A stretch of 64,000 nucleotides of DNA from Spirochaetota bacterium (GTDB lineage Bacteria; Spirochaetota; UBA12135; COTS27; JAFLEE01). The number at the start of each line of letters is the position of its first letter. Positions within the stretch are counted from its first letter, which is position 1. The notes under the pieces were generated by a model. The model was not told the DNA's origin, did no database searches, and saw only the letters and a list, made by a program, of their open reading frames with translations. This document shows positions 1-64,000 of the stretch, piece after piece. The stretch covers positions 1-64,000 of the forward strand of contig JAFLEE010000006.1 of NCBI GenBank assembly GCA_017302015.1, read 5' to 3'. The position numbers were made by a program, and so were the translations under genes.

Positions 1-693
1 TTGATTGTCCGATGGCGCGGGGGGCGGGGTCAGGAGGGCGTTCTTGGCCGCTTCCTCCTCCGCCGCCTTCTTGGAACTGCCGCGACCGTCGCCCAGGCGG
101 GTTTCCCCGGCCCAGACCGAGACGCGGAAGACGCTCTTATGCCCGGGGCCCTCGACGGCGTCGACCCGGTATTCCGGGAGGGCGATGCCCCGCTTCAGGT
201 GGCTTTCCTGGAGGGCGCTCTTGGCGCTTCCCGCACGCTCTTCCCGGGCCAGGGCCTCGATCACGGGGGTGAAGAGCCGCCCCACGAGGCCGTGGGCGGC
301 CTCGAAGCCCTGGTCGAGGTAGACCGCGCCGACGATGGCCTCGAGGGCGTCTTCCAGGACCCTGGGGGTCACGGGGCCCATATGGCCGCGGCCCACGCGC
401 ACCCGGGTTTCGAGGCCGAGTTCGGCGGCGACGGACATCAGGGTGGGCCCGGAGACGGTCTTGGCCCGCAGCGAAGACAGGCGCCCTTCGGTGACATCGG
501 GAAAGAGGCGGTAGAGGTGGTCGCTGACGGAGAGGGCCAGCACGCTGTCGCCCAGGAACTCGAGGCGTTGGTTGCCGGGGCCGGCGGCCTTGCTCTCGTT
601 GGCGAGGCTCGGGTGCGTGAGGGCGGATTCGAGGAGGTGGGGGTCGGCGAAGCGCACGCCCAGGCGCGCCTCCAAATCCGTTCCCCCGGCCAC
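1..693 (-). CDS. rnc: Ribonuclease III, 3' end truncated by the window edge
   Basis: Minus-strand translation gives ...HPSLANESKAAGPGNQRLEFLGDSVLALSVSDHLYRLFPDVTEGRLSSLRAKTVSGP... This contains the RNase III signature ERLEFLGD and a C-terminal dsRBD-like tail. GTG start at 693 sits immediately next to the stop of the GNAT gene. No stop codon is reached before position 1. Confidence 0.8.
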   Translation of the reverse strand, partial: MAGGTDLEARLGVRFADPHLLESALTHPSLANESKAAGPGNQRLEFLGDSVLALSVSDHLYRLFPDVTEGRLSSLRAKTVSGPTLMSVAAELGLETRVRVGRGHMGPVTPRVLEDALEAIVGAVYLDQGFEAAHGLVGRLFTPVIEALAREERAGSAKSALQESHLKRGIALPEYRVDAVEGPGHKSVFRVSVWAGETRLGDGRGSSKKAAEEEAAKNALLTPPPAPSDNQ

Positions 694-695
694 GG

Positions 696-1166
696 TCAGA
701 GTTTGTGCGCGAGGCGGAAGATCTCCACCCCGGCGAGGAGGACGTCCTCCTCTTCCTTGAAGCTGAGTTTGAGGAGGATGGCCTTGGCGTTCTGCATGCG
801 GTGGTTGCCGGTGAAGATCACCTTGTGGTAGCCCTTTTCCTTGCAGAAGGCGTAGATCTTCTCCACGAGCTTGCGCCCCACCTTTTTGCCCCGCATATGG
901 GGGTGCACGAAAAGCCGGCGCATGAGGGCCGTCTTCCCGTCTTCTTCCTTCACGGCGGCGGTGCCCACGATCTTCCCGTCCATCTCGGCGACGAAGAACT
1001 CGTTGCGAGCCCCGGCGTAGATGCTCTCGATGTCGCGCAGGTCGGCGAGGTAATGCTCGGGGGGGAGATCCTTGAACTCGGTGGTCAGGATCGAAAGGAT
1101 GAGGCCGTAGACTTCTTCGCGATCTTCGGGCTTGAACTCGCGGATGGTGAGACGGGCTTGGGACAT
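696..1166 (-). CDS. GNAT family N-acetyltransferase
   Basis: 156 aa ORF. Contains the motif RRLFVHPHMRGKKVGRKLVEKIYAFCKEKGYHKVIF, which is typical of the acetyl-CoA-binding region of GNAT enzymes. Confidence 0.7.
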   Translation of the reverse strand: MSQARLTIREFKPEDREEVYGLILSILTTEFKDLPPEHYLADLRDIESIYAGARNEFFVAEMDGKIVGTAAVKEEDGKTALMRRLFVHPHMRGKKVGRKLVEKIYAFCKEKGYHKVIFTGNHRMQNAKAILLKLSFKEEEDVLLAGVEIFRLAHKL

Positions 1167-1228
1167 GGGTGGCTCCGAGGCCGAATCTTACCATCCGGCC
1201 CCGGGGGGGTGAACCGGGCCGGGGTCCC

Positions 1229-2698
1229 CTAGAGGCCTTTCCCGGTCTCCCGGTAATAGCGCCGCAGGAAGGGGTTTTCCACCAGGTCCAGGGGGATCTT
1301 CTTCCCTTCCCGCTTGGCGGCATCGATGCGGGCTTGCACGGCGCGGGCCCGGTCGTAGCGCGCGCGGTTTTCCGGGCTGCGCGCCACGTTGGCCTGGATG
1401 AGGGCGTTGATCTGCTCCTCCATCGTTTGGCAGGCCTCCTCCGCGGAGGTGACCTTGGAGAAATAGGCGTCGACGGCGTTGCGCTCCACCTTCTGGTACG
1501 GGTTATAGGCGACGAAGGGCGAGTACTCGCTGGGCGTGCCCAATTCGCTGGATTTTTCCTTGTAGACGCGGTGGGCGTTCCACTCGTTGGGCCAGGCCGG
1601 GGGCTTCCTGAAGGCGTCGCGTTCGCGGAACGAGGGGATGGGCGGCATCTGGTCGCCGTTCTCGGCGATCTCGAGGTTGTGCGGCTCGCTGGTGAGGTAG
1701 AGGAGGAAGTAACGGGCGAGTTTGTGGTTGGCGCTGCCGCTATAGAGGGCGGTGGCGTAGGTGCGGGAGACGGAATTGCGGTAGCCGCCGCTGGGGCACT
1801 CCGCGATGCCGAGGTCCACCGGCCCCGCGCACTCCCGGAGCGAGATGAGGATGGGCAGTCCGCTCCAGACCAGGGCCTGGGTGCCGTTGTGGAACAGGGA
1901 GGTCCAATTGCCTCCGCCCTTGCCCGATTCCACGCTGATGGATTCCGCCTCGGCCCGGGTGGCGAGGAAATGCTCGGTGTAGGTCCAATCGAAGATCTTC
2001 TTGAGGAGGGCGACGTGCTCCGGGCGGTTGAGGGCGCAGGCGGTGAGGGTTTCGTTGAAATAGCTCACTCCGTAGGACCGACGGAAGGTTTCCCGGTCGA
2101 CGTAGTTGATGAAGAAACTCCGCTGGGAGACCTTGCGGTCGCGGTTGGCCTTCTCGACATAGGCGCGCCCGTAGGCCTCGAACGCCTCGACCGTCCAGCG
2201 CTCGGGGGGCGGGGGCATGCCGATCTTGCGGAGCCAGGTGAGGTTGACGAAATAATAGCTCGTCCCGGCGTTCTGGGAGAAGCCCATGCGCTTCCCGGCG
2301 GCGAAGAGTTCGTTGCTGACCGTGGGGTCGTGGTTTTCGGGGGGCACCTTGAGGTCGGCCATGAGATCGTCGAGGGGCTGGACCATCCCGATCTGGTTGA
2401 GGTAGTGGAGATCCCAGCCGAAGAGGTTCATGATATCGGGGCCGACGCCCGCGGCGCCCTGGATGACGAGCTTCTGGAGGGAGCCGTTGATGTTGTCGAC
2501 CTTCACGTCCATGTCGGGGTAGCCGTTCTTCTTCAGCCACACCCGGTACTTGTCGACGGTGACCTGGCGGGTGATGTTATTGTCGGTGGCCCAGTAGAGC
2601 ACGGGAAGGCCGCCGGCCGCGCCGGAGGTGCGCTGGTAGACCATGAACTGGGAGAAGATGACGAGGATCGCCAAGAGGGCGAGGAACGCGTTTTTCAT
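1229..2698 (-). CDS. Extracellular solute-binding protein (ABC SBP family 1-like), paralog A
   Basis: 489 aa with an N-terminal TM/signal segment. The ...GPDI... region and size are typical of MalE-like SBPs. It is a tandem paralog of the next gene (collinear similarity along the whole length). Confidence 0.5.
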   Translation of the reverse strand: MKNAFLALLAILVIFSQFMVYQRTSGAAGGLPVLYWATDNNITRQVTVDKYRVWLKKNGYPDMDVKVDNINGSLQKLVIQGAAGVGPDIMNLFGWDLHYLNQIGMVQPLDDLMADLKVPPENHDPTVSNELFAAGKRMGFSQNAGTSYYFVNLTWLRKIGMPPPPERWTVEAFEAYGRAYVEKANRDRKVSQRSFFINYVDRETFRRSYGVSYFNETLTACALNRPEHVALLKKIFDWTYTEHFLATRAEAESISVESGKGGGNWTSLFHNGTQALVWSGLPILISLRECAGPVDLGIAECPSGGYRNSVSRTYATALYSGSANHKLARYFLLYLTSEPHNLEIAENGDQMPPIPSFRERDAFRKPPAWPNEWNAHRVYKEKSSELGTPSEYSPFVAYNPYQKVERNAVDAYFSKVTSAEEACQTMEEQINALIQANVARSPENRARYDRARAVQARIDAAKREGKKIPLDLVENPFLRRYYRETGKGL

Positions 2699-2715
2699 CT
2701 CGGGGTCTCCTCGGG

Positions 2716-4188
2716 TCAGATGCCGGCGCCGGTGTCTTTATAGTAGCGGTAGAGGAAGGGGTTCTGGACGAGGTTTAGGGGGATCTTCTTCCCCTCCTTC
2801 TTGAACTGGTCGATGCGCGCCTGTACTTCGAGCGCCTTGGCGCGGCGCGCGCGCAATTCGGCGCTGCGTTGGCAGGCCCGGGCGATGAGGTCGTTGATGC
2901 GCTCCTCGGCCTGGGCGCAGGCGGCTTCGGCGGTGGCCACGCGTGAGATGAAGGTATCCCAGGCCTTGTACTCCTCTTTTTGGGTCGGCGCATAGGCGAC
3001 CCAGGGGCTGTACTCGCTGGGGATGCCGAGTTCCTTCGCCTTGTCTTTGTACTGGCGGTGGGCGTCCCATTCGTTGGGCCAGGCGGCGGGCTTCAGGAAC
3101 GCGTCGCGTTCCCGGAAGGCGGGGATGGGGGGCATCTGGTCGCCGTTGTCGGCGATCTGCAGGTTATGCGGCTCGCTGGTGAGGTAGAGGAGGAAATAGC
3201 GGGCGAGTTTTTGGTTGCGGCTGCCGGAGTAGAGGGCGGCGGCGTAGGTGCGCGAGACCGAATTGCGGTAGCCGAGGTTGGGGCATTCGGCGATGCCCAG
3301 GTCGACGGGGGGCTGGATATCCCGCAGCATGATGAGGATGGGCAGGCCGCTCCACTGCATGGCGAAATAGCCGCGGTGGAAGAGCTGGGTGTAATTCCCC
3401 CCGCCCTTGCCCGCCTCCACCGAGAACGAGGCGGATTCGGCGGCGGTGGGGATGAACTTCTCGTCGTACATCCAGCGGTAGATGCGCTTGTAGAGGGCGA
3501 CGTACTCCGGCCGGTTCAGGGTGCAGGCGGTGAGGGTCTCATTGAAGATGCTGATGCCCGCGGAACGCCGCAGGGTTTCGCGGTCGACGGTGTTGATCAG
3601 GAAGGAGCGGACCTTCTCTTTGCGCCCCCGATTGGCCTTCGCCACGTATTCGCGGCCGTAGGCCTCGAACTGGTCGGGCGTCCACGATTCGGGGGGCATG
3701 GCCATGCCGATGGACCGCAGCCAGGTGCGGTTGACGAAATAGTACGAGGTGCCCGCGTTCTGGGAGAACCCGAGGCGCGCCGAGCCTTCCCAGAGGTCGT
3801 TGGAGACCATGGGGTCGTGGTTCTCCGCGGGAACGGGGAGGCCGGCGAACACGGGCCCGAGGTCGGCGATCATGCCGGTTTGGTTGAGGAATTTGAGGTC
3901 CCAGGCGAAGGCGTTGATGATGTCGGGGCCGACGCCGGCGACCCCCTGGATGACGAGCTTCTGGAGGGTGCCGTTGATGTTGTCGACCTTCACGTCCATG
4001 TCGGGGTAGCCGTTCTTCTTGAGCCAGGCCCGGTAGAGGTCGACGGTGCGCTGGCGGGTATTATTATTGTCGGTGGCCCAATAGAGGACCGGGATGCCCC
4101 CGGCGGCCGCGGCGGGCCGCGTCCGGTAGACGACCACCTGGGAGAACGCGACGAGGGCCGTCAGGATGGACAGGAACATGATGCGCAT
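2716..4188 (-). CDS. Extracellular solute-binding protein (ABC SBP family 1-like), paralog B
   Basis: 490 aa with an N-terminal signal/TM. The LPVLYWATDNN...DMDVKVDNING...LTSEPHNL blocks are shared with the 1229..2698 gene. Confidence 0.5.
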   Translation of the reverse strand: MRIMFLSILTALVAFSQVVVYRTRPAAAAGGIPVLYWATDNNNTRQRTVDLYRAWLKKNGYPDMDVKVDNINGTLQKLVIQGVAGVGPDIINAFAWDLKFLNQTGMIADLGPVFAGLPVPAENHDPMVSNDLWEGSARLGFSQNAGTSYYFVNRTWLRSIGMAMPPESWTPDQFEAYGREYVAKANRGRKEKVRSFLINTVDRETLRRSAGISIFNETLTACTLNRPEYVALYKRIYRWMYDEKFIPTAAESASFSVEAGKGGGNYTQLFHRGYFAMQWSGLPILIMLRDIQPPVDLGIAECPNLGYRNSVSRTYAAALYSGSRNQKLARYFLLYLTSEPHNLQIADNGDQMPPIPAFRERDAFLKPAAWPNEWDAHRQYKDKAKELGIPSEYSPWVAYAPTQKEEYKAWDTFISRVATAEAACAQAEERINDLIARACQRSAELRARRAKALEVQARIDQFKKEGKKIPLNLVQNPFLYRYYKDTGAGI

Positions 4189-4357
4189 GGAACCTCCAGG
4201 GGTCGCGGGGGGACATAAGCGGCGGGGGGTCTCGACGGGGCATCATACCCTTCGGCCAGGATCCCCTGCTTCCATTATGGTCCCGTTTGCCGAGGGGCGT
4301 CTTTGGCGTTTTGGCCCCGCCCTTTGCGCTTTAGGGCGGGAACGCATCGGGCGCGCC

Positions 4358-5911
4358 TCAGCCGACGGGCTTCCCGAAGAGGAGTTCGATGACCCGTTCG
4401 AGGGAAGGCTCCGTGCTCCGATAGGTATTGATCACCGTATCCATCGCGGCCTCGTATTCGGCGTGGACGTAGGGGTGGAAATGGCTGATGAAGACCACCG
4501 GCGTGCCGAGGCGCATCCAGCCCTGCATCATATTGCGCGCCACCGCCCCGTGGAGGCGGATGACGTTGACGCCGTAGGAGGCCCCGTTGCCGATGGAGCA
4601 GATGATGGCGTCCCAGCGGCCCTCCCCGACCTCCGCGAAGAGCCGGTCGGGGCCGGGATCGATGAGTTCCTCCACGCCCCCATGGCGCGCCCGCAGGAGT
4701 TCGGTGAAGCGGGAGAGGATCTTCTGGTTGGCCGCGAGGTCGTTGGTGAGGACGAGGTGGAGGATCTTCGAACCGGGGGGGATCCCGAGGGGGAGGGTGG
4801 CGGGGCGGTCGCGCACCACCTCGACGGCCCGCACGGCCATCTCCTTGGCCCAGGCGGCGTGGGCCCCGCGGTCGGCCGCATCGGGGGGCGCCCCGGTCCC
4901 GCCGCCCAAGCCCATCTGGGATTTCAGGGCGAGGATGCGCGCGGCCCGATGGCGCAGGGTGGGGAGTGTGAGGAGGCCGCTCTCCAGGCGCCGCTCCATC
5001 TCGTCGTAGAAGCGCCCGTCCATCTTGGGGAAGAGGAGGCAATCGCCCCCGCGCTCGAAGAAGGCGGCGCAGGCGTCCCAATAATTGAGGTAATTCACCA
5101 CGCCGCCCATATTGATGGCGTCGGAGACGACGAGGCCCCCGAAGCCCAATTCCCCGCGCAGGAGGTCGATCATGAGTTTGCGGGAGAGGGTCGCCGGCGG
5201 GAAGAGGCCGCGGGCGTCGGCGTCGTCGAAGGCGGGCAGCGCGATGTGCCCCGGCATGATCGCCATCACCCCCGCCTCGATGAGGCGCCGGAAGACCCGG
5301 CCCGATCCCAGCCGCCACGCCTCGCGGCCCAAGGGGTTGATGGAGGTGGTGAGGTGCTGGTCGAAGAGGCTGAAGCCGTCCCCCGGAAAATGCTTGGCGG
5401 TGGCCGCCATGCCGTGCTCCTGCATGCCGCGCACATAGGCGGAGGTGATGGCGATGACCTTCTCCGGGTCGCTCCCGGCGGAGCGGTAACTGACGATGGG
5501 ATCCTCGATCTCGCCGAGGAGGTCGGCGCAGGGGGCCAGGGACCAATTGAAGCCGACCTCCCGGCCTTCGAGGGCGGCGGCCTTCCCCATCTTCCACGCC
5601 AAATCCTCGTCGCCCACGCGCCCGCAGGCGAGCATGGAGGGGAAGCGGGTGCCGTCGGTGATCATGTTCCCCGGGCCGGCTTCCATGTCGGTCGTGACGA
5701 GGGGGGGGATCCGGCAGGCTTTCCGGAACGCCTCGATGCGGCGGCGGAGGTTCTCTCCGGGAGCGGGGTGGAAGAAGGCCGCCCCGTATTCCCGCTCCGG
5801 CACCGCGTCCCCGGCGAAATTGGGGCAGCAGACCTGATCGAGGAGCGCGTGGACCCCCATGGCCTCGGCCTGCGCGCGGTGGGTTTCATTCGGGGTGATC
5901 TGGAATTTCAT
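4358..5911 (-). CDS. Glycoside hydrolase family 3 protein (NagZ/beta-glucosidase-like), cytoplasmic
   Basis: 517 aa with the KHFPGDG motif of the GH3 N-terminal domain and a GLVVSDA block. No signal peptide. Confidence 0.7.
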   Translation of the reverse strand: MKFQITPNETHRAQAEAMGVHALLDQVCCPNFAGDAVPEREYGAAFFHPAPGENLRRRIEAFRKACRIPPLVTTDMEAGPGNMITDGTRFPSMLACGRVGDEDLAWKMGKAAALEGREVGFNWSLAPCADLLGEIEDPIVSYRSAGSDPEKVIAITSAYVRGMQEHGMAATAKHFPGDGFSLFDQHLTTSINPLGREAWRLGSGRVFRRLIEAGVMAIMPGHIALPAFDDADARGLFPPATLSRKLMIDLLRGELGFGGLVVSDAINMGGVVNYLNYWDACAAFFERGGDCLLFPKMDGRFYDEMERRLESGLLTLPTLRHRAARILALKSQMGLGGGTGAPPDAADRGAHAAWAKEMAVRAVEVVRDRPATLPLGIPPGSKILHLVLTNDLAANQKILSRFTELLRARHGGVEELIDPGPDRLFAEVGEGRWDAIICSIGNGASYGVNVIRLHGAVARNMMQGWMRLGTPVVFISHFHPYVHAEYEAAMDTVINTYRSTEPSLERVIELLFGKPVG

Positions 5912-5944
5912 CGGGGCTCCTGGGGCGATGGGCAGGGGGGTTAT

Positions 5945-7234
5945 TCAAAGCGGGGACGTTCGGGCCGGATCCGCGGCGGGGGCGCCCGCGCGCTCGCGGG
6001 AGGTTCGCGCGATCGACGCGTTGAAGCGGCGGACGAAGAGTTTCAATTTGTAGAGGTCGAGGGTGTTCTGGGTATCCGTGCGGATGACCTGGCTACTGGC
6101 CTTGGGATCCATGCGCACGGGGTCGCCGACGTCGAGGGCCGTGCGGTTGAGGACCATGGCGTGGTGCGCGACGATCGCCTTCTGCTTGCGCGCATGGGTG
6201 AGGACGAAGGAGGCCGAGTTGAGGAACTTGAAAAAAGTGTCGCCCGGGAGCCCGACCATGAGGTCGATCTTGTAGCGGATCGACGACCCGTCGAGTAGGC
6301 GCAGCCCCTCCTTGGTCTTTTCCGCGTCCCAGGGCCGGCCGCAGCGGCGCAGGACCTCCCCATCGGTGGATTGGAGCCCCAATTCGGCCCACACGGTGAA
6401 AGAGAAGGATTCCAGGATGGCGACGGTTTCCCGATCGATAAACTCGGGCTTGAGTTCCATGGACACGCGAAGCGGGCCCCGACGGTGGCGCTCGATCATG
6501 CCCAAGATCGCGCGCATGCGCCCCTTGTCGAGGTTGAAATTGGCGTCGAGGAGGGTCAGGTTCGGGAAGGTGAAATGCTCGAACAGGTAGGCGATCTGAT
6601 CCTCCAAAACGGGCAGGGAGACGCATCGGGTGGGGACTTGCGCATAGTAGCAATACGCGCAAGGAAAGGGGCAGCCCCGGGCCGTCTCCAATTTGACGAC
6701 GGCATAGCGCTTCTTCCCCCCCTGGCGGTAGGGGACGGGCAGGGCGTCGAGATCTTCGATGGGGCGCTCGGGGTTACGGCGCACGGCCCCGTTCTCCAGC
6801 CAAATCAGGTTTCGCACCTCGGAGGAGGCGCGTCGTCCCAGGAGATGCTCGAGGAGTTCGGCGAACGCGGCCTCGCCTTCCCCCTGGATGACGAAATCGA
6901 AGGCCGAGATGGCCCGCTCGTCCGCTTCGGGGCCGCCGAGCACCAGGCGGATCCCCGGTCTCAGGGCCCGGATCGCGCGGGCCACGTTGCGGATGATCTG
7001 GATGCTCCAGATATAGCCGGCGAACCCGACGAGATCCGGTTCCTTGAGGAGGATCCAGGAGATGGCCTTCTGTTCGACGCTCAGGTTGGTGTTATGGCTG
7101 AAGCGGCTCCCGTACGGGAATTCCTTGCACTCGATCTGGACGTCGAGCCGGCTTTGGGCGTATCCCTTGAGGGAGGCGAGGCCGAGCGGGAAGGAGTCTT
7201 CCTGGACGCTAAAGCTGAGCAATGCGATTTTCAT
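5945..7234 (-). CDS. B12-binding domain radical SAM protein
   Basis: 429 aa. The N-terminal Rossmann-like cobalamin-binding region is followed by ARGCPFPCAYCYY, which contains the CxxxCxxC radical SAM cluster motif. Confidence 0.75.
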   Translation of the reverse strand: MKIALLSFSVQEDSFPLGLASLKGYAQSRLDVQIECKEFPYGSRFSHNTNLSVEQKAISWILLKEPDLVGFAGYIWSIQIIRNVARAIRALRPGIRLVLGGPEADERAISAFDFVIQGEGEAAFAELLEHLLGRRASSEVRNLIWLENGAVRRNPERPIEDLDALPVPYRQGGKKRYAVVKLETARGCPFPCAYCYYAQVPTRCVSLPVLEDQIAYLFEHFTFPNLTLLDANFNLDKGRMRAILGMIERHRRGPLRVSMELKPEFIDRETVAILESFSFTVWAELGLQSTDGEVLRRCGRPWDAEKTKEGLRLLDGSSIRYKIDLMVGLPGDTFFKFLNSASFVLTHARKQKAIVAHHAMVLNRTALDVGDPVRMDPKASSQVIRTDTQNTLDLYKLKLFVRRFNASIARTSRERAGAPAADPARTSPL

Positions 7235-7640
7235 CGTCCAACCATGCTTGCAGTTCGGGTTCCACGCGCTCGATCGGCCGGGGCGTGAACCCCTCGCCCC
7301 GGTAGGCGCACCAGGGCGCGAGCCGGCACGCCCCGCATTCGGCGAAGGCGCGCGTTCCCCGCTCCTTCCTGAAAATCTCGACCATGTGCTGGATCTCGCC
7401 TTGGCAGAAGGGGATGCCCTGGGTGAGGGGATAGATCTCGTTGACGAGGAGTTCGGCGAAGAGATCGGGGAGGGTGTGGAGGAGACGATCGTCGCGGAAG
7501 CCGAGGATAAAGGATTCCTTCGGGAGGCGGCCTAAGTCGAAGGACTCGATGGGGATGGGATCGGGGAGCAACGGCGGTTCCGCGGGTCGTCTACGCGTCG
7601 CCCAAGCATACCCCTCCGCCGCGTCTTTATCAATGCCCAT
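7209..7640 (-). CDS. Hypothetical Cys-motif protein with a partial SPASM/twitch-like motif, overlapping the rSAM start
   Basis: 144 aa from ATG 7640. The C-terminal region reads GIPFCQGEIQH...FAECGACRLAPWCAYRGEG, which gives CX2CX5C plus one upstream Cys. The 3' end overlaps the rSAM start by 26 nt in a different frame. The longer annotated ORF up to 7940 is an antisense artefact over the divergent gene. Confidence 0.45.
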   Translation of the reverse strand: MGIDKDAAEGYAWATRRRPAEPPLLPDPIPIESFDLGRLPKESFILGFRDDRLLHTLPDLFAELLVNEIYPLTQGIPFCQGEIQHMVEIFRKERGTRAFAECGACRLAPWCAYRGEGFTPRPIERVEPELQAWLDDENRIAQL

Positions 7641-7682
7641 CCGCCATGCGACACTCCACGGGCCGCCCGACGCGCCCCCGCC

Positions 7683-9308
7683 ATGACCCAAAAATTGCTC
7701 GCGCTGCTGGTGGTCAATCTGCTCTGGGGCCTCATCCCCTGGCCGGCGGCCGAACTCTTCGGCGCCTATTCCTCCTTCCTCATCGTCTATGCGCGCTTCG
7801 TCTACTCCGCCCTCGCGCTCTTGGCCGCCACGGCCTTCCTCATCGTCTGGGTCAACCGCTGCGCCAAGGCGCCCATCACCGGGGGGACCCTCGCGCGGTA
7901 TCTGGCGGCGAGAAACGACGATTTCTTCGGCCTGCCCCAATGGGTCTACCTCCTCCTCGTCGCCGTCGTCGGGTTCAACGCCCAGATCGTGCTGTTCTTC
8001 TGGTGCCTCAAGACCCTCGGGGCCATCGCCACCTCGATCGGCTTCGTGCTGGCCCTCCTCATCGCGGCGGTGGTCAATTGGGGCGCGGGGAAGGAGGACA
8101 TGTCGCGGTTCAAAGTCCTCTACCTGGGGACCCTCTTCCTCGCCACGATCATCCTCGGGGCGATGAGTCCGACCACCGCGCCGGGGGGCTCCTTCGGGCC
8201 CGGGAACCTCCTGGTGCTCCTCGTCTTCGGCGCGGTCTACGGTTTCTTCTTCGTCACCAGCGCCGCCGATCGGATGGCCCCGGAGGAATACCGGTTCCTG
8301 CGCGACGCGCCGCGCTGGGTGCTCGTGCGCACCGTCTTCAAGATCGCCGTCATTTTCCTCGTGGCCGCGCTCACGCTGCCGCCGATCGTCTGGGCCCTGA
8401 AGGCGGCGGGGCTGCGGCCCGACCTCACCGCCGAGGCGGCCCGCTTCTTGCGGGAGTGGCCCCAGTGGTGGCGCCTGGGGGTGTCGGGCAGCGGCGTGGT
8501 GCTGATCGTGCTCTGCACCATCCTCCCGACCCTCTGGTTCTACGCGTTGGCCACCTCATGGCCCAAGCAATCCTCCTTCGACCTGTGGGCGGGGGTGCTG
8601 GCGACCACCGAACCGATGCTCAACATGGTCCTCGGGCTCCTCGTCCTCCACGAGGCGTTCCCCCTGCCCTGGCTTCTCGTCGCCATGGCCCTCATGGCCA
8701 TCTCGATCCTCACCCGCTACCTCAGCGAAACCGAATCGCAGGTTTCGGGCGTGGCCCTCATCGACGCCCGCTACGATCGCGGGCGGGCGCTGATGGAGCA
8801 CCTCTACGCCCTCGGGCCGGTTCGCCGGGTGGCGAGCCTCTTGGGCGAGCACGACCTCATGGTCGAGACGCTGTGCGCCTCCTCCCGCGAGTGGGGCGGG
8901 GCGATCCAGGAGATCGCGCGGTCCCCCGGCCTCGCGGCCCAGCGGACGCTCCTGTTGACCCGAATCGAATTCGACCGAGTCGTGCCCGACGCGCAGAAAG
9001 GCGTTTCGCCGCGGACTCGGAGCGCCCGGCGCGGGGCGAACCCGGCCACTGAGGAGGATGGCATGCCCGTTCGCATCGCGAGTTTCTTGAAGGTCGAAAG
9101 CGGGGCGACCGCGGGCGCCGTCGCCGCGCTCCGGGCCCTGCCCGAGGCCGTGCGCGTGCTCTCGATCACGGGGGAATACGACATCATCGTCGAGTTCGAG
9201 GCGCCCACGCCCGAGGATCTCAACGAGGTGCTCGTGAAGCGGGTCGAGGCCATCCCCGGCATCCTCGAACTCCGCTCCCATTTCGTGACGGCCGAGTGGG
9301 AGAAATGA
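7683..9308 (+). CDS. EamA/DMT-type membrane transporter fused to two C-terminal Lrp/AsnC ligand-binding (RAM) domains
   Basis: 541 aa. Residues ~1-340 are multi-pass hydrophobic with an EamA-like duplicated 5-TM pattern. The C-terminus carries two regions (VALIDARYDRG...LLTRIEF and VRIASFLKVESG...LRSHFVTAEWEK) with the AsnC-type RAM fold signature. Confidence 0.55.
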   Translation: MTQKLLALLVVNLLWGLIPWPAAELFGAYSSFLIVYARFVYSALALLAATAFLIVWVNRCAKAPITGGTLARYLAARNDDFFGLPQWVYLLLVAVVGFNAQIVLFFWCLKTLGAIATSIGFVLALLIAAVVNWGAGKEDMSRFKVLYLGTLFLATIILGAMSPTTAPGGSFGPGNLLVLLVFGAVYGFFFVTSAADRMAPEEYRFLRDAPRWVLVRTVFKIAVIFLVAALTLPPIVWALKAAGLRPDLTAEAARFLREWPQWWRLGVSGSGVVLIVLCTILPTLWFYALATSWPKQSSFDLWAGVLATTEPMLNMVLGLLVLHEAFPLPWLLVAMALMAISILTRYLSETESQVSGVALIDARYDRGRALMEHLYALGPVRRVASLLGEHDLMVETLCASSREWGGAIQEIARSPGLAAQRTLLLTRIEFDRVVPDAQKGVSPRTRSARRGANPATEEDGMPVRIASFLKVESGATAGAVAALRALPEAVRVLSITGEYDIIVEFEAPTPEDLNEVLVKRVEAIPGILELRSHFVTAEWEK

Positions 9309-9318
9309 GGAGCCCGCC

Positions 9319-9579
9319 ATGGTGAGCATCCTGAGTTTTATGGTCGTGCGCGTGGGCGCCACGGAATCGGTGACCGAGGCGCTGCGGGCGATCCCCCAGG
9401 TCTCCGACGTCTACTCCATCACCGGCAAGTACGACCTCGCGGTGCGCCTCGAGGGGCGCACCAGCGAGGAGATCTTCGGGATCTTCACGGATTCCATCGA
9501 GAAGATCGAGGGGATCGTCGTGTTCGAATCGCACCTCATCATGCAGCATTGGGCGCGGGGGAGCGCTCCGGTCCGCTGA
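9319..9579 (+). CDS. Stand-alone Lrp/AsnC ligand-binding (RAM) domain protein
   Basis: 86 aa: MVSILSFMVVRVGATESVTEALRAIPQVSDVYSITGKYDLAVRLEGRTSEEIFGIFTDSIEKIEGIVVFESHLIM. This is a typical AsnC C-terminal domain with no HTH. It lies 10 nt after the previous gene. Confidence 0.65.
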   Translation: MVSILSFMVVRVGATESVTEALRAIPQVSDVYSITGKYDLAVRLEGRTSEEIFGIFTDSIEKIEGIVVFESHLIMQHWARGSAPVR

Positions 9580-9627
9580 GCCCCGCCCGCGCCGCGACCG
9601 CTCCCACGCGCGGCCATCGGCGCCGCG

Positions 9628-10404
9628 TCAGAAGGCCTGGTCCTGCGGCGATTGCCAAACGCGCACCCAATCGATGAGGAAGGAGTCGGGCAGGGCGGCG
9701 GTCGCGATGTCTCCGCCCCATTTGCCGACCTCCAACGAAAAGATGAGGTGGGAGCGGACTTCGGAGACGGGACCTTCCAGCCGCCCGGTCTCCTGCTCGT
9801 CCACGAAGAAGCGGTACCCCTCCCGGGTCCAGAGCATCGCGAAGGTATGCCAGCCCGAGTCGATACCGGCGACGACGGTATGGACGTTAGTGGATTGGTG
9901 CCCGCTCCCGTAGCCGCCCCAGTGGAGCGTGTGGTTGGCGACTCGGTCCAATTTGCCGTTGCGCAGGTACTCGAAAATATCCAACTCGACCCCGCCCGTT
10001 TGCGGCGGGAGGGCCTTGTCCATGCGATGCGGCATCATCCAGAAGGCGGACCAATGGCCGGGCTGGGTTTGGGGGCGCGCGCGGCACTCGAAGTACCCGC
10101 GGATGAAACCTTTCCTCCCGGCGGAGCTCACCCCGCCCGTGACATAGCAGTCCCCCTCCCGCCGCGTCGTGATGGCGAGGTTCCCGTTCCCGTCGAGGGC
10201 CGCGGCGTCCGCTTGATTCACGGCGTCTCGGCGCGGCCCCGGCGCCCAAGAGGACCACGCATTGGTATCAAACGAGCCGCCTGCGGGGCCCTCGAACTCA
10301 TCGGCGAAGACGAGGCGGTAATCGAGGCCTCGGATCGCCGGGGGCGGGAGGGATACGGCGGGCGCGCTGCATAACAGGACGAGGAGCGGTAGGGTGCGTG
10401 CCAT
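9628..10404 (-). CDS. Glycoside hydrolase family 16 (secreted beta-glycanase)
   Basis: Signal peptide MARTLPLLVLLCSAPAVS. GH16 catalytic motif ELDIFE (ExDxxE) plus a WSAFWMM block. An alternative start at 10434 is possible. Confidence 0.8.
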   Translation of the reverse strand: MARTLPLLVLLCSAPAVSLPPPAIRGLDYRLVFADEFEGPAGGSFDTNAWSSWAPGPRRDAVNQADAAALDGNGNLAITTRREGDCYVTGGVSSAGRKGFIRGYFECRARPQTQPGHWSAFWMMPHRMDKALPPQTGGVELDIFEYLRNGKLDRVANHTLHWGGYGSGHQSTNVHTVVAGIDSGWHTFAMLWTREGYRFFVDEQETGRLEGPVSEVRSHLIFSLEVGKWGGDIATAALPDSFLIDWVRVWQSPQDQAF

Positions 10405-10458
10405 CGGAGATCCTTTCGGTTGTCGCGGTCTCATCGGCTGGTTTTTTTAAGCGCGAGC

Positions 10459-11979
10459 TCACATCCCCTGCATCGGCCGGTTGAGGAACCCCGTCTCCCG
10501 CCAATCCGCCGCCCAATAGCCGCTGCCGGGCTTATAGCGCGCTTTGATGCGCTCGACCAGGTCGGGCCGGCCCAACTTCTCATAGTGCTCCACGACGCGA
10601 TCGAGGCGGCCGCGCAGGTGGTAGGCCCCGCCCTCCTCGATCACCCGCATGAAGGGGTCTTCCTTCCGGTCCGATTTGAGGATCTGCTCATCGACCCATC
10701 CCTGGAGTCTCGCCAGGCCCTCGTGGACGCGTTCGGGCATCGACGGGGCCAGGTCGGCGAGCTCGTGGGGGTCGGTGTTGCGGTTGAAGAGCAGGTGCTC
10801 GGGGAACTCGCGTACGGGATCGCGGTAGGTCTTGATGAGGATGTTTTCTCCCCAGATCACCGCCCGCATGGAACTCCAAGCCGAGTTGGAAATGACCAGC
10901 GACTCCCGCCCCGCTTCCCGGCCGGCGAGGAAGGCGTCCTTGAAACCCACGGCGTCCCACTTTTCGGGCACCCGCATGCCCAGGAGTTCGACGACGGTGG
11001 CCGTGAGGTCGAATTGATAATGGAGCCCGGCGTCGACCCGGGGTTTTAAACCGGGCCATTTCACGATCATGGGCACCCGATTGGTGATGAGGTCGGCGGT
11101 CTGGTGGTCGCCGTAGATGCCCAGTTCACCCTGGTTTTCGCCGTGGTCGGAGGAGATGATGATGGCCGTCTCATCGTAAATACCCAGTTTTTTCAGGTGG
11201 GCGACGACTTTCCCCACCGCCTCGTCGGCGAACCGGATGCCGGTGTCGTAGCCGTCGATATGGCGCTTGTAATCCGCGAGGGTCTTGATCTCCCGCACTA
11301 CCCGCGGGTAGTTCTTGTAATAGTCTTCGCTGGGCCAATCGGTGAGGCGGCTCGCGGCGCAATGCTGGCCGAAATTGCCGTAGTCGCGGTCGATGCGGTC
11401 TTGGGTGATCCAGGGGGCCACGGGATCGCCAGTGAACGGGTTTCCGTAGTCAGCGGGGGTGCGGTAGGGGGTGTGGGGATCCCAGATATTGAAGTGGAGG
11501 TAGAAGTCTTTCTTGCCTTTCAGGCGGTCGAGCATGCCCAGGGCCGTGGGGGTGACCTCGGTCTGGATCTCCATGCCCCCCTTGCCGCAATCGTAGACCT
11601 CGTGGAAGCCGGCGAGGTACCACCACGAATCGTGGCGGCCGGCGAAGGAACTCACGAGGGCGTTATAGGAGCCCGCCTGCTTGAGCACCTGCACGAACTT
11701 CTTGTAGGCGTAGGTATTCCCGAAGGCGCGCCCCGGGCCCTCGGGGTAGGGATCGGCGAAGGTGCCCCCGTGGTTGAGGGCCCCGTTATGGATGCCGAAG
11801 CGCCCGTGGTGGAGCGCCGAGCGCGAGGGCAGGCAGGGCGCATCGGGGACGAAGCAGGCGTCGAAACGCACCGCCTCTTTCGCGACGGCGTCGATGTGCG
11901 GCGAGGTGTTGCGGTGGTAGCCGTAGCAGCCCAGATGGTCGGGGCGCAGGGTATCGATATCGATATAGACGATCTTCAC
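10459..11979 (-). CDS. Cys-type sulfatase (formylglycine-dependent), no signal peptide
   Basis: Begins VKIVYIDIDTLRPDHLGCYG... and carries the sulfatase signature CLPSRSALHHGR (CxPxR). The ORF N-terminal extension to 12513 overlaps the whole IclR gene and is rejected. The GTG start overlaps the IclR TGA stop as GTGA. Confidence 0.8.
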   Translation of the reverse strand: MKIVYIDIDTLRPDHLGCYGYHRNTSPHIDAVAKEAVRFDACFVPDAPCLPSRSALHHGRFGIHNGALNHGGTFADPYPEGPGRAFGNTYAYKKFVQVLKQAGSYNALVSSFAGRHDSWWYLAGFHEVYDCGKGGMEIQTEVTPTALGMLDRLKGKKDFYLHFNIWDPHTPYRTPADYGNPFTGDPVAPWITQDRIDRDYGNFGQHCAASRLTDWPSEDYYKNYPRVVREIKTLADYKRHIDGYDTGIRFADEAVGKVVAHLKKLGIYDETAIIISSDHGENQGELGIYGDHQTADLITNRVPMIVKWPGLKPRVDAGLHYQFDLTATVVELLGMRVPEKWDAVGFKDAFLAGREAGRESLVISNSAWSSMRAVIWGENILIKTYRDPVREFPEHLLFNRNTDPHELADLAPSMPERVHEGLARLQGWVDEQILKSDRKEDPFMRVIEEGGAYHLRGRLDRVVEHYEKLGRPDLVERIKARYKPGSGYWAADWRETGFLNRPMQGM

Positions 11980-12731
11980 GGGAGGGCTCCTTCGGCCCGT
12001 TTGCGGGCCAGTTCGAGGATTTCGACGATGTGCTTGCGGTGGGAGGGCGAGTCGTTGGCGGGGACGGCCGCCTCGGCGATGGCGTAGAGGAACGTCGCCC
12101 CGCCCGCGCGGGGGGCGACGGCGATGGCGTAGCGGCGGATGCCGTTGGCGTTCCCTCGCTCGTCGAACACCACGGCCTCGGGGTCGGTGGCCTCGATGCG
12201 GCGGCGCGCCTGGTCCCAGGTGAGGGGATCTTTCATGGCGAGGATGCCCCGGAAACGGGCCGTGTCGAGGGTGCGTTCGATGGCCTCGGGGGGCATGCGG
12301 CGGAGCATGAGCCGCGCGGGCGCGTCGAGTTCTTGGAGGGTGCGCAGGAACCCGGGTTGGGCGAGGATGCGCACCGCCTGGTCCTCGGGTTCGAGTTTGT
12401 CGTACCAGTAGAGGTCGGTGCCGCGGCGGGTGAGGAGCTCGGCGGCTTGGCCCGTGCGCGTGGCGAGGACCGTAAGTTGGGCGCGCAGAAACGCGATGAC
12501 CTCTTCGCCCCATGGGAGGTCTTTCTCGAGGCGGAAGAGGGGCCGGTAGCGCTTCCCGGCGTCGCGCAGCACGTAGCCTCGGCGTTCCAAGGTCCGCAGC
12601 ATGCGCAGGAGGGTGGCGGCCGGGAGCCCGGTTTTTTCCCTGATTTCGGCATGGGTCGCCCCGGAGCCAGGCAGGAGGCCCAGGGCTTCCAGAAGCGTGA
12701 GGAGTTTATCGGAGGGTTCGCTAGATTCCAT
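11976..12731 (-). CDS. IclR family transcriptional regulator
   Basis: 251 aa with an N-terminal HTH (LLTLLEALGLLPGSGATHAEIREKTGLPAATLLRMLRTLERRGYV) and an IclR-type effector domain. Confidence 0.8.
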   Translation of the reverse strand: MESSEPSDKLLTLLEALGLLPGSGATHAEIREKTGLPAATLLRMLRTLERRGYVLRDAGKRYRPLFRLEKDLPWGEEVIAFLRAQLTVLATRTGQAAELLTRRGTDLYWYDKLEPEDQAVRILAQPGFLRTLQELDAPARLMLRRMPPEAIERTLDTARFRGILAMKDPLTWDQARRRIEATDPEAVVFDERGNANGIRRYAIAVAPRAGGATFLYAIAEAAVPANDSPSHRKHIVEILELARKRAEGALP

Positions 12732-12760
12732 ATATGGAATAAAAAATACTGTATATGAAA
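12728..12760. promoter_or_regulatory. AT-rich palindromic element at the iclR start (candidate operator/promoter)
   Basis: CCATATATGG is a perfect 10-bp palindrome overlapping the iclR ATG. It is followed by AATAAAAAATACTGTATATG (inverted CATATA/TATATG) in an otherwise 70% GC context. Confidence 0.3.
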
Positions 12761-12885
12761 TTATAGGTCACTGCGAAACCTCTGTCAAGGCAACGGCTCG
12801 GGCGCTGGGCCGATTTCGAATCGTGCCGTACGGAGGGGGGCCACCTCGGATCCCGGGTGGAGAGGAGGCCCCTGGGGGGCGCCGT

Positions 12886-13563
12886 TTAAACCGCTTCGAT
12901 CCGCGGGGCGAACAAGGTTCCCATGAGCGTGCGCACCCGCGTCAGGAACCAATAGGCCCACAGGGCCGGGGATTCTGTCTCGGCCATGCGGGCGGCGACT
13001 TCGGCCTGGGGCAATTCGATCGTCTGGGTGGCGGTGATGCCGCGGCGGATCTCGGTCTGGAGGGAGGCCACCCAAGCCCCGCCCTTGGGGGCGAAGGCCG
13101 GCAGGCGATCGTGCATGAGGTGATTGCGGGCGAGGCGGAGATCGGAAGCCAGGCCCTCGTGGAGATAGGGGAGCACCCGGTGGAACTTGGCCATGGAACC
13201 CAATTGGAAAAGGTTGAGCCGGGCGAGGTCTTCCGCGTCGCGGATGGACCGCACGCCCCCCGCCGCGTGGGGATCGCGTACGGAGAGGCTCCCGTCCTTT
13301 TCCATCTTCTCCTCGAGGAGGAGCAGGAGCGATTGCTCATAGAGCACTCCGCTGACGACGCAGCAGGCTTCCCATAGGCCGAAATAATAGTTCTGGTGGG
13401 CGTGGAAGAGGAGGTCGAGGATGCGTTTGACGCGCGGGTGGGAGTCGGCGCCCACCTTCAGCCGGCCATGGGCGAGTTTGCTGCGGCGCTCCTCGGCGCG
13501 GGCGAGGGCCGCCGCATCGTAGCGCTCAGCGAGGGGGACGGGATTGGGCGGGGATTCGGCCAT
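12886..13563 (-). CDS. Hypothetical protein co-transcribed downstream of the flotillin-like gene
   Basis: 225 aa from ATG 13563 (MAESPPNPVPLAERYDAAALARAEERR...). No recognisable domain. There is a 20-bp gap after the SPFH gene stop. The longer ORF to 14154 is an antisense artefact. Confidence 0.4.
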   Translation of the reverse strand: MAESPPNPVPLAERYDAAALARAEERRSKLAHGRLKVGADSHPRVKRILDLLFHAHQNYYFGLWEACCVVSGVLYEQSLLLLLEEKMEKDGSLSVRDPHAAGGVRSIRDAEDLARLNLFQLGSMAKFHRVLPYLHEGLASDLRLARNHLMHDRLPAFAPKGGAWVASLQTEIRRGITATQTIELPQAEVAARMAETESPALWAYWFLTRVRTLMGTLFAPRIEAV

Positions 13564-13583
13564 GGGGTCGTGGTCGGCGGGGC

Positions 13584-15656
13584 TCAGGCCCCCGCCTCCG
13601 GGGTCGCGCCCTCTTTTACGGGCGCTTTCCTGACGCCGGAGATCTTGTCGGTGAGGAACGCCGAGAGGAGGCCGCCGAGGTTCTCGCCGCCCTGCACGAG
13701 GAAGTCGGGGGTGACCTTCACTTTGCCCGCGGCCACCTGCTTGGCGATCTCGATGGCCGTGACGCCCTGGGCGCCGACGGCCTTGTTCTGGAGTTCGTAG
13801 GCCTTGGCCGTCGCCTCGCCGATGGCGAGGATCTTGGAGCCCTCGGCGTCGCCCTTGGCCTTGATGCCCTTCGCCTCGCCCTCGGCGCGCAGCCGGATGC
13901 CCTCGGCGTCGCCCTCGGCCGTGCGGATGACCTTCTGCTTGTTCTGGTCGGCGATCTTCACCCCGATCTCGGCCTCCACCAGGTTCTTCTGCTGCTCGGC
14001 CTCGGACCGCGTCTTCTCGGTGGCGATGCGGGATTGCTCGGCCTTCTGCTGCTCCTGGTACATCGCCTGCTGCTGCTGGGCGATGATCTTCATGGTCTGG
14101 GTGTCCATGAGTTCCTGGGGCAGGTTGATCTGGCAGATGAGGACCGAGACGCATTCGACGTGGTACTTCTCGAGTTCCGCGCGGGTGCGCTCCTCCGCCT
14201 TCTTCTGCTCCGCCTGGCGGTCCTGCATGAAGTTCATGGCGGAGGTGGAGGAGGCCTGGTTGCGGAAGCTGGAGTCGATCATGGGGTGGATGACGTGCTG
14301 GATGAGGCCGTCGATGCTGCCGATTTTGGCCACCATATAGGGGGCCTGGTCGGGGCGCACGCGGATGATCACCTTCACCGAGACGCTGATCTCGAAGCCG
14401 TCCCGGGAGACGACCTTGAGGGGGTCGAAGCGGGTCTCCTCGCCGCCGTCCCAGTCGATGGTGATATTGGTGGTATCGATGATGTAGACGATGAAGGCGC
14501 GGCGGTTGAGGTAATAGATGCCCGGCCCGGCGACCTCCTGCTGGATGCCCCGGTAGCCCTTGGGCACGACGTAGCGCTCGATGCCCACGGAGAAGCGGCG
14601 CTCGGGCGACTCGGGCACTTCCCCCGAGGGGCGCACCTTCTCGCGGGCGGCCGTCTCGTCCACCAATTTCTTCACGTCGGCCGGCTCGTCGCCCACGTTC
14701 GAGACCACGACCGCGACCTGGCCGCGCTCCACCACCGCCACGTCGTCGAGTTCGACCTGGAACATCATCGGGTTGATGTAGTAGGTGCCCGGCTTCAGCA
14801 CGTCGAATTGGGGCCCGCGCTGGCCGCCGGAGGCGAGGAAGGCCGAGGCGTTCTGGAAATCGGCGTGCTTGGCCACCGTCTTGGCCACGTACTCGGTCTC
14901 GGGGAGGGGCTCCCCGTCGCGGGCCGTCACCAGGCCGACCTTGCCGGCGGGGATGATGACCGCGTCGCGCACCTCGACTTTAAAGAGATCGGTATTGATG
15001 CGGTAGGTGCCGGGGAGCAGGATATCGATCTGGGGGCCCTTCTGCCCCCCGTTGCGCAAGAAGGCCTCGCCGTTCTCGAAATTGGCGTGGCCCTCGGCCT
15101 TCTTGGCCAGCAGGCGCCCGGAGGCGATCGCCTGGCCGTCCATGGCGGTGACCACGCCGATCTTCCCCGTATCGATGACGATGCAGGGTTCGATGCGCAC
15201 CTTGAAGAGCGCGGGGTTGATGCGGTAATTGCCGGGGGGGAGGATCTCGATCTGGGGGCCCTTCTCGCCCCCGTTCTTCAGGAACGCCTCGCCGTTCTGG
15301 AAGGAGGCGTGGTCCTTGGCTACGGCGGCGAAGATCTTGCCCGGAGGGATGGGGTTGCCGTCGATGGACTCGAGGATGCCGATCTGGGTTTCGTTCACCT
15401 TCGTGAAGGCGACCTTCCACGATTTATAGATGAAGGGGATGACGAAATGCAGCCCCGGCCCGAGGGTGCTCGCTTGCACGCCCACTTCGCCGGCCATGGC
15501 CATCACGCGCCCCCGGGGCATGCCCTTGCCGATCCAGCGGCGCTCCAAGACCGCGATCTCCTGCCCGCCCACCACGACGAAGGACTTCAGGAGGATGATG
15601 AACAGGCCCAGGCCGATCGCGCCGTAGAAGAGGACACCGCCAACTTCAAAACCCAT
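13584..15656 (-). CDS. SPFH/band-7 flotillin-like protein with three inserted ~74-aa tandem repeats
   Basis: 690 aa. An N-terminal TM helix is followed by the SPFH core. The C-terminus is a flotillin-type EA/coiled-coil tail (…AEGDAEGIRLRAEGEAKGIKAKGDAEG…). Residues ~112-335 contain 3 repeats of the form ...F(Q/E)NGEAFL.NGG.KGPQI(D/E)IL.PG.YRIN..LFKV... Confidence 0.75.
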   Translation of the reverse strand: MGFEVGGVLFYGAIGLGLFIILLKSFVVVGGQEIAVLERRWIGKGMPRGRVMAMAGEVGVQASTLGPGLHFVIPFIYKSWKVAFTKVNETQIGILESIDGNPIPPGKIFAAVAKDHASFQNGEAFLKNGGEKGPQIEILPPGNYRINPALFKVRIEPCIVIDTGKIGVVTAMDGQAIASGRLLAKKAEGHANFENGEAFLRNGGQKGPQIDILLPGTYRINTDLFKVEVRDAVIIPAGKVGLVTARDGEPLPETEYVAKTVAKHADFQNASAFLASGGQRGPQFDVLKPGTYYINPMMFQVELDDVAVVERGQVAVVVSNVGDEPADVKKLVDETAAREKVRPSGEVPESPERRFSVGIERYVVPKGYRGIQQEVAGPGIYYLNRRAFIVYIIDTTNITIDWDGGEETRFDPLKVVSRDGFEISVSVKVIIRVRPDQAPYMVAKIGSIDGLIQHVIHPMIDSSFRNQASSTSAMNFMQDRQAEQKKAEERTRAELEKYHVECVSVLICQINLPQELMDTQTMKIIAQQQQAMYQEQQKAEQSRIATEKTRSEAEQQKNLVEAEIGVKIADQNKQKVIRTAEGDAEGIRLRAEGEAKGIKAKGDAEGSKILAIGEATAKAYELQNKAVGAQGVTAIEIAKQVAAGKVKVTPDFLVQGGENLGGLLSAFLTDKISGVRKAPVKEGATPEAGA
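14651..15325 (-). repeat. Three tandem in-frame repeats of ~222 bp within the flotillin-like gene
   Basis: The protein-level triple repeat is mirrored by three consecutive plus-strand shadow ORFs of identical 222-nt spacing (14785, 15007, 15229), all beginning MPG..IS.WGP. Confidence 0.7.
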
Positions 15657-15826
15657 ATCTGGCTCCCGGCGTCGGGTCGCGGTTTGCGGCCCGTAAAGCG
15701 ACGCCTAGAGCTATTTAATGTTGGAAGGCCCGCGCCGTCAATGCTCGGGACACTCCCGATCGCAAGGAGTCTGGATCGAGGCGGTTTCGGTCGCGATCCG
15801 CTGCCCGCGCCTTCCCCGCGGGGGGC

Positions 15827-17077
15827 CTATTTCGCGCTGCGCCCGATCACCAGCACCTGACCCGCATAGTAGGAGAGCCCTTCGGGGAGGGTCTTCACCG
15901 TCAAGACCGCCGTATGCTCGCCGGGGGCCTGCTCGGGCAGGTAGAAAAACCGCGCGTAGCGCCGGATTTTTTCGGTCTGGGGACGCTTCACCACGATGGG
16001 CGCGCCGCCGTCGATGGAGACCTCGACCTCCATGCCTTCGCCGTGGGGGATGTCGCTGAAGCCCAGCGTCAGGCCGTTCCACTTCACGGTGAGGGTCTCG
16101 CCGGCCTTCCCGCATTTCAAGGCGCCCCGCAGCATGCTGTGGGTGCGGCCGAAATCTTCCCGGTAGATGGCGTCTTTTTCTTTGTCGACGGGCGCCCAAC
16201 CGGCGCTATGGGCGAGGTTGGAGGCGGGCAGGAGCATGGCGGATTCCCAGGCGCGCGCTTCGAGGGGGGCGGGCAGGGCGTGGGGCGCGAGCTTCCCCTC
16301 GGCCTTCATCACCAGGAAGGAGCGCGCGAGGATGTCGCGGTAGATCTCGTGGCCGGCGTCGCCCGGGTGGGTGCCATCTTTCGAGAAGACGATCTTGCCC
16401 TCGACCTCGACGTTGGATTTGAAGATCAGGCTGCCGGCCTGCTCGCGCTTAAAAATTTCGACCCCGAAGTCGATGGAGGGGATGCCGTAGGCGTTGGCGA
16501 GGTTCTCCATGATGGCGCCGAACCAGGGGCTCTTGCCCGCGGCGAAATCTTTCAGCATGGGCTGGTGGATGGTGTAGACGAGGCAGATATCGATGCGGGG
16601 ATCCTTCTTCCAGATCTGGCGCATGATGCCTTCGGCGGATTTGGCCTCGTAACCGCCGCCGCCGTTGACCCGGTGCTCCATGAAGACGAGGTCGGGATTC
16701 TTTTCGAGCACGTCGCCGGCCAGGCGGCACGCGCCGTAATCGGAACCGGTGCCCGAGATCGCCGCATTGATCTCGACGGGCTCGGCCTTGGGGAATTGGG
16801 CCTTGAACCAGGCGAGGGTCTTGGGCCGCCAGCCGTTGGCCGCGGTGATGCTCCCGCCGAGGTAGGCGATGCGCACCGGGCCGCCGGCCTCCATTTTAGC
16901 GAAAAAATGGGGCAGGCCGCGGCGCACGCGTAGTTCTTCGGGAACTTTCGGATCGTAGGCGACCACGAGGCCGCCGGTGCCCTTTCCTTTTTCCATGGAT
17001 GCTCCTGCCATCTCCCCCGCGGCGAACAACCCCGCGCTGGCGAGGATCAGGCCGAATAACGCTGTGGAAGGCTTCAT
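15827..17077 (-). CDS. SGNH/GDSL-type hydrolase (carbohydrate esterase-like), secreted
   Basis: Signal peptide MKPSTALFGLILASAGLFAA. GDSL-block IAYLGGSITAANGW. C-terminal beta-rich domain. Confidence 0.6.
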   Translation of the reverse strand: MKPSTALFGLILASAGLFAAGEMAGASMEKGKGTGGLVVAYDPKVPEELRVRRGLPHFFAKMEAGGPVRIAYLGGSITAANGWRPKTLAWFKAQFPKAEPVEINAAISGTGSDYGACRLAGDVLEKNPDLVFMEHRVNGGGGYEAKSAEGIMRQIWKKDPRIDICLVYTIHQPMLKDFAAGKSPWFGAIMENLANAYGIPSIDFGVEIFKREQAGSLIFKSNVEVEGKIVFSKDGTHPGDAGHEIYRDILARSFLVMKAEGKLAPHALPAPLEARAWESAMLLPASNLAHSAGWAPVDKEKDAIYREDFGRTHSMLRGALKCGKAGETLTVKWNGLTLGFSDIPHGEGMEVEVSIDGGAPIVVKRPQTEKIRRYARFFYLPEQAPGEHTAVLTVKTLPEGLSYYAGQVLVIGRSAK

Positions 17078-17315
17078 GGGTATGTCCGGGGGCGATGTGC
17101 CGCAATATTTTACGCTGAAGGTCTCGGGGGGATCGGGGTGGATGATTGGCGCGGGGCCGCCCATGTGGGGCGTCGAAGCTCGGCAAACCCGCCTTGATTC
17201 TCGGGATCCGCGGAGGTATACTGCTTGGTAGCGGTAAGAACAACCGCTTCAATAGAGAGGTTCCCGTGGGAGGGCATCGGAAAATCCGCCGGATTCGCTT
17301 CGGGAGCCCTCGCCC

Positions 17316-18449
17316 ATGAAACGGCGCAAGACCCAAGGCCGCCCCGGACGGCAACCGGGCACCGACGCATCCTCATTGCGCCACGCCTGGCTCGGCCGGG
17401 AACTCGAGGCCGAACTCGATCGCACCAAGCCGTCCCCCCATGCGCCCTTCCTCTCCGAAACGATTATCCGAACGCGCTACGATGTCAGCCTCCAGACGGT
17501 GAGGCGGGCTCTCCTCGACCTGGAGCGCCAGGGCCTGGTCTACCGGATCCCGAGCCGGGGCACCTTCGTCGCGCCCCCCCGCAAGCGCCGCCGGCTCCTC
17601 CTCTTCATCCCCCGCATGGCGCCCACCGACCGAAGCTGGATCTCCGGTTCGGGCGGCGAGATCGCTTTTTTCCTCAATGCCCTCGACCGGGCCGCGGCCC
17701 CCGACCTCCCCTTCGAATTGGTCTTCGAGGCCAGCCGGGAATCGCTCCTGGCCCGTTGCGAAGAGGTCGCCTACGGGCAGCCGGGGGTCTCCGCGGTGGT
17801 GGTCTTCCGCGACTACACCGTGCTCGATGCCCTGGCCGTTGCGCTCAAGGAGAAGGGCGTGCCGCTCCTCTTCTACGGCTCTTCCGCCCAGCGGGAGCGT
17901 GTCTCGGGTATCTCCTCGCTCCTCTACGACGAGGGCCGCGTCACGCGCTTGGCCCTCGAGCACCTCCACCAACTCGGGCATCGGCGCATCGGTTGCGTGT
18001 GGGTCCCCGAGCAGCACGCCCAGGCGGCGCGCCATGAAGCCTGGCGGGCGTGGATGGCCGAAAAGAAGCTCGCCATCGACCCGGATTGGGAAGTGCCGGT
18101 CGCGTTTCCCACCGCCGCCGACACGGTGGCCTTCCGCGACGGCGAATTGCGCCGCCAGGGGCGGGCGTGGACGGCCCTCTACGCCGCCGCCGACCAGTAC
18201 CTCCCCCAGGTCTTCCGCATACTACGCGCCCAAGGGCGATCGATCCCGGGGGATTTGAGCGTGGTCGGAGTCGACAATTCCGCCGCGGGGGTTTGGAGCG
18301 ACCCCCCGGCCACGGTGATCGACCTCCCCCTCGATGCCGACGGCCGGCGCATCGTGGAACTCGCGGCCCTGGCCGTGAAGGGCGAGCGGTTCTCCTGGGA
18401 GAGCGCGGTGACCTTGGTGGTCCGTGAATCGACCCACTCAGTGGGGTAG
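17316..18449 (+). CDS. Transcriptional regulator with a GntR-type HTH N-terminus fused to a LacI/periplasmic-binding-like sugar-binding domain
   Basis: 377 aa. The HTH reads TIIRTRYDVSLQTVRRALLDLERQGLVYRIPSRGTFV. The C-terminal domain resembles LacI-family effector domains (…SAVVVFRDYTVLDALAVALKEKG…VVGVDN…). Confidence 0.65.
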   Translation: MKRRKTQGRPGRQPGTDASSLRHAWLGRELEAELDRTKPSPHAPFLSETIIRTRYDVSLQTVRRALLDLERQGLVYRIPSRGTFVAPPRKRRRLLLFIPRMAPTDRSWISGSGGEIAFFLNALDRAAAPDLPFELVFEASRESLLARCEEVAYGQPGVSAVVVFRDYTVLDALAVALKEKGVPLLFYGSSAQRERVSGISSLLYDEGRVTRLALEHLHQLGHRRIGCVWVPEQHAQAARHEAWRAWMAEKKLAIDPDWEVPVAFPTAADTVAFRDGELRRQGRAWTALYAAADQYLPQVFRILRAQGRSIPGDLSVVGVDNSAAGVWSDPPATVIDLPLDADGRRIVELAALAVKGERFSWESAVTLVVRESTHSVG

Positions 18450-18834
18450 GAGTCGACAGGCCCGGGCGGAAGCCATTCAAAGGCCGATGGCGTTGGATGG
18501 AACTTCGGTGGAGGGTCACGCCATTGGGGCGACTCCCATTTGACCGTCCAAAGAAACGGTGGTCCTGACCCTTAACCGAACTCTGAAAAATGAATTCGGG
18601 TTGCGTCATTTTTAGAAAATATGGATCCGCTTCTTTACACAGAAGGGGAGTTTTTGTTCCGGGACCGATTGAGATCCAGGTGGGATGGGGAAGACGTGGG
18701 GCGAATATGGCATTCGGTAACTTCTAAGGGTTGTCCTTCCCCGCCCAAGTTTCGGGATGCCTACAAATGAGGGCCCTTCGCGGAGAGTCGATCCGTTCGT
18801 GGAACGATCCTAAAATTGAAGTGTTATACCCATT

Positions 18835-19074
18835 ATGCGAATTGGCGCCGTTGTATTTACCCTGCGGAAGAAGAAGGGTCTGACCCAGGAACAACTCGCC
18901 TGGAAGGCCGACATCGCGCGTTCGCTGCTCCAGAGCATCGAGCGCGGCCGCCGAAAAGATTTCAAGATCTCGACCCTCCTGAAATTGTGCAAGGGCCTGG
19001 GCACTTCCCCCGTCGAGTTCTTCAAGATCTTCGGCGACGGCAACGGCCACCGCGACCCCGACTCGAATTCCTGA
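18835..19074 (+). CDS. XRE-family helix-turn-helix transcriptional regulator
   Basis: 79 aa: LRKKKGLTQEQLAWKADIARSLLQSIERGRR, a Cro/C1-type HTH. It sits in a locally AT-rich patch. Confidence 0.75.
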   Translation: MRIGAVVFTLRKKKGLTQEQLAWKADIARSLLQSIERGRRKDFKISTLLKLCKGLGTSPVEFFKIFGDGNGHRDPDSNS

Positions 19075-19115
19075 TTCCTTCCCACAACCGGTCCGCCCGC
19101 GCAAGGGCCTGTGAT

Positions 19116-19152
19116 GCCTCCTCGGGGACCGCCCCGCCGTCTTTTTTCAGGA
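19116..19152 (+). terminator. Candidate intrinsic terminator after the XRE gene
   Basis: CGGGGACCGCCCCG hairpin (5-bp GC stem, 4-nt loop) followed by CCGTCTTTTTT. Confidence 0.4.
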
Positions 19153-19245
19153 CAAAATAGGGCGCCGGCGCGCACCTGGCTGGCCCGGCCATCCCCCCGA
19201 CTCTTTCTTCTTTATTCGACCGGAATATTTTCGAGGCTCCCCGAT

Positions 19246-21684
19246 ATGCGTCTCCCCGCCATCCTTCTGCTCACCGCCTTCTGCGCGGCCCCCCTTGTCG
19301 CCGAACGTTCCCCCGTCAGCATCGATGGGATCAAACTCAAGCCGTGGAGCGGCCGCCTCGCCCTGACGAACCTCCCCTGGGACGCCCTGATCCAGGAAGC
19401 CGCCACCGACCCCGATGCTGGAAATCGTTTCGCCGATTGGAAGAAGCAGGCGACCGCCTGGGCGGCGGGGGATCTCATCCGCCGCCCCAAGACTTTGGAG
19501 GAGATCCCGATGGGACGCCTGGATCGCCGCGCGGGGGCCTGCGGACCGAACGCCCGACGTTTCGCCCTGGCCATGGATGACCAGGCGGTGTGGGGGATGC
19601 TGGGAAGGCAACTCATCCCGGCCGCCCTGGTGGTGCGCCGCAGCGGCGACAAGGCGGCCTTGGATTACCTTAGCCGCCAACTCGCGGAGATCGCCCAGTG
19701 GTGGCCCCTCCAAAGGCCCGGCTGGAGCCTCGACGCGCCGGATTCAAAACTCACGGGGGAGCACGACGGCCCCGCGCTCGCCGAAGGTTTCGCCATGGGG
19801 AGCCTCGCCTTCGCCATCGACATCCTGGGCGCGCGCCTCGACGGCAAGAACCGCGCCGAGCTCCGTTCCCTCCTCCAGAAGGAAATCGATTGGATCGCCC
19901 GCGCCTGGAAGGAGAAAATCCCCCGGTACGTGGGGGCCAAGGCCTATGGCGAGACCCTTTGGGCCCTTCCCAGCGCCGCCCTGGTCTTGGGATGCCTGGC
20001 CTTGGGAGAGGAAAAAAACCGCGCGGCCTACGAACTCGGCGCGGAGAACTTGGCCAAATGGCTGGCGGCCCAGGGAGAGGACGGCAGTTTTTCGGGGGGG
20101 TACGCGTATGCGGGACAGGCCATGGACTACGTATTCCCAGCCCTTTGGGCGATGGAACGCGCCGGCGACCGCCGCCTGGGCACCGCGCCCTTCCTGAAGC
20201 GCTACGCCTTTTGGTTCCACCAGCAGACCTTTCCGGGGATGACCGTGGTGAACCACGGAGATTGCGGGACGACCTGGGTGGCGTCGACCCCGGCGCGGCA
20301 TCTGATGCTCGCGACCCTCCTCTCGAGGGATCCCGGCGATCTTTGGGCGATGGAGCGGTTCTATCCGACCTTCGATCTGGCCGATCCGTTCTCCATCCTC
20401 TATCGCGTCGAGGCGCGGAAACTTCCCCCGTCGCGCGCGCCCCTTCCCCTCTCCGCCTTCTTCCCCAAAACGCAATTGGCCGTGTGGCGCAGCGATTGGG
20501 ACCTCGGGAACGCCATGGCCCTTTGGGCCAAGGGCGGCAGCCCCGCCGAACCCCGCCCCCACAACGATCAGGGGCAGGTGGTGGTGATGAACGGCGAAGA
20601 GCCCGTCCTCATCGACGCGGGCGCGGTGGTGGGCGGCGCGCCTGGCGAAGACGAGCGGTTCGCCTGCAGCGAAAGCCATAGCGTGATCCAGACCCCCTCG
20701 GGACCCAAGCGGCTCAAGCAGGGGGTGCGCGCGACTCTTTCCATCGAGCGCATGGACGCCTCAGGCGGGCTCCTTCGCATCGACGCGAGCGGTTGCCAGC
20801 CCGAGGTGAAATCGTGGCAGCGGCGCCTCGCGTGGACGGCAGAGGGGCGCGTTACGGTAGTCGACGAAGCCGAACTCTTGGAGGGGAAGCGGGCCGGGGA
20901 CGAGTGGTTCCGCTGGCAGACCGGGGCGCTCCAAGCCCCGCGCATCGCAGGCAGCGGCAAGCTCTGGTCCGCGACCTGGGGGAGCAACCGGCTCGATCTG
21001 GAGGCGGATCGCCCCATCGCGGTCTCCAGCGTGCGATGGACGAGCGCGCTCCTTAAGGAGCACTTCGCGGTGGTCGTGAAGGCCGCCGAACCCGGCGTGG
21101 CGCTTCGCCTCAGCACCGTGGTCTCCTTCGCCCGCAAGGTCGCCAAACCCCCGACCACACGGATTCCTTATCTCGAATACTTGAAGGGCCGCCTTCCCGG
21201 CGCCCCGGGAGAGCCCATCGTCCTCCAGGGGGAAGACATGCTGCCCCCGGGATCGGGAATGCGGGTGGCGACCGATAAGGTCGGCGCCAAGAACGCGGTC
21301 ACGGGGTGGGACGCCCTGGGCGCCCGCCTCGAGAAGGAAGTGGCGGTGGCGGAGGAAGGCTGGTACTTCATCGGGGCGAAGTACTGCACCCCCCTCGCGG
21401 CGCTGCGCGCCGTGGAGATCGACGGGGAGGTGCCCTTCGCCGAGGCCGACCGCATACCGCTTCCCGCGACGCTGCCCTTTCCCGATAGCGACGGTTTCGC
21501 CAATCACGCAGACGATTGGAGTTTCGCCCTCTTGGGGGCCCGCGCCGATCGGCCGGGGCTCCTCTTCAAATTGGGGGCGGGCAAGCACCGCATCGCCTTC
21601 ATCAACCGGGGCAACCCGTGCGAGCTCGATTATTTCGCCCTCATCCCCGAGGGGCAGACCCGCCTGGATTTGATGGACCGCTGA
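19246..21684 (+). CDS. Secreted heparinase II/III-like polysaccharide lyase family protein
   Basis: Signal peptide MRLPAILLLTAFCAAPLVA. The central region carries an H-x-x-D-x-G...D-x-G block (RPHNDQGQVVVMNGEEPVLIDAGAV) as in the Hepar_II_III domain. The N-terminus is alpha-rich and the C-terminus is an extra beta domain. Confidence 0.5.
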   Translation: MRLPAILLLTAFCAAPLVAERSPVSIDGIKLKPWSGRLALTNLPWDALIQEAATDPDAGNRFADWKKQATAWAAGDLIRRPKTLEEIPMGRLDRRAGACGPNARRFALAMDDQAVWGMLGRQLIPAALVVRRSGDKAALDYLSRQLAEIAQWWPLQRPGWSLDAPDSKLTGEHDGPALAEGFAMGSLAFAIDILGARLDGKNRAELRSLLQKEIDWIARAWKEKIPRYVGAKAYGETLWALPSAALVLGCLALGEEKNRAAYELGAENLAKWLAAQGEDGSFSGGYAYAGQAMDYVFPALWAMERAGDRRLGTAPFLKRYAFWFHQQTFPGMTVVNHGDCGTTWVASTPARHLMLATLLSRDPGDLWAMERFYPTFDLADPFSILYRVEARKLPPSRAPLPLSAFFPKTQLAVWRSDWDLGNAMALWAKGGSPAEPRPHNDQGQVVVMNGEEPVLIDAGAVVGGAPGEDERFACSESHSVIQTPSGPKRLKQGVRATLSIERMDASGGLLRIDASGCQPEVKSWQRRLAWTAEGRVTVVDEAELLEGKRAGDEWFRWQTGALQAPRIAGSGKLWSATWGSNRLDLEADRPIAVSSVRWTSALLKEHFAVVVKAAEPGVALRLSTVVSFARKVAKPPTTRIPYLEYLKGRLPGAPGEPIVLQGEDMLPPGSGMRVATDKVGAKNAVTGWDALGARLEKEVAVAEEGWYFIGAKYCTPLAALRAVEIDGEVPFAEADRIPLPATLPFPDSDGFANHADDWSFALLGARADRPGLLFKLGAGKHRIAFINRGNPCELDYFALIPEGQTRLDLMDR

Positions 21685-21744
21685 GCGGACGGTTCCCCCG
21701 GGGGACGAGGAGATTTTGAGGCTAGAATCCTCCCAGGAGCCCCC

Positions 21745-22527
21745 TTGGAAATCTTCCTCGCCACCGTCGCCCTCGAAAAAAACCGTTGGAGCACCCGCGT
21801 GCCGAGTGTCCGGGTTTCCGAATACCTGCCGCGCATCCGGGAGGCGGGCTTCGACGGGATCGAACTCTGGGAGAACCACAGCGAATCGGTCCCGGCGGAC
21901 GAACGCGAAGCGCTCGGCGCCATCCCCGTGGGCATCTTCAATTCTTATTGCGACTTCACCGACGCGGGGGCCGACGCGAGATCCCGCGCGCTCAAGGCTT
22001 GCGCCGATTTCGGGAGCGGGGGCCTGAAGTGGAACGTGGGCAAGGAAGCCGAGCGCCGCGGGGAGTTCCTGCGCCATGCGGCCGCCATGGCCCGCGCCCT
22101 TCCCCGGGAATTCCGCTTCCTCTGCGAATGCCACCCCGGTACGATCCTCGAGGCGCCCGCCGAGGCCAAGCGGTTCCTCGATGAACTCGAGGCGGCGACG
22201 GAAGGCAGCGCGGTGCGCATCGGGTCCATCGTCCACCCCTTCAACATCGAGGAAGGCGCCTTGGAGGCTTGGTTCGACGCCTTGGGAGCCCGCATCGACC
22301 ATGCCCACGTCCAACCGCGCGACGCCAAGGGCCGGGTCCTCGCGCTGAAGTTCGACGAGGCGCGCGTGCGCCGCCGGCTCGCGGCGATGAAGGCGCGCGG
22401 CTTTGGGGGCACCTGGACGATCGAGTTCGTCGAGGGCACGGGCCAGCCCGGGGAAAATCCGGAGAGCCTCTTCCGCCAGGCCCGGGAAGACCACGACCTG
22501 CTGCGCGCCTGGTGGGAACGTCCATGA
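21745..22527 (+). CDS. Sugar phosphate isomerase/epimerase (xylose isomerase-like TIM barrel)
   Basis: 260 aa with GFDGIELWENH and CECHPGTILE blocks typical of AP endonuclease 2/xylose isomerase-like TIM barrels. Confidence 0.7.
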   Translation: MEIFLATVALEKNRWSTRVPSVRVSEYLPRIREAGFDGIELWENHSESVPADEREALGAIPVGIFNSYCDFTDAGADARSRALKACADFGSGGLKWNVGKEAERRGEFLRHAAAMARALPREFRFLCECHPGTILEAPAEAKRFLDELEAATEGSAVRIGSIVHPFNIEEGALEAWFDALGARIDHAHVQPRDAKGRVLALKFDEARVRRRLAAMKARGFGGTWTIEFVEGTGQPGENPESLFRQAREDHDLLRAWWERP

Positions 22528-23540
22528 CGCGGCCGGCCTTCCTCTACCTGCCGGAGAAGCAGGTGAACGAGCGGATCCTCCCCGGGCCCATGGTCGAAGC
22601 GCTCCGTTCCCGGGGAGACCTGAGGGTGGTCGAGGGGGCCGCCGCGCTCCCCGAGTCGGAGCGGGCGGGCCTCATCCGGGAGTGCGAGGTGCTCTTTTCG
22701 GGATGGGGATCCGCCCCCGTGCCGGCTTCGCTGGCCGCCAATCCCGGCCGACTCAAATGGGTGTGCCAGATCACGGGGGAACTCAAGAAAACGATCCCCA
22801 TCGAGCTCGTGCGCGCCGGGATCGCCGTGACCAATTGGGGGGATACGCCGGCCCATGCCGTCGCGGAGGGGGCCCTCGCGCTGCTCCTGGCCGCGCTGAA
22901 GGACCTCCACCACCAGATCCAGCACCAGCGGGAGGGACGGCGTCCCGCGGACCCGCGCTATTCCTTCTACACCCTCGGCGAACTCCGCCTCGGCGTCTAC
23001 GGCCTCGGGGTGATCGGGCGGCGCTTCCTCGAACTGCTCGCGCCGTTTCGGCCGACGGTGCGGGTCTTCGACCCCTATCTCAAGGATCTCCCCCCCGGGT
23101 GCGAGCGCTCAGGCAGCCTGGAAGATCTCTTCTCCAACGCCGATGCCATCGCCATCCACGCCGGGCAGACCCCCGAGACCGTGGGCACGGTGTCGGCGGC
23201 GCTCCTCGAGCGCTTGCCCGATGGCGCCCTGGTGATCAATACCGCCCGGCCCCTCATCATCGACCAGGAGGCGCTCTTCGCGGAACTATCCCGGGGCCGC
23301 CTGCGCGCGGGCCTCGACGTCGTGAACCACGACGAGATCCCCGCGGAGCATCCCATCCGGCGCTGCGAGAATCTCATCTGGACGGGCCACCGCATCTCCA
23401 GCGAATGGCCGAGCGACGGGAAGCCCGTGACGCGCCTGCGGGCCATGCACCGCACCGCGCTGGCCAATCTCGACCGCTACCTCGCCGGCGAGGAACTCCT
23501 GTTCCGGATGGACGAGACGCGCTACCTGCGCAGCACCTGA
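22524..23540 (+). CDS. D-isomer-specific 2-hydroxyacid dehydrogenase family protein (NAD-binding)
   Basis: ATGA overlap with the previous gene. NAD-binding GxGxxG in LGVYGLGVIGRRF and a catalytic-region ...HAG... block. Confidence 0.7.
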   Translation: MTRPAFLYLPEKQVNERILPGPMVEALRSRGDLRVVEGAAALPESERAGLIRECEVLFSGWGSAPVPASLAANPGRLKWVCQITGELKKTIPIELVRAGIAVTNWGDTPAHAVAEGALALLLAALKDLHHQIQHQREGRRPADPRYSFYTLGELRLGVYGLGVIGRRFLELLAPFRPTVRVFDPYLKDLPPGCERSGSLEDLFSNADAIAIHAGQTPETVGTVSAALLERLPDGALVINTARPLIIDQEALFAELSRGRLRAGLDVVNHDEIPAEHPIRRCENLIWTGHRISSEWPSDGKPVTRLRAMHRTALANLDRYLAGEELLFRMDETRYLRST

Positions 23541-23564
23541 GGCGCCCGGGGAGCGTCGCCCCCG

Positions 23565-25385
23565 TTATTCGCTTTCCGAGACGAGTTTCAGGTCGTCGAG
23601 ATAGCAGATGGCTTCGGCATCGTTGTAGAGGATCAGCCCGAGCCAATGGACGGCGCTGAAGCCGGTGTTTTTGTGCGGGAGCCGGAAAACCTGCGTCTTC
23701 TCGCCGGCCGGGGTGAGTTCGAGGCCGCAGTCCTTCGACGGGGCGCCCGGGGTGAAGGTCAGTTTCACGCGCGTCCACGATCCATTTTTAAGCATCGGGA
23801 GCGCGAGGCCCCCGGCGACGACCTTGCCGTCTTTTTGGAACTCGAGGATGGGCCCGGTCTGGTATTGTTTCTGGCTATTGTCGCGGAGTTCGACGGTGAA
23901 TTGGGCGGGCTTGGTGGCGTGGTTCATGAAGGCGAAGGAGAGGGTGACCTTCCCATTGGTGAGGGCCCGGGCCCCGGAGAATTTGAACTCGCGAAGCGGT
24001 TCCCAAGCCTTGGCCAACCCGGGGGCATCGGCGAATTTCAGGGAAGCCTTGCCGCCGGCGGCGGCCTCTTCGCTCACGGCGATGGTGGCGCCCTTCTCGG
24101 GCGCGGCGCCGACGACGCCGATGGGGACGGATCCCGCCACGCGGCCCTCGTTGTTCTCGTCGATGAGGATCCGGCGGCCGGCGGGGGCGGCGGCGAGGGG
24201 GGCGCGCTCGACGTGCTCGCTGCTGGCGAGGAGGCCCCGCTTGTCCACGAGGTTGAGGAAGAAGACGGTGGCCTCGGGGGGGATCTCGGCGACGGCGCGC
24301 TTGCCCGCCTCGTCGAGGCGGGCGCCTGTGGACATCCACCAGCGGTGCTCCCAGACGCCCGAGTCGGTGGTGTAATTGAGTTCGGCCTCGGCCATGGGCA
24401 CGGGGGACGCCCAGGTCGCCCAGGCTTCCTTGGCGTCGTGGCCCTGGCCGGTGAGCTTGGTGAGGGCGGGCTTGCCGCTAAAAAGGCTCTCGGTGAAGGC
24501 GGCGATCTCGTTGGGCGCCCATCCCGCGGTGTGGCTATGGGGCATGTTCACCCGCAGGGCGAGGGCGCGGGGCCCGGAGGGGAGGCGGTAGGATTTCTGG
24601 AGGGAGGGCATGGGGAAGAAATGGTCCCCCGTGCCGCTCACCCAGAGCATGGGCATGGCGGCTTTCGCGAGGTGCTGGGACGCGTCGAACCGCGAAAGCC
24701 ACAGGGCCCCCTTCTCGCCCAGGTCCTTGAGCTTGCCCGTCCAGGCGCTGTCCTCCCCGTAAAAGCCGCAGCCATAGACGGGGATGGCGCATTTGAAACG
24801 GGAATCGACCCCCGACACCACCGAGGTGAGGTAACCGCCCCAGGAAATGCCGGTGACGCCCACGCGCTCCACATCGACCTCGGGGAAGGAGCGCAGGAGC
24901 GAGTGGGCGCGGACCACCGCGGCCACCGCGTGATAGGGCCATTGGTCCGCCATCACGTCGTCGACCTGGTCGAAGCCGCCCCAGCCATTGGGGCCCGCGG
25001 CGTCGTGGCGCACGCGTTTGGCGCTGGCGGTATTGCCCTGCGGGGTGCACCCGGTGGTGTCCATGGCGATGGCCGCGTAACCGCGCTTGTTCCAGAGTTG
25101 GACCCATTCCGCGAACGCCGTTCCCCCGCCGCCGTGGATGACGACCATGGCGGGGTACTTCTTGCCCGTCCCGTAGGCGGGGGCGCCGTACCAGGCGAAA
25201 ACCTTGGTGGGCTTCCCCTTGTAGGGGAGCCCCTCGATGAACCAGGCCGTCAGCCCTTCGTTGGTGAAACCGTCGGCCCGCGCGGCCTTGGGCGTGGGGA
25301 AGAGTTCGGCGGTGTTCCAGATCGGGGCGGCGAAAGCCAGGGAACCCGAGAGGAGGAGAGCGGCGGCAAGGATCGGTTTGGCCAT
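23565..25385 (-). CDS. Secreted alpha/beta-hydrolase (acetyl xylan esterase/dienelactone hydrolase-like) with a C-terminal beta-sandwich domain
   Basis: Signal peptide MAKPILAAALLLSGSLAFA. Nucleophile elbow GISWGG (GxSxG). VVIHGGGG oxyanion region. Confidence 0.6.
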   Translation of the reverse strand: MAKPILAAALLLSGSLAFAAPIWNTAELFPTPKAARADGFTNEGLTAWFIEGLPYKGKPTKVFAWYGAPAYGTGKKYPAMVVIHGGGGTAFAEWVQLWNKRGYAAIAMDTTGCTPQGNTASAKRVRHDAAGPNGWGGFDQVDDVMADQWPYHAVAAVVRAHSLLRSFPEVDVERVGVTGISWGGYLTSVVSGVDSRFKCAIPVYGCGFYGEDSAWTGKLKDLGEKGALWLSRFDASQHLAKAAMPMLWVSGTGDHFFPMPSLQKSYRLPSGPRALALRVNMPHSHTAGWAPNEIAAFTESLFSGKPALTKLTGQGHDAKEAWATWASPVPMAEAELNYTTDSGVWEHRWWMSTGARLDEAGKRAVAEIPPEATVFFLNLVDKRGLLASSEHVERAPLAAAPAGRRILIDENNEGRVAGSVPIGVVGAAPEKGATIAVSEEAAAGGKASLKFADAPGLAKAWEPLREFKFSGARALTNGKVTLSFAFMNHATKPAQFTVELRDNSQKQYQTGPILEFQKDGKVVAGGLALPMLKNGSWTRVKLTFTPGAPSKDCGLELTPAGEKTQVFRLPHKNTGFSAVHWLGLILYNDAEAICYLDDLKLVSESE

Positions 25386-25452
25386 GTTTACCTCGAATCT
25401 CGGGGGGTGAAGCGCGCGGGGACGGCCCCCTCGGGCGCCCCCCGGCGTCGCC

Positions 25453-28400
25453 TCATTTCGTTTTCTCGACCTCGTACTTCAGGTTGTCGAGCCACAGGGC
25501 GGTGCGCGCCTGGGCCATGGCCGACCAGATGATCATTTCACAGGCGGCCCAATCGGAAGAGCCGTTTCGCAGGCCGCTCCACTCTTCCCGCGCCCCGCCT
25601 TCGGGGGTGATGGCGAGGTCCCAGGTGCCCGCGGGTTTCCCGTCCTGCATGGCCGACATCTCGACGTGCAGCCATTTTTTCTTCGGGAAGGAGGCGAGCT
25701 TGCGCTTGTCCACTTCCAGGGAGCCGTCGGCCAAAATTTTGAACGAGGGGCCGATCCGGTAGGGATTGCCGGCGGTCTCCCGCCACTCGTGCCAGAAGAC
25801 GGCCTCGTCCTCCATCCAAAGGTCGAAGGAGGCCTTGAGGCGGCCCTTGAGGAATTTGTTGGCGAAATTGAGGTGGGGCTTCCATTCGGGGCCGAGATTC
25901 ACGTCGTCCTGGAACTTGAGGCTATAGGTACCCTTGGCGTGGGTGCCGTCGGTGAGGATGCCGGCGTCGTAGCCGCCGAAGGAGGGCGGCACGCCCGGGG
26001 CGATGGCGTCGAAATCCTCGGCGAAGAGGCTGCGGCGGCTGGTGGCTTTCGGCGCCTCGGGGGGCTTGGTGTCGGGGTTCACGCCCCGGGGGGTGTAACG
26101 GGCGGGGAGTCTCGTCCATTCCGCCGCGCCGTAGAGCCCGGCCTTGGCGATCTCGTCGAGGAAGGGCTCGAAGCCGAGTTTGGCCGCGGGGGAGCCGGCC
26201 TTGAGGCGGAAATCGTACTTGGCCGCGTTCTCGAAGAGCGGGTCGGCCACGCGGCCGTTCTTGTCGAAGCCCTCTTCGGCCTGCCACTCCGGGAAGGTGA
26301 TGCCCGAGAAGCTGTAATTCGAGGTGGAGGCGTCCTTCAGATCCCAATAGAGGTTCTTGTCGAAGCGGAACTCCGGGTTCTTGAACCCCTTATTGACCGC
26401 GAACGAATTGGTGGTGAGGACGATATTTCGCTCGAAGATGAAGCTCTTGTTCTTGTCGTCGCCGCGCTTGGAGATCACGTTGCCCTCGGCGGCGAAGGCG
26501 AAGATATTGTTGCGGATGAGGTTATTGCTGCCGTAATGCTGGTGGAACCCGCCGCTTTTGGTGTTGTAGACGAGGTTCTTCTCGAGAAGCACGTCGCTCG
26601 AGCCCTCGTCGGTGTAGAGCCCCCAGCCCCCGTAGGAATAGGCCCACACGTCGTGCACGTGGTTATAGCGCTCCACCGTCCCCGGGGAGATCCCCAGGGT
26701 GTAGATGCCCGCCATGTCCGAGAGTTCGCCGAGGCCGAAATGGTGGAGATGGTTGTGCTCGAAGAGGTTCCCCTGCACGCCCGACGGGGTGTTGAAGCCC
26801 CAGGTCCAGCCGGCCCCGATGGGGGAATAGTCGAGGTCGCTGATCTCGTTATGGGTGATTTTATTGAAGGAACTCTTGCCGATCCACACCCCGTGGGCGC
26901 CGTGGAGGATGAGGTTGACCTTGTGGATGAACGAGTTGTCGACGGTGATGCGCTCGGTGCGCTGGCCGGGGTCGGGGCTATAGCCCGTGTCGCCGATATA
27001 CACGCCGCCGCCGCCGTGGTCGTAGATATGGCATTGGCGCAGGGCCACGTCGAAGCAGCCCTTCTCGATCCAGATGGCGTGCAGGTTGCCGTGGGAGAAC
27101 TCGCAATCGGTGAAAGAAGCGTTCTTCAGGCCGGTGGCCCAGAACATGGCCTTGCGCACGCCGACGAAGGCCTGGCCGTCGATTTTTTCGGTGGGATCGA
27201 AATCGCGGTCGGTGTGGAGGAAACGGAGGCCGCTGACCTCGAGATGCTCCACGTAGGCGCCCGCCTTCGGGTCGCCTTGCACGTCGATGAGGCTGGTGGC
27301 GAAGGGGGCGATGACCTCGAGTTTGTTGGGGTCTTCCCCGGGCTTGGGGAGATAGGAGAGTACGCCGCTGGTGCGGTCGAGGTACCATTCGCCCGGGGCA
27401 TCGAGGGCCTCGCGGACGTTCTCGAAATAATAGCGCGCATCGCCCCATTTGCCGAACGGGTACCCCGAGGGATTTTGGAAGACGAGGCGGCGCTCGCCGG
27501 GGATCGCCAGGGCGAGGCCGTGGACGGAGGCCGTCCAGGAATGGTAGACCCAGGCGTCGATATCCTGGAAATTCGCCCACTGGGGATTCACATCGCCGGG
27601 CTTGTAGATCAGGGCCGTGTTGGGGGCGTCCTTCGGGTTGGACTCGGGGCGGAAGAAGCCCGTGTTCGGGTGGCGGCTGCGCTGGGCGCGCTCCCCGCCG
27701 ACCCAGAGGGCCTTGAAGTACCATTCGCCGCTCTTCACCGCGGGGATCGTGGTTTGCCAAAGTTCGCCGACCTTCGTCCATCCGGTGATCGGCCGGCCGC
27801 CGCTGAGGGTGGCCGCGCCGGGGGTCTCGGCGACGATGCGCAGGGGCTTGCCCGGGGTGCCCGAGATGTCGGGGGTGAGGAGGATGGGCCCGGAAATCCG
27901 GTAGGTGCCGTTCTTCACCACGATCTGGGCGCCGTCCTTGCCTTGCCCCTTGGCCCGCAGGCCGCGGATCATCTCGAGGGCCCCGTTCACCGAGGCGAAG
28001 GGCCCGTCGCTCTTCTGGGCGTTCGGGGCGGGGAGCGTCCCGGTGAAGCGGTCGTCGCCATCGGGCGCCACGTAATAGGTGGCGGCGGCCTTGAGGTTTT
28101 GGGTCCGGGTGCGCGGGGTGTAGCCCGTGGGGCCCGAGGGCACCTTGGGTTCCTTCGGGGGCTTCGCGACGGCCCGGGACTCGGAGGCGATCTCGTCGGC
28201 GGAGAGGGCCCGCTTCCACAGGCGGACCTCGTCGACGCTGCCGATGATGTTCTGCCAGCTGCTGCCGATGGTCAGCGGCTTGTCGCTTAGGTATTGGATG
28301 CCGGCGGCGGTCCCGAGATTCCCCTCGCCTTCCGGGGCGCCGTCGACGTACCAGCGGAGTTTGCCCGCGCCGCGATCGAAGACCATGGCGATGTGGGCCC

Positions 28401-29550
28401 ATTTCTTGGGGGTCAGCTTGGCCTGGGACCGCTGGTTGAGCCCCATCTTCTCCGTGTCGGTCTTGGCGCCGGTCTCGAATTGGAGCGTGCCGTCTTCCAG
28501 CACGTCGATGACGCCGTAGACGGCGGGCCAATTGTCGACGAGGGCGGCGAGGCGCCGCCGCTTGTCGGCCCCCGGTGCGGTGAAGTCGTCGATCTTCGCC
28601 CGGCAGGAGAAGGTGAAGGAGGAGAGGCCGATCTGGTTCTCCCGGGGAAGGGCGAGGGCCACGGTCTCCTTGGAATCGCCCTTCATGCCGACCCCGTAGC
28701 CCGACCAACCGGCGGCCCATTGGGCGTTCACGATGGCGGCGGCGCCCCGGGCGTCGCGGGCGGCTTTGCCGCTGCCCTCCTCGAAGGAGAGGCTGATGTC
28801 CGGGCCGCCCGCGCCCGGGGCGCCTTCGGCGGCTTGGCCGGCCGCCTTCATCTCTGCGGAAATCTCCTGGGCGCCGAGGGCGGCGCGCCACAGCTTGAAC
28901 TCGTCGAGGGCGCCCTTGAAGTTCTGCCAGGAACTCCCGAGGGTCATGGGCTTGTCGAGGACGAGGTCGGGATCCCAGCCGTTCTCGATGGGGGCGGAGG
29001 CATCGGCCTGGCCATCGAGGTAGAGGGTGGCCTTGCGGGCGCTGCGGTCGACCACGAGCGCCACGTGGGTCCAGCGGTTCTCGGCGAGGGGGGTCTTTCC
29101 CTTGACGTTGAGGGTGCGCATGGTCTCGCCGTCTTTATAGCCGCTTTGGAACTCGAGGAGGCCGGTGGTGCGCACATCCAGCACGGTCCATTGCTTGGGA
29201 TAGGCCTCCAAGCCGAAGAGCCGGCGGCGATTATCCTTGGCTTCGATGGCGAGGGAAGTGGGGTTCGCCCAGAACGCCAGCGTGAAGGAGGCCTTGCCGA
29301 ATTGCTTGTCGCCCATCGCCTTGAGCGAGACGAACTTGGCCGCGGTGCCGTCGAGCCAGACGGCGCCCCCGGATTTTCCGTTGGTGAAGGCGCCGGCGTA
29401 CTCCACGGGCACCGCGCCGGCGGAATCCTTCAGTGCGGCGGCGCTCCCCTCGTCGAAGCTGAGCCGGATGATCGGGGCAGGCGCGGCGGCGGGGGTGACG
29501 GCCCCGAGCAGAAGGGCCAAGGCCATGAACCGGAAACGTGGTAGGCGCAT
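25453..29550 (-). CDS. Giant secreted protein with 3 LamG/ConA-like domains, a right-handed parallel beta-helix and C-terminal beta domains
   Basis: 1365 aa from ATG 29550 (MRLPRFRFMALALLLGAVTPAAA). It has three repeated blocks ending ...LDEFKLWRAALGAQEIS / VDEVRLWKRALSADEIA, which are LamG-type. The region YYVAPDGDDRFTGTLPAP...NGTYRISGPILLT is typical of pectate-lyase-fold beta-helix proteins. Confidence 0.55.
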   Translation of the reverse strand: MRLPRFRFMALALLLGAVTPAAAPAPIIRLSFDEGSAAALKDSAGAVPVEYAGAFTNGKSGGAVWLDGTAAKFVSLKAMGDKQFGKASFTLAFWANPTSLAIEAKDNRRRLFGLEAYPKQWTVLDVRTTGLLEFQSGYKDGETMRTLNVKGKTPLAENRWTHVALVVDRSARKATLYLDGQADASAPIENGWDPDLVLDKPMTLGSSWQNFKGALDEFKLWRAALGAQEISAEMKAAGQAAEGAPGAGGPDISLSFEEGSGKAARDARGAAAIVNAQWAAGWSGYGVGMKGDSKETVALALPRENQIGLSSFTFSCRAKIDDFTAPGADKRRRLAALVDNWPAVYGVIDVLEDGTLQFETGAKTDTEKMGLNQRSQAKLTPKKWAHIAMVFDRGAGKLRWYVDGAPEGEGNLGTAAGIQYLSDKPLTIGSSWQNIIGSVDEVRLWKRALSADEIASESRAVAKPPKEPKVPSGPTGYTPRTRTQNLKAAATYYVAPDGDDRFTGTLPAPNAQKSDGPFASVNGALEMIRGLRAKGQGKDGAQIVVKNGTYRISGPILLTPDISGTPGKPLRIVAETPGAATLSGGRPITGWTKVGELWQTTIPAVKSGEWYFKALWVGGERAQRSRHPNTGFFRPESNPKDAPNTALIYKPGDVNPQWANFQDIDAWVYHSWTASVHGLALAIPGERRLVFQNPSGYPFGKWGDARYYFENVREALDAPGEWYLDRTSGVLSYLPKPGEDPNKLEVIAPFATSLIDVQGDPKAGAYVEHLEVSGLRFLHTDRDFDPTEKIDGQAFVGVRKAMFWATGLKNASFTDCEFSHGNLHAIWIEKGCFDVALRQCHIYDHGGGGVYIGDTGYSPDPGQRTERITVDNSFIHKVNLILHGAHGVWIGKSSFNKITHNEISDLDYSPIGAGWTWGFNTPSGVQGNLFEHNHLHHFGLGELSDMAGIYTLGISPGTVERYNHVHDVWAYSYGGWGLYTDEGSSDVLLEKNLVYNTKSGGFHQHYGSNNLIRNNIFAFAAEGNVISKRGDDKNKSFIFERNIVLTTNSFAVNKGFKNPEFRFDKNLYWDLKDASTSNYSFSGITFPEWQAEEGFDKNGRVADPLFENAAKYDFRLKAGSPAAKLGFEPFLDEIAKAGLYGAAEWTRLPARYTPRGVNPDTKPPEAPKATSRRSLFAEDFDAIAPGVPPSFGGYDAGILTDGTHAKGTYSLKFQDDVNLGPEWKPHLNFANKFLKGRLKASFDLWMEDEAVFWHEWRETAGNPYRIGPSFKILADGSLEVDKRKLASFPKKKWLHVEMSAMQDGKPAGTWDLAITPEGGAREEWSGLRNGSSDWAACEMIIWSAMAQARTALWLDNLKYEVEKTK

Positions 29551-29777
29551 GCGGGTCTCCTGATGGTCGGCCCCTCGGGCGGGACTCCCAGCGAAATCTG
29601 CCTCTATTATATGAAGAGACTTGGCCGAACAGAATACGCGCAAAAGGAATGGGCATTCGCGAAACCTGCCCCCCGGGGTTAGAATACCCGGTAGAAGCCG
29701 GAATGCAAGCCGATCGCCCACGCGAAAGCGCCCATATCGACCCGTCGAGCGACCATCGGGTTTTTCCCGAATCCTCC

Positions 29778-30581
29778 ATGGCCCTCCTCGGGCTCGCCGA
29801 CCTGGGGATCTTCGCGCTCGGTCATGCCGTGCTGCGCAAGCGTTTCGAGATCTACCGGGAGCGGGCTTCCTACCATGTCGGCTTCTACACCCTCGCCGGG
29901 GAAGGATGGATCGAGGGCGGGGGGAAGCGGGAGCGCCTGCTGCCCGGGAACGTCACCCTCACCGCCACCGGCGCGGGGCATCGCTACGGCAGTTCACGAA
30001 CTTGGGAAAAGATCTGGTTCCATCTGCGACCCGGGGAGCGCTGGCAGGCGCCCGTGGCGGGCGAAGGCTGGATCCACCGGAAGGCCCATGCCTTGGAGGG
30101 GGTCCGCCGATTGGTGGAGGGGCTCTTCTGGGAGGAGAACTTCGGCCTCGAGAGCCGGCCCGCGGCGCTGCGCGCCTACGGGGAACTCCTGAGGCTCTAT
30201 CTGCTGCGCGAATGGGGACGCCAGGGCGAGGGGCGCCGCCACGAAACCCAATTGGCCCTCTCCGAACTCTTCGGCCGCGTCGAACGGGAGCCGGGCCGGC
30301 GTTGGACGATGAACGATCTGGTGCCCCTCTTCCCGCGGCCCGTCTCGGCCAACCACCTCTACAAACTCTGCGTCAAGCACCACGGGATGCCCCCGCTTCG
30401 GCGCATCACCCAATTGAAGATGCGCCGGGCGGAGGAACTCCTGCGCCAGACCCGCTATCCCATCGACCGCATCGCGGCCCTCATGGGCTACGCCAGCCCC
30501 TTCGCCTTCTCCGCGGCCTTCAAGCGCGAGACGGGGAGTTCCCCCTCGCTGGCCCGGGAGCGGGCCGAACGGCGGGCATGA
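29778..30581 (+). CDS. AraC family transcriptional regulator (cupin N-domain + HTH)
   Basis: C-terminal AraC HTH (…LYKLCVKHHGMPPLRRITQLKMRRAEELLRQTRYPIDRIAALMGYASPFAFSAAFKRETGSSPS…). Divergent from the giant LamG gene. An alternative start at 29703 is possible. Confidence 0.75.
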   Translation: MALLGLADLGIFALGHAVLRKRFEIYRERASYHVGFYTLAGEGWIEGGGKRERLLPGNVTLTATGAGHRYGSSRTWEKIWFHLRPGERWQAPVAGEGWIHRKAHALEGVRRLVEGLFWEENFGLESRPAALRAYGELLRLYLLREWGRQGEGRRHETQLALSELFGRVEREPGRRWTMNDLVPLFPRPVSANHLYKLCVKHHGMPPLRRITQLKMRRAEELLRQTRYPIDRIAALMGYASPFAFSAAFKRETGSSPSLARERAERRA

Positions 30582-30686
30582 ACTCCACAGAATTGGCACA
30601 TCGGCGATGGCCCTTGCGGAATCGGGCCGGGGAAAGCAAACTGGGCGGCCCCGCCGCGCCCCCCCAGGCGGGAAGGACGTCCCGGC

Positions 30687-31898
30687 ATGCGCGCAATCGT
30701 TCTCTGGCTTTTCCCATGGGTTCTCTTCGCGGGTCTCATGCCGGCCTCGCCCCTCTCCCCCGGCGAACTCTCCGAGGTGCTCTCCTACCAGAGGACCGAG
30801 CACGTGGTCTACGGCAATCCGGCCTTCCGCCAGTCGTATCTCCAGACGGCCCCGGGGGACCGCATGGGCCCCAGCATCATGCAGCGCTCGGGCCGCCGGC
30901 GCCTCTACGACCATAACCTGGTGCTCCGGGCCGTCTTCAAGGGCTCCCTCAGCCACCACCGCGACGGGAACCTGAAGCGGGTGTTCGAGGATCCCGTGTT
31001 CGTGGACATCGGCAGCGCGATCCTCAACGGCGAGGGCGCGCCCACCTGCCGCGATCTCTACGAAGACGAGGGGGTCTTCCCCTTCCTCCACCGCCTGGTG
31101 GCCACCGACATCAACGACCCGGCCAGCCGCTACGTCGACACCTATTTCCGGACCCGCAATAACCTGCCCTTCTACGTGCGGGCCGTCCCCCTGGAACTCG
31201 ACACCGCGGAGAAACTGGACGGGATCGTGCGGGACCGCATCCATCCCCTGATCCTGCGCTCGGCCAATTCCGGGCCCGACCTGTACTATTCGCCCGAACT
31301 CCTGCGCCAGCATTTCCAGGTCGTCGTCGATTACGCGGGTCGGCGCCCCGCGCTCTATTTCTTTGGCATGTACCTCCTTTATAAGCCCGCCGCCGAGCGC
31401 GCGATGGAGGTCCTGGGCACCGTGGATTACGACATCGGCTTCAACCACCGGTGGGCCGCGTGGACGGCGGTGAACTGGGGCGCCCGAACAGCCCGCGCGG
31501 CCCTCTCCATCCGCGACGGGCGGCTCTCCTGGGTCGACGCCGAACGGTCGCGGGAGGAGACGGGACTCGCCATCGCGGCGAACGCCGCGCCGGCGCCTTG
31601 CCCGAAGGAAGCCGAGCGGATCGAGGCGGCGCGAAACCGCGCCCTCGCCTACAAGAGGGCCTCCGATTGGCAGAAGAAGGCCGACGCCAACCTCGAGGCT
31701 TGGGAGATGGAGGCCGACCGGCTCCTCGCCGAGGGCCTCACCGACGTGGCCGGCGCCTACGCGGGCCTCTACGGCAAGGCGCCCGCGGACCTCGGTGCCC
31801 TCGCCAAGTTCGCGCTCCTCTTCATGAGGTACGATTACCGGCGGCTGGACCGGCTGCGGTGGAATCCAGCGGGCGCGCGGGTGGAGGTGGGGCCGTGA
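30687..31898 (+). CDS. Hypothetical secreted/membrane-anchored protein
   Basis: 403 aa with an N-terminal hydrophobic segment MRAIVLWLFPWVLFAGLM. No recognisable domain. Confidence 0.4.
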   Translation: MRAIVLWLFPWVLFAGLMPASPLSPGELSEVLSYQRTEHVVYGNPAFRQSYLQTAPGDRMGPSIMQRSGRRRLYDHNLVLRAVFKGSLSHHRDGNLKRVFEDPVFVDIGSAILNGEGAPTCRDLYEDEGVFPFLHRLVATDINDPASRYVDTYFRTRNNLPFYVRAVPLELDTAEKLDGIVRDRIHPLILRSANSGPDLYYSPELLRQHFQVVVDYAGRRPALYFFGMYLLYKPAAERAMEVLGTVDYDIGFNHRWAAWTAVNWGARTARAALSIRDGRLSWVDAERSREETGLAIAANAAPAPCPKEAERIEAARNRALAYKRASDWQKKADANLEAWEMEADRLLAEGLTDVAGAYAGLYGKAPADLGALAKFALLFMRYDYRRLDRLRWNPAGARVEVGP

Positions 31899-32335
31899 AT
31901 CCGAGGACCTTCGCGGCGGCGGGCGCGGCGCTCCTCGCGCTCCTTTCGTGCGGCAAGATCGCGGAAATCCTCCCGACGCGGCTCGGGGGCGCCCCGGCGA
32001 CGAACGCGTGCGAGACCGCGAAAGCCGAGCGCGTGGTGGCGGAGGTCGAAGCGGAGAATTTGCGCGATTCCTACCGGGCCGAAAGCCGACTCCAGGGGGG
32101 CCGGAAAGAGGCCATCAACCGGCTGAGCCTCGATGCCATGAATCTCCGCGTGCAGGCCCACCGCCGCCTCCACGGCAAACCGCACCTCGGTCTGGCCCAG
32201 GTGGTCCAGATCCTCCCGTCCCCCGCCGTCGATATCTTCAGCGGGAAGAACGCGATCGCCTCCAACCGGGACGCCACGGGGGGCTGGTGGTGGAACGAGA
32301 AAACTCAGTTCCTCGAGCATAATCCCCTCGAGTAA
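31895..32335 (+). CDS. Hypothetical lipoprotein
   Basis: GTG start overlapping the upstream TGA (GTGA). Lipobox-like AALLALLSCG. 146 aa. Confidence 0.35.
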   Translation: MNPRTFAAAGAALLALLSCGKIAEILPTRLGGAPATNACETAKAERVVAEVEAENLRDSYRAESRLQGGRKEAINRLSLDAMNLRVQAHRRLHGKPHLGLAQVVQILPSPAVDIFSGKNAIASNRDATGGWWWNEKTQFLEHNPLE

Positions 32336-32390
32336 GGGGCCACCCGCGGGTCGCCCCGAGGGCCCCGAAAGAACCTATAATTCCTGGGCC

Positions 32391-34190
32391 ATGCTGCAGC
32401 GCCTCTACCAGATCCTGGGCTCGCCCATCGCGCCGATCATCGCCGCCCTGGCATGGACCCTGCTGCTGGGGGCCTCGTATTCCTGGAATGCGGGCCGGGA
32501 GCGGGGCGCCGCGGTGGCGCTGGCCCGGCAAGAAGCACTGGGGAGTTTCCAGAAGGATCTCGTCTACCGCCGCTGGGCTTCTATGCACGGGGGCCTGTAC
32601 GTGCCCGCGACCTCGAACACCCCTCCCAACCCGTACCTGGCCAGGGTGGAATCCCGCGAGATCGTGGGGCCCCAGGGGCGGGTCTACACGCTGCTGAACC
32701 CGGCCTACATGACGCGGCAGGTGCACGAATTGGCCCGGGAACAATATGACAACCGCGGGCACATCACGAGCCTGCATCCGATCCGTCCCGAGAACCGCCC
32801 CGATCCGTGGGAAAGCAACGCCCTCCTGTGTTTCGAAACGGGCGCGGCGGAACGGAGCGAGGTGGCCCTCTTGGGCGGGGCGCGCTGGCTGCGCTTCATG
32901 CGGCCCCTCGTCACGGAGGCCTCCTGCCTCCGCTGCCATGCGGACCAGGGCTACCGCGCCGGCCAGATCCGGGGCGGCATCAGCGTTTCGGTCCCCATGC
33001 GCCCCTACGAGTCGATCGCCGAGGAGAATATCCGCGCGTCCCGGGTCATCCATCTCGGGGCTTGGGCGCCGGTGCTGGCCCTGTTCTTCGCGAGTTGGTT
33101 CACCGGCACGCGGCGCCAGCGCGATCAAGAGGTCGCGGCGCGGATCTTGATGCAGAGCGAGGGGAAGTTCCGCTCGTGGATCGAGAAGGCCCCGGAGGGC
33201 ATCCTCGTCATCGGTCCGGACGGCCGCATCACCGACGGGAACCCCGCCGCGGAATCGCTCACCGGCCTGGCGGTCGACGGGCTCCGCCGCCTCTCGGGCG
33301 CCTCCCTGATCCAGGAGCCCATGGGGAAGGCCCCGCGGGAAGGGGAATCCATCCACCTCCCCGAACGGCATCTCTTGCGGAAAAACGGCGCCGCGATGCC
33401 CGTCATGGTCGACCGGGTGCGCCTGGGCGACGACCATGAACTCTGGTTCCTGCGCGACCTCACCGAGCACCGCCGCCTGGAGCAGGACCTCGTGCACCGG
33501 GAAAAACTGGCGGCGGTGGGTTCCCTGGCCGGCGGCGTCGCCCACGAGTTCAATAACCTTCTCTCCGTCATCCGCCTCCAGGCCCAGCAGCTCCTCTCGT
33601 CGGCGCCCCTCCCCGTGGAACGCCAGCAGGCGCTCCTCGCGGAAGTGATCCAGCAGACGCGCCGCGGCGCCTCGATCACCTCCGGCATGCTCGCCATCTC
33701 GCGCCCCCCCAAGGGCAAGGTCGAGCCGTGCCGCCTGGAGTCGCTCCTCGACGAGGTCCTCGATTTCCAGGCCCCGGCCTTCGCCCAGGAGCGCATCGCG
33801 GTGGAGCGCGATTACCGTTCGACGCGGCCCATCATGGCCGACCGGGACCAGCTCGTCCAGGTCTTCCTCAATCTCACCATCAACGCGCGCCACGCCATGC
33901 GGGCGCGCGGCGAGGGAACCTTGCGCGTCTCCACCCGGGATTTCCCGGGCGAGGCGGGGGCCCTCATCGCCGATACGGGCATCGGCATGACGACCGCGAC
34001 CCAGGAAAAACTCTTCACGCCCTTCTTCACCACCAAGGGGGCCTACGCCCAGGACGGCCTGGGCATCCAGGGCACCGGGCTCGGGTTGGCCGTGAGCGCG
34101 CGGGTCGTGGCCCAGTTCGGGGGCCGCATCTCCGTGGAGAGCCGGGAAGGCGTCGGCACGACGTTCACCGTGACCTTCCCCATTGCCTAG
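32391..34190 (+). CDS. Sensor histidine kinase with periplasmic CxxCH (heme c-type, DUF3365-like) sensor domain, PAS, HisKA and HATPase
   Basis: 599 aa. The periplasmic region carries TEASCLRCHADQGYR (CXXCH), followed by a TM segment and a PAS region. The H-box reads AAVGSLAGGVAHEFNNLL. HATPase G-boxes are DTGIGM and GTGLGLAV. Confidence 0.8.
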   Translation: MLQRLYQILGSPIAPIIAALAWTLLLGASYSWNAGRERGAAVALARQEALGSFQKDLVYRRWASMHGGLYVPATSNTPPNPYLARVESREIVGPQGRVYTLLNPAYMTRQVHELAREQYDNRGHITSLHPIRPENRPDPWESNALLCFETGAAERSEVALLGGARWLRFMRPLVTEASCLRCHADQGYRAGQIRGGISVSVPMRPYESIAEENIRASRVIHLGAWAPVLALFFASWFTGTRRQRDQEVAARILMQSEGKFRSWIEKAPEGILVIGPDGRITDGNPAAESLTGLAVDGLRRLSGASLIQEPMGKAPREGESIHLPERHLLRKNGAAMPVMVDRVRLGDDHELWFLRDLTEHRRLEQDLVHREKLAAVGSLAGGVAHEFNNLLSVIRLQAQQLLSSAPLPVERQQALLAEVIQQTRRGASITSGMLAISRPPKGKVEPCRLESLLDEVLDFQAPAFAQERIAVERDYRSTRPIMADRDQLVQVFLNLTINARHAMRARGEGTLRVSTRDFPGEAGALIADTGIGMTTATQEKLFTPFFTTKGAYAQDGLGIQGTGLGLAVSARVVAQFGGRISVESREGVGTTFTVTFPIA

Positions 34191-35425
34191 TTTTTCGGGG
34201 GCCCCTCGGGACCGTCATAATTCCGGAGCTGGGGCCATTTGGCGATGATCACGCCGGTGACGACCATGGTGGCGAGGCCGCCGCTGACGATGGCGAAGGG
34301 CACCCCGAAGGCGCTGGCCACGGCGCCCGCCTCGACCTCGCCGAGCTGGGGCCCGCCCTGGAAGAAGAGTTGGGAGACCCCGGTCATGCGGCCGCGCATG
34401 GAGTCGGGCGTGTTGAGTTGGCGGATGGTGTTGCGCACGATGGTGCTCACGGCGTCGGCCGCGCCCACGAAGATGAGCGCCGCGAGGGAGAGGGCGAAGT
34501 TCCGCGAGAGGCCGAAGACCACGGTGGCCGCCCCGAAGGCGAGGACGGCGGCGAGGAAGACCGGGCCCTGGCGCCGCAGGGCGCGCACCTGGGAAAGGAG
34601 CGCGGCCGCCGTCACCGACCCGATGGACTGGGCGGCGACGAGCCAGCCGTAGCCGACGGTGCCCACCTTGAGCAGATCGCGGGCCACGATGGGCATGAGC
34701 GTATTGGCCGAAGCGAAGAAGGTGGCCGAGAAATCGAGGAGCATGGTGGAGAGCATGATGGGCCGGGTGAAGATGAAGCGGAACCCGTCGGCCATGGCGG
34801 AGAGGCCGAGTTTGGCCCCGTGGCGGATCTCCTGCGGCAGGGGCCCGATGAGGGAAAGCGCGAGGAGCACCGCGAGGAACGAGAGGGCGTTGAAGAGGTA
34901 GGCCCACCCCTGGCCGAGGGTGGCGATGACCACGCCCGCCAGCACGGGCCCGAGGATCGCCCCGGTATTGGCCGCGATGGACTGCATGGTGAAGGCGTTG
35001 GCGAGGACCGAGCGGGGCACGAGGTTGGGCACCATGGCCTGGCGGGCGGGCAGGTCGAAGGCCGTGGCGACAGCCTGCAGCGCGGTAAGCAGGTAGAGAT
35101 GCCAAAGCGCGATGGTCCCCGTGAAGGTCAGGAGGGCGAGGACCCCCGCGCAGACCGCCATGGCCGATTGGGTGATGAAGACGATGCGCCGGCGGTCCGT
35201 GGCGTCGGCCAGCGGCCCGGCGATGGGCGAGCAGAGGAAGACGGGGAGGATGCGCGCCAGGCCGATGCCGCCGAGGGCCATGGGGTTGGCCGTCACGGTG
35301 AGGTCGCGGATATGCCAGTGCAGGGCGGCGAGTTGGAGTTGGGACCCCGCCATGGAGACGATCATCCCCGTCCAGAAGAGGCGGTAGGGACGTTCCCGGA
35401 GGGCCGGGGGGATGCGCAGTCGCAA
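34187..35425 (-). CDS. MFS transporter (EntS/YbdA-like)
   Basis: 412 aa, 12 predicted TM segments. Begins MRLRIPPALRERPYRLFWTGMIVSMAGSQLQ, as is typical of MFS_3. Confidence 0.75.
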   Translation of the reverse strand: MRLRIPPALRERPYRLFWTGMIVSMAGSQLQLAALHWHIRDLTVTANPMALGGIGLARILPVFLCSPIAGPLADATDRRRIVFITQSAMAVCAGVLALLTFTGTIALWHLYLLTALQAVATAFDLPARQAMVPNLVPRSVLANAFTMQSIAANTGAILGPVLAGVVIATLGQGWAYLFNALSFLAVLLALSLIGPLPQEIRHGAKLGLSAMADGFRFIFTRPIMLSTMLLDFSATFFASANTLMPIVARDLLKVGTVGYGWLVAAQSIGSVTAAALLSQVRALRRQGPVFLAAVLAFGAATVVFGLSRNFALSLAALIFVGAADAVSTIVRNTIRQLNTPDSMRGRMTGVSQLFFQGGPQLGEVEAGAVASAFGVPFAIVSGGLATMVVTGVIIAKWPQLRNYDGPEGPPKN

Positions 35426-35438
35426 CGTGGGCGTCTGG

Positions 35439-35909
35439 TTATTTCGGAGCGCCGCCGAAAGCCTTCACCAAACCGCCGTGGAGGCTATGGGGGAAGGGGG
35501 TCCCGGGGAGGAACATGAAGGGGCAGGTGCCGCTGATATAGTCGATGCCCTTCCCCGCGCAGATTCCCGGGGCCTCGAGGGCGGCGAGGTTTTTTTTGAG
35601 TGCGGAATGCACCCAGACCCGCTTCACGCCGGATTCGGCGCATTCCCGTACGGCCCCGTCGATCTTGCCAGCGGGGAGCAGCACGATGACCCCTTCCACG
35701 GCGGGGGCGACCTCTTTGATGCTGGCCTTGCAGGCCACCCCGTCGACCTCGCCCACCGCGGGGTTCACCGGCACGACGTCGTACCCCTTCTTGCGTAGCG
35801 CGCTGAAGAGCATGCGGCTATAATCGCCCCCCTTGCGTGAGACGCCGATGATCGCGAGGCGTTTGGCGGCGTAGAAGCCGTCGAGGGAGGCCTTGGAAGC
35901 GGGGGTCAT
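35439..35909 (-). CDS. CoA-binding domain protein (YccU-like)
   Basis: 156 aa from ATG 35909. Contains KRLAIIGVSRKGGDYSRMLFSALRKKGYDVVPVNP, the Rossmann-type CoA_binding_2 signature. Confidence 0.65.
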   Translation of the reverse strand: MTPASKASLDGFYAAKRLAIIGVSRKGGDYSRMLFSALRKKGYDVVPVNPAVGEVDGVACKASIKEVAPAVEGVIVLLPAGKIDGAVRECAESGVKRVWVHSALKKNLAALEAPGICAGKGIDYISGTCPFMFLPGTPFPHSLHGGLVKAFGGAPK

Positions 35910-36144
35910 GGTGGGCTCCTGTATTTCGGGGATCGCCGATGGCCCGATGCGGGCGGGGAGATTCTCGCATCGAGTTCCGGATGGATGAAGGGGGGATTTC
36001 CGCTCCAAATTGTTGGGATCGTGTTCGGGAGCCAGTTGACATGCGCCGACCCGATGGGGATTTTATACAAGCAGTAGGATCGCCCGTACGCCCGGCATCG
36101 GTGCACCTTTGTTGGACGTGGAGTGCCATCCCCGAGGAGCCGCG

Positions 36145-37065
36145 ATGAATGAAGTGACCCCCTTTACCGTATCCAGGACCTTCCAGGCCCCGAGGGCCAT
36201 CCTCTTCCAGGCCCACTCCGATACCGCGCACCTCTCCCGATGGATGGGCTCGGCCGGTGAGACGGTGCTCAAGGCCGAGATCGATTTCCGGGAGGGGGGC
36301 GAGCATCATTACGGCACGCGCCAGGCGGACGGATCCGAAGTATGGGGCAAGCAGGTGTTCCGGGAGATCCGCATCCCCGGAAAGATCGTGCTCCTGCAGT
36401 CGTTCTCCGATGCGGGCGGGGGGCTCGTTCGCCATCCCTTGGCCCCGACCTGGCCATTGGAGATGCTTTCGACCACGACTTTCCGGGATGCAGGCCCGGG
36501 AGAGACCGAACTCACGGTTAATTGGCGGCCTTGGAACGCCAGCGAGGAGGAATGCCGTACCTTCGACAAGGCGCGGGAAGGGATGAAGGGCGGCTTCGCG
36601 GGCAGCTTCGGGAAACTCGAGGCCTACCTCAAGGCCAGCGAGCGCCTCCTCCTCAACTCGCGCCTGGTGGATGCGCCGCCCGAACGGGTTTGGCGGGCCC
36701 TCACGGATCCGAACGAGGTGAACGCCTGGTGGGGTCCCGATGGATTCAAGAATACCGAAGTCACCCAGGATGTGCGCGTGGGCGGGCAGTGGCGCTTCAA
36801 GATGATCGGCCCCGATGGCGCCGTCTATCCGAACCTGAGCACCTATGTTGAATTGTCGAAACCGAAGCGCCTCGTCTATGATTGCGGCGACGGGGAGCGC
36901 GTGCATTTCCGCGGCGTCATCGCCCTCCAGGATCTGGGCGGGAAGACTTTGGTCAGTCTCTCTGTCGAAGCCCCGACGCGCGAGGCCCGCGATGCCTTCC
37001 TCGCGCACAACGCCCTCGAAGGCGGGCGGCAGACGCTGGGGAAGCTGGCCGCGTTCATGAAGTGA
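36145..37065 (+). CDS. Tandem SRPBCC (AHSA1/activator-of-Hsp90-ATPase-like) domain protein
   Basis: Two consecutive ~145-aa units, each starting ...FQAPRAILFQAHSD / ...VDAPPERVWRALTDPNEVNAWWGP, typical of AHSA1/SRPBCC. Confidence 0.65.
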   Translation: MNEVTPFTVSRTFQAPRAILFQAHSDTAHLSRWMGSAGETVLKAEIDFREGGEHHYGTRQADGSEVWGKQVFREIRIPGKIVLLQSFSDAGGGLVRHPLAPTWPLEMLSTTTFRDAGPGETELTVNWRPWNASEEECRTFDKAREGMKGGFAGSFGKLEAYLKASERLLLNSRLVDAPPERVWRALTDPNEVNAWWGPDGFKNTEVTQDVRVGGQWRFKMIGPDGAVYPNLSTYVELSKPKRLVYDCGDGERVHFRGVIALQDLGGKTLVSLSVEAPTREARDAFLAHNALEGGRQTLGKLAAFMK

Positions 37066-37248
37066 GGAACGGCCGGGGGCCATGCCCGCGGCGCGGCCCT
37101 AGGAGAGGTCCAAGCAACGACCGTCCGGTCAATCGACCTGAGGTCTGCTTGCGAGTTTCCGCCCCATGGGGGATTCCGGCCCGTCGGAATTCCGAGTCCT
37201 GAACGCCTCGGCGTGCGAAGGGGCTGCGGGGGTCGTCGTTCGACCCGC

Positions 37249-38961
37249 TCATTTTTGGTTTCCGATCCTCCGGATCTCCGTCGCAACGCGGGAGGGGCCG
37301 GATTCCTCCGGCGCGGCGATGGCCCGGTCCATGCGGATTTTGAATTGCGCCACCAGGGCATTGAGTTCCTCGGCCTGGGAGGAGAGTTCTTCCGTCGCCG
37401 CGGCGGCCTCCTCGACGAGGCTCGAGTTCATCTGGGTATTCTGGTCGAGGGAGAGGATCGTCTTGTTGATCTGCTCCACCCCGTCCCATTGCTCGCGGCT
37501 GGCGGAGGCGATCTCGGCGATGAGATCCTTTACCTTGGTGACGGCGGCGTTGATCTCGCCGAGGCTGCCCCCCGCGCGCTTGGCCAGATCGGATCCGGCC
37601 TCGACCCTGCGGATGCTGTCGCCGATGAGGGCGGCGATCTCGCGGCTGGCCTCGTCGCTCCGTTGGGCGAGCTTGCGCACCTCGACGGCCACCACGGCGA
37701 ATCCGCGGCCCTGCTCGCCGGCCCGGGCGGCCTCGATGCTCGCGTTGAGCGCCAGGAGGTTGGTCTGGAAGGCGATCTGGTTCATCACTTCGATGATCTG
37801 GCGCATCTTCTGGCTGGACTGGGTGATGCCTTCCATGGCTTCGACGACTTCGCCGACGATGCCGACGCCTTCGCCGGCCTTCCCCGCGGCCTCGAGGCTC
37901 AGCGCATTGGCCTCCTGGGCGCCCTGGGTATTGCCCTTGATGCTCGACGACATCTCCTCCATGCTGGCGGCGGTTTCCTCCACCGAGGCGGCCTGGGCTT
38001 CGGTGCGGCGGGAAAGGTCTTGGTTGCCCTGGGCGAGTTGGGAGGAGGCCGCCCCCACCTGGCCCGAGGCGTCGCGGATCATGGCGAAGGTGTTCCCGAG
38101 TTTTTCCGCGCCCTCAACCAGGGCGCGGGCCATGACGCCGAACTCATCGCGGGAGCGGGAGCGCACGGCGGCGGTGAGGTCGCCCCGGGCCAGGGCGCCG
38201 GCGAAATGCACCGCGTCGTTGACCGTGGCCTGGATGGGGCGGAAGATCCAGGCGACCGCGGCGAAGATGAGGGCGATGATGGCCAGGGTCGCCAGGATGA
38301 CGAGCACGGTGCTACGCCGCATTTGCCGATCGACGTCGTGCATGGGCGCGAGGATCTCGAAGGCGCCGTGGCGTTCCCCCACCTTCCAATTCTCCATGGG
38401 GCCGCCGGTGATGTCGCGGCCGTCGTCCCGTCCCCAGAGCGCGCGGCTGGTGGCGGGGTCCCCGTGGCAGGCCATGCATTCGGCGGTGAGCTTGATGGAC
38501 CGGAAAATGCGGATGGCGTTGCGCTCCCGGTCCATCCCCCAGACCTGGTCGAGGTTCTCCCGTTCCATGCGGTTGAGCATGGCGAGTTCGAACGCGTCGG
38601 GTTCGTTCTCCGGGTTGCGGGGGCTGGTCTTGGGAACGCGGAAAATGTAGTTGCCCTCGTTGGTCCGCGCGCGCAACGTGTTCATGGCGGTGAGCACGGG
38701 CACGGCCTGGAGGATGCGGTATTTACGCCGTTCGGGGTCGGGATCCTGGATGGTGCGGAGGTCGGTGAGGATGCCCAGTTTGTATTTTTCTCCCATCTGG
38801 ATGCGGCTCTCCTCCGCGAGCGCGAGCAGGGCTTGGCCCTTCTCGAGTTTTTGCCGTTCGGCCTCTTTCCGCAAGTTCGTAAGGAAGACCGCCGCGAGGG
38901 TCGCCGAAAGCGAGATGAGGGCCAACCCGAGGATGAGGAAGATCTTCGAACGGAATTTCAT
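37249..38961 (-). CDS. Methyl-accepting chemotaxis protein with periplasmic CxxCH (DUF3365-like) sensor domain, HAMP and MCP signalling domain
   Basis: 570 aa. The periplasmic domain carries TAECMACHGDP (CXXCH). A TM segment and HAMP follow, then a conserved MCP hairpin region (…QTNLLALNASIEAARAGEQGRGFAVVAVEVRKLAQRS…). Confidence 0.85.
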   Translation of the reverse strand: MKFRSKIFLILGLALISLSATLAAVFLTNLRKEAERQKLEKGQALLALAEESRIQMGEKYKLGILTDLRTIQDPDPERRKYRILQAVPVLTAMNTLRARTNEGNYIFRVPKTSPRNPENEPDAFELAMLNRMERENLDQVWGMDRERNAIRIFRSIKLTAECMACHGDPATSRALWGRDDGRDITGGPMENWKVGERHGAFEILAPMHDVDRQMRRSTVLVILATLAIIALIFAAVAWIFRPIQATVNDAVHFAGALARGDLTAAVRSRSRDEFGVMARALVEGAEKLGNTFAMIRDASGQVGAASSQLAQGNQDLSRRTEAQAASVEETAASMEEMSSSIKGNTQGAQEANALSLEAAGKAGEGVGIVGEVVEAMEGITQSSQKMRQIIEVMNQIAFQTNLLALNASIEAARAGEQGRGFAVVAVEVRKLAQRSDEASREIAALIGDSIRRVEAGSDLAKRAGGSLGEINAAVTKVKDLIAEIASASREQWDGVEQINKTILSLDQNTQMNSSLVEEAAAATEELSSQAEELNALVAQFKIRMDRAIAAPEESGPSRVATEIRRIGNQK

Positions 38962-39273
38962 GCGTGGTCTCCCGATCGCCGGTTTTTCGCACCGGCATTC
39001 ACGACAATAAAATGGGCGAAGGGGTGCATAAAGGAAAGGATCTTATCCCGTTCCGCGAAGAATGAGGCGCAAATCGGACCCGTGATGTGGGCGATGTCCA
39101 AGATGGACACGCGATGATGGAACGCAAATCTTTCCGCCCGTACGCCGACGTTCCCGGCACGCGCGAGCGTTTTCCGATTCGAGACCGCGCGATGAATCTC
39201 AGCGGGTCGCATGCGGACTTGCGGAAGAGATTGATTTTTCATCCGACCGATCGCAAGATTACGCTATCCACAC

Positions 39274-39831
39274 ATGAAAACCTCCCAGCTCCCCGTTCTG
39301 TTCGGCTTCGCCTTGATCCTGGCCCTGTCCTCCTGCCATCGCCGCCACGTCCCTGCCGGGCCCCTTGCTTCCCTACGCTTGGGAATCGCCGTGCTTAGTC
39401 CAACCGCCGGGCAGAAAGCCCATGGCACCGTGCAATTCGAGCAGACGGGAACCCAGGTGCACGTCACCGCCGACATCGAGGGCCTCGCGCCGGGGCAAAA
39501 GCACGCCATGCACATCCACCAATTTGGCGACCTCAGCGCCGCCGACGGGATGGCCACGGGCGGGCATTATAATCCGGCGAACCAGCCCCATGGCTTGCCC
39601 GATGCCGCCCAGCACCACGCCGGTGATCTGGGGAATCTCGAAGCCGATGCGAACGGCAAAGCCCACCTCGAACTCACCCTCGAGAACACCGCCATCGCCT
39701 CGGGAAAGAATCCGATCCTCGGCCGGGCCGTCATCATCCACGCCAAGAAGGATGACGGGAGCCAACCCGTGGGCAACGCCGGCGGCCGCATCGCCCAAGG
39801 CGTCATCGGCGTGGCGAAACAGGGGAAATAG
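39274..39831 (+). CDS. sodC: Cu/Zn superoxide dismutase, lipoprotein
   Basis: Lipobox LALSSC. Cu/Zn ligand motifs HAMHIHQFGD, GGHYNP, HHAGDLGN and GRAVIIHAKKDD. Confidence 0.9.
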   Translation: MKTSQLPVLFGFALILALSSCHRRHVPAGPLASLRLGIAVLSPTAGQKAHGTVQFEQTGTQVHVTADIEGLAPGQKHAMHIHQFGDLSAADGMATGGHYNPANQPHGLPDAAQHHAGDLGNLEADANGKAHLELTLENTAIASGKNPILGRAVIIHAKKDDGSQPVGNAGGRIAQGVIGVAKQGK

Positions 39832-40049
39832 CCCGCGACCACCCAGGGAGGCGCACCGGCGGCTCCGTCCAGCCCCGGGGGGGCCCGCGCGGTGCGGTCT
39901 CATCGCCGCGCGATTCGGGCGAGTACGTCACCGAGCCGAATGGAGCGCGAATACTCGAATGAATGGCGCCTTTTACGGTCGCCCCGATCCCTTCCCGCTT
40001 CCGGAGGCGATTTGCCGTTCTGTCCCGTAGAGCGTACATTACTCCGCGG

Positions 40050-40739
40050 ATGAAAACCTTGACGCGCCCCTTCCTCGCAACCTTCGCGCTCCTTTGCGGC
40101 GTATTCGCCCAGTCGGTGAGGGATCCCGGCATCCCCCATGGCGAGTTCGCCGAATACCGGGTCGTCACCGGGAATAAGACCAATCGATCCACCCAGAGGG
40201 TGCACCGGCAGCGGGAAGGCGGCCTCGACGCCTACGTCATCGACAACTTTTCCGAAGAGATGGACCTCCATGTGGTGGCCGCCCGGTCCAACCTCTTCGC
40301 CTACCAATCGCGGACCATCCAAAAGGGGCGCGACGCACGGGTGATCCGGGAGACCCGCTTCGAGGACGTCCGGATCGCCCCCCGACCCGGCACCATCGAC
40401 CTCCTCGACTTCACGGGCATCGACCTGCTCTTCCGGGGCCTCCTTTTCGAGGGAAAGAAATCGGCCGCCCTGCGCTTCGTGGGCGCGGGCAGCGATAGCC
40501 CCTTCAAGATCGAGATCCAGGACGCCGGCCCCGAGACGCTGCGCATCAATGATCGGGATTATGCGTGCAATAAGGTGCAATTGACCCTCGCCGGCATCTG
40601 GTCGGCGTTCATCCCCAAGAGCACCTTCTGGTACGAGGCGAAGGCGCCCCACGTGCTGGTGAAATACGACGGCCAGCAGGGGCCGCCGGGCTCACCGCGG
40701 CGGGTGATGGAACTCGTGAAATACGGCGTGCAACCCTAG
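40050..40739 (+). CDS. Hypothetical secreted protein
   Basis: Signal peptide MKTLTRPFLATFALLCGVFAQS. 229 aa, beta-rich, no recognisable domain. Confidence 0.4.
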   Translation: MKTLTRPFLATFALLCGVFAQSVRDPGIPHGEFAEYRVVTGNKTNRSTQRVHRQREGGLDAYVIDNFSEEMDLHVVAARSNLFAYQSRTIQKGRDARVIRETRFEDVRIAPRPGTIDLLDFTGIDLLFRGLLFEGKKSAALRFVGAGSDSPFKIEIQDAGPETLRINDRDYACNKVQLTLAGIWSAFIPKSTFWYEAKAPHVLVKYDGQQGPPGSPRRVMELVKYGVQP

Positions 40740-40979
40740 GGAAGCGCGAGCGGAGCCGCCTTGCCGGCGAGGATGAAGGTGCGCTAGTACCTGAAGCATC
40801 CCCATGGCGCCCACGGAACGGGCGCGGCAAGGGCGTCAATGATCCGGCGGCGCCGCGGCGGCCAATTCCGGGAGAGGACTGCGGGCGGAAGCCTTGGGGG
40901 GTGTCCGAATCGCGCGGCTTCGATCCGATCGAGTTTTCATGGCAGCATCCGTGTTCCCATTCCCCGATAGGAGCCTTCG

Positions 40980-41990
40980 ATGATCCATGCCCTCCGCGCG
41001 GGCGCCTTCGTCCTCGCCATCGGTTTTTCCTTCCTCTCCGGCGCGGCGGCCTTTCCGAGGGGGATCTTCGTCAGCGGGCCGCCGGCCTCCGCGCGATCGA
41101 CCTCGGTGCTCCCTTCATTGGCGGGGAAGGACTTCGTCGCGGGTTATCTTGTCCGGATCGATTGGGCTTCCCTGGAGCCCGAAGAGGGGCGTTGCGACAT
41201 GGCGCTCCTCGACCGGGAACTGGCGGCGGCCCGGGCGGTCGGGAAACAAGTCGCCTTGGCCGTGGTCAATGGCGCCCATGTGCCGCCCTGGCTTTGGGAT
41301 CGGGGGGCCGCCTCGGTGCAGGTTCCGGTCCGGGGACGCGGCGTGCAGCGTATCGCTCTTCCGTGGGATGAGGTCTATCTGGCCGCGTGGTGCCGTTTCG
41401 TGGGGCAACTCGGCAAGCATGCCGCGAGCCATCCATCCTTGGTCCTCGTCCATATCACCCATGCGACCCTCAACGGGTTTGAGATGCAGCTCGCCTTCTC
41501 CCCGACTGAGGAGGCTGCATGGCGGGAGGCCGGCTATACCGCCGCGAAGCACCTCGCCTCCTGGCAGCGGGTGGTGGCGACGTTCGGCGCCGCTTTCCCG
41601 ACCCTTCCCCTGGACGTGGAAGTGCACCCGGTTCTCGGCGATGATGCGATCGCCCGGGGCGTGGTCGCCTTCGGGCGGCGGGAGCTCGGCGAGCGCTTCG
41701 GAGTCTTCGGCGCCTGGTGGAGCCCGCGCAACGCGGAAGTCTACGCGGGCATGTTCGCCCTCTTGCAGGAAGCCGCCGCCGCGCGGCGAGGGACCGCGCA
41801 ACTCGTCGCGAGCGAAACACCCAACCGGTGGAATCCCCGCGGGGGACTCGGCGAGGGCGGCTTGGGGAAAGCCCTCGATTTCGGGCTGGAAAAGGGGCTG
41901 CGCTATTTTGAAGTTTGGGAGACGGACCTGCTCAACGCGGGCTTAGAAGCGAAAATGACGGAAGTCGCGAAGCGTTGTGGGGAGCCTTAG
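40980..41990 (+). CDS. Hypothetical secreted protein (possible TIM-barrel glycosidase-like)
   Basis: 336 aa with N-terminal signal MIHALRAGAFVLAIGFSFLSGAAA. Weak resemblance to glycoside-hydrolase-like TIM barrels. No catalytic motif confirmed. Confidence 0.3.
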   Translation: MIHALRAGAFVLAIGFSFLSGAAAFPRGIFVSGPPASARSTSVLPSLAGKDFVAGYLVRIDWASLEPEEGRCDMALLDRELAAARAVGKQVALAVVNGAHVPPWLWDRGAASVQVPVRGRGVQRIALPWDEVYLAAWCRFVGQLGKHAASHPSLVLVHITHATLNGFEMQLAFSPTEEAAWREAGYTAAKHLASWQRVVATFGAAFPTLPLDVEVHPVLGDDAIARGVVAFGRRELGERFGVFGAWWSPRNAEVYAGMFALLQEAAAARRGTAQLVASETPNRWNPRGGLGEGGLGKALDFGLEKGLRYFEVWETDLLNAGLEAKMTEVAKRCGEP

Positions 41991-42108
41991 AGGGCATCGA
42001 CTTCGATCTTCCGTCGTCGCCCAGGCCCGCTCCGAAGAGCCTTGGCTTTGTTCCATATGAAAATGGGGGGATGATCCGCCTTGTCACGACGTTTCCCCCG
42101 TGGGTCCA

Positions 42109-43206
42109 ATGAAGATCCTCGCCGCTTCCGATTTCCATCTGGGGATGAAGTTCCGCCATTATCCCGAGGTTTCCGATCGCCTCATCGCCGCCCGGTTCAC
42201 GGCCCTGGAGAAACTCGTGGAGGCGGGGAATCGGGAGGGCTGCGACCTCTTCATCCTCGCCGGCGATCTTTTCGACACGACCAGCGTGCCCAAGGCCACG
42301 GTGCTGAAGGCGCGCGCCATCCTCGACCGCTTCGCCGGAAAATTGGTGGCGGTGCTCCCTGGCAACCACGATTTTTACGTCCCCCAGGGGAAGGACCTTT
42401 GGGAGACTTTCATCGGCGAGGGCCGGGGCAATGTGCTGGTGCTCACGGAAGGCGCTCCGGTGCCCTTGGCCGCCGACTGGCAACTCGATGCCTGCCTCTA
42501 TCCCGCCCCGTGCTTCGCCAAGCATTCCCAGGCGAACGGGCTCGCCTGGATGGCGGCGGCGCCCCGGCCCGCGTGCGCGATCCACATCGGCGTGGCCCAC
42601 GGGAGCGTGGAGGGGATCTCGCCCGATATGGATGGGCGCTATTACCCCATGACGCGCGGCGAGATCGACCGCCTCGGTATGGATGCGATGTTCATCGGGC
42701 ATACCCACGCGCAACGGGTGGAGGGGACCCTCTTCATTCCCGGCACCCCCGAACCCGATGGCTTCGATTGCGCCCACGACGGGGCGGGGCTCCTCGTCGA
42801 ACTACAGCGGGGGAAGGCGCCCAGGGCGACCCCGGTGCCCAGCGGCACCTATACCTGGCGCCACGAAACGCATCTCCTTTCCGAGGCATCGGCGGTGGAC
42901 CGCCTTCAGGAAAAACTATCCCAGCCGGCCTACCACACGCGCCTATTGAAATTGCGCCTCGAGGGGCGCCTCGCCGCCGACGCGTTCCAAAAAACGCGCG
43001 AATGGGGGGCCGTGCTCCGCGAAAAGTGCTTCCACCTGGCTTCGTTCGAGAACCAGATCGGGCTGCTCATCGGAAAGGCCGACATCGATGCCCGGTACGC
43101 GCCCGGATCCTTCGCCCATGAACTCTTGACGGAACTCGCCCGGGCTCCCGAAGATGTCCCGGCGCTGCAGAAGGCATGGGATCACTTGGGCGGGGGGCGT
43201 CCGTGA
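42109..43206 (+). CDS. SbcD/Mre11-family metallophosphoesterase (YhaO-like nuclease subunit)
   Basis: MKILAASDFHLG, GDLFD and GNHD calcineurin-like phosphoesterase motifs. Confidence 0.75.
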   Translation: MKILAASDFHLGMKFRHYPEVSDRLIAARFTALEKLVEAGNREGCDLFILAGDLFDTTSVPKATVLKARAILDRFAGKLVAVLPGNHDFYVPQGKDLWETFIGEGRGNVLVLTEGAPVPLAADWQLDACLYPAPCFAKHSQANGLAWMAAAPRPACAIHIGVAHGSVEGISPDMDGRYYPMTRGEIDRLGMDAMFIGHTHAQRVEGTLFIPGTPEPDGFDCAHDGAGLLVELQRGKAPRATPVPSGTYTWRHETHLLSEASAVDRLQEKLSQPAYHTRLLKLRLEGRLAADAFQKTREWGAVLREKCFHLASFENQIGLLIGKADIDARYAPGSFAHELLTELARAPEDVPALQKAWDHLGGGRP

Positions 43207-45629
43207 GATTGGAGCGCATCCGCCTCGAGCCCTTCGGCGCCTTCGGGAACCGGGAACTCGCGTTTTCCCCCGGGCTCCAGGTCGTGCTGGGCCCCAACGA
43301 GGCGGGTAAATCGACCTTTTGGAACGCGCTCTACGAAGTCTTATTCCGTCCCGTCCTCATCGACAAACGGAAAACGGCGGACCGCGAGGCGGTGGCGCGC
43401 TTCCTTCCCATCGGGAGCGGAAACCATTCCCGCGTCTCCCTCGCCTTTTCGATCGGCGGGGATTCCTGGGTCCTGGAAAAGCAATGGCAAACGGGGGCAA
43501 AAGCCGCGCTGACCCAAGCCGGGGGCGCGGCCCTGATCGGGGACGAAGAGGTGCGGGAGAAACTCCAGGCCCTCTTCCCCGTGACGCCGGCGGTGCTCCA
43601 AACGGTGCTCCTCTCCAGGCAGGGTCAACTCTCCCGCACGCTCGAGGAGGTCAAGGCCGGACCGGCGCTCGGAACGCTCTCCGACCTGCTGCGGGCATCC
43701 CTCCAGGATCCCGGCGGCGTTTCGGTGGACGCCTTCATGAAGGAGCTCGAGGCGGAGCATGAAAACGCCCTCCTGAATTGGGACTTGGCCGCAAGCGGCC
43801 CCAAAGACGGGAAACTTCTCTCGAATCGCCGCAAGGTGAACTTGGGCGCGGTGCTCAAGGCCTATTACGCGGAGCAGGAAGCGTCCCTCGCCGTGGCGGA
43901 AGCGGAAGCCTTCGAGAGCCGGCTCGATCTACTCAACGGCGAGAGGCGCACCGCCCAGGAGGCCTTCGACCGCAACCAGCGTTTTTTGGACGAGAACGGG
44001 CCCCTGGAAAAAGGCGCGCGTTCCCGCAGAGAATTGGAAGTGGAATGTTTGGATGGACGGCGGGTCCTCGAGGAACTCACCGCCGTCTGCGACGATTGGC
44101 CCGTCCGCAAGAGCGAAATCCAACGATTGGAGGCGGCCTTGCCCGCGCTCCACGCTCAGGTCTCCCGTCTGGCGGAGGAACTCGACCGGGCGAAACGGGG
44201 GGAGGAAACCCGGCCACTTCGCGAGCTCCTGAAGCGCGCCCGTCCCGAATGGGTCCACTTGGGGGAACTTCGGGAATCCTCGCGCCGTATGAAGGCCGTT
44301 TCGAAGGCGGAGGTGGAGGCCCTGCGCCGAACGGAAGACCAGGCGAAGCGCGGCCGTCTCGCGGTGGAAGCCGGGCAGATGCAGATCGCCTTCCTCGCCC
44401 GCACAGCCCAAAAACTCGGGGTGATCCGGGACGGGTCCGCGGAAGAAGCGCGCGAGGTCGCGGCGGGATCCGCGTTGAAGACGGCCGCGGTGGCGAGCCT
44501 GCGCCTCGAACATCCCGACTGGTCCCTCTCCATCGGTTCCGGATCCGCCGATGCCAAGGCGCTCCTCGACCGGCTGAGCGATGCGGAAGCCGCCCTGGGC
44601 GCGGCCCTGGCGAAGCTCGGCGTGGCGAGTTTGGAGGAGGCGGCGTCCCTGGAGGCCGCCTCCCACGCGGCCCAGATCGCATTCGAGAAGCAGCAGGGCA
44701 AACTCGAGGCGCTGCTGGCGGGCAAGGACTTCGAAGAACTCGAGGCGAAACTCGCGCTGGCTCCCCCCGAGGAAAGCTTCCGCCCGGTCGCGGATCTCGC
44801 CGTGGAGAAAAGCAGGGCGGAATCCGCCGTCGCCCAGGCCGAGACGGCCAAAAAGGAGGCGGAGGAGAAGATCGCGGCCTACCAGTCGAAGTACGGCGAA
44901 CGGACGGGGCTCTACCACCGCGTCGGGGAGGCGACCAAGAAGGTGGCCGATCTCCAGGCGGAACTCGATGCCCTTCCCTCCCTCCCGGAAGGGATCAAAG
45001 ACCCAAAGGCTTTCCTCGACGAAATGGACCGCGCCCGGGAACGATCCCGGGGCCTGCAGGCCGAGGTGTCACGCTTGGAAATTGAGCGCGCGGCCCACAT
45101 CGGGTCCATCGAGCGCAGCTCGGCGGATGAACTGCGGGCCGAACATCGCGAGGCCGCGGAGGCCTTCCGATCATGCCTGACGGAGGCCCGCGTGCTCGAT
45201 CGCATCCTCGCCGCGGCCCGGGCCGTGAAGGAGCGGGGGGCCTCCCGCCCCCTCGACGGGCTCCAGGCGACGTTCCAGGAATACCTCGCGACGATGACCC
45301 GGGGAAATTACAGCGCCACGGCGGTCGAGGAAGGCCTCCCCACGGGAGTGCGCCGCGGCGACGGCGAAGTCCTCCCCTACGAACTCCTCTCCGCGGGCAC
45401 CCAGGATCAATTCGCCCTAGGCCTGCGCCTCGCCATGGCCCATTATTTTTTGGAGGGCAAAGAGGCCTTCCTGGTGATGGACGATCCCCTCGTCGACATG
45501 GATCCCGAGCGCCAGAAGGGCGCGGCCGCGGCGCTTCGGGCCTTCGCCGAGCGCCAGCAACTCATCGTCTTTACCTGCCATCCTTCCCACGCGGATCTCT
45601 TCGGCGGGCGAAGGATCGAACTCGCCTGA
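43203..45629 (+). CDS. SbcC/Rad50-like AAA ATPase with long coiled coil (YhaN-like)
   Basis: GTG start overlapping the upstream TGA. The N-terminus reads VRLERIRLEPFGAFGNRELAFSPGLQVVLGPNEAGKST (Walker A). A ~500-aa coiled coil follows. The C-terminus reads LSAGTQDQFALGLRLA...AFLVMDDPLVDMD (signature/Walker B/D-loop). Confidence 0.7.
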   Translation: MRLERIRLEPFGAFGNRELAFSPGLQVVLGPNEAGKSTFWNALYEVLFRPVLIDKRKTADREAVARFLPIGSGNHSRVSLAFSIGGDSWVLEKQWQTGAKAALTQAGGAALIGDEEVREKLQALFPVTPAVLQTVLLSRQGQLSRTLEEVKAGPALGTLSDLLRASLQDPGGVSVDAFMKELEAEHENALLNWDLAASGPKDGKLLSNRRKVNLGAVLKAYYAEQEASLAVAEAEAFESRLDLLNGERRTAQEAFDRNQRFLDENGPLEKGARSRRELEVECLDGRRVLEELTAVCDDWPVRKSEIQRLEAALPALHAQVSRLAEELDRAKRGEETRPLRELLKRARPEWVHLGELRESSRRMKAVSKAEVEALRRTEDQAKRGRLAVEAGQMQIAFLARTAQKLGVIRDGSAEEAREVAAGSALKTAAVASLRLEHPDWSLSIGSGSADAKALLDRLSDAEAALGAALAKLGVASLEEAASLEAASHAAQIAFEKQQGKLEALLAGKDFEELEAKLALAPPEESFRPVADLAVEKSRAESAVAQAETAKKEAEEKIAAYQSKYGERTGLYHRVGEATKKVADLQAELDALPSLPEGIKDPKAFLDEMDRARERSRGLQAEVSRLEIERAAHIGSIERSSADELRAEHREAAEAFRSCLTEARVLDRILAAARAVKERGASRPLDGLQATFQEYLATMTRGNYSATAVEEGLPTGVRRGDGEVLPYELLSAGTQDQFALGLRLAMAHYFLEGKEAFLVMDDPLVDMDPERQKGAAAALRAFAERQQLIVFTCHPSHADLFGGRRIELA

Positions 45630-45693
45630 GGAGGGGCGCCGTCGCCCATCGCCGCCGTCGATTCGGGCGCGGCGGCCGGCCAGGACGTTCGAC

Positions 45694-46785
45694 TCAGCGC
45701 TCGATATTCCCCAATTGGCGCTTCTCCAATTCCCCTTTTTCCGCGGGGGAGAGGGAGCCGCCCGCATAGGACGCGGCGAGCAGCAGGCTCACCTTCGGCA
45801 GGGTCAGGGCCTCGTCGAAATACAGCCCGAAGCGGTTCTCGGGGGGGCCCTTGTGGGGCTCGTCCCAGATCTCGTAGAAGAGGACGGCTTCGAGGTTCGC
45901 GCGGGTCTGGCCGAGGAGTTCCTTCAGATGCTTGTCCAGGGAGCGGAAGCCGGCCTCGGTCACCGGATCGTCGGCGGCGTTGGCGTAATCGGGGAGGGTC
46001 GGGCGGGAGGGCCGCCCGGAATAGATCTCGCCGGCGTTGAACTCGTTGAGCCGGATGGGCCGGTCGAAACGGGCGAGCTGCCCGAGGGGCCCCCCGGGCC
46101 CGAACCAGGGATCGGCGTCGAGGGGCTTATGGTTCTCCCATGGATAAATATGGTAGCCCACCACGTCGAAGACGACCCCCTGCTCCAGGAAAAAATCGAG
46201 GAGAGCGAAACTCCGGTCGGTGGTGCCGAGAATGATGCGAAGCGGCGTGGCGGCTTCTTTGCCGACGTCGCGGACGGCCTTGGACATGCCGCGCAGCACC
46301 GCCGCCTGGAGGCGGCCGCAGGGGGTGTCGAAGTCGGCGGCCCGCTCCCCGGTGGAACCCGCGGCCTTGATGCCCCTATAGAGGGAGATCTCGTTCTGCA
46401 GTTCGAAATCGCGGAGGAGGTCGCGGCTCCTCTCGATCTGGGGGCGGGTGCCCTCGTAGGCCGTGCGCTCCACCTCGACGAGGTCCGCCTCGAGGTCCTG
46501 GTGGCGCGCCTGGCCGGCGGAGAATTTGGAGTAGATCACCGCTTCGATCTTGATCCCCTTCTTCACGAGGAATTCCCCCGCAACGCGGAAGCGGGCCAGA
46601 TATTTCGGATCGTTGCCCCAAAGGTCCATGCGCACGCAGGTCAGCTTCCGCTCGGCGAGTTTGGCGGCCAGGGTCTCGGGATCTTTGCCCCCGCTGTGGA
46701 TATTCACGCCCCATTCGAGGGGCCCGGCGGCGAGGGGAAGGCAGAGAAGGATCGGTAGGAGGATGCGTGGGCGGTTTAAGTTCAT
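45694..46785 (-). CDS. Secreted glycoside-hydrolase-like TIM-barrel protein
   Basis: 363 aa from ATG 46785 (MNLNRPRILLPILLCLPLAAG). Contains an ...IRLNEFNAGE... block, a possible NE-type catalytic pair. The family is not resolved. Confidence 0.4.
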   Translation of the reverse strand: MNLNRPRILLPILLCLPLAAGPLEWGVNIHSGGKDPETLAAKLAERKLTCVRMDLWGNDPKYLARFRVAGEFLVKKGIKIEAVIYSKFSAGQARHQDLEADLVEVERTAYEGTRPQIERSRDLLRDFELQNEISLYRGIKAAGSTGERAADFDTPCGRLQAAVLRGMSKAVRDVGKEAATPLRIILGTTDRSFALLDFFLEQGVVFDVVGYHIYPWENHKPLDADPWFGPGGPLGQLARFDRPIRLNEFNAGEIYSGRPSRPTLPDYANAADDPVTEAGFRSLDKHLKELLGQTRANLEAVLFYEIWDEPHKGPPENRFGLYFDEALTLPKVSLLLAASYAGGSLSPAEKGELEKRQLGNIER

Positions 46786-46993
46786 CGGGGAGCCTCGGGA
46801 TCTTGTGCCAAGCGGCGCGGAAGCGGTCGGTCTTCCCGCCGCGGGGCCACTATAACCCGCGGCCGTGTGATTTTCAACGTGCTGTCGGCCGTCGATGGAT
46901 CGGTGATAGGGCACGCGCTTCGCGGCCGGTACCGGCGCGGCGCGCGTTCCCAGCGCCACCGAGCCGTCCCCAAGCGGCGCGGGCCGACTCCGG

Positions 46994-47878
46994 TTACCCA
47001 ATCATCCCCTGGATCGCCGCGAGGCTTCGCCTAGCCGATCGGTCCAGGTTCTCTTCGTTCCCGCCGCCGCGAAGGGGCGAACACATCTCATAAGCGACAT
47101 AGCCGTCGAACCCGCCATCCCGGAGGCCGCGCAGGAATGCAGCGTTGTCGATCACCCCATCACCCAGGGGTACGGCGCGCAGGGCGTCGGCTTCCCGGAC
47201 GTATTGGACGATATCGGGCTGGTATTTGAATCGGCGCAGGCGCACGTAGTCCGCGAGGGTCGTCTGGACCATCCGCGGCGCGAGCGAGCGTGCGGCGGCG
47301 TAGAGATCGTCGCCGTGGAGCGCGGGGGCCCAGGGATCGAACATGGCCTTGCAGGCCGGGTGGGCGACCTCCTCCAGAAATTCGGAATAGGCCTCGAAGG
47401 CCACGCCGAGATCGTGGTGGTTCTGGAGCCCGATGCAGACTCCATGGCGTTCGGCAATTTCGGCGCATTCACGCACGGCGGAAACGCAATCGGCCCATTC
47501 CTTCCCGTGGGAGCCCTCCGCGTGGCGGTAGCCCGTGAAGATGCGCACGATCTTCGCGCCCAGTTCTGCGGCCAAACGGCAAAGGGACTCGACATAAACC
47601 CATTGGATCTCGACGCAGGGCGTTCCCGCGGAGGCGGGCGCCGTGAAATCGGTATACGCCGCGACGGAGGCGATCTCGATCTGGCATTCCTGGGCGGTGC
47701 GCCGGACGCGCTGGGCCTCGGAAGGCGAGGTATCGATGGGGGAGAGGTGGGGACGCTTCCCCATCAGTTCCACCGCGCTATAGCCGAGGGCCGCGGCTTT
47801 TCGGATGAACGCATCCACCCCGAGGCGATGTTGGCCCCAGAGTCCGGCGTAGCTGACGGAGAAGAGCGTGGGTTTCAT
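46994..47878 (-). CDS. Sugar phosphate isomerase/epimerase (xylose isomerase-like TIM barrel)
   Basis: 294 aa with GYSAVEL...VRIFTG...GLQNHH blocks. Confidence 0.75.
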   Translation of the reverse strand: MKPTLFSVSYAGLWGQHRLGVDAFIRKAAALGYSAVELMGKRPHLSPIDTSPSEAQRVRRTAQECQIEIASVAAYTDFTAPASAGTPCVEIQWVYVESLCRLAAELGAKIVRIFTGYRHAEGSHGKEWADCVSAVRECAEIAERHGVCIGLQNHHDLGVAFEAYSEFLEEVAHPACKAMFDPWAPALHGDDLYAAARSLAPRMVQTTLADYVRLRRFKYQPDIVQYVREADALRAVPLGDGVIDNAAFLRGLRDGGFDGYVAYEMCSPLRGGGNEENLDRSARRSLAAIQGMIG

Positions 47879-47985
47879 GGGGATCCTCCGTGGATGGATG
47901 GTTTTTACTGCGGCGGCGCGGAGGATGGGATGCTTTCCCGGGTCCGCCTGTTCTTCGCGCCACCGAGCCGTCGCCCCGTGCCCGA

Positions 47986-49068
47986 TCAGCCCGCGGGGTG
48001 GCTTTGGATCGGGAGTCCCGCCTTTTCCCGGATGCGTTCGAGCACCGCGATGCGCCGGCGGATCTCAGCGGGCGGGATGGCCAACGGCAACCCGCGGGTG
48101 AGGCTCGCGTGGAGTTTGTCGTAGAAGGCGAGATCGTACTCGGGAGGGGGCGGAGCGCCCGCGCCCGCGGGGGCCGTTTCCGCCGCCCACGAGGCCGTCT
48201 GCCAATCGATCTTCTCGGAATTATAGGAGCGGTCGGGGGTCGGTCGGAGATCGAGGGGACGGGGGGGCATGGCGGCGAGGTCGGCCCATTTCCATTCCAG
48301 GCGCTGTTCGCTGCCGTGGAGGCCCCCGCTCGTGCCGCTGACGACCCAGCGGTCCTGGGGGTAGGCCCAGACATCGGTGAGTTCCACCTCGACGGTGGGA
48401 TGCCCGGCCCCGTAGAGGATGAACTTCAGGTGGTCCTCCGCGTCGCCGCTGCAGAGGTTCCGGCTGGCTTGGGCCCACACTTCCGGCTCCCCGTCGCCGA
48501 AGAGGCAGAGGGCGTGGTCGAGGGGATGGGGCCCATTATTATTGAGCGCGCCCCCGGCGAAGGCCCGGTCGGTTTGCCAGTCCCATCGCCGCTTGAATCC
48601 GTGCCAGCAGGTGCGCACGTGGACGATCCGCCCGAGGATGCCGGAGTCGAGGACCTCCTTCACCTTCAGGAAATCTTTCTGGAACCGGCGCTGCTGGAAG
48701 GGCGCCACGATTTTCCCGGCCCGGTCGGCGGCGGCCATGAGGCCGTCCACGTCGGCGACGGTGAGCCCGAAGGGCTTCTCGCAGAGCACGTGCTTCCCGG
48801 CCTCCAGGGCCTGGCGCGCGTGGAGAGCGTGCAAGTGGTTGAACGTGGCCACCACCACGAGTTCCACCTCCGCATCCGCCAGGAGCGAGGGGAGGTCGGG
48901 ATGGACCCGGCACCCCAAGGCCTCGGCGCTCTTGGCCGAGCGCTCGGGGACCGCGTCGGTGACGGAGACGATCTTGAACTGCTCGGGCCGCTGAAGCATC
49001 GCGTTGGCGTGGATGTCCCAACCGCTGCGGCCGAGGCCGATGATGCCGACTCGAATGGGTTTGCTCAT
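47986..49068 (-). CDS. Gfo/Idh/MocA family NAD(P)-dependent oxidoreductase
   Basis: N-terminal IRVGIIGLGRSGWDIHA Rossmann motif and EKPFGLTVADVD, the conserved Gfo/Idh/MocA block. Confidence 0.8.
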   Translation of the reverse strand: MSKPIRVGIIGLGRSGWDIHANAMLQRPEQFKIVSVTDAVPERSAKSAEALGCRVHPDLPSLLADAEVELVVVATFNHLHALHARQALEAGKHVLCEKPFGLTVADVDGLMAAADRAGKIVAPFQQRRFQKDFLKVKEVLDSGILGRIVHVRTCWHGFKRRWDWQTDRAFAGGALNNNGPHPLDHALCLFGDGEPEVWAQASRNLCSGDAEDHLKFILYGAGHPTVEVELTDVWAYPQDRWVVSGTSGGLHGSEQRLEWKWADLAAMPPRPLDLRPTPDRSYNSEKIDWQTASWAAETAPAGAGAPPPPEYDLAFYDKLHASLTRGLPLAIPPAEIRRRIAVLERIREKAGLPIQSHPAG

Positions 49069-49090
49069 GGGGGGTTCCTCCGGATTTCGC

Positions 49091-49933
49091 TTAAGGGATA
49101 TAGGCGCGGAGCACGGCCCCGACGCGTTTGGAAACGTCCAAGGCCGGCATCGACTCGAAAGGCTTCCAAAACGGCTCGCAGGAGACCGGGCCGTCGAAGC
49201 CCGTTTTTTTCAGCGCGTCGCAGAAGCCCGCGAGGTCGGCGACGCCCTCCCCGGGGAGGGCGCGCTCGAAGGCCACCTGCTCGGCGAGCGGCCGCTGCGG
49301 CGCATCGGCGAGGTGGGCGCTGACGATGCGGGAAGCGGGCAGGGCCGCCACGGCGCCGGGGGTCTCCCCCGCGCAATGCCAGTGGAAGCTATCCAAGAGG
49401 AGGCCCACATTGGGTGCGCCCGCCTCGTCCAGCAGCCGTAGGGTGCCCGCCATATCATAGAGGAACTCGTGCTTCTGCCCCGCGCGGCGGGTCGGTTGCG
49501 AGACGTATTCCACGCCGATGCGAATCCCAAAGGGAGCCAAGGCCGCTCCGGCTTGGCGCAGTCGCGCGAGGCTCAGGGCATAGCAGGCATCGAAGGCCAG
49601 GCACTCGTGGAAGGGCAGCATGACGATGAAGGTGCGCGTGAAGCCGAGTTCCTTCCCCAGCGCGGCCCGGGGCGCGAGGCAAGCGAGCAGGTCGTCCCAT
49701 TCCTTTTGCTCGGCGCTCAGGCGCACGGGGAGAAGCCCGCTTAAAAAACCGGGCTTCAGCCCGTATTCGGCCATGAGGCGCTTGACCGTACCGGGACCCT
49801 GGGCGGCCTCAAAATCCTGGACGGACTTCATGCTGAGGTCCAACCCCTCGAAACCCCCCTCTTTGGCCAGGGCGAATAGTTTTTCCAAGGGTTCCTTGAT
49901 ACCGAGCATGCCGGGGCTGAAACTTCGAAACAT
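49091..49933 (-). CDS. Sugar phosphate isomerase/epimerase (xylose isomerase-like TIM barrel)
   Basis: 280 aa with GFEGLDL...LLDSFHWHCAGE blocks. Confidence 0.7.
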   Translation of the reverse strand: MFRSFSPGMLGIKEPLEKLFALAKEGGFEGLDLSMKSVQDFEAAQGPGTVKRLMAEYGLKPGFLSGLLPVRLSAEQKEWDDLLACLAPRAALGKELGFTRTFIVMLPFHECLAFDACYALSLARLRQAGAALAPFGIRIGVEYVSQPTRRAGQKHEFLYDMAGTLRLLDEAGAPNVGLLLDSFHWHCAGETPGAVAALPASRIVSAHLADAPQRPLAEQVAFERALPGEGVADLAGFCDALKKTGFDGPVSCEPFWKPFESMPALDVSKRVGAVLRAYIP

Positions 49934-50034
49934 AAGGGTGCTTCCTTTGCTGGTTTATTTGTGAAGCGATAAATGAGTATGCTTCAAAACAACAGGGTTA
50001 ACAATAGGACAAATCTGAAAAAGGTGGTATATTT
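49934..50034. promoter_or_regulatory. AT-rich divergent promoter region between the isomerase/oxidoreductase operon and its AraC regulator
   Basis: A 100-bp stretch (…TTTATTTGTGAAGCGATAAATGAGTATGCTTCAAAACAACAGGGTTAACAATAGGACAAATC…) of unusually low GC between two divergently oriented start codons. Confidence 0.45.
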
Positions 50035-50841
50035 TTGATCATGGAATCCCTCCCGTGCCTATTCCTCGATTGGGCGAAGCGTCGGCCATCCCTGGAGCAG
50101 ATCCACCGGGATAAGCGGTTTCCCGGCCATGAATACGCGTATAACGACCCCAATTGCCTGGCTATCATCCTCCACGATTGGGCGGGCGACGTCTGGCTCG
50201 ACGGGCGACACCATGCCCTAGCGCGTAGGACGGTGAGTCTCGTGCCGGTGGGGGTGCGTCGGGTGTTCCGCCCGCGGGAGGCGGGTTGGCATCGGGTGGT
50301 CAATTTCGCCGGCCTCCATGTCACGGAGCCGGTGTTCCTGGCCTTGGGCCCCGACTTCGACCGCCTCTGCCGGATCTACGACGAGAGCCTCTCCTGTTTC
50401 GGCTCCGAGCGGTCGCGCGCCGAACTCAAGGCATGGGAACTGCTCTGGGAACTCGCGGATGTGGCGGACCTCGGGGAAGGCGCGGGGGCGTCTTCGCACC
50501 TCGTGCGCCGGGTCCTCGGTGCCATCTCCCTGCGGCTATCGCAAGAGATCACGGTCGGGGGCCTGGCGAAGGAACTCGGGGTGTCCCACGCCCACCTCTG
50601 CCGGATCTTCCGCCGGGAACTCGGCATTTCCGTGGTCGCACATCTGCGCAACCGGCGCATGGACCTCGCGCGCCATCTGCTGACGCGCACCACCCAGCCG
50701 GTGCGCGAGGTGGCCGCGGTCTGCGGCATCCCCGATGCCCAGCATTTCAATAAGACCGTGCGCCGCAGTTTCGGCTGTTCGCCAAGCGCCTTGAGGCGTC
50801 GCGCTTTTCCGGCGCAAGGTGGCGCGGAAACGGTGACTTGA
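50035..50841 (+). CDS. AraC family transcriptional regulator
   Basis: C-terminal AraC HTH (…GGLAKELGVSHAHLCRIFRRELGISVVAHLRNRRMDLARHLLTRTTQPVREVAAVCGIPDAQHFNKTVRRSFGCSPS…). Confidence 0.8.
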   Translation: MIMESLPCLFLDWAKRRPSLEQIHRDKRFPGHEYAYNDPNCLAIILHDWAGDVWLDGRHHALARRTVSLVPVGVRRVFRPREAGWHRVVNFAGLHVTEPVFLALGPDFDRLCRIYDESLSCFGSERSRAELKAWELLWELADVADLGEGAGASSHLVRRVLGAISLRLSQEITVGGLAKELGVSHAHLCRIFRRELGISVVAHLRNRRMDLARHLLTRTTQPVREVAAVCGIPDAQHFNKTVRRSFGCSPSALRRRAFPAQGGAETVT

Positions 50842-51101
50842 AGCGAAAGGCTGTGGGCCACAGCGACCCATGGGAAAATAGCCCATGCCGATGGGGTCGA
50901 AAGGGATTCCAACCACGATCCGAGGCTAGGGACGGATGCGGAGGGTTGCCCCCTGAAGGCGCAATAGCCTCTCGAGTCGTCGAGCCCAGGCGAACGCTTC
51001 GGCGTTTTTGCATCGCGGCCGTCGGCCCCAAGTATCGCGGCGGGAACGGCCCATCCCATTCCCATCGTCCCGAGTTCTCCAAGAAAGGTAGGTGACCCTC
51101 C

Positions 51102-51554
51102 ATGACCACGGCGCAACATGATCCGTCGCTCCTCTTTCCCCCGTCCGTGGAGATCCGGAACTCGCCCATCGAGGGCCGCGGCGTCTTCGCGCGGGCGCGC
51201 ATCGCCGCCGGGGTGAGGCTCTTGGAATACACCGGGGAGGTCATCCTCTGGGCCGATGCGGCCCAGGACGAGGAGCACTTCTACGATTTCGAATTGGACG
51301 AGTCCCGCGTCCTGCGACCCCGGGAGAACGAGTGCACGGCGATGTATGTGAACCATTCCTGCGATCCCAATTGCGAGACCCACCAGGAGGGCGACCGCCT
51401 CTTCTACGAGACCCTCCGGGAGATCGCCCCGGGGGAGGAGCTCTCCGTCAATTATTTCGTTCAGATCGAGGGGGCGACCCTCGAGGAAGGGCTGCGGGAT
51501 TACGCCTGCCGCTGCGGTTCCCCGGCGTGCAAGGGGACGATGCTCGACGTCTGA
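51102..51554 (+). CDS. SET domain protein (putative protein-lysine methyltransferase)
   Basis: 150 aa with the core SET motifs GRGVFA, ELDESRVL and NHSCDPNC, plus a post-SET Cys cluster CRCGSPACKG. Confidence 0.8.
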   Translation: MTTAQHDPSLLFPPSVEIRNSPIEGRGVFARARIAAGVRLLEYTGEVILWADAAQDEEHFYDFELDESRVLRPRENECTAMYVNHSCDPNCETHQEGDRLFYETLREIAPGEELSVNYFVQIEGATLEEGLRDYACRCGSPACKGTMLDV

Positions 51555-51570
51555 GGGCCCCGGGGACCGC

Positions 51571-52359
51571 CTAGTCCGTCTCCCCGATGATCGAGTTCAT
51601 GAAGCGCTCGACGCCCGATGCCGCGGGATCCTCGGGGCCGATCTTGGGCAACCATCCCTTCCGCACATCCTCCAAACGGATGCCCTCGACCTTCAGTTTG
51701 GTGCGGATGGCGTTGAAGGGCCGCCCGGTCTGGAGGGCCACCTCTTTCAGCGGGGTTCCCTCGGCCAGGAGGCCCAGGGTGCGGGAGAGTTCTTCCGGCG
51801 TCCAGGGCTTCACTTCCGCTACTTTGCGCCGGCGCCCCCCTGCCCCCTTGATGGCGTAGACCTTCTTTTCTTTCGGACCCAACGTCTTGCGCAGTTCCCG
51901 GAGGCGGATGCCTTCCTGGAAGGCCCGCTGGCGCACGGCGGTCGCCTTGCGGCCCAGTTCGGCGGCGACCTCCTGGATGGTCTTCCCGGCCTGGAGGCTT
52001 TCTTTGAGCCGCGCGATTTCATCCGCGCGCCAAGCGTTCTTTCGTTGGGCGCGGTTTTCACGCGTCGCGCTCGGGCCAAATGCCTGCGCATCGGCTTCGT
52101 AGGCGCTCTTCAATGCCCGGATTTGCTCCGACATCCTGGCTTCGACCGCCCGGACGCGGGCCTGGGAGAGGGTTTGGATCTGCTTCTCTTCCTCTTCGAT
52201 GGTGAGGAGGAGTCCCTCGAGGGCCCGGGTGAGTTTGGAGACGCCCGCCTCTAATTTGAGGAGGCTTTTGCGCGTTCGGGCGGCGTTCAATTTGGATCTT
52301 CGAGGCAAAGGAGAACTCCTGGGCGCATGGTCAGGTTCGGGGTCGAAGCCGGGGCGCAT
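51571..52359 (-). CDS. Hypothetical DNA-binding protein with two GcrA-like (WT.EE...G....IA..LG....NAV..K...LG) HTH repeats
   Basis: The regions NAWRADEIARLKESLQAGKTIQEVAAELGRKATAVRQRAFQEGIRL and KPWTPEELSRTLGLLAEGTPLKEVALQTGRPFNAIRTKLKVEGIRL both follow the GcrA N-terminal DNA-binding pattern. The N-terminus is coiled-coil. Local GC is lower than in surrounding genes. Confidence 0.45.
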   Translation of the reverse strand: MRPGFDPEPDHAPRSSPLPRRSKLNAARTRKSLLKLEAGVSKLTRALEGLLLTIEEEEKQIQTLSQARVRAVEARMSEQIRALKSAYEADAQAFGPSATRENRAQRKNAWRADEIARLKESLQAGKTIQEVAAELGRKATAVRQRAFQEGIRLRELRKTLGPKEKKVYAIKGAGGRRRKVAEVKPWTPEELSRTLGLLAEGTPLKEVALQTGRPFNAIRTKLKVEGIRLEDVRKGWLPKIGPEDPAASGVERFMNSIIGETD

Positions 52360-52646
52360 CGCTCAAATTTTCACGGCGCCCATTGATAAAACTACGTTTG
52401 TGCCACATTTCTGGGCGTGGGTTAGGGGCGCAGGTCCTCCTAAGCATTCTTGTGCGCAGCCAAAACGGGGGCAGAAGAGCCCGGGCGTATCGAGACGGTA
52501 CGAAGTGCAGCTACAAAGAATCTACGCCATCTTCGAAATTATAATCTGAAGCAGGAAGGAAGGAAATCCGCGCCCAACAGGTCCGGGTGGCTCCGGTTCG
52601 ATCGGCCCGCGGAGCTTCCCCGCCCCGCAGGCGCGGGAGGGGCCGC

Positions 52647-54209
52647 TCAACGGTACGTCAGCCTGCAATGGGGGAACTTTTCCCGGATCGCGTCGGCCCC
52701 GGCGCGGGTGACCGAGGTCTCGATCAGCGTCATTTCTTCCATCTTGGCGGCGCGGAGCAGGAAATCCTTGATGCCGCCATCGGTGATGCCGGGGCAATTG
52801 CTGAAGAAGAAGTGCGGTTGCACGGCGAAGAAGGGCGCCACATTCGTCAAAAAATGGTCGGTGACCAAACCGCTGGTGACGCCGAAGAAGCGGAGGCCCG
52901 GATGGTTGGTGCAAAGGTAGAGGTAGGAGGCATCGGTGACCGCCGTGCCGAAGAACTCGATGCGCGGTGCCTGGGGGCGCTGGAGGCCCGCCTTCATGTG
53001 GCGGTTGGAAACCTCCGCGCCGAAGACGCGCAAGACGTCGTTGGATTCCATGCGCACGATGCATTGGGGCTGGAGGCTTCGGATGCGCTGGAGGGCCGCG
53101 GGGGAAAGGGGGTTCTCCGAGAGGTCGAGTTCGGAAAATCGCGCCGGCACCAGGCCGAGGATCGTGGCGAGGCAATCGCCGAGGAGGTTGCCGTCGAGAA
53201 CCAAGGTGCGGAGGCCGGGGTTCGCCCACAGGGCGGATGGGACTCCCTCGCAGGTGAGGAGGCACTCGTTGACCCCATTGCCGGAGCGCTTGAGGGTTTC
53301 CAGCCGGTTCAAGGATGCCACGCCGAGGGCGAAGGAGCGGTCGGAGGTGAACGTGCGCGAGAAGTCGAGGTAGCGCAGGTCCTTGTTCCGGGCGGTGACC
53401 GCGAGGATGACCGCATCGGAGAGATGGGCGCATTGGCTGAGATCGAGGGCGACGAGCTTCGTGTGGTTCTGGAGCCCGCCCAAGAAGCCCGCTTCGGAAA
53501 TCGCGGCGCCCGCGTGGAGGTCGAGTGCGGCGAGGTTGGTCATGCGCGCCAAGAGTTCGAGGGCGAAACGGTCGGTCAATCGGGCGTTACGCAGGCGGAA
53601 GGCCCGCAGGGTTTCCGGCGAGGGAATGGCGGCGAGGAGTTCCTCGTCGCCGAAGGGGCGATCGCCCAGGTCGACGTATTGGAGTTCGCCGCGGTCGAGG
53701 AAGGTCTTGGCGAGGTAGGCCGCGCTGTCCAGGGCGTTGAGGTCCTGGGCGGCCTTGCAGGCCTCGAGTTCCCGCGCGAGGCTCCCCGCGGACGCGGCCA
53801 GCGCGTCGAGCGTGGGCGCCGACCGCTCGGCGCGGGCGACCGTTTTCCCGGATTCCGCCTCGAGGAGCCGGGCGGCGAATTGGAAGGCGCCGTTCGACCG
53901 GGACAGGCTGGCTTGGAGGACGAAATTGGCCCCCATGAGTCTCCCGAAATAGGGCGCCCGGGAGGACGCCGGCGCGTTCGATGCGCGGTCCTCCAGGGAC
54001 CGCCACAGGGGTTCGAAGCCCCCACGGGGGTCCAGGGGCCGTATTTTATTTCCGGAAAGGAACTCCCCGCGCAAGCCCTCGCGGAACACGGACGCCTGGG
54101 CCCCGGGAAGATCCGCGGTGGATTGGATCCAGAGGATGGCCGAGGCATTTTGGCCGAAGGCGGCGGCGATGCAGAACGCCATCCCCATCGCGGTGCTTTT
54201 TGAGAACAT
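52647..54209 (-). CDS. Secreted leucine-rich repeat (LRR) protein
   Basis: Signal peptide MFSKSTAMGMAFCIAAAFG from ATG 54209. The central region has repeated L..L.L..C..L.D... units (…LAALDLHAGAAISEAGF…LVALDLSQCAHLSDAVI…LRYLDFSRT…LRTLVLDGNLLGD…LDLSENPLS…). Confidence 0.55.
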   Translation of the reverse strand: MFSKSTAMGMAFCIAAAFGQNASAILWIQSTADLPGAQASVFREGLRGEFLSGNKIRPLDPRGGFEPLWRSLEDRASNAPASSRAPYFGRLMGANFVLQASLSRSNGAFQFAARLLEAESGKTVARAERSAPTLDALAASAGSLARELEACKAAQDLNALDSAAYLAKTFLDRGELQYVDLGDRPFGDEELLAAIPSPETLRAFRLRNARLTDRFALELLARMTNLAALDLHAGAAISEAGFLGGLQNHTKLVALDLSQCAHLSDAVILAVTARNKDLRYLDFSRTFTSDRSFALGVASLNRLETLKRSGNGVNECLLTCEGVPSALWANPGLRTLVLDGNLLGDCLATILGLVPARFSELDLSENPLSPAALQRIRSLQPQCIVRMESNDVLRVFGAEVSNRHMKAGLQRPQAPRIEFFGTAVTDASYLYLCTNHPGLRFFGVTSGLVTDHFLTNVAPFFAVQPHFFFSNCPGITDGGIKDFLLRAAKMEEMTLIETSVTRAGADAIREKFPHCRLTYR

Positions 54210-54445
54210 CAGGTCGGATCCTTCGGTGGAATCGCCGCGTCTCGCCAAAAAGAGGTTGGGAAATTGTACGATGGCGGAATAGACCGGCTCCCTGGGGATG
54301 GGGAACCGCTTTCCGCGGCCTCGGACACGATTTCCGCGAAGACGAATCAACGCTTCCCGCGAAGGCCAGAAATTGACAGCGGGGCCGGTGGACCGTATGC
54401 TCTCCAGCGGGCCCGATCCGGGTGGAATCCCCAGGAATGATCTAG

Positions 54446-54973
54446 ATGAAAAACAGAATGAGTCTGACGACCTTCTCGCTCTTTTCCCTTCTTTTTTTCG
54501 CGTCAGCGGATTACCTGGTCGCCGGCGACTATTCCAAGGCCTACGAATACCTCCAGAAGGACCCCAAGAAGCACGAGGCCGAATTGCGCCTGATCCTCCC
54601 GACCCTCGATCCGGGGGATCGGATGGCCCTGTACGGTTTCGCCCAAAAAGATATCCTCCCGGGTTATCTGGTGAATTGGCTCCTCGGGTTGGGCATCGGT
54701 TCCTTCATGCAGGGCGACCCACTGGGCGGCGCCATCGGCTTGACGGGCGACCTCCTCTCCGTGGGCGCGATGGCGACCGGTGTCGCGCTCCTCACGCCCC
54801 CCTACGGCGGCGGAAATTTGACGGCGGCGGCGGTCTGCGCCAGCGCCGGCTTGGTGGTCTACCTCGTCTCCAAGGTCTACCAGATGTTCCGCCCGATCTA
54901 TTTCGTGCAGCGCTATAATGACCAATTGGCCAGGTTCCTCCTCAGCGAGGGAAAATTCCAATGGCGATTCTGA
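54446..54973 (+). CDS. Hypothetical membrane protein
   Basis: 175 aa with an N-terminal signal/TM and three further hydrophobic Gly-rich segments. AT-rich 5' end. Confidence 0.45.
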   Translation: MKNRMSLTTFSLFSLLFFASADYLVAGDYSKAYEYLQKDPKKHEAELRLILPTLDPGDRMALYGFAQKDILPGYLVNWLLGLGIGSFMQGDPLGGAIGLTGDLLSVGAMATGVALLTPPYGGGNLTAAAVCASAGLVVYLVSKVYQMFRPIYFVQRYNDQLARFLLSEGKFQWRF

Positions 54974-55052
54974 GGGCGCCATCCGCCGCGCTCGGGGACG
55001 AGCGCTCGTGCCGCCGCGGAAAGTCGCGCCGAAGCCATCGAGGAGGTCCGGC

Positions 55053-55211
55053 ATGCTCGGGGAAAAGCTTCTAAAATCGGGGATCATCACCCAGGCCCAA
55101 TTGGAGGAATGCCTCGCGGAGCAAGCGGCCTCCGGGAAGCGGATCGGGGAACTCCTCGTGGCCAAGGGCTACGCGACCCAAGCCCAGATAGATGCGGCGC
55201 TGGCGAAATAG
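55053..55211 (+). CDS. Minimal stand-alone MshEN-type (T2SS-E N-terminal, c-di-GMP-binding-like) domain protein
   Basis: 52 aa: MLGEKLLKSGIITQAQLEECLAEQ-AASGK-RIGELLVAKGYATQAQIDAALAK. This is two copies of the 24-residue (R/K)LGxxLLxxGhhxxxxLxxxLxxQ motif separated by a 5-residue spacer. A perfect AGGAGG RBS lies 7 nt upstream of the ATG. Confidence 0.55.
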   Translation: MLGEKLLKSGIITQAQLEECLAEQAASGKRIGELLVAKGYATQAQIDAALAK

Positions 55212-55214
55212 CCT

Positions 55215-55838
55215 TCAGCCCGCGATGCGGCAGAGGCAATAGATGAAGGCTTGTAGGGTTCCCGACGGCGTCTGGTGGGCCTCGCGCTGGGATTCCACCA
55301 GGCGGAACTCCGGACCGAATTCCCGGTGGGGCGCGTCGGGTTCATAGCGCATGACGGGCAGGCCGGAGCATTTGGCCGGGCCGTCCCCGGCGAAGGTCGC
55401 CACCAAGACGTAGCCGCCGGCGCGCACGGAGCGCGCGACTTGGGCGACGTAGCGCCGACGGTCCCCCTCGCTGGTGAGGAAGTGGAAGACGGCCCGGTCG
55501 TGCCAGACGTCGAAGGCATCGGCGGAAAGATCGGCTTCCAGGATATCCGCGCATCACCATTTCACGTCCTCGACCCGGTGCGCCAAGCGCGCCCGTGAGA
55601 CCGTGAGCGCCTCGTCCGCGAGGTCGAGAACGGTCAGGTCCGTGAACCCGGCCGCGGGGAGGCTGTCGACCCCCGTCGAAGCGCCCGCGCCCACATCGAT
55701 GACTGCGGCACGGGGCGAAGGGGCCACCCTGCGGATCAAGTCGAGGGGGAGGCGCGCTTCGGGCTGGTACCAACTGACTTCATCGGCTTTTTTGTGTTGG
55801 TAGACGCCTTGCCAATGCTTCGCTTGCTCGCCGGACAT
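55215..55838 (-). pseudogene. Class I SAM-dependent methyltransferase interrupted by an in-frame TGA
   Basis: A single frame encodes ...VIDVGAGASTGVDSLPAAGFTDLTVLDLADEALTVSRARLAHRVEDVKW-[TGA at 55554-55556]-CADILEADLSADAFDVWHDRAVFHFLTSEGDRRRYVAQVARSVRAGGYVLVATF... This is a continuous MTase fold (motif I DVGAGAS, motif II/III). The stop falls where the MTase fold continues uninterrupted. Confidence 0.6.
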
Positions 55839-55864
55839 GGGGGGGGGCTTTCGTCTGGGGAGGT

Positions 55865-57142
55865 TCAGTCCTTGAACTTCGAGAGCACGATGCAGGCGTT
55901 ATGTCCGCCGAAACCGAAGCTATTGGAGAGGACGTGGTCGACGGAGATCTCCCGGGCGCCGGGGGAGACGATGTCGAGGTCGATGCGGGGGTCCTTCTCG
56001 TGCAGGTGGATCGTCGGGTGCACGAGGCTCTCGTTGAGGGCTTGGAGGCAGGCGATGGCCTCGATGCCGCCGGCCGCGCCGATGAGGTGGCCCGTCATCG
56101 ACTTGGTGCTGTGCACGGGGATCGAGGCCGCCGCGGCGCCGAAGGCCTGGTGGATGCCGATGCATTCGGCCAGGTCGCCGATGGGCGTGGAGGTGCCGTG
56201 GGCGTTGATGAGGCCGATGGCCTCGGGGGCGAGGCGGGCGTCCTCGAGGGCGAAGCGCATGGCGAGGGCGGAGCCGCGGCCCTCGGGGTGGGGCGCCACG
56301 AGGTCGTGGGCGTCGCAGGACATGCCGAAGCCGGTGAGTTCCCCGTAGATGCGCGCGCCCCGGGCCTTGGCGTGGCCGAGTTCCTCGAGGCAGAGCACGC
56401 CCGCGCCCTCGCCCAGCACGAACCCGTCGCGGTCCTTGTCGAAGGGGCGGCTGGCCGTCTCGGGATCCACCGAGCGCCGGGAGAGGGCGAAGATGGCGTT
56501 GAACCCGGCGAAGCCCGCGGTATTCACCACGGCCTCCGAGCCCCCGGCGAAGATCACGTCGGCGAGGCCCGTGCGGATGAACGAGGCGGCCGTTCCGAGG
56601 GAATGGTTGGAGGTGGCGCAGGCCGAATTGATGGAGAAATTGGGCCCTTGGAGCCCCCGTTCCTTGGCGAAAAACCCGGAGAGGGTGTTGGGGATCACCC
56701 CGACGACGTAGAAGGGCGAGGTATGGTCCATGCCCTTGGTTTCGATCGTCTTGAAGGTCTCGTAGGTGAACCCGACCCCGGCGTCGCCGGTGCCGATGAT
56801 GGCCCCGTAGCGGTGGGGCGCCTTGGCGATGGCTTCGGCGTCGAGGTGGGAATCGTGGAAGGCTTCGGTGGCCGCCACCATCCCGAGGTGGACGAAGCGG
56901 TCCAGGCGCCGCATCATCTTCTTGGGGAGGTAGGGGGTCATATCCTCGGGGAGGTCGACCTCGCCCCCCACCTTGACGGGGAAATTCTCGGGGAGCGGGG
57001 TGCGCTGCACCCGGCGTACGCCGTTCTTTCCGATGGCGAGGTTGGCCCAGTACTCGGGGACCGAGCGGCCGAGGGGGTTGATGGTGCCGATTCCGGTGAT
57101 GACGACGCGCACGCTGGGGTTGATTCGATTCGATGGGGTCAT
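55865..57142 (-). CDS. fabF: 3-oxoacyl-[ACP] synthase II
   Basis: 425 aa. Active-site Cys region SINSACATSNHSLG. His motifs AHGTSTPIGD and SMTGHLIGAAG. C-terminus FGFGGHNACIVLSKF. Confidence 0.9.
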   Translation of the reverse strand: MTPSNRINPSVRVVITGIGTINPLGRSVPEYWANLAIGKNGVRRVQRTPLPENFPVKVGGEVDLPEDMTPYLPKKMMRRLDRFVHLGMVAATEAFHDSHLDAEAIAKAPHRYGAIIGTGDAGVGFTYETFKTIETKGMDHTSPFYVVGVIPNTLSGFFAKERGLQGPNFSINSACATSNHSLGTAASFIRTGLADVIFAGGSEAVVNTAGFAGFNAIFALSRRSVDPETASRPFDKDRDGFVLGEGAGVLCLEELGHAKARGARIYGELTGFGMSCDAHDLVAPHPEGRGSALAMRFALEDARLAPEAIGLINAHGTSTPIGDLAECIGIHQAFGAAAASIPVHSTKSMTGHLIGAAGGIEAIACLQALNESLVHPTIHLHEKDPRIDLDIVSPGAREISVDHVLSNSFGFGGHNACIVLSKFKD

Positions 57143-57330
57143 TCAGACTCTCCGAGGTGGGCAGGATCTATCGCGGCGATTTCGGGTGGAAGGGAGCGGT
57201 TCCGGGGCATGCCGATGGCGAGCTCCCCCGAAATCGACGGGAAAAGGAGTTTTGGGCGGTCTCCATCGGACCGGGGACCCGGAAATTGTAATATCAGAAG
57301 GAATCGGGGGGGAGCTGGGGCTCCTTTCCC

Positions 57331-58098
57331 TCAGAGGTCGGCCGCCAGGCGGAAGCCCACCGTGCTCCGCTCGAACCAGGGGGTGAGGGAGTTGCGCGCG
57401 GCGCATCGGCAAAGATCCCCGCTGCAGCCCCAGGATCCGCCCCGCACGATGCGCTCGTCGCCCCTGCCGGGGCCCATCGGATCGGTGAGGGGGGCGCGGG
57501 GGTAGGCTCCGAGGAAGTCGTGGCACCATTCCCAAACGTTTCCGTGCAGGTCGTACAAACCCCAGGGGTTGGCGGGATAGCGGCGCACGACGGTCGTTCC
57601 TTCCAAAGCCGGGCCCTTCTTCCCTTTCCCATAGGGGGCGCCGCCGTCGAAATTGGCGCGCCGCGAGTCGAGGGAGGGCCCGAAATGGAAAGCGGATCGG
57701 GTTCCCGCGCGGCAGGCGTATTCCCATTCGGCCTCGGTGGGCAGGCGAAACTCGCGGCCCACGCGGTCGGAGAGGGTTTGGCAGAACTCGAGGGCGGCGG
57801 CCCAACTCACCTGCTCCACGGGCTTCTCGCCGTCTTTGAAGAACGAGGGGTTGCGCCCCATGACGGCCTTGAACAAGGCTTGGGTGACGGGGGTCTCCCC
57901 GATCAGGAACGGCGTGGTCAGGGTGACCCGATGGCGGTGTTCGCCCCGATCGCGTTTTTTCTCGGTCTCCGGCGAACCCATCCAATAGGTGCCGGCCGGC
58001 AGTGCGATGAGTTTGAAGGGAACGCCGCGGACCTTGAAGAGCTGCGGCTGAAGCCGCGCCTTGGGCGCCGCAGGTTTTTTTTTCTTGGGGACGGCCAT
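57331..58098 (-). CDS. Formylglycine-generating enzyme family protein (sulfatase-modifying factor, SUMF1-type)
   Basis: Contains YWMGS, RLPTEAEWEYACRAG, GNVWEWC and RGGSW, the hallmark FGE-sulfatase blocks. No signal peptide. Confidence 0.85.
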   Translation of the reverse strand: MAVPKKKKPAAPKARLQPQLFKVRGVPFKLIALPAGTYWMGSPETEKKRDRGEHRHRVTLTTPFLIGETPVTQALFKAVMGRNPSFFKDGEKPVEQVSWAAALEFCQTLSDRVGREFRLPTEAEWEYACRAGTRSAFHFGPSLDSRRANFDGGAPYGKGKKGPALEGTTVVRRYPANPWGLYDLHGNVWEWCHDFLGAYPRAPLTDPMGPGRGDERIVRGGSWGCSGDLCRCAARNSLTPWFERSTVGFRLAADL

Positions 58099-58254
58099 GG
58101 GTTCCTCTGGGGTGCCTCCCGCGCGCAGAGCGAGCTCGTGCGCGGCGGGACCGGGGATTCGGACACTTTACACCCGCGGCGCGCGGAATACAAATGGCAA
58201 GTCGCTGGTATTTTAACGGCCCGTCGCGAGCCGTCGATGGGTCCGCGCGGCCGC

Positions 58255-60039
58255 TCAGCGACCCCGCCGCCATTCGACGTCCAGGCGGAATCGGCGGACG
58301 AGGACGGGCTTCCAGGCGAAGGAAAAATCGCAATGGTCCGCGAGGCCATGGCGCCACGAGGCGTTCTCGGCCGGGATCTCGATGCGCGCCTTTTTCCACA
58401 CGGCGGTCCCCGTGGTATAGAGATCGGCCACGATGCCGTACTGGCCCCCGACCCGGGATTCGGCGTCGGGCCTCAGGGAATGGCAGAGCACCTGGAATCG
58501 CTCCTCGCCCTCGTCGAGGTACTCGAAAGACAAGGCCGCCCGGTGCCAGGCGCCGCGCCAGGCCGCGCAAGATTCCTCGGAGACGGCTAGGCCCAGTTTG
58601 TCGCCGGTGTTCCATGCTTGATCGCTTTGGGCGTCCGCCCGGCGCGATCCGTGGACCACCACCTCCAAGCCGGCGCCGGGGGCCTCTAGGCGCGCGGTTC
58701 GCAGCGGGGGCAGACTGGCGTCCAAAGCCTGCTTCGCCGATTGGGCGCGGGCGAGGGTGGCGAGGGCCGGGGCCCCTTCTCCCCGGCCCAATTGGCCCGC
58801 GGCCTGGTCGAGGAGCGCCTCGAAATCGGCGGCTTCCAGGCCGCAACGGCGGAAGGTTTCCCGGGCGAGGCGGAATTGGTGGAGGCGCTCCGGCAGGGCC
58901 AGGAGGGAGGGCTCTACGGCAGGGAGGCCCTTGAAGGCGCGGGCGTGCCGCTGGGTGGACTCGAGGTCGGCGAGGCCGCGTTCCAGCGTGGGTTCGATGC
59001 CGCTCGATTCGGTGTAGTCGTTCCACGTGGCGATGAATGCGATCCGGAAGAAATCCCGGTGATCCACCGCGAAGCGCCACATGCCCTCGAGGAGGGCGCC
59101 CTCGTCGCGCCCCAGGGCGTGGAGGGTCCGACCCCACCCCGCGCAGGGGCGATTGTCTTCTCCCGGGGTGACCACGGTCATGGGGTACGGGTAGAGCCCG
59201 GGTTCGGCGGCCTGTTCCTTTCGGATATGCTCGAGGTAGGCCAGCGCGTCTGCCGTCGTGGCGTGATGGTCCCAGTCGGGATGGGCCGCGTCGCGTGGGC
59301 GCAGGCGCGGCGGGATCCATGGCTGGAAGCCGACCCGCCGCTGGCGCCATTCCTGGAGAGTGGCGAGGGATTGAAAGACGGGATTTTCGCCCTCCATGCG
59401 GCCGGTGAGGAGGGACCAGTAATAATAGAGGGGGCGGGGCGAGAGCGCCTGATCGAATGCCGCCATGGCGTCGAAGAGGGGGATGGAGGTGGCCCATGCG
59501 AACACCAGGGGGGCGCCGTCGAGGCGCGGCCAGGTGGGGGCCTCCAGTTCAGCGTAGAAGGCGGGGGCGGCGAGTCGGAACGCGGCCAGCCTCGAAGCGG
59601 GGTCGGCCTTGGCCTGGGCGCGCTTGTTATTGAATGCGGCGAAGACGTGGAAGCCGTGCCGGGCGGCGATGGGCTTCATCGCCGCGAGGGCGGGGGTCTG
59701 GGAGTCTTCGATGAGGAAGGCGTCGATGCCGGCGAGTTTTGCGGAGAGGACGGCGTACTCCAAGTAGAGCGGATCGAGGGAGGAATAGGCGCCGACGCGG
59801 GGATGGGTCAGCGAGGCGAGGCCGCGCCGCCCGCCCTCGTCGACGAGATCGGATTGGTACAGGAACAAGCGGTTGGAGAACGAGGGGCTGAGGGCGGGGC
59901 GGCCCCGGGAACTCCAGACCCCGACGCGCCCGTCCAACGCGCGGGAGTAGCGGGGGTCGTGGAAATCGGCGATCACCCAGCGCGGGACCTGGGCGCCGGC
60001 GAGGAGCGAGGAAAGCAGGAGGATGAGGAAGATGCGCAT
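58255..60039 (-). CDS. Hypothetical secreted protein
   Basis: 594 aa from ATG 60039 with signal MRIFLILLLSSLLAGAQ. No recognisable catalytic motif. Confidence 0.4.
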   Translation of the reverse strand: MRIFLILLLSSLLAGAQVPRWVIADFHDPRYSRALDGRVGVWSSRGRPALSPSFSNRLFLYQSDLVDEGGRRGLASLTHPRVGAYSSLDPLYLEYAVLSAKLAGIDAFLIEDSQTPALAAMKPIAARHGFHVFAAFNNKRAQAKADPASRLAAFRLAAPAFYAELEAPTWPRLDGAPLVFAWATSIPLFDAMAAFDQALSPRPLYYYWSLLTGRMEGENPVFQSLATLQEWRQRRVGFQPWIPPRLRPRDAAHPDWDHHATTADALAYLEHIRKEQAAEPGLYPYPMTVVTPGEDNRPCAGWGRTLHALGRDEGALLEGMWRFAVDHRDFFRIAFIATWNDYTESSGIEPTLERGLADLESTQRHARAFKGLPAVEPSLLALPERLHQFRLARETFRRCGLEAADFEALLDQAAGQLGRGEGAPALATLARAQSAKQALDASLPPLRTARLEAPGAGLEVVVHGSRRADAQSDQAWNTGDKLGLAVSEESCAAWRGAWHRAALSFEYLDEGEERFQVLCHSLRPDAESRVGGQYGIVADLYTTGTAVWKKARIEIPAENASWRHGLADHCDFSFAWKPVLVRRFRLDVEWRRGR

Positions 60040-60060
60040 GGGAGGCGGGGGCCCTGTCAT

Positions 60061-60096
60061 AAAAAAACCCGGCCCAAAGGGCCGGGTTTCGTTTTC
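60061..60096 (-). terminator. Strong rho-independent (bidirectional) terminator downstream of the RRM gene
   Basis: AAAAAAA-CCCGGCCC-AAA-GGGCCGGG-TTTCGTTTTC. Perfect 8-bp GC stem, 3-nt loop, A-run on one side and T-run on the other. Lies 42 nt past the RRM stop codon. Confidence 0.8.
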
Positions 60097-60137
60097 GGTT
60101 ATGGAAAACATGCCCCCGGGAATCCGGGGACGTTTCG

Positions 60138-60449
60138 TCAGTAACGACCGCCGCGATCGCCGCCGCCGAAACCGCCGCGGTCACGACCGCCGCCGCCACC
60201 GCCGCCCGTCTTCGGTTGGCTTTCGTTGATGCGAAGAGCGCGACCGCCGACTTCCTTGCCGTTGAGGCCGGCAATGGCTTTCTCGCCTTCTTCACGGTTC
60301 GCCATTTCGACGAAACCGAAACCGCGCGATTGGTTGGTGAACTTGTCGACCACGATTTTGGCCGAGGTCACCGTTCCGAATTGAGAAAACTCGGAACGAA
60401 GGGATTCTTCGGTGGCCGAGTAGGCGAGGTTGCCCACGTAGATATTCAT
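60138..60449 (-). CDS. Glycine-rich RNA-binding protein (single RRM)
   Basis: MNIYVGNLAYSATEESL (RNP-2), RGFGFVEM (RNP-1), C-terminal GGGGGGGRDRGGFGGGDRGGRY tail. Confidence 0.9.
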   Translation of the reverse strand: MNIYVGNLAYSATEESLRSEFSQFGTVTSAKIVVDKFTNQSRGFGFVEMANREEGEKAIAGLNGKEVGGRALRINESQPKTGGGGGGGRDRGGFGGGDRGGRY

Positions 60450-60680
60450 GCGAACTCCAAGAGAGAGATTTTGATCGGAAGAGGGTGATACTTGACCAGG
60501 ACGAGAAGTTGTTCGACTCTACGTGGTTAAGGCAGACTCCGCCTTTCTAGAAGGAATTGTTGCATGAAACGGGGAACCCTGCCAAAAAAAGGCGCGATTT
60601 CCTGGATGGACGGGTTTTTTTTAGGTTTTCCACCTGGAATCGTTTGAAAAAGGCGTAAAAATCCACGGATCTTGCCGAAT

Positions 60681-62810
60681 TCAAGGCCCAAGCAATTCCA
60701 AAAGTTTCCCGGCGCAGGCGCGCCCGACCTGCTCGCAACCGAAAGAATTCGGGTGGCAATAATCGCCGCTCCACTGGGCATCGGCGCGCTCGATGCGAAG
60801 GCGCGCCCCGACGGGCGGCGGAGAATGGAAGAAGACGAGGCGCATGGGGTCTTTCACCTCGCCGGGGCGGTGGTAGCCGGAAGTGGTGAACTCCAAGTCC
60901 TTCCCCGTTTTCCCCGGCGTGACGCAATAATGCCAGCCCCCGAAGATGGCGGCGGATTTTCCGTAGAGGTCGACCCCGTCCACCAGGACGCGGAAGCCCT
61001 GGTGGTAACCCGTCCAGGGCAGGGCATATTCGCTGGCTCCGGTGGCCTCGAGTTCGCAGGCGTTCTCGGGTCGCTTTCCGGAGATCGCGGCGTCTTCGGC
61101 CGCCATGAGCGCCGGCGCGGTGTCGAAGACCGAGACCCCGCTGCGCGCGGCCGCCACCCGGGCCAGGGCTTCGGGGTATCCCCAAAGATCCCGCAGGCCC
61201 GCATTGGCGTAGCAGAGATTCATGAGCACGAGTTTCGTCCCCGGGCTCGCCCCGCGGAAGAGGTCGACGAGTTTGGTGATGTTCTCCTGGTAATTGGAGA
61301 GGCTTCGCACCGAGAACTCCTCCCCCGCCAAGTCTTCCAGGCGCCGGCGGCCGGCGAACTCGGAGACCGCCAGCGGCTTCTTCCAGGCGAGCCTCCCCGA
61401 GGCGGGATCGAAGGATTCGATCTCGCGCACGGCGGTGAAGCGGCGGTCCCCGGTGACCGTGCCGATGCGCACGAAGTAGCCGGGGAGGATGCCCTGGGCG
61501 CCGGCGAGCTGGGAGGAGTCGAGGGTGGTCGGGGTGAGCGCGCGGATGAGGCCGGCCTTCTTCACCGCGGTGAAGGTGCCGTCGGCCTCGAGTTTCGCCG
61601 AGGAGAGGTCGAGGGAGGGAAGGCGGCGCAGCGCGGCTTCGGTGAGCCCCGTCAGGCGCCGTTCGACGAAGCGCTTCCCCTCGATCCAATCGTCGTTGGG
61701 GGCGAGGGCGAGGAAGAGGACATCGGGGCGGGCGCCCTCCAGGGCGTGCTTCCACGAGCGGCGGCCCGTATCGTTGAGGAAGAGCGGGGCGGTCCACCCG
61801 CCGATGCCCGCGTTGACCAATTGGTGGAAGCGGCTGCTGGCGAAGTTCACGGCGAGGTAGGGGTCTTGCCCCCCGCGGATCGTGACGCGGATGCGCCGTT
61901 TGGCGCTCCCCGGGAAGCGGTGCACGAAGAAGGCCCCGGCGTCGATGCGCCGGAAATCGAGGCCCGAACTCAGGAAGGAAGGGCGCGCCGGGTCGAAACT
62001 CACGGACGAATTGCCGTAGGGGCTCTCGAGTCGGGATTCGTCCTCGAGGCCGCCCACGGTGGAGGCGGTATGGGCCACCACGCGGCCGAAGCGGTAGCGG
62101 GCCTCGAGGCGCGATCCGGCGGGGGGCGGGGCCGGGAAGAAGAGCGCGTGCACCACCTGCCCGTTCGACCCGTACTTGCGGATGACGAGGTACTCGTAGC
62201 CCGGGAAATAGGAGAAGGGGGGCTTGCTCATGTAGGAGCCCGTATTGAGCCCCCCGCGGAGTTCCCGCCCGTCGAGGGTCACGGCGTGGCCGTAGGTGAA
62301 GCACCGGTCGAGATCGAAGAGCACGGATTTGCCGTCGGCGACGAAGCTCGCTTCGCCGCGGCCCAGGGTGGGGTTGCGGTTGGTGAAGGCGCCGAGGCGC
62401 GCGCCGTCGGCGCTCACCTCGAGTTCGGCCCAGCGTTCGCCGCGGCGCAGGGTGTGGCAGAGGGCGAGGCTGTCGCCCTCCAGGTCGAACTCCACCGAGG
62501 CGCCGAGGCCCTCGAGCACGGCGGAGCGCCCCAGGTACTGCAGGGGATTGGTGAAGACCCCCGGGGTCACGGGCTTGCCCCCGGCGTCGAAGAAGCGCAT
62601 GCCGTCGGGGAGGACCGTGCGCGCCAGGCGGTTCTTGAGTTCGTGATCGAGCACGGCGACGAACGAGTTCTCGTCGAGGAGGCCGTTGCCCCAGGTGGTG
62701 GAATCCCCGGCCATGACGATGGTGAGGTCGCGGGCGGGGACTTGGGCGGGAAGGAGCGTCGGGGAGAGCCCCGAGAGCAGGGCGATAAGGGAGGCGCCGG
62801 TTCGGTTCAC
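60681..62810 (-). CDS. Secreted tandem SGNH/GDSL hydrolase-domain protein
   Basis: GTG start 62810 overlapping the upstream TGA. Signal ASLIALLSGLSPTLLPAQ. The N-terminal SGNH block is IVMAGDSTTWGNG. The second SGNH domain has KLVLMNLCYANAG and a catalytic DxxH in GDYCHPNSFG. The longer ORF to 63203 overlaps the upstream gene and is rejected. Confidence 0.6.
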   Translation of the reverse strand: MNRTGASLIALLSGLSPTLLPAQVPARDLTIVMAGDSTTWGNGLLDENSFVAVLDHELKNRLARTVLPDGMRFFDAGGKPVTPGVFTNPLQYLGRSAVLEGLGASVEFDLEGDSLALCHTLRRGERWAELEVSADGARLGAFTNRNPTLGRGEASFVADGKSVLFDLDRCFTYGHAVTLDGRELRGGLNTGSYMSKPPFSYFPGYEYLVIRKYGSNGQVVHALFFPAPPPAGSRLEARYRFGRVVAHTASTVGGLEDESRLESPYGNSSVSFDPARPSFLSSGLDFRRIDAGAFFVHRFPGSAKRRIRVTIRGGQDPYLAVNFASSRFHQLVNAGIGGWTAPLFLNDTGRRSWKHALEGARPDVLFLALAPNDDWIEGKRFVERRLTGLTEAALRRLPSLDLSSAKLEADGTFTAVKKAGLIRALTPTTLDSSQLAGAQGILPGYFVRIGTVTGDRRFTAVREIESFDPASGRLAWKKPLAVSEFAGRRRLEDLAGEEFSVRSLSNYQENITKLVDLFRGASPGTKLVLMNLCYANAGLRDLWGYPEALARVAAARSGVSVFDTAPALMAAEDAAISGKRPENACELEATGASEYALPWTGYHQGFRVLVDGVDLYGKSAAIFGGWHYCVTPGKTGKDLEFTTSGYHRPGEVKDPMRLVFFHSPPPVGARLRIERADAQWSGDYCHPNSFGCEQVGRACAGKLLELLGP

Positions 62811-64000
62811 ATCCTTCTCCAAACCCACAGGGTCAGGCCCTGGCCGGGTTGCTTCAGGCGGATTTTTCCATCCGCCAGGGTGTTCTTTTCGATGGTCGGT
62901 TCCCCCAATGCCCGGTCGGGGAGGAGGGTCCAGGCCGTGCGCTCCCACGTTCCCGCGCCGAGGCCGGGGAGTTCCACGGACAGGTCCACCGAGTCGACGA
63001 GGGGCTCGTCGGTGGTGGCGAGGAGGGAGAAGCCGCGGCCATCCGCGTGGCGGCAGGCGCTGGCCGTGAGTTTCGGGTCGGAGGCGGTCACGGGCAGCCA
63101 GGCGGCGTTCTTGAAGCGCCCCAGGGCCGCGTGCATGCGGAAGGCGTGATAGGCCGGGCGGGGCTTTCCCGAAGGGGCGATGATCCCGATGGCGTCCATC
63201 CAATCGTAGATGGAGGCGCGATCGACCCGGTTCTCCATGAGGCTATGGAGGGCGCGGGCGGCGTACACGGCCCCGCGGAAGCTGTTCATGAGGGGCTCGC
63301 CCGTCACGCTGGAGGAGAGTTGGTACTCGGCGACGTAGACGGTCTTGCGCAGTCCCCGCGAGGCGAGGGCCGCGCGCAGCCCGGCCAAGTGCTTGGTGAA
63401 ATCCTCGTTCCCGTAGAGATTGAACGAGAAATCGTCGATCTCGGCCCCGCAGGCGTCGAGGAATCCCTCCATCCACGGCGCTTTGCGGTCGGGGAAGGCC
63501 TTGGCGAAGAGGTCGGCCAGGTCGGGCCCGCTCACCTTGATGGAGGGGTCGGCCGCCCGCATCGCCTTGGCGCCCGCCTTCCAATAGGCCGCGAACTCGG
63601 GGAGCGTCCCCTGCACCCAATAGCGGTCGGGGTTATCGGGCTCGTTGCCCAATTGCCAGAAGGGGATGCGAAAACCCTTCTCGATGTTCCAGTGGCGCAC
63701 GAGGCCGGCGATGAGGGCGCCCCATTTCTCGTTGTCCTTGGGCGGGGCGCGGTGGATCATCCACAGGCCCGAGTAGACCTTGCTGGGGCGTTGGGTGGAG
63801 AGCCACGGCGGGCAATAGAGGCCGACCATGGGCATCACGCCGATGCCCAGTTCGCGGATGAGGGTCTCGAGGAACGCATCGGCCATCCCGTAGCGGGGCG
63901 GGACCCCCTCGGCGGGGGAGATCGGGTCCTCCAGGTTCGTGGTGCCGGCGTTGCGCCCGACGTCGAAGACATTGGCCAGATAGACGCGGAAAAAAGTGAT
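62807..64000 (-). CDS. Glycoside hydrolase, clan GH-A-like (GH39/GH5-type), 5' end beyond the window
   Basis: Contains FWQLGNEPDNP (NEP acid/base motif). The frame stays open upstream of the annotated Met to the window edge (…FDVGRNAGTTNLEDPISPAEGVPPRYGMADAF…). Confidence 0.55.
   Translation of the reverse strand: MTFFRVYLANVFDVGRNAGTTNLEDPISPAEGVPPRYGMADAFLETLIRELGIGVMPMVGLYCPPWLSTQRPSKVYSGLWMIHRAPPKDNEKWGALIAGLVRHWNIEKGFRIPFWQLGNEPDNPDRYWVQGTLPEFAAYWKAGAKAMRAADPSIKVSGPDLADLFAKAFPDRKAPWMEGFLDACGAEIDDFSFNLYGNEDFTKHLAGLRAALASRGLRKTVYVAEYQLSSSVTGEPLMNSFRGAVYAARALHSLMENRVDRASIYDWMDAIGIIAPSGKPRPAYHAFRMHAALGRFKNAAWLPVTASDPKLTASACRHADGRGFSLLATTDEPLVDSVDLSVELPGLGAGTWERTAWTLLPDRALGEPTIEKNTLADGKIRLKQPGQGLTLWVWRRM

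Follow-up and report, generated by a model that had tools for sequence, protein, structure and literature searches.

[quoted passage not shown] A short open reading frame in a Spirochaetota MAG raises the question of whether the N-terminal helical part of this domain (MshEN_N) also exists as a protein in its own right and, if so, whether such a protein could still bind the messenger and act on anything. The reading frame (mini-ORF, encoding the mini-protein) was analyzed within a 64-kb stretch of DNA, referred to below as the window.

A 52-codon gene with its own ribosome-binding site

The initial annotation described a 52-residue open reading frame preceded by a textbook AGGAGG ribosome-binding site, and both are present (Table 1). 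Read directly from the sequence, the ATG occupies positions 55053-55055 and the TAG positions 55209-55211, and the product is the 52-residue protein MLGEKLLKSGIITQAQLEECLAEQAASGKRIGELLVAKGYATQAQIDAALAK. The GC3 of the mini-ORF (0.77) is typical for genes of this 66%-GC window. Three nucleotides past the stop codon lies the end of a convergent methyltransferase gene, and no ATPase-like or glycosyltransferase-like sequence lies 3' of the mini-ORF.

A 97-residue reading frame in the same frame begins at ATG 54918. It was rejected as the true start because it would overlap the upstream gene and its extension has the Arg-rich character of a shadow sequence, because conservation with an 81%-identical orthologous locus (L001) begins only at GGAGG, and because nearly all relatives start at MLG or within 2-3 residues of it.

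Table 1. Features of the mini-MshEN_N locus (positions in the window)
Feature	Position	Strand	Remarks
Sigma-70-like promoter candidate TTGACA-17-TATGCT	54373-54401	+	upstream of P13-like gene; consensus match only
P13-porin-like membrane protein gene, 175 aa	54446-54973	+	Pfam Borrelia_P13, 2.1e-12; ends 79 bp 5' of mini-ORF
Shine-Dalgarno sequence AGGAGG	55041-55046	+	6 nt 5' of ATG
Mini-MshEN_N gene	55053-55211	+	52 codons plus TAG; NCBI locus J0L75_03110, protein MBN8215599.1, "hypothetical protein"
Motif I	55053-55124	+	aa 1-24, MLGEKLLKSGIITQAQLEECLAEQ; equivalent to VcMshE 9-32 (HMMER alignments to 5htl_A); initiator Met in place of Arg at position 1
Spacer AASGK	55125-55139	+	aa 25-29, 5 residues
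Motif II	55140-55208	+	aa 30-52, RIGELLVAKGYATQAQIDAALAK; equivalent to VcMshE 38-60; 23 residues, without the terminal Gln (Q61)

Domain identity and fold

The mini-ORF encodes one MshEN_N module with nothing fused to it, a 52-residue four-helix bundle, and to this extent the proposal of an isolated MshEN domain was correct. The mini-protein scores 63.8 bits (E=8.9e-18) against NCBIfam NF053729, a 53-position model of the MshE-related c-di-GMP-binding motif with a cutoff of 38 bits, and residues 2-52 align to profile positions 2-52. The relatives P0158, P0193 and P0057 likewise pass this cutoff. Searches of the PDB by phmmer with the mini-ORF alone recover PilF (3e-8) and the N-terminus of V. 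cholerae MshE (5htl_A, residues 10-55; 2e-6), and a profile of the family recovers PilF at 2e-28, V. cholerae MshE residues 10-59 at 5e-16 and PilB at 2e-13.

The AlphaFold2 model, built with the family alignment, is of high confidence (pLDDT 95.1) and consists of four helices (residues 2-9, 14-27, 31-38 and 43-51). Its best Foldseek match in the PDB is c-di-GMP-bound MshE (5htl_B; TMq 0.93, rmsd 0.7 Å over 51 columns, E 0.0075), followed by complexes of PilF GSPII-B with c-di-GMP (TMq ~0.9); the top matches overall have TMq values of 0.90-0.93 and rmsd values of 0.7-1.1 Å, and complexes of PilB-N with PilZ are also among the matches. The mini-protein ends after helix 4 and has no C-terminal alpha/beta T2SSE_N1 subdomain. 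No T2SSE ATPase domain follows it, which sets it apart from the secretion ATPases of the MshE/PilB/GspE type, and it is not a PilZ receptor either: there is no PilZ match in Pfam at E values up to 1, and the model is all-helical.

A scan with Pfam PF05157, which the initial annotation had proposed as a check, came out negative for the mini-ORF and for every one of the 53 family members scanned, even at E values up to 10. The same model also fails on the multi-repeat MshEN_N proteins tested, including ones with 6-7 repeats, so the scan is an invalid test for MshEN_N. Evidently PF05157 does not capture the N-terminal helical subdomain, and its failure here means only that the mini-protein is not a full MshEN domain.

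Other Pfam models do respond to the family. Matches to FumaraseC_C and DUF4388 (PF14332) were considered and set aside as sub-threshold cross-matches to similar helical hairpins; these two models and DUF2949 stay below their cutoffs for single units and rise above them for multi-repeat MshEN_N proteins (the multi-repeat relative P0003, for example, scores 39.3 bits against DUF2949, PF11165, with a cutoff of 24.2). DUF2949, an uncharacterized family with a 56-position model, thus cross-matches MshEN_N units; it is matched weakly by 5 of the 53 family members, and not by the mini-ORF itself at E values up to 1. A literature search found nothing on DUF2949, which possibly represents a further group of small proteins resembling MshEN_N.

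A conserved family of mini-proteins

The mini-ORF is a real gene under purifying selection. The orthologous locus L001 encodes a protein of 52 residues that is 81% identical to the mini-protein, on a metagenomic contig with entirely different neighbors. DNA similarity between the two loci is limited to the stretch from the ribosome-binding site through the stop codon, switching on at GGAGG (the first conserved block) and off at the stop. The reading frames differ by 28 synonymous and 15 non-synonymous changes (pS 0.76, pN 0.13).

Conservation of the tiny reading frame had been named as a test of the initial annotation, and it extends well beyond this pair. A profile search yielded 96 clusters at 90% identity, of which more than 40, from uncultivated bacteria, contain proteins of 50-55 residues. 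These start with MLG (or MAMLG or MALLG), end 1-3 residues past the last motif Leu, and carry the source labels "hypothetical protein" or, in IMG, "PilB". Among 1.84 billion representative proteins there were 4138 matches at E values up to 0.001; the top single-unit matches are mini-proteins of 51-54 residues, outranked by multi-repeat proteins, in which the scores of the units add up. Many copies of the mini-gene lie within long contigs (up to 604 kb), and they are therefore not fragments created at contig ends. A metagenome scan that returned 80 loci added only two further mini-genes; most of the other loci apparently lie within longer reading frames, and two are cut at contig ends. No natural single-MshEN_N protein was found in the literature searched, and the mini-protein is one of a family of dozens. 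No relatives were found in viral contigs, which speaks against an origin as a phage nucleotide sponge.

Two members of the family have features of their own. A 51-residue relative encoded upstream of mutL (locus L028, 5001-5153, + strand) has Ser in place of the otherwise invariant motif I Gln (…LAESKK…) and may be a naturally occurring variant that does not bind c-di-GMP or has a different specificity. At L001 (2-592, + strand), the mini-gene lies in a stretch of lower GC content just 3' of a toxin-antitoxin pair that resembles HigB/HigA as judged by eye; the 114-residue protein there has no Pfam match, and a Lys-rich reading frame of 103 residues comes after the mini-gene. These surroundings hint at a mobile or island context.

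The MshEN_N motifs and the published ligand-contact positions

Residue numbers of the mini-protein are converted to those of V. cholerae MshE (VcMshE) by adding 8. On this basis, G3 and G32 correspond to G11 and G40, Q24 to Q32, and R30 to R38. The hydrophobic residues L17, L21 and I31 correspond to L25, L29 and L39, and L2, I46 and L50 to L10, L54 and L58, so that both of the triangular hydrophobic clusters that characterize MshEN_N are in place. G10 and G39 form turns. In the 45 core members of the family, G3, L6, I12, Q16, L21, Q24 and G32 are invariant, and L2, L17 and G39 are nearly so; Gly at position 3 of both motifs is thus found in 45 of 45 members. The invariant G3, L21, Q24 and G32 and the near-invariant L2 and L17 coincide with published ligand contacts (PMC5013675).

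The initial annotation had described two 24-residue motifs with a canonical 5-residue spacer, and this holds for motif I and the spacer; motif II is one residue short, and position 1 of motif I is a Met. Of 24 members that match the strict pattern, 17 have a spacer of 5 residues, six a spacer of 6 and one a spacer of 7. Published work allows R, K or L at position 1 of a motif and finds higher affinity with a hydrophobic side chain (PMC11731258). R30 of motif II fits this rule. The initiator Met of motif I is outside both published sets and is hydrophobic like L; family members have M, L, P or Q at this position and in no case R or K. Met aminopeptidase specificity is such that the initiator Met is expected to be retained, residue 2 being Leu.

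A second systematic departure from the known motif is at the C-terminus. The alignment of Leu, Gly and Gln residues that had been anticipated for an MshEN module is borne out by G3, G32, both Leu clusters and Q24, and breaks down at position 24 of motif II, where the protein ends at position 23 of the motif and the Gln equivalent to Q61 is absent. This is a property of the family, as 22 of the 24 pattern-matched members lack this Gln.

Evidence from isolated subdomains and mutants

Studies of MshE and PilF indicate what such a protein might be expected to do. MshEN_N is characterized by 1:1 binding of monomeric c-di-GMP, with Kd values from nM to low µM, and by a Gln at position 24 of each motif that hydrogen-bonds phosphate and the ribose 2'-OH. 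The excised VcMshEN_N (residues 1-62) binds c-di-GMP by itself with a Kd of 0.35 µM (PMC5013675), the isolated N-subdomain PilF159-221 has a Kd of 54 nM (PMC11731258), and an engineered PilF9-65 has a Kd of 0.7 µM (PMC12002112). In MshE, the backbone NH groups of G11 and G40 bind guanine, with G11L and G40I abolishing or weakening binding, and Q32 contacts c-di-GMP phosphate and ribose (PMC5013675). Q24 of the mini-protein is the equivalent of this described ligand contact, and a role in holding the ligand accounts better for its invariance than a role in folding. Residues that precede motif I are inhibitory, since their deletion leads to a 16-fold higher affinity (PMC12002112); a protein that starts exactly at position 1 of the motif, as the mini-protein does, should therefore be favorable for binding. 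One Leu of the second cluster is Ile in the mini-protein; in PilF9-65, a Leu to Ile exchange at the L54/L58 positions lowers affinity just 2.4-fold (PMC12002112).

Other features of the mini-protein point the other way. Q61A weakens VcMshEN about 12-fold (PMC5013675), PilF Q218E is 77-fold weaker and yet still binds at 460 nM (PMC11731258), and R62Q, at the position equivalent to the terminal Gln, was among the changes made to regain binding in a reconstruction of PilF GSPII-A (PMC12002112). By analogy with these mutants, the loss of the motif II Gln should hurt, at an expected cost of 12- to 77-fold in affinity. The VcMshEN basic N-terminal patch (K5, R7, K8 and R9), which is described as aiding binding, has no counterpart in the mini-protein, whose net charge is about 0 by our own count.

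Taken together, homology and the published work on isolated subdomains make it likely that the mini-protein binds c-di-GMP, probably with an affinity in the sub-µM to low-µM range.

Genomic context

The small membrane protein gene that the initial annotation placed upstream of the mini-ORF is indeed there, and its product is P13-porin-like. This protein scores 1.1e-12 and 48 bits against NCBIfam P13_porin (equivalog cutoff 100); in this 66%-GC Spirochaetota MAG, it is a distant member of the Borrelia P13 family with an extra N-terminal region. The two genes had been suggested to be co-transcribed. Upstream of the P13-like gene lies the sole promoter-like site in positions 54200-55600 (10/12 matches; shuffles, mean 0.2), and no terminator-like hairpin was found between the P13-like gene and the mini-ORF. 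From the sequence, a two-gene transcript is therefore plausible; the pairing itself recurs only in a near-identical relative (contig L003) and in no other family member examined.

The initial annotation also called for a search for T2SS/T4P genes and other c-di-GMP effectors. None turned up in the window: its approximately 45 genes include no GGDEF, EAL, HD-GYP, PilZ or T2SS/T4P gene, its six frames contain no second MshEN_N unit, and an Rfam scan of positions 53500-56500 found no c-di-GMP riboswitch, just two chance snoRNA-like matches. With no pilus, secretion or c-di-GMP-turnover genes in the window, no partner can be inferred from it. Nor does any gene of these kinds, PilZ included, adjoin one of the homologs examined, and context thus offers no independent tie to c-di-GMP. 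Homologs of the mini-gene occupy at least seven distinct neighborhoods, namely (1) P13-like and methyltransferase genes, (2) HigA-like and unknown genes, (3) GAF-SpoIIE/MoxR/FadB and aldehyde dehydrogenase genes, (4) GAF-SpoIIE/MoxR and a VWA gene, (5) Ser/Thr kinases, (6) MBL-fold and TetR-efflux genes, and (7) MutL, and no partner gene is common to them. Within four of the closer clusters only (loci L010-L023, e.g. L010 759-6159 and L022 2944-6168), the mini-gene always comes after genes for a GAF-SpoIIE (PP2C) phosphatase and a MoxR-type AAA+ protein, with a FadB-like gene intervening in some loci and absent in L022 and L023. This recurrence may be plain synteny or a weak functional link.

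Several other features of the window were recorded. Compared with its intact 207-residue counterpart in L003, the convergent SAM-methyltransferase gene (55215-55838, - strand) has an in-frame nonsense change from CGA to TGA and is split by it into reading frames of 94 and 70 residues. The same TGA occurs in an independent assembly (L004) and is therefore probably genuine, a strain polymorphism or pseudogene, and not an artifact of assembly. Synteny with L003 is lost just past fabF, where the window (57331-60111, - strand) has an FGE-sulfatase-type gene and a 618-residue reading frame without a Pfam match, and L003 (10063-10374) instead encodes a 103-residue RRM_1 protein; the two resume with GDSL-lipase-like and GH39 genes past the break. 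A histidine kinase (32391-34190, + strand) and a methyl-accepting chemotaxis protein (37249-38961, - strand), encoded about 3 kb apart, both have a Tll0287-like sensor domain and may sense a shared signal. Finally, positions 51102-51554 (+ strand) encode a 150-residue bacterial SET-domain protein (PF00856, 1.7e-19).

Proposed function and alternative explanations

The reading that we prefer, with a probability of roughly 0.6, is that the mini-ORF is a genuine gene whose product, a minimal MshEN_N standing by itself, binds one c-di-GMP and, in its ligand-bound form, acts in trans. By analogy with MshE, the two tandem half-motifs would jointly hold one extended c-di-GMP molecule on the surface of the bundle. 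The backbone amides of G3/E4 and G32/E33 would form hydrogen bonds with the Hoogsteen edges of the guanines, the two Leu clusters (L17, L21 and I31; L2, I46 and L50) would stack beneath the bases, with M1 and R30 capping them from the opposite side, and Q24 would hydrogen-bond to one phosphate and one ribose. Because the mini-protein carries no output domain, any action of its ligand-bound form would have to be in trans, and we infer a trans-acting role on this basis. One possibility is that the mini-protein docks onto a target as a small adaptor, with the exposed c-di-GMP face and the incomplete second half-site possibly being completed by the partner; alternatively, it might merely sequester c-di-GMP. 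A broader and distinctly tentative extension of the adaptor model is that proteins of 50-55 residues form a widespread class of free-standing c-di-GMP receptors in which the start at motif position 1 is combined with a functional truncation of motif II, the target completing the site in trans so that the mini-protein together with the messenger would serve as a diffusible "molecular glue" adaptor. On this view, few natural receptor proteins for second messengers would be as small.

The sequestration alternative, in which the mini-protein binds the messenger without any partner, sets a threshold and competes with other receptors as a buffer or sink, is unlikely, though it has several points in its favor. 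The seven contexts contain no conserved neighbor or operon partner, the strictly or almost strictly conserved positions of the 45 members are mostly ligand contacts, turns and core residues with no obvious extra surface for a partner, and isolated subdomains bind at nM to µM affinity. However, the truncated second half-site suggests a lower affinity than that of the full domains with which a buffer would have to compete, and viral contigs, the typical home of nucleotide sponges, contain no relatives. The adaptor role is slightly favored over buffering because a truncated half-site would make a poor sink.

A somewhat less probable explanation is that the mini-protein is a degenerate MshEN_N fold that no longer binds c-di-GMP and serves as a protein-interaction module, for example as a microprotein decoy of a PilB/GspE-type ATPase or of another MshEN N-terminus. 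There are precedents for degenerate, non-binding MshEN domains in XpsE (PMC5013675) and PilF GSPII-A (PMC12002112), and the PilB-N/PilZ complexes among the structural matches illustrate that MshEN-type N-termini can bind proteins; the missing terminal Gln of motif II and the lack of R or K at position 1 of motif I would also fit. Against this, 7 of the 8 positions mutated in the non-binding XpsE are intact in the mini-protein, the invariance of G3, G32 and Q24 in 45 members is hard to explain without a ligand, and the score on the curated c-di-GMP-motif model is far over its cutoff.

The possibility that the mini-ORF is non-functional, either a chance reading frame or the decayed 5' remnant of a gene for an MshEN-ATPase or MshEN-glycosyltransferase, is effectively refuted by conservation. 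The reading frame is very short, annotated as hypothetical and without a Pfam match above threshold, and the nonsense mutation in the neighboring methyltransferase gene indicates some local decay. Nevertheless, length, start and stop are conserved over dozens of clusters and seven contexts, substitutions are strongly synonymous, the strong ribosome-binding site is conserved, the sequence downstream of the stop holds no trace of a lost enzymatic domain before the convergent gene, and the AlphaFold2 model is a confident and complete fold. A relationship to the C-terminal helical domain of fumarase C rather than to MshEN is refuted by relative scores: PF10415 (FumaraseC_C) is the top Pfam match in 52 of 53 members (best E 2e-6) and fumarase/aspartase C-termini are among the Foldseek matches (TMq ~0.75), but all single-unit PF10415 scores fall below the 32.5-bit cutoff (21.7 bits for the mini-protein), the Foldseek E values are >1 compared with 0.0075 for 5htl_B (TMq 0.93), and the sequence matches to MshE and PilF are better by 10 to 20 orders of magnitude.

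Relationship to known systems

The closest structural counterpart is the MshEN_N of V. cholerae MshE (PDB 5HTL; Wang et al. 2016, PMC5013675), which has the same four-helix fold at 37% identity, two motifs with a 5-residue spacer, and the same Gly, Leu-cluster and first-Gln positions. MshE is a T4P ATPase in which MshEN_N forms the N-terminus and T2SSE_N1 comes next, whereas the mini-protein comprises MshEN_N alone; the initiator Met takes the place of R9, the chain stops short of Q61, and no basic N-terminal tail is present. The GSPII-B domain of Thermus thermophilus PilF (PDB 8PDK, 8PE0; PMC11731258) is 41-45% identical to the mini-protein (TMq ~0.9) and has non-Arg residues at the first positions of its motifs; its K167L variant demonstrates that a hydrophobic side chain can stack there. 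Unlike the mini-protein, it is part of an ATPase with three GSPII domains and keeps both Gln residues, and the C-terminal subdomain of PilF provides an Asp contact that a stand-alone mini-protein cannot. In the 2016 architecture table, the sole MshEN_N-only protein besides various fusions is a tandem (MshEN_N)2 (PMC5013675). This protein, Cyanothece cce_1044 (Supplementary Table 4, PMC5013675), likewise consists of MshEN_N only and has no enzymatic output domain, but it has two tandem modules instead of one; it is uncharacterized, and the comparison is one of architecture.

With respect to function, the mini-protein may work similarly to single-domain PilZ receptors, although it is not a member of that group: PilZ is a beta-barrel, and its RxxxR and DxSxxG motifs are unrelated. 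We take these receptors (e.g. MapZ, P. aeruginosa) to be a functional analogy, as small c-di-GMP receptors without an output domain that act in trans.

Implications

The MshEN_N domain itself is well known, and a curated NCBIfam model exists for it; what appears to be new is the minimal free-standing architecture, together with a truncation of motif II that runs through the family. Should c-di-GMP binding be absent, the mini-protein is simply a small helical protein of the ordinary kind. If the mini-protein does bind, the 53-residue core occurs in nature as a protein of its own, and the module would prove to be an autonomous receptor, beyond the laboratory truncations described above. Why the last Gln is lost throughout the family is a specific and testable structural question, and the mini-protein would provide a 52-residue, chemically synthesizable scaffold for studying or sensing c-di-GMP. 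The family would also add an overlooked class of receptors to c-di-GMP censuses, one whose mini-genes are missed entirely by Pfam-based annotation.
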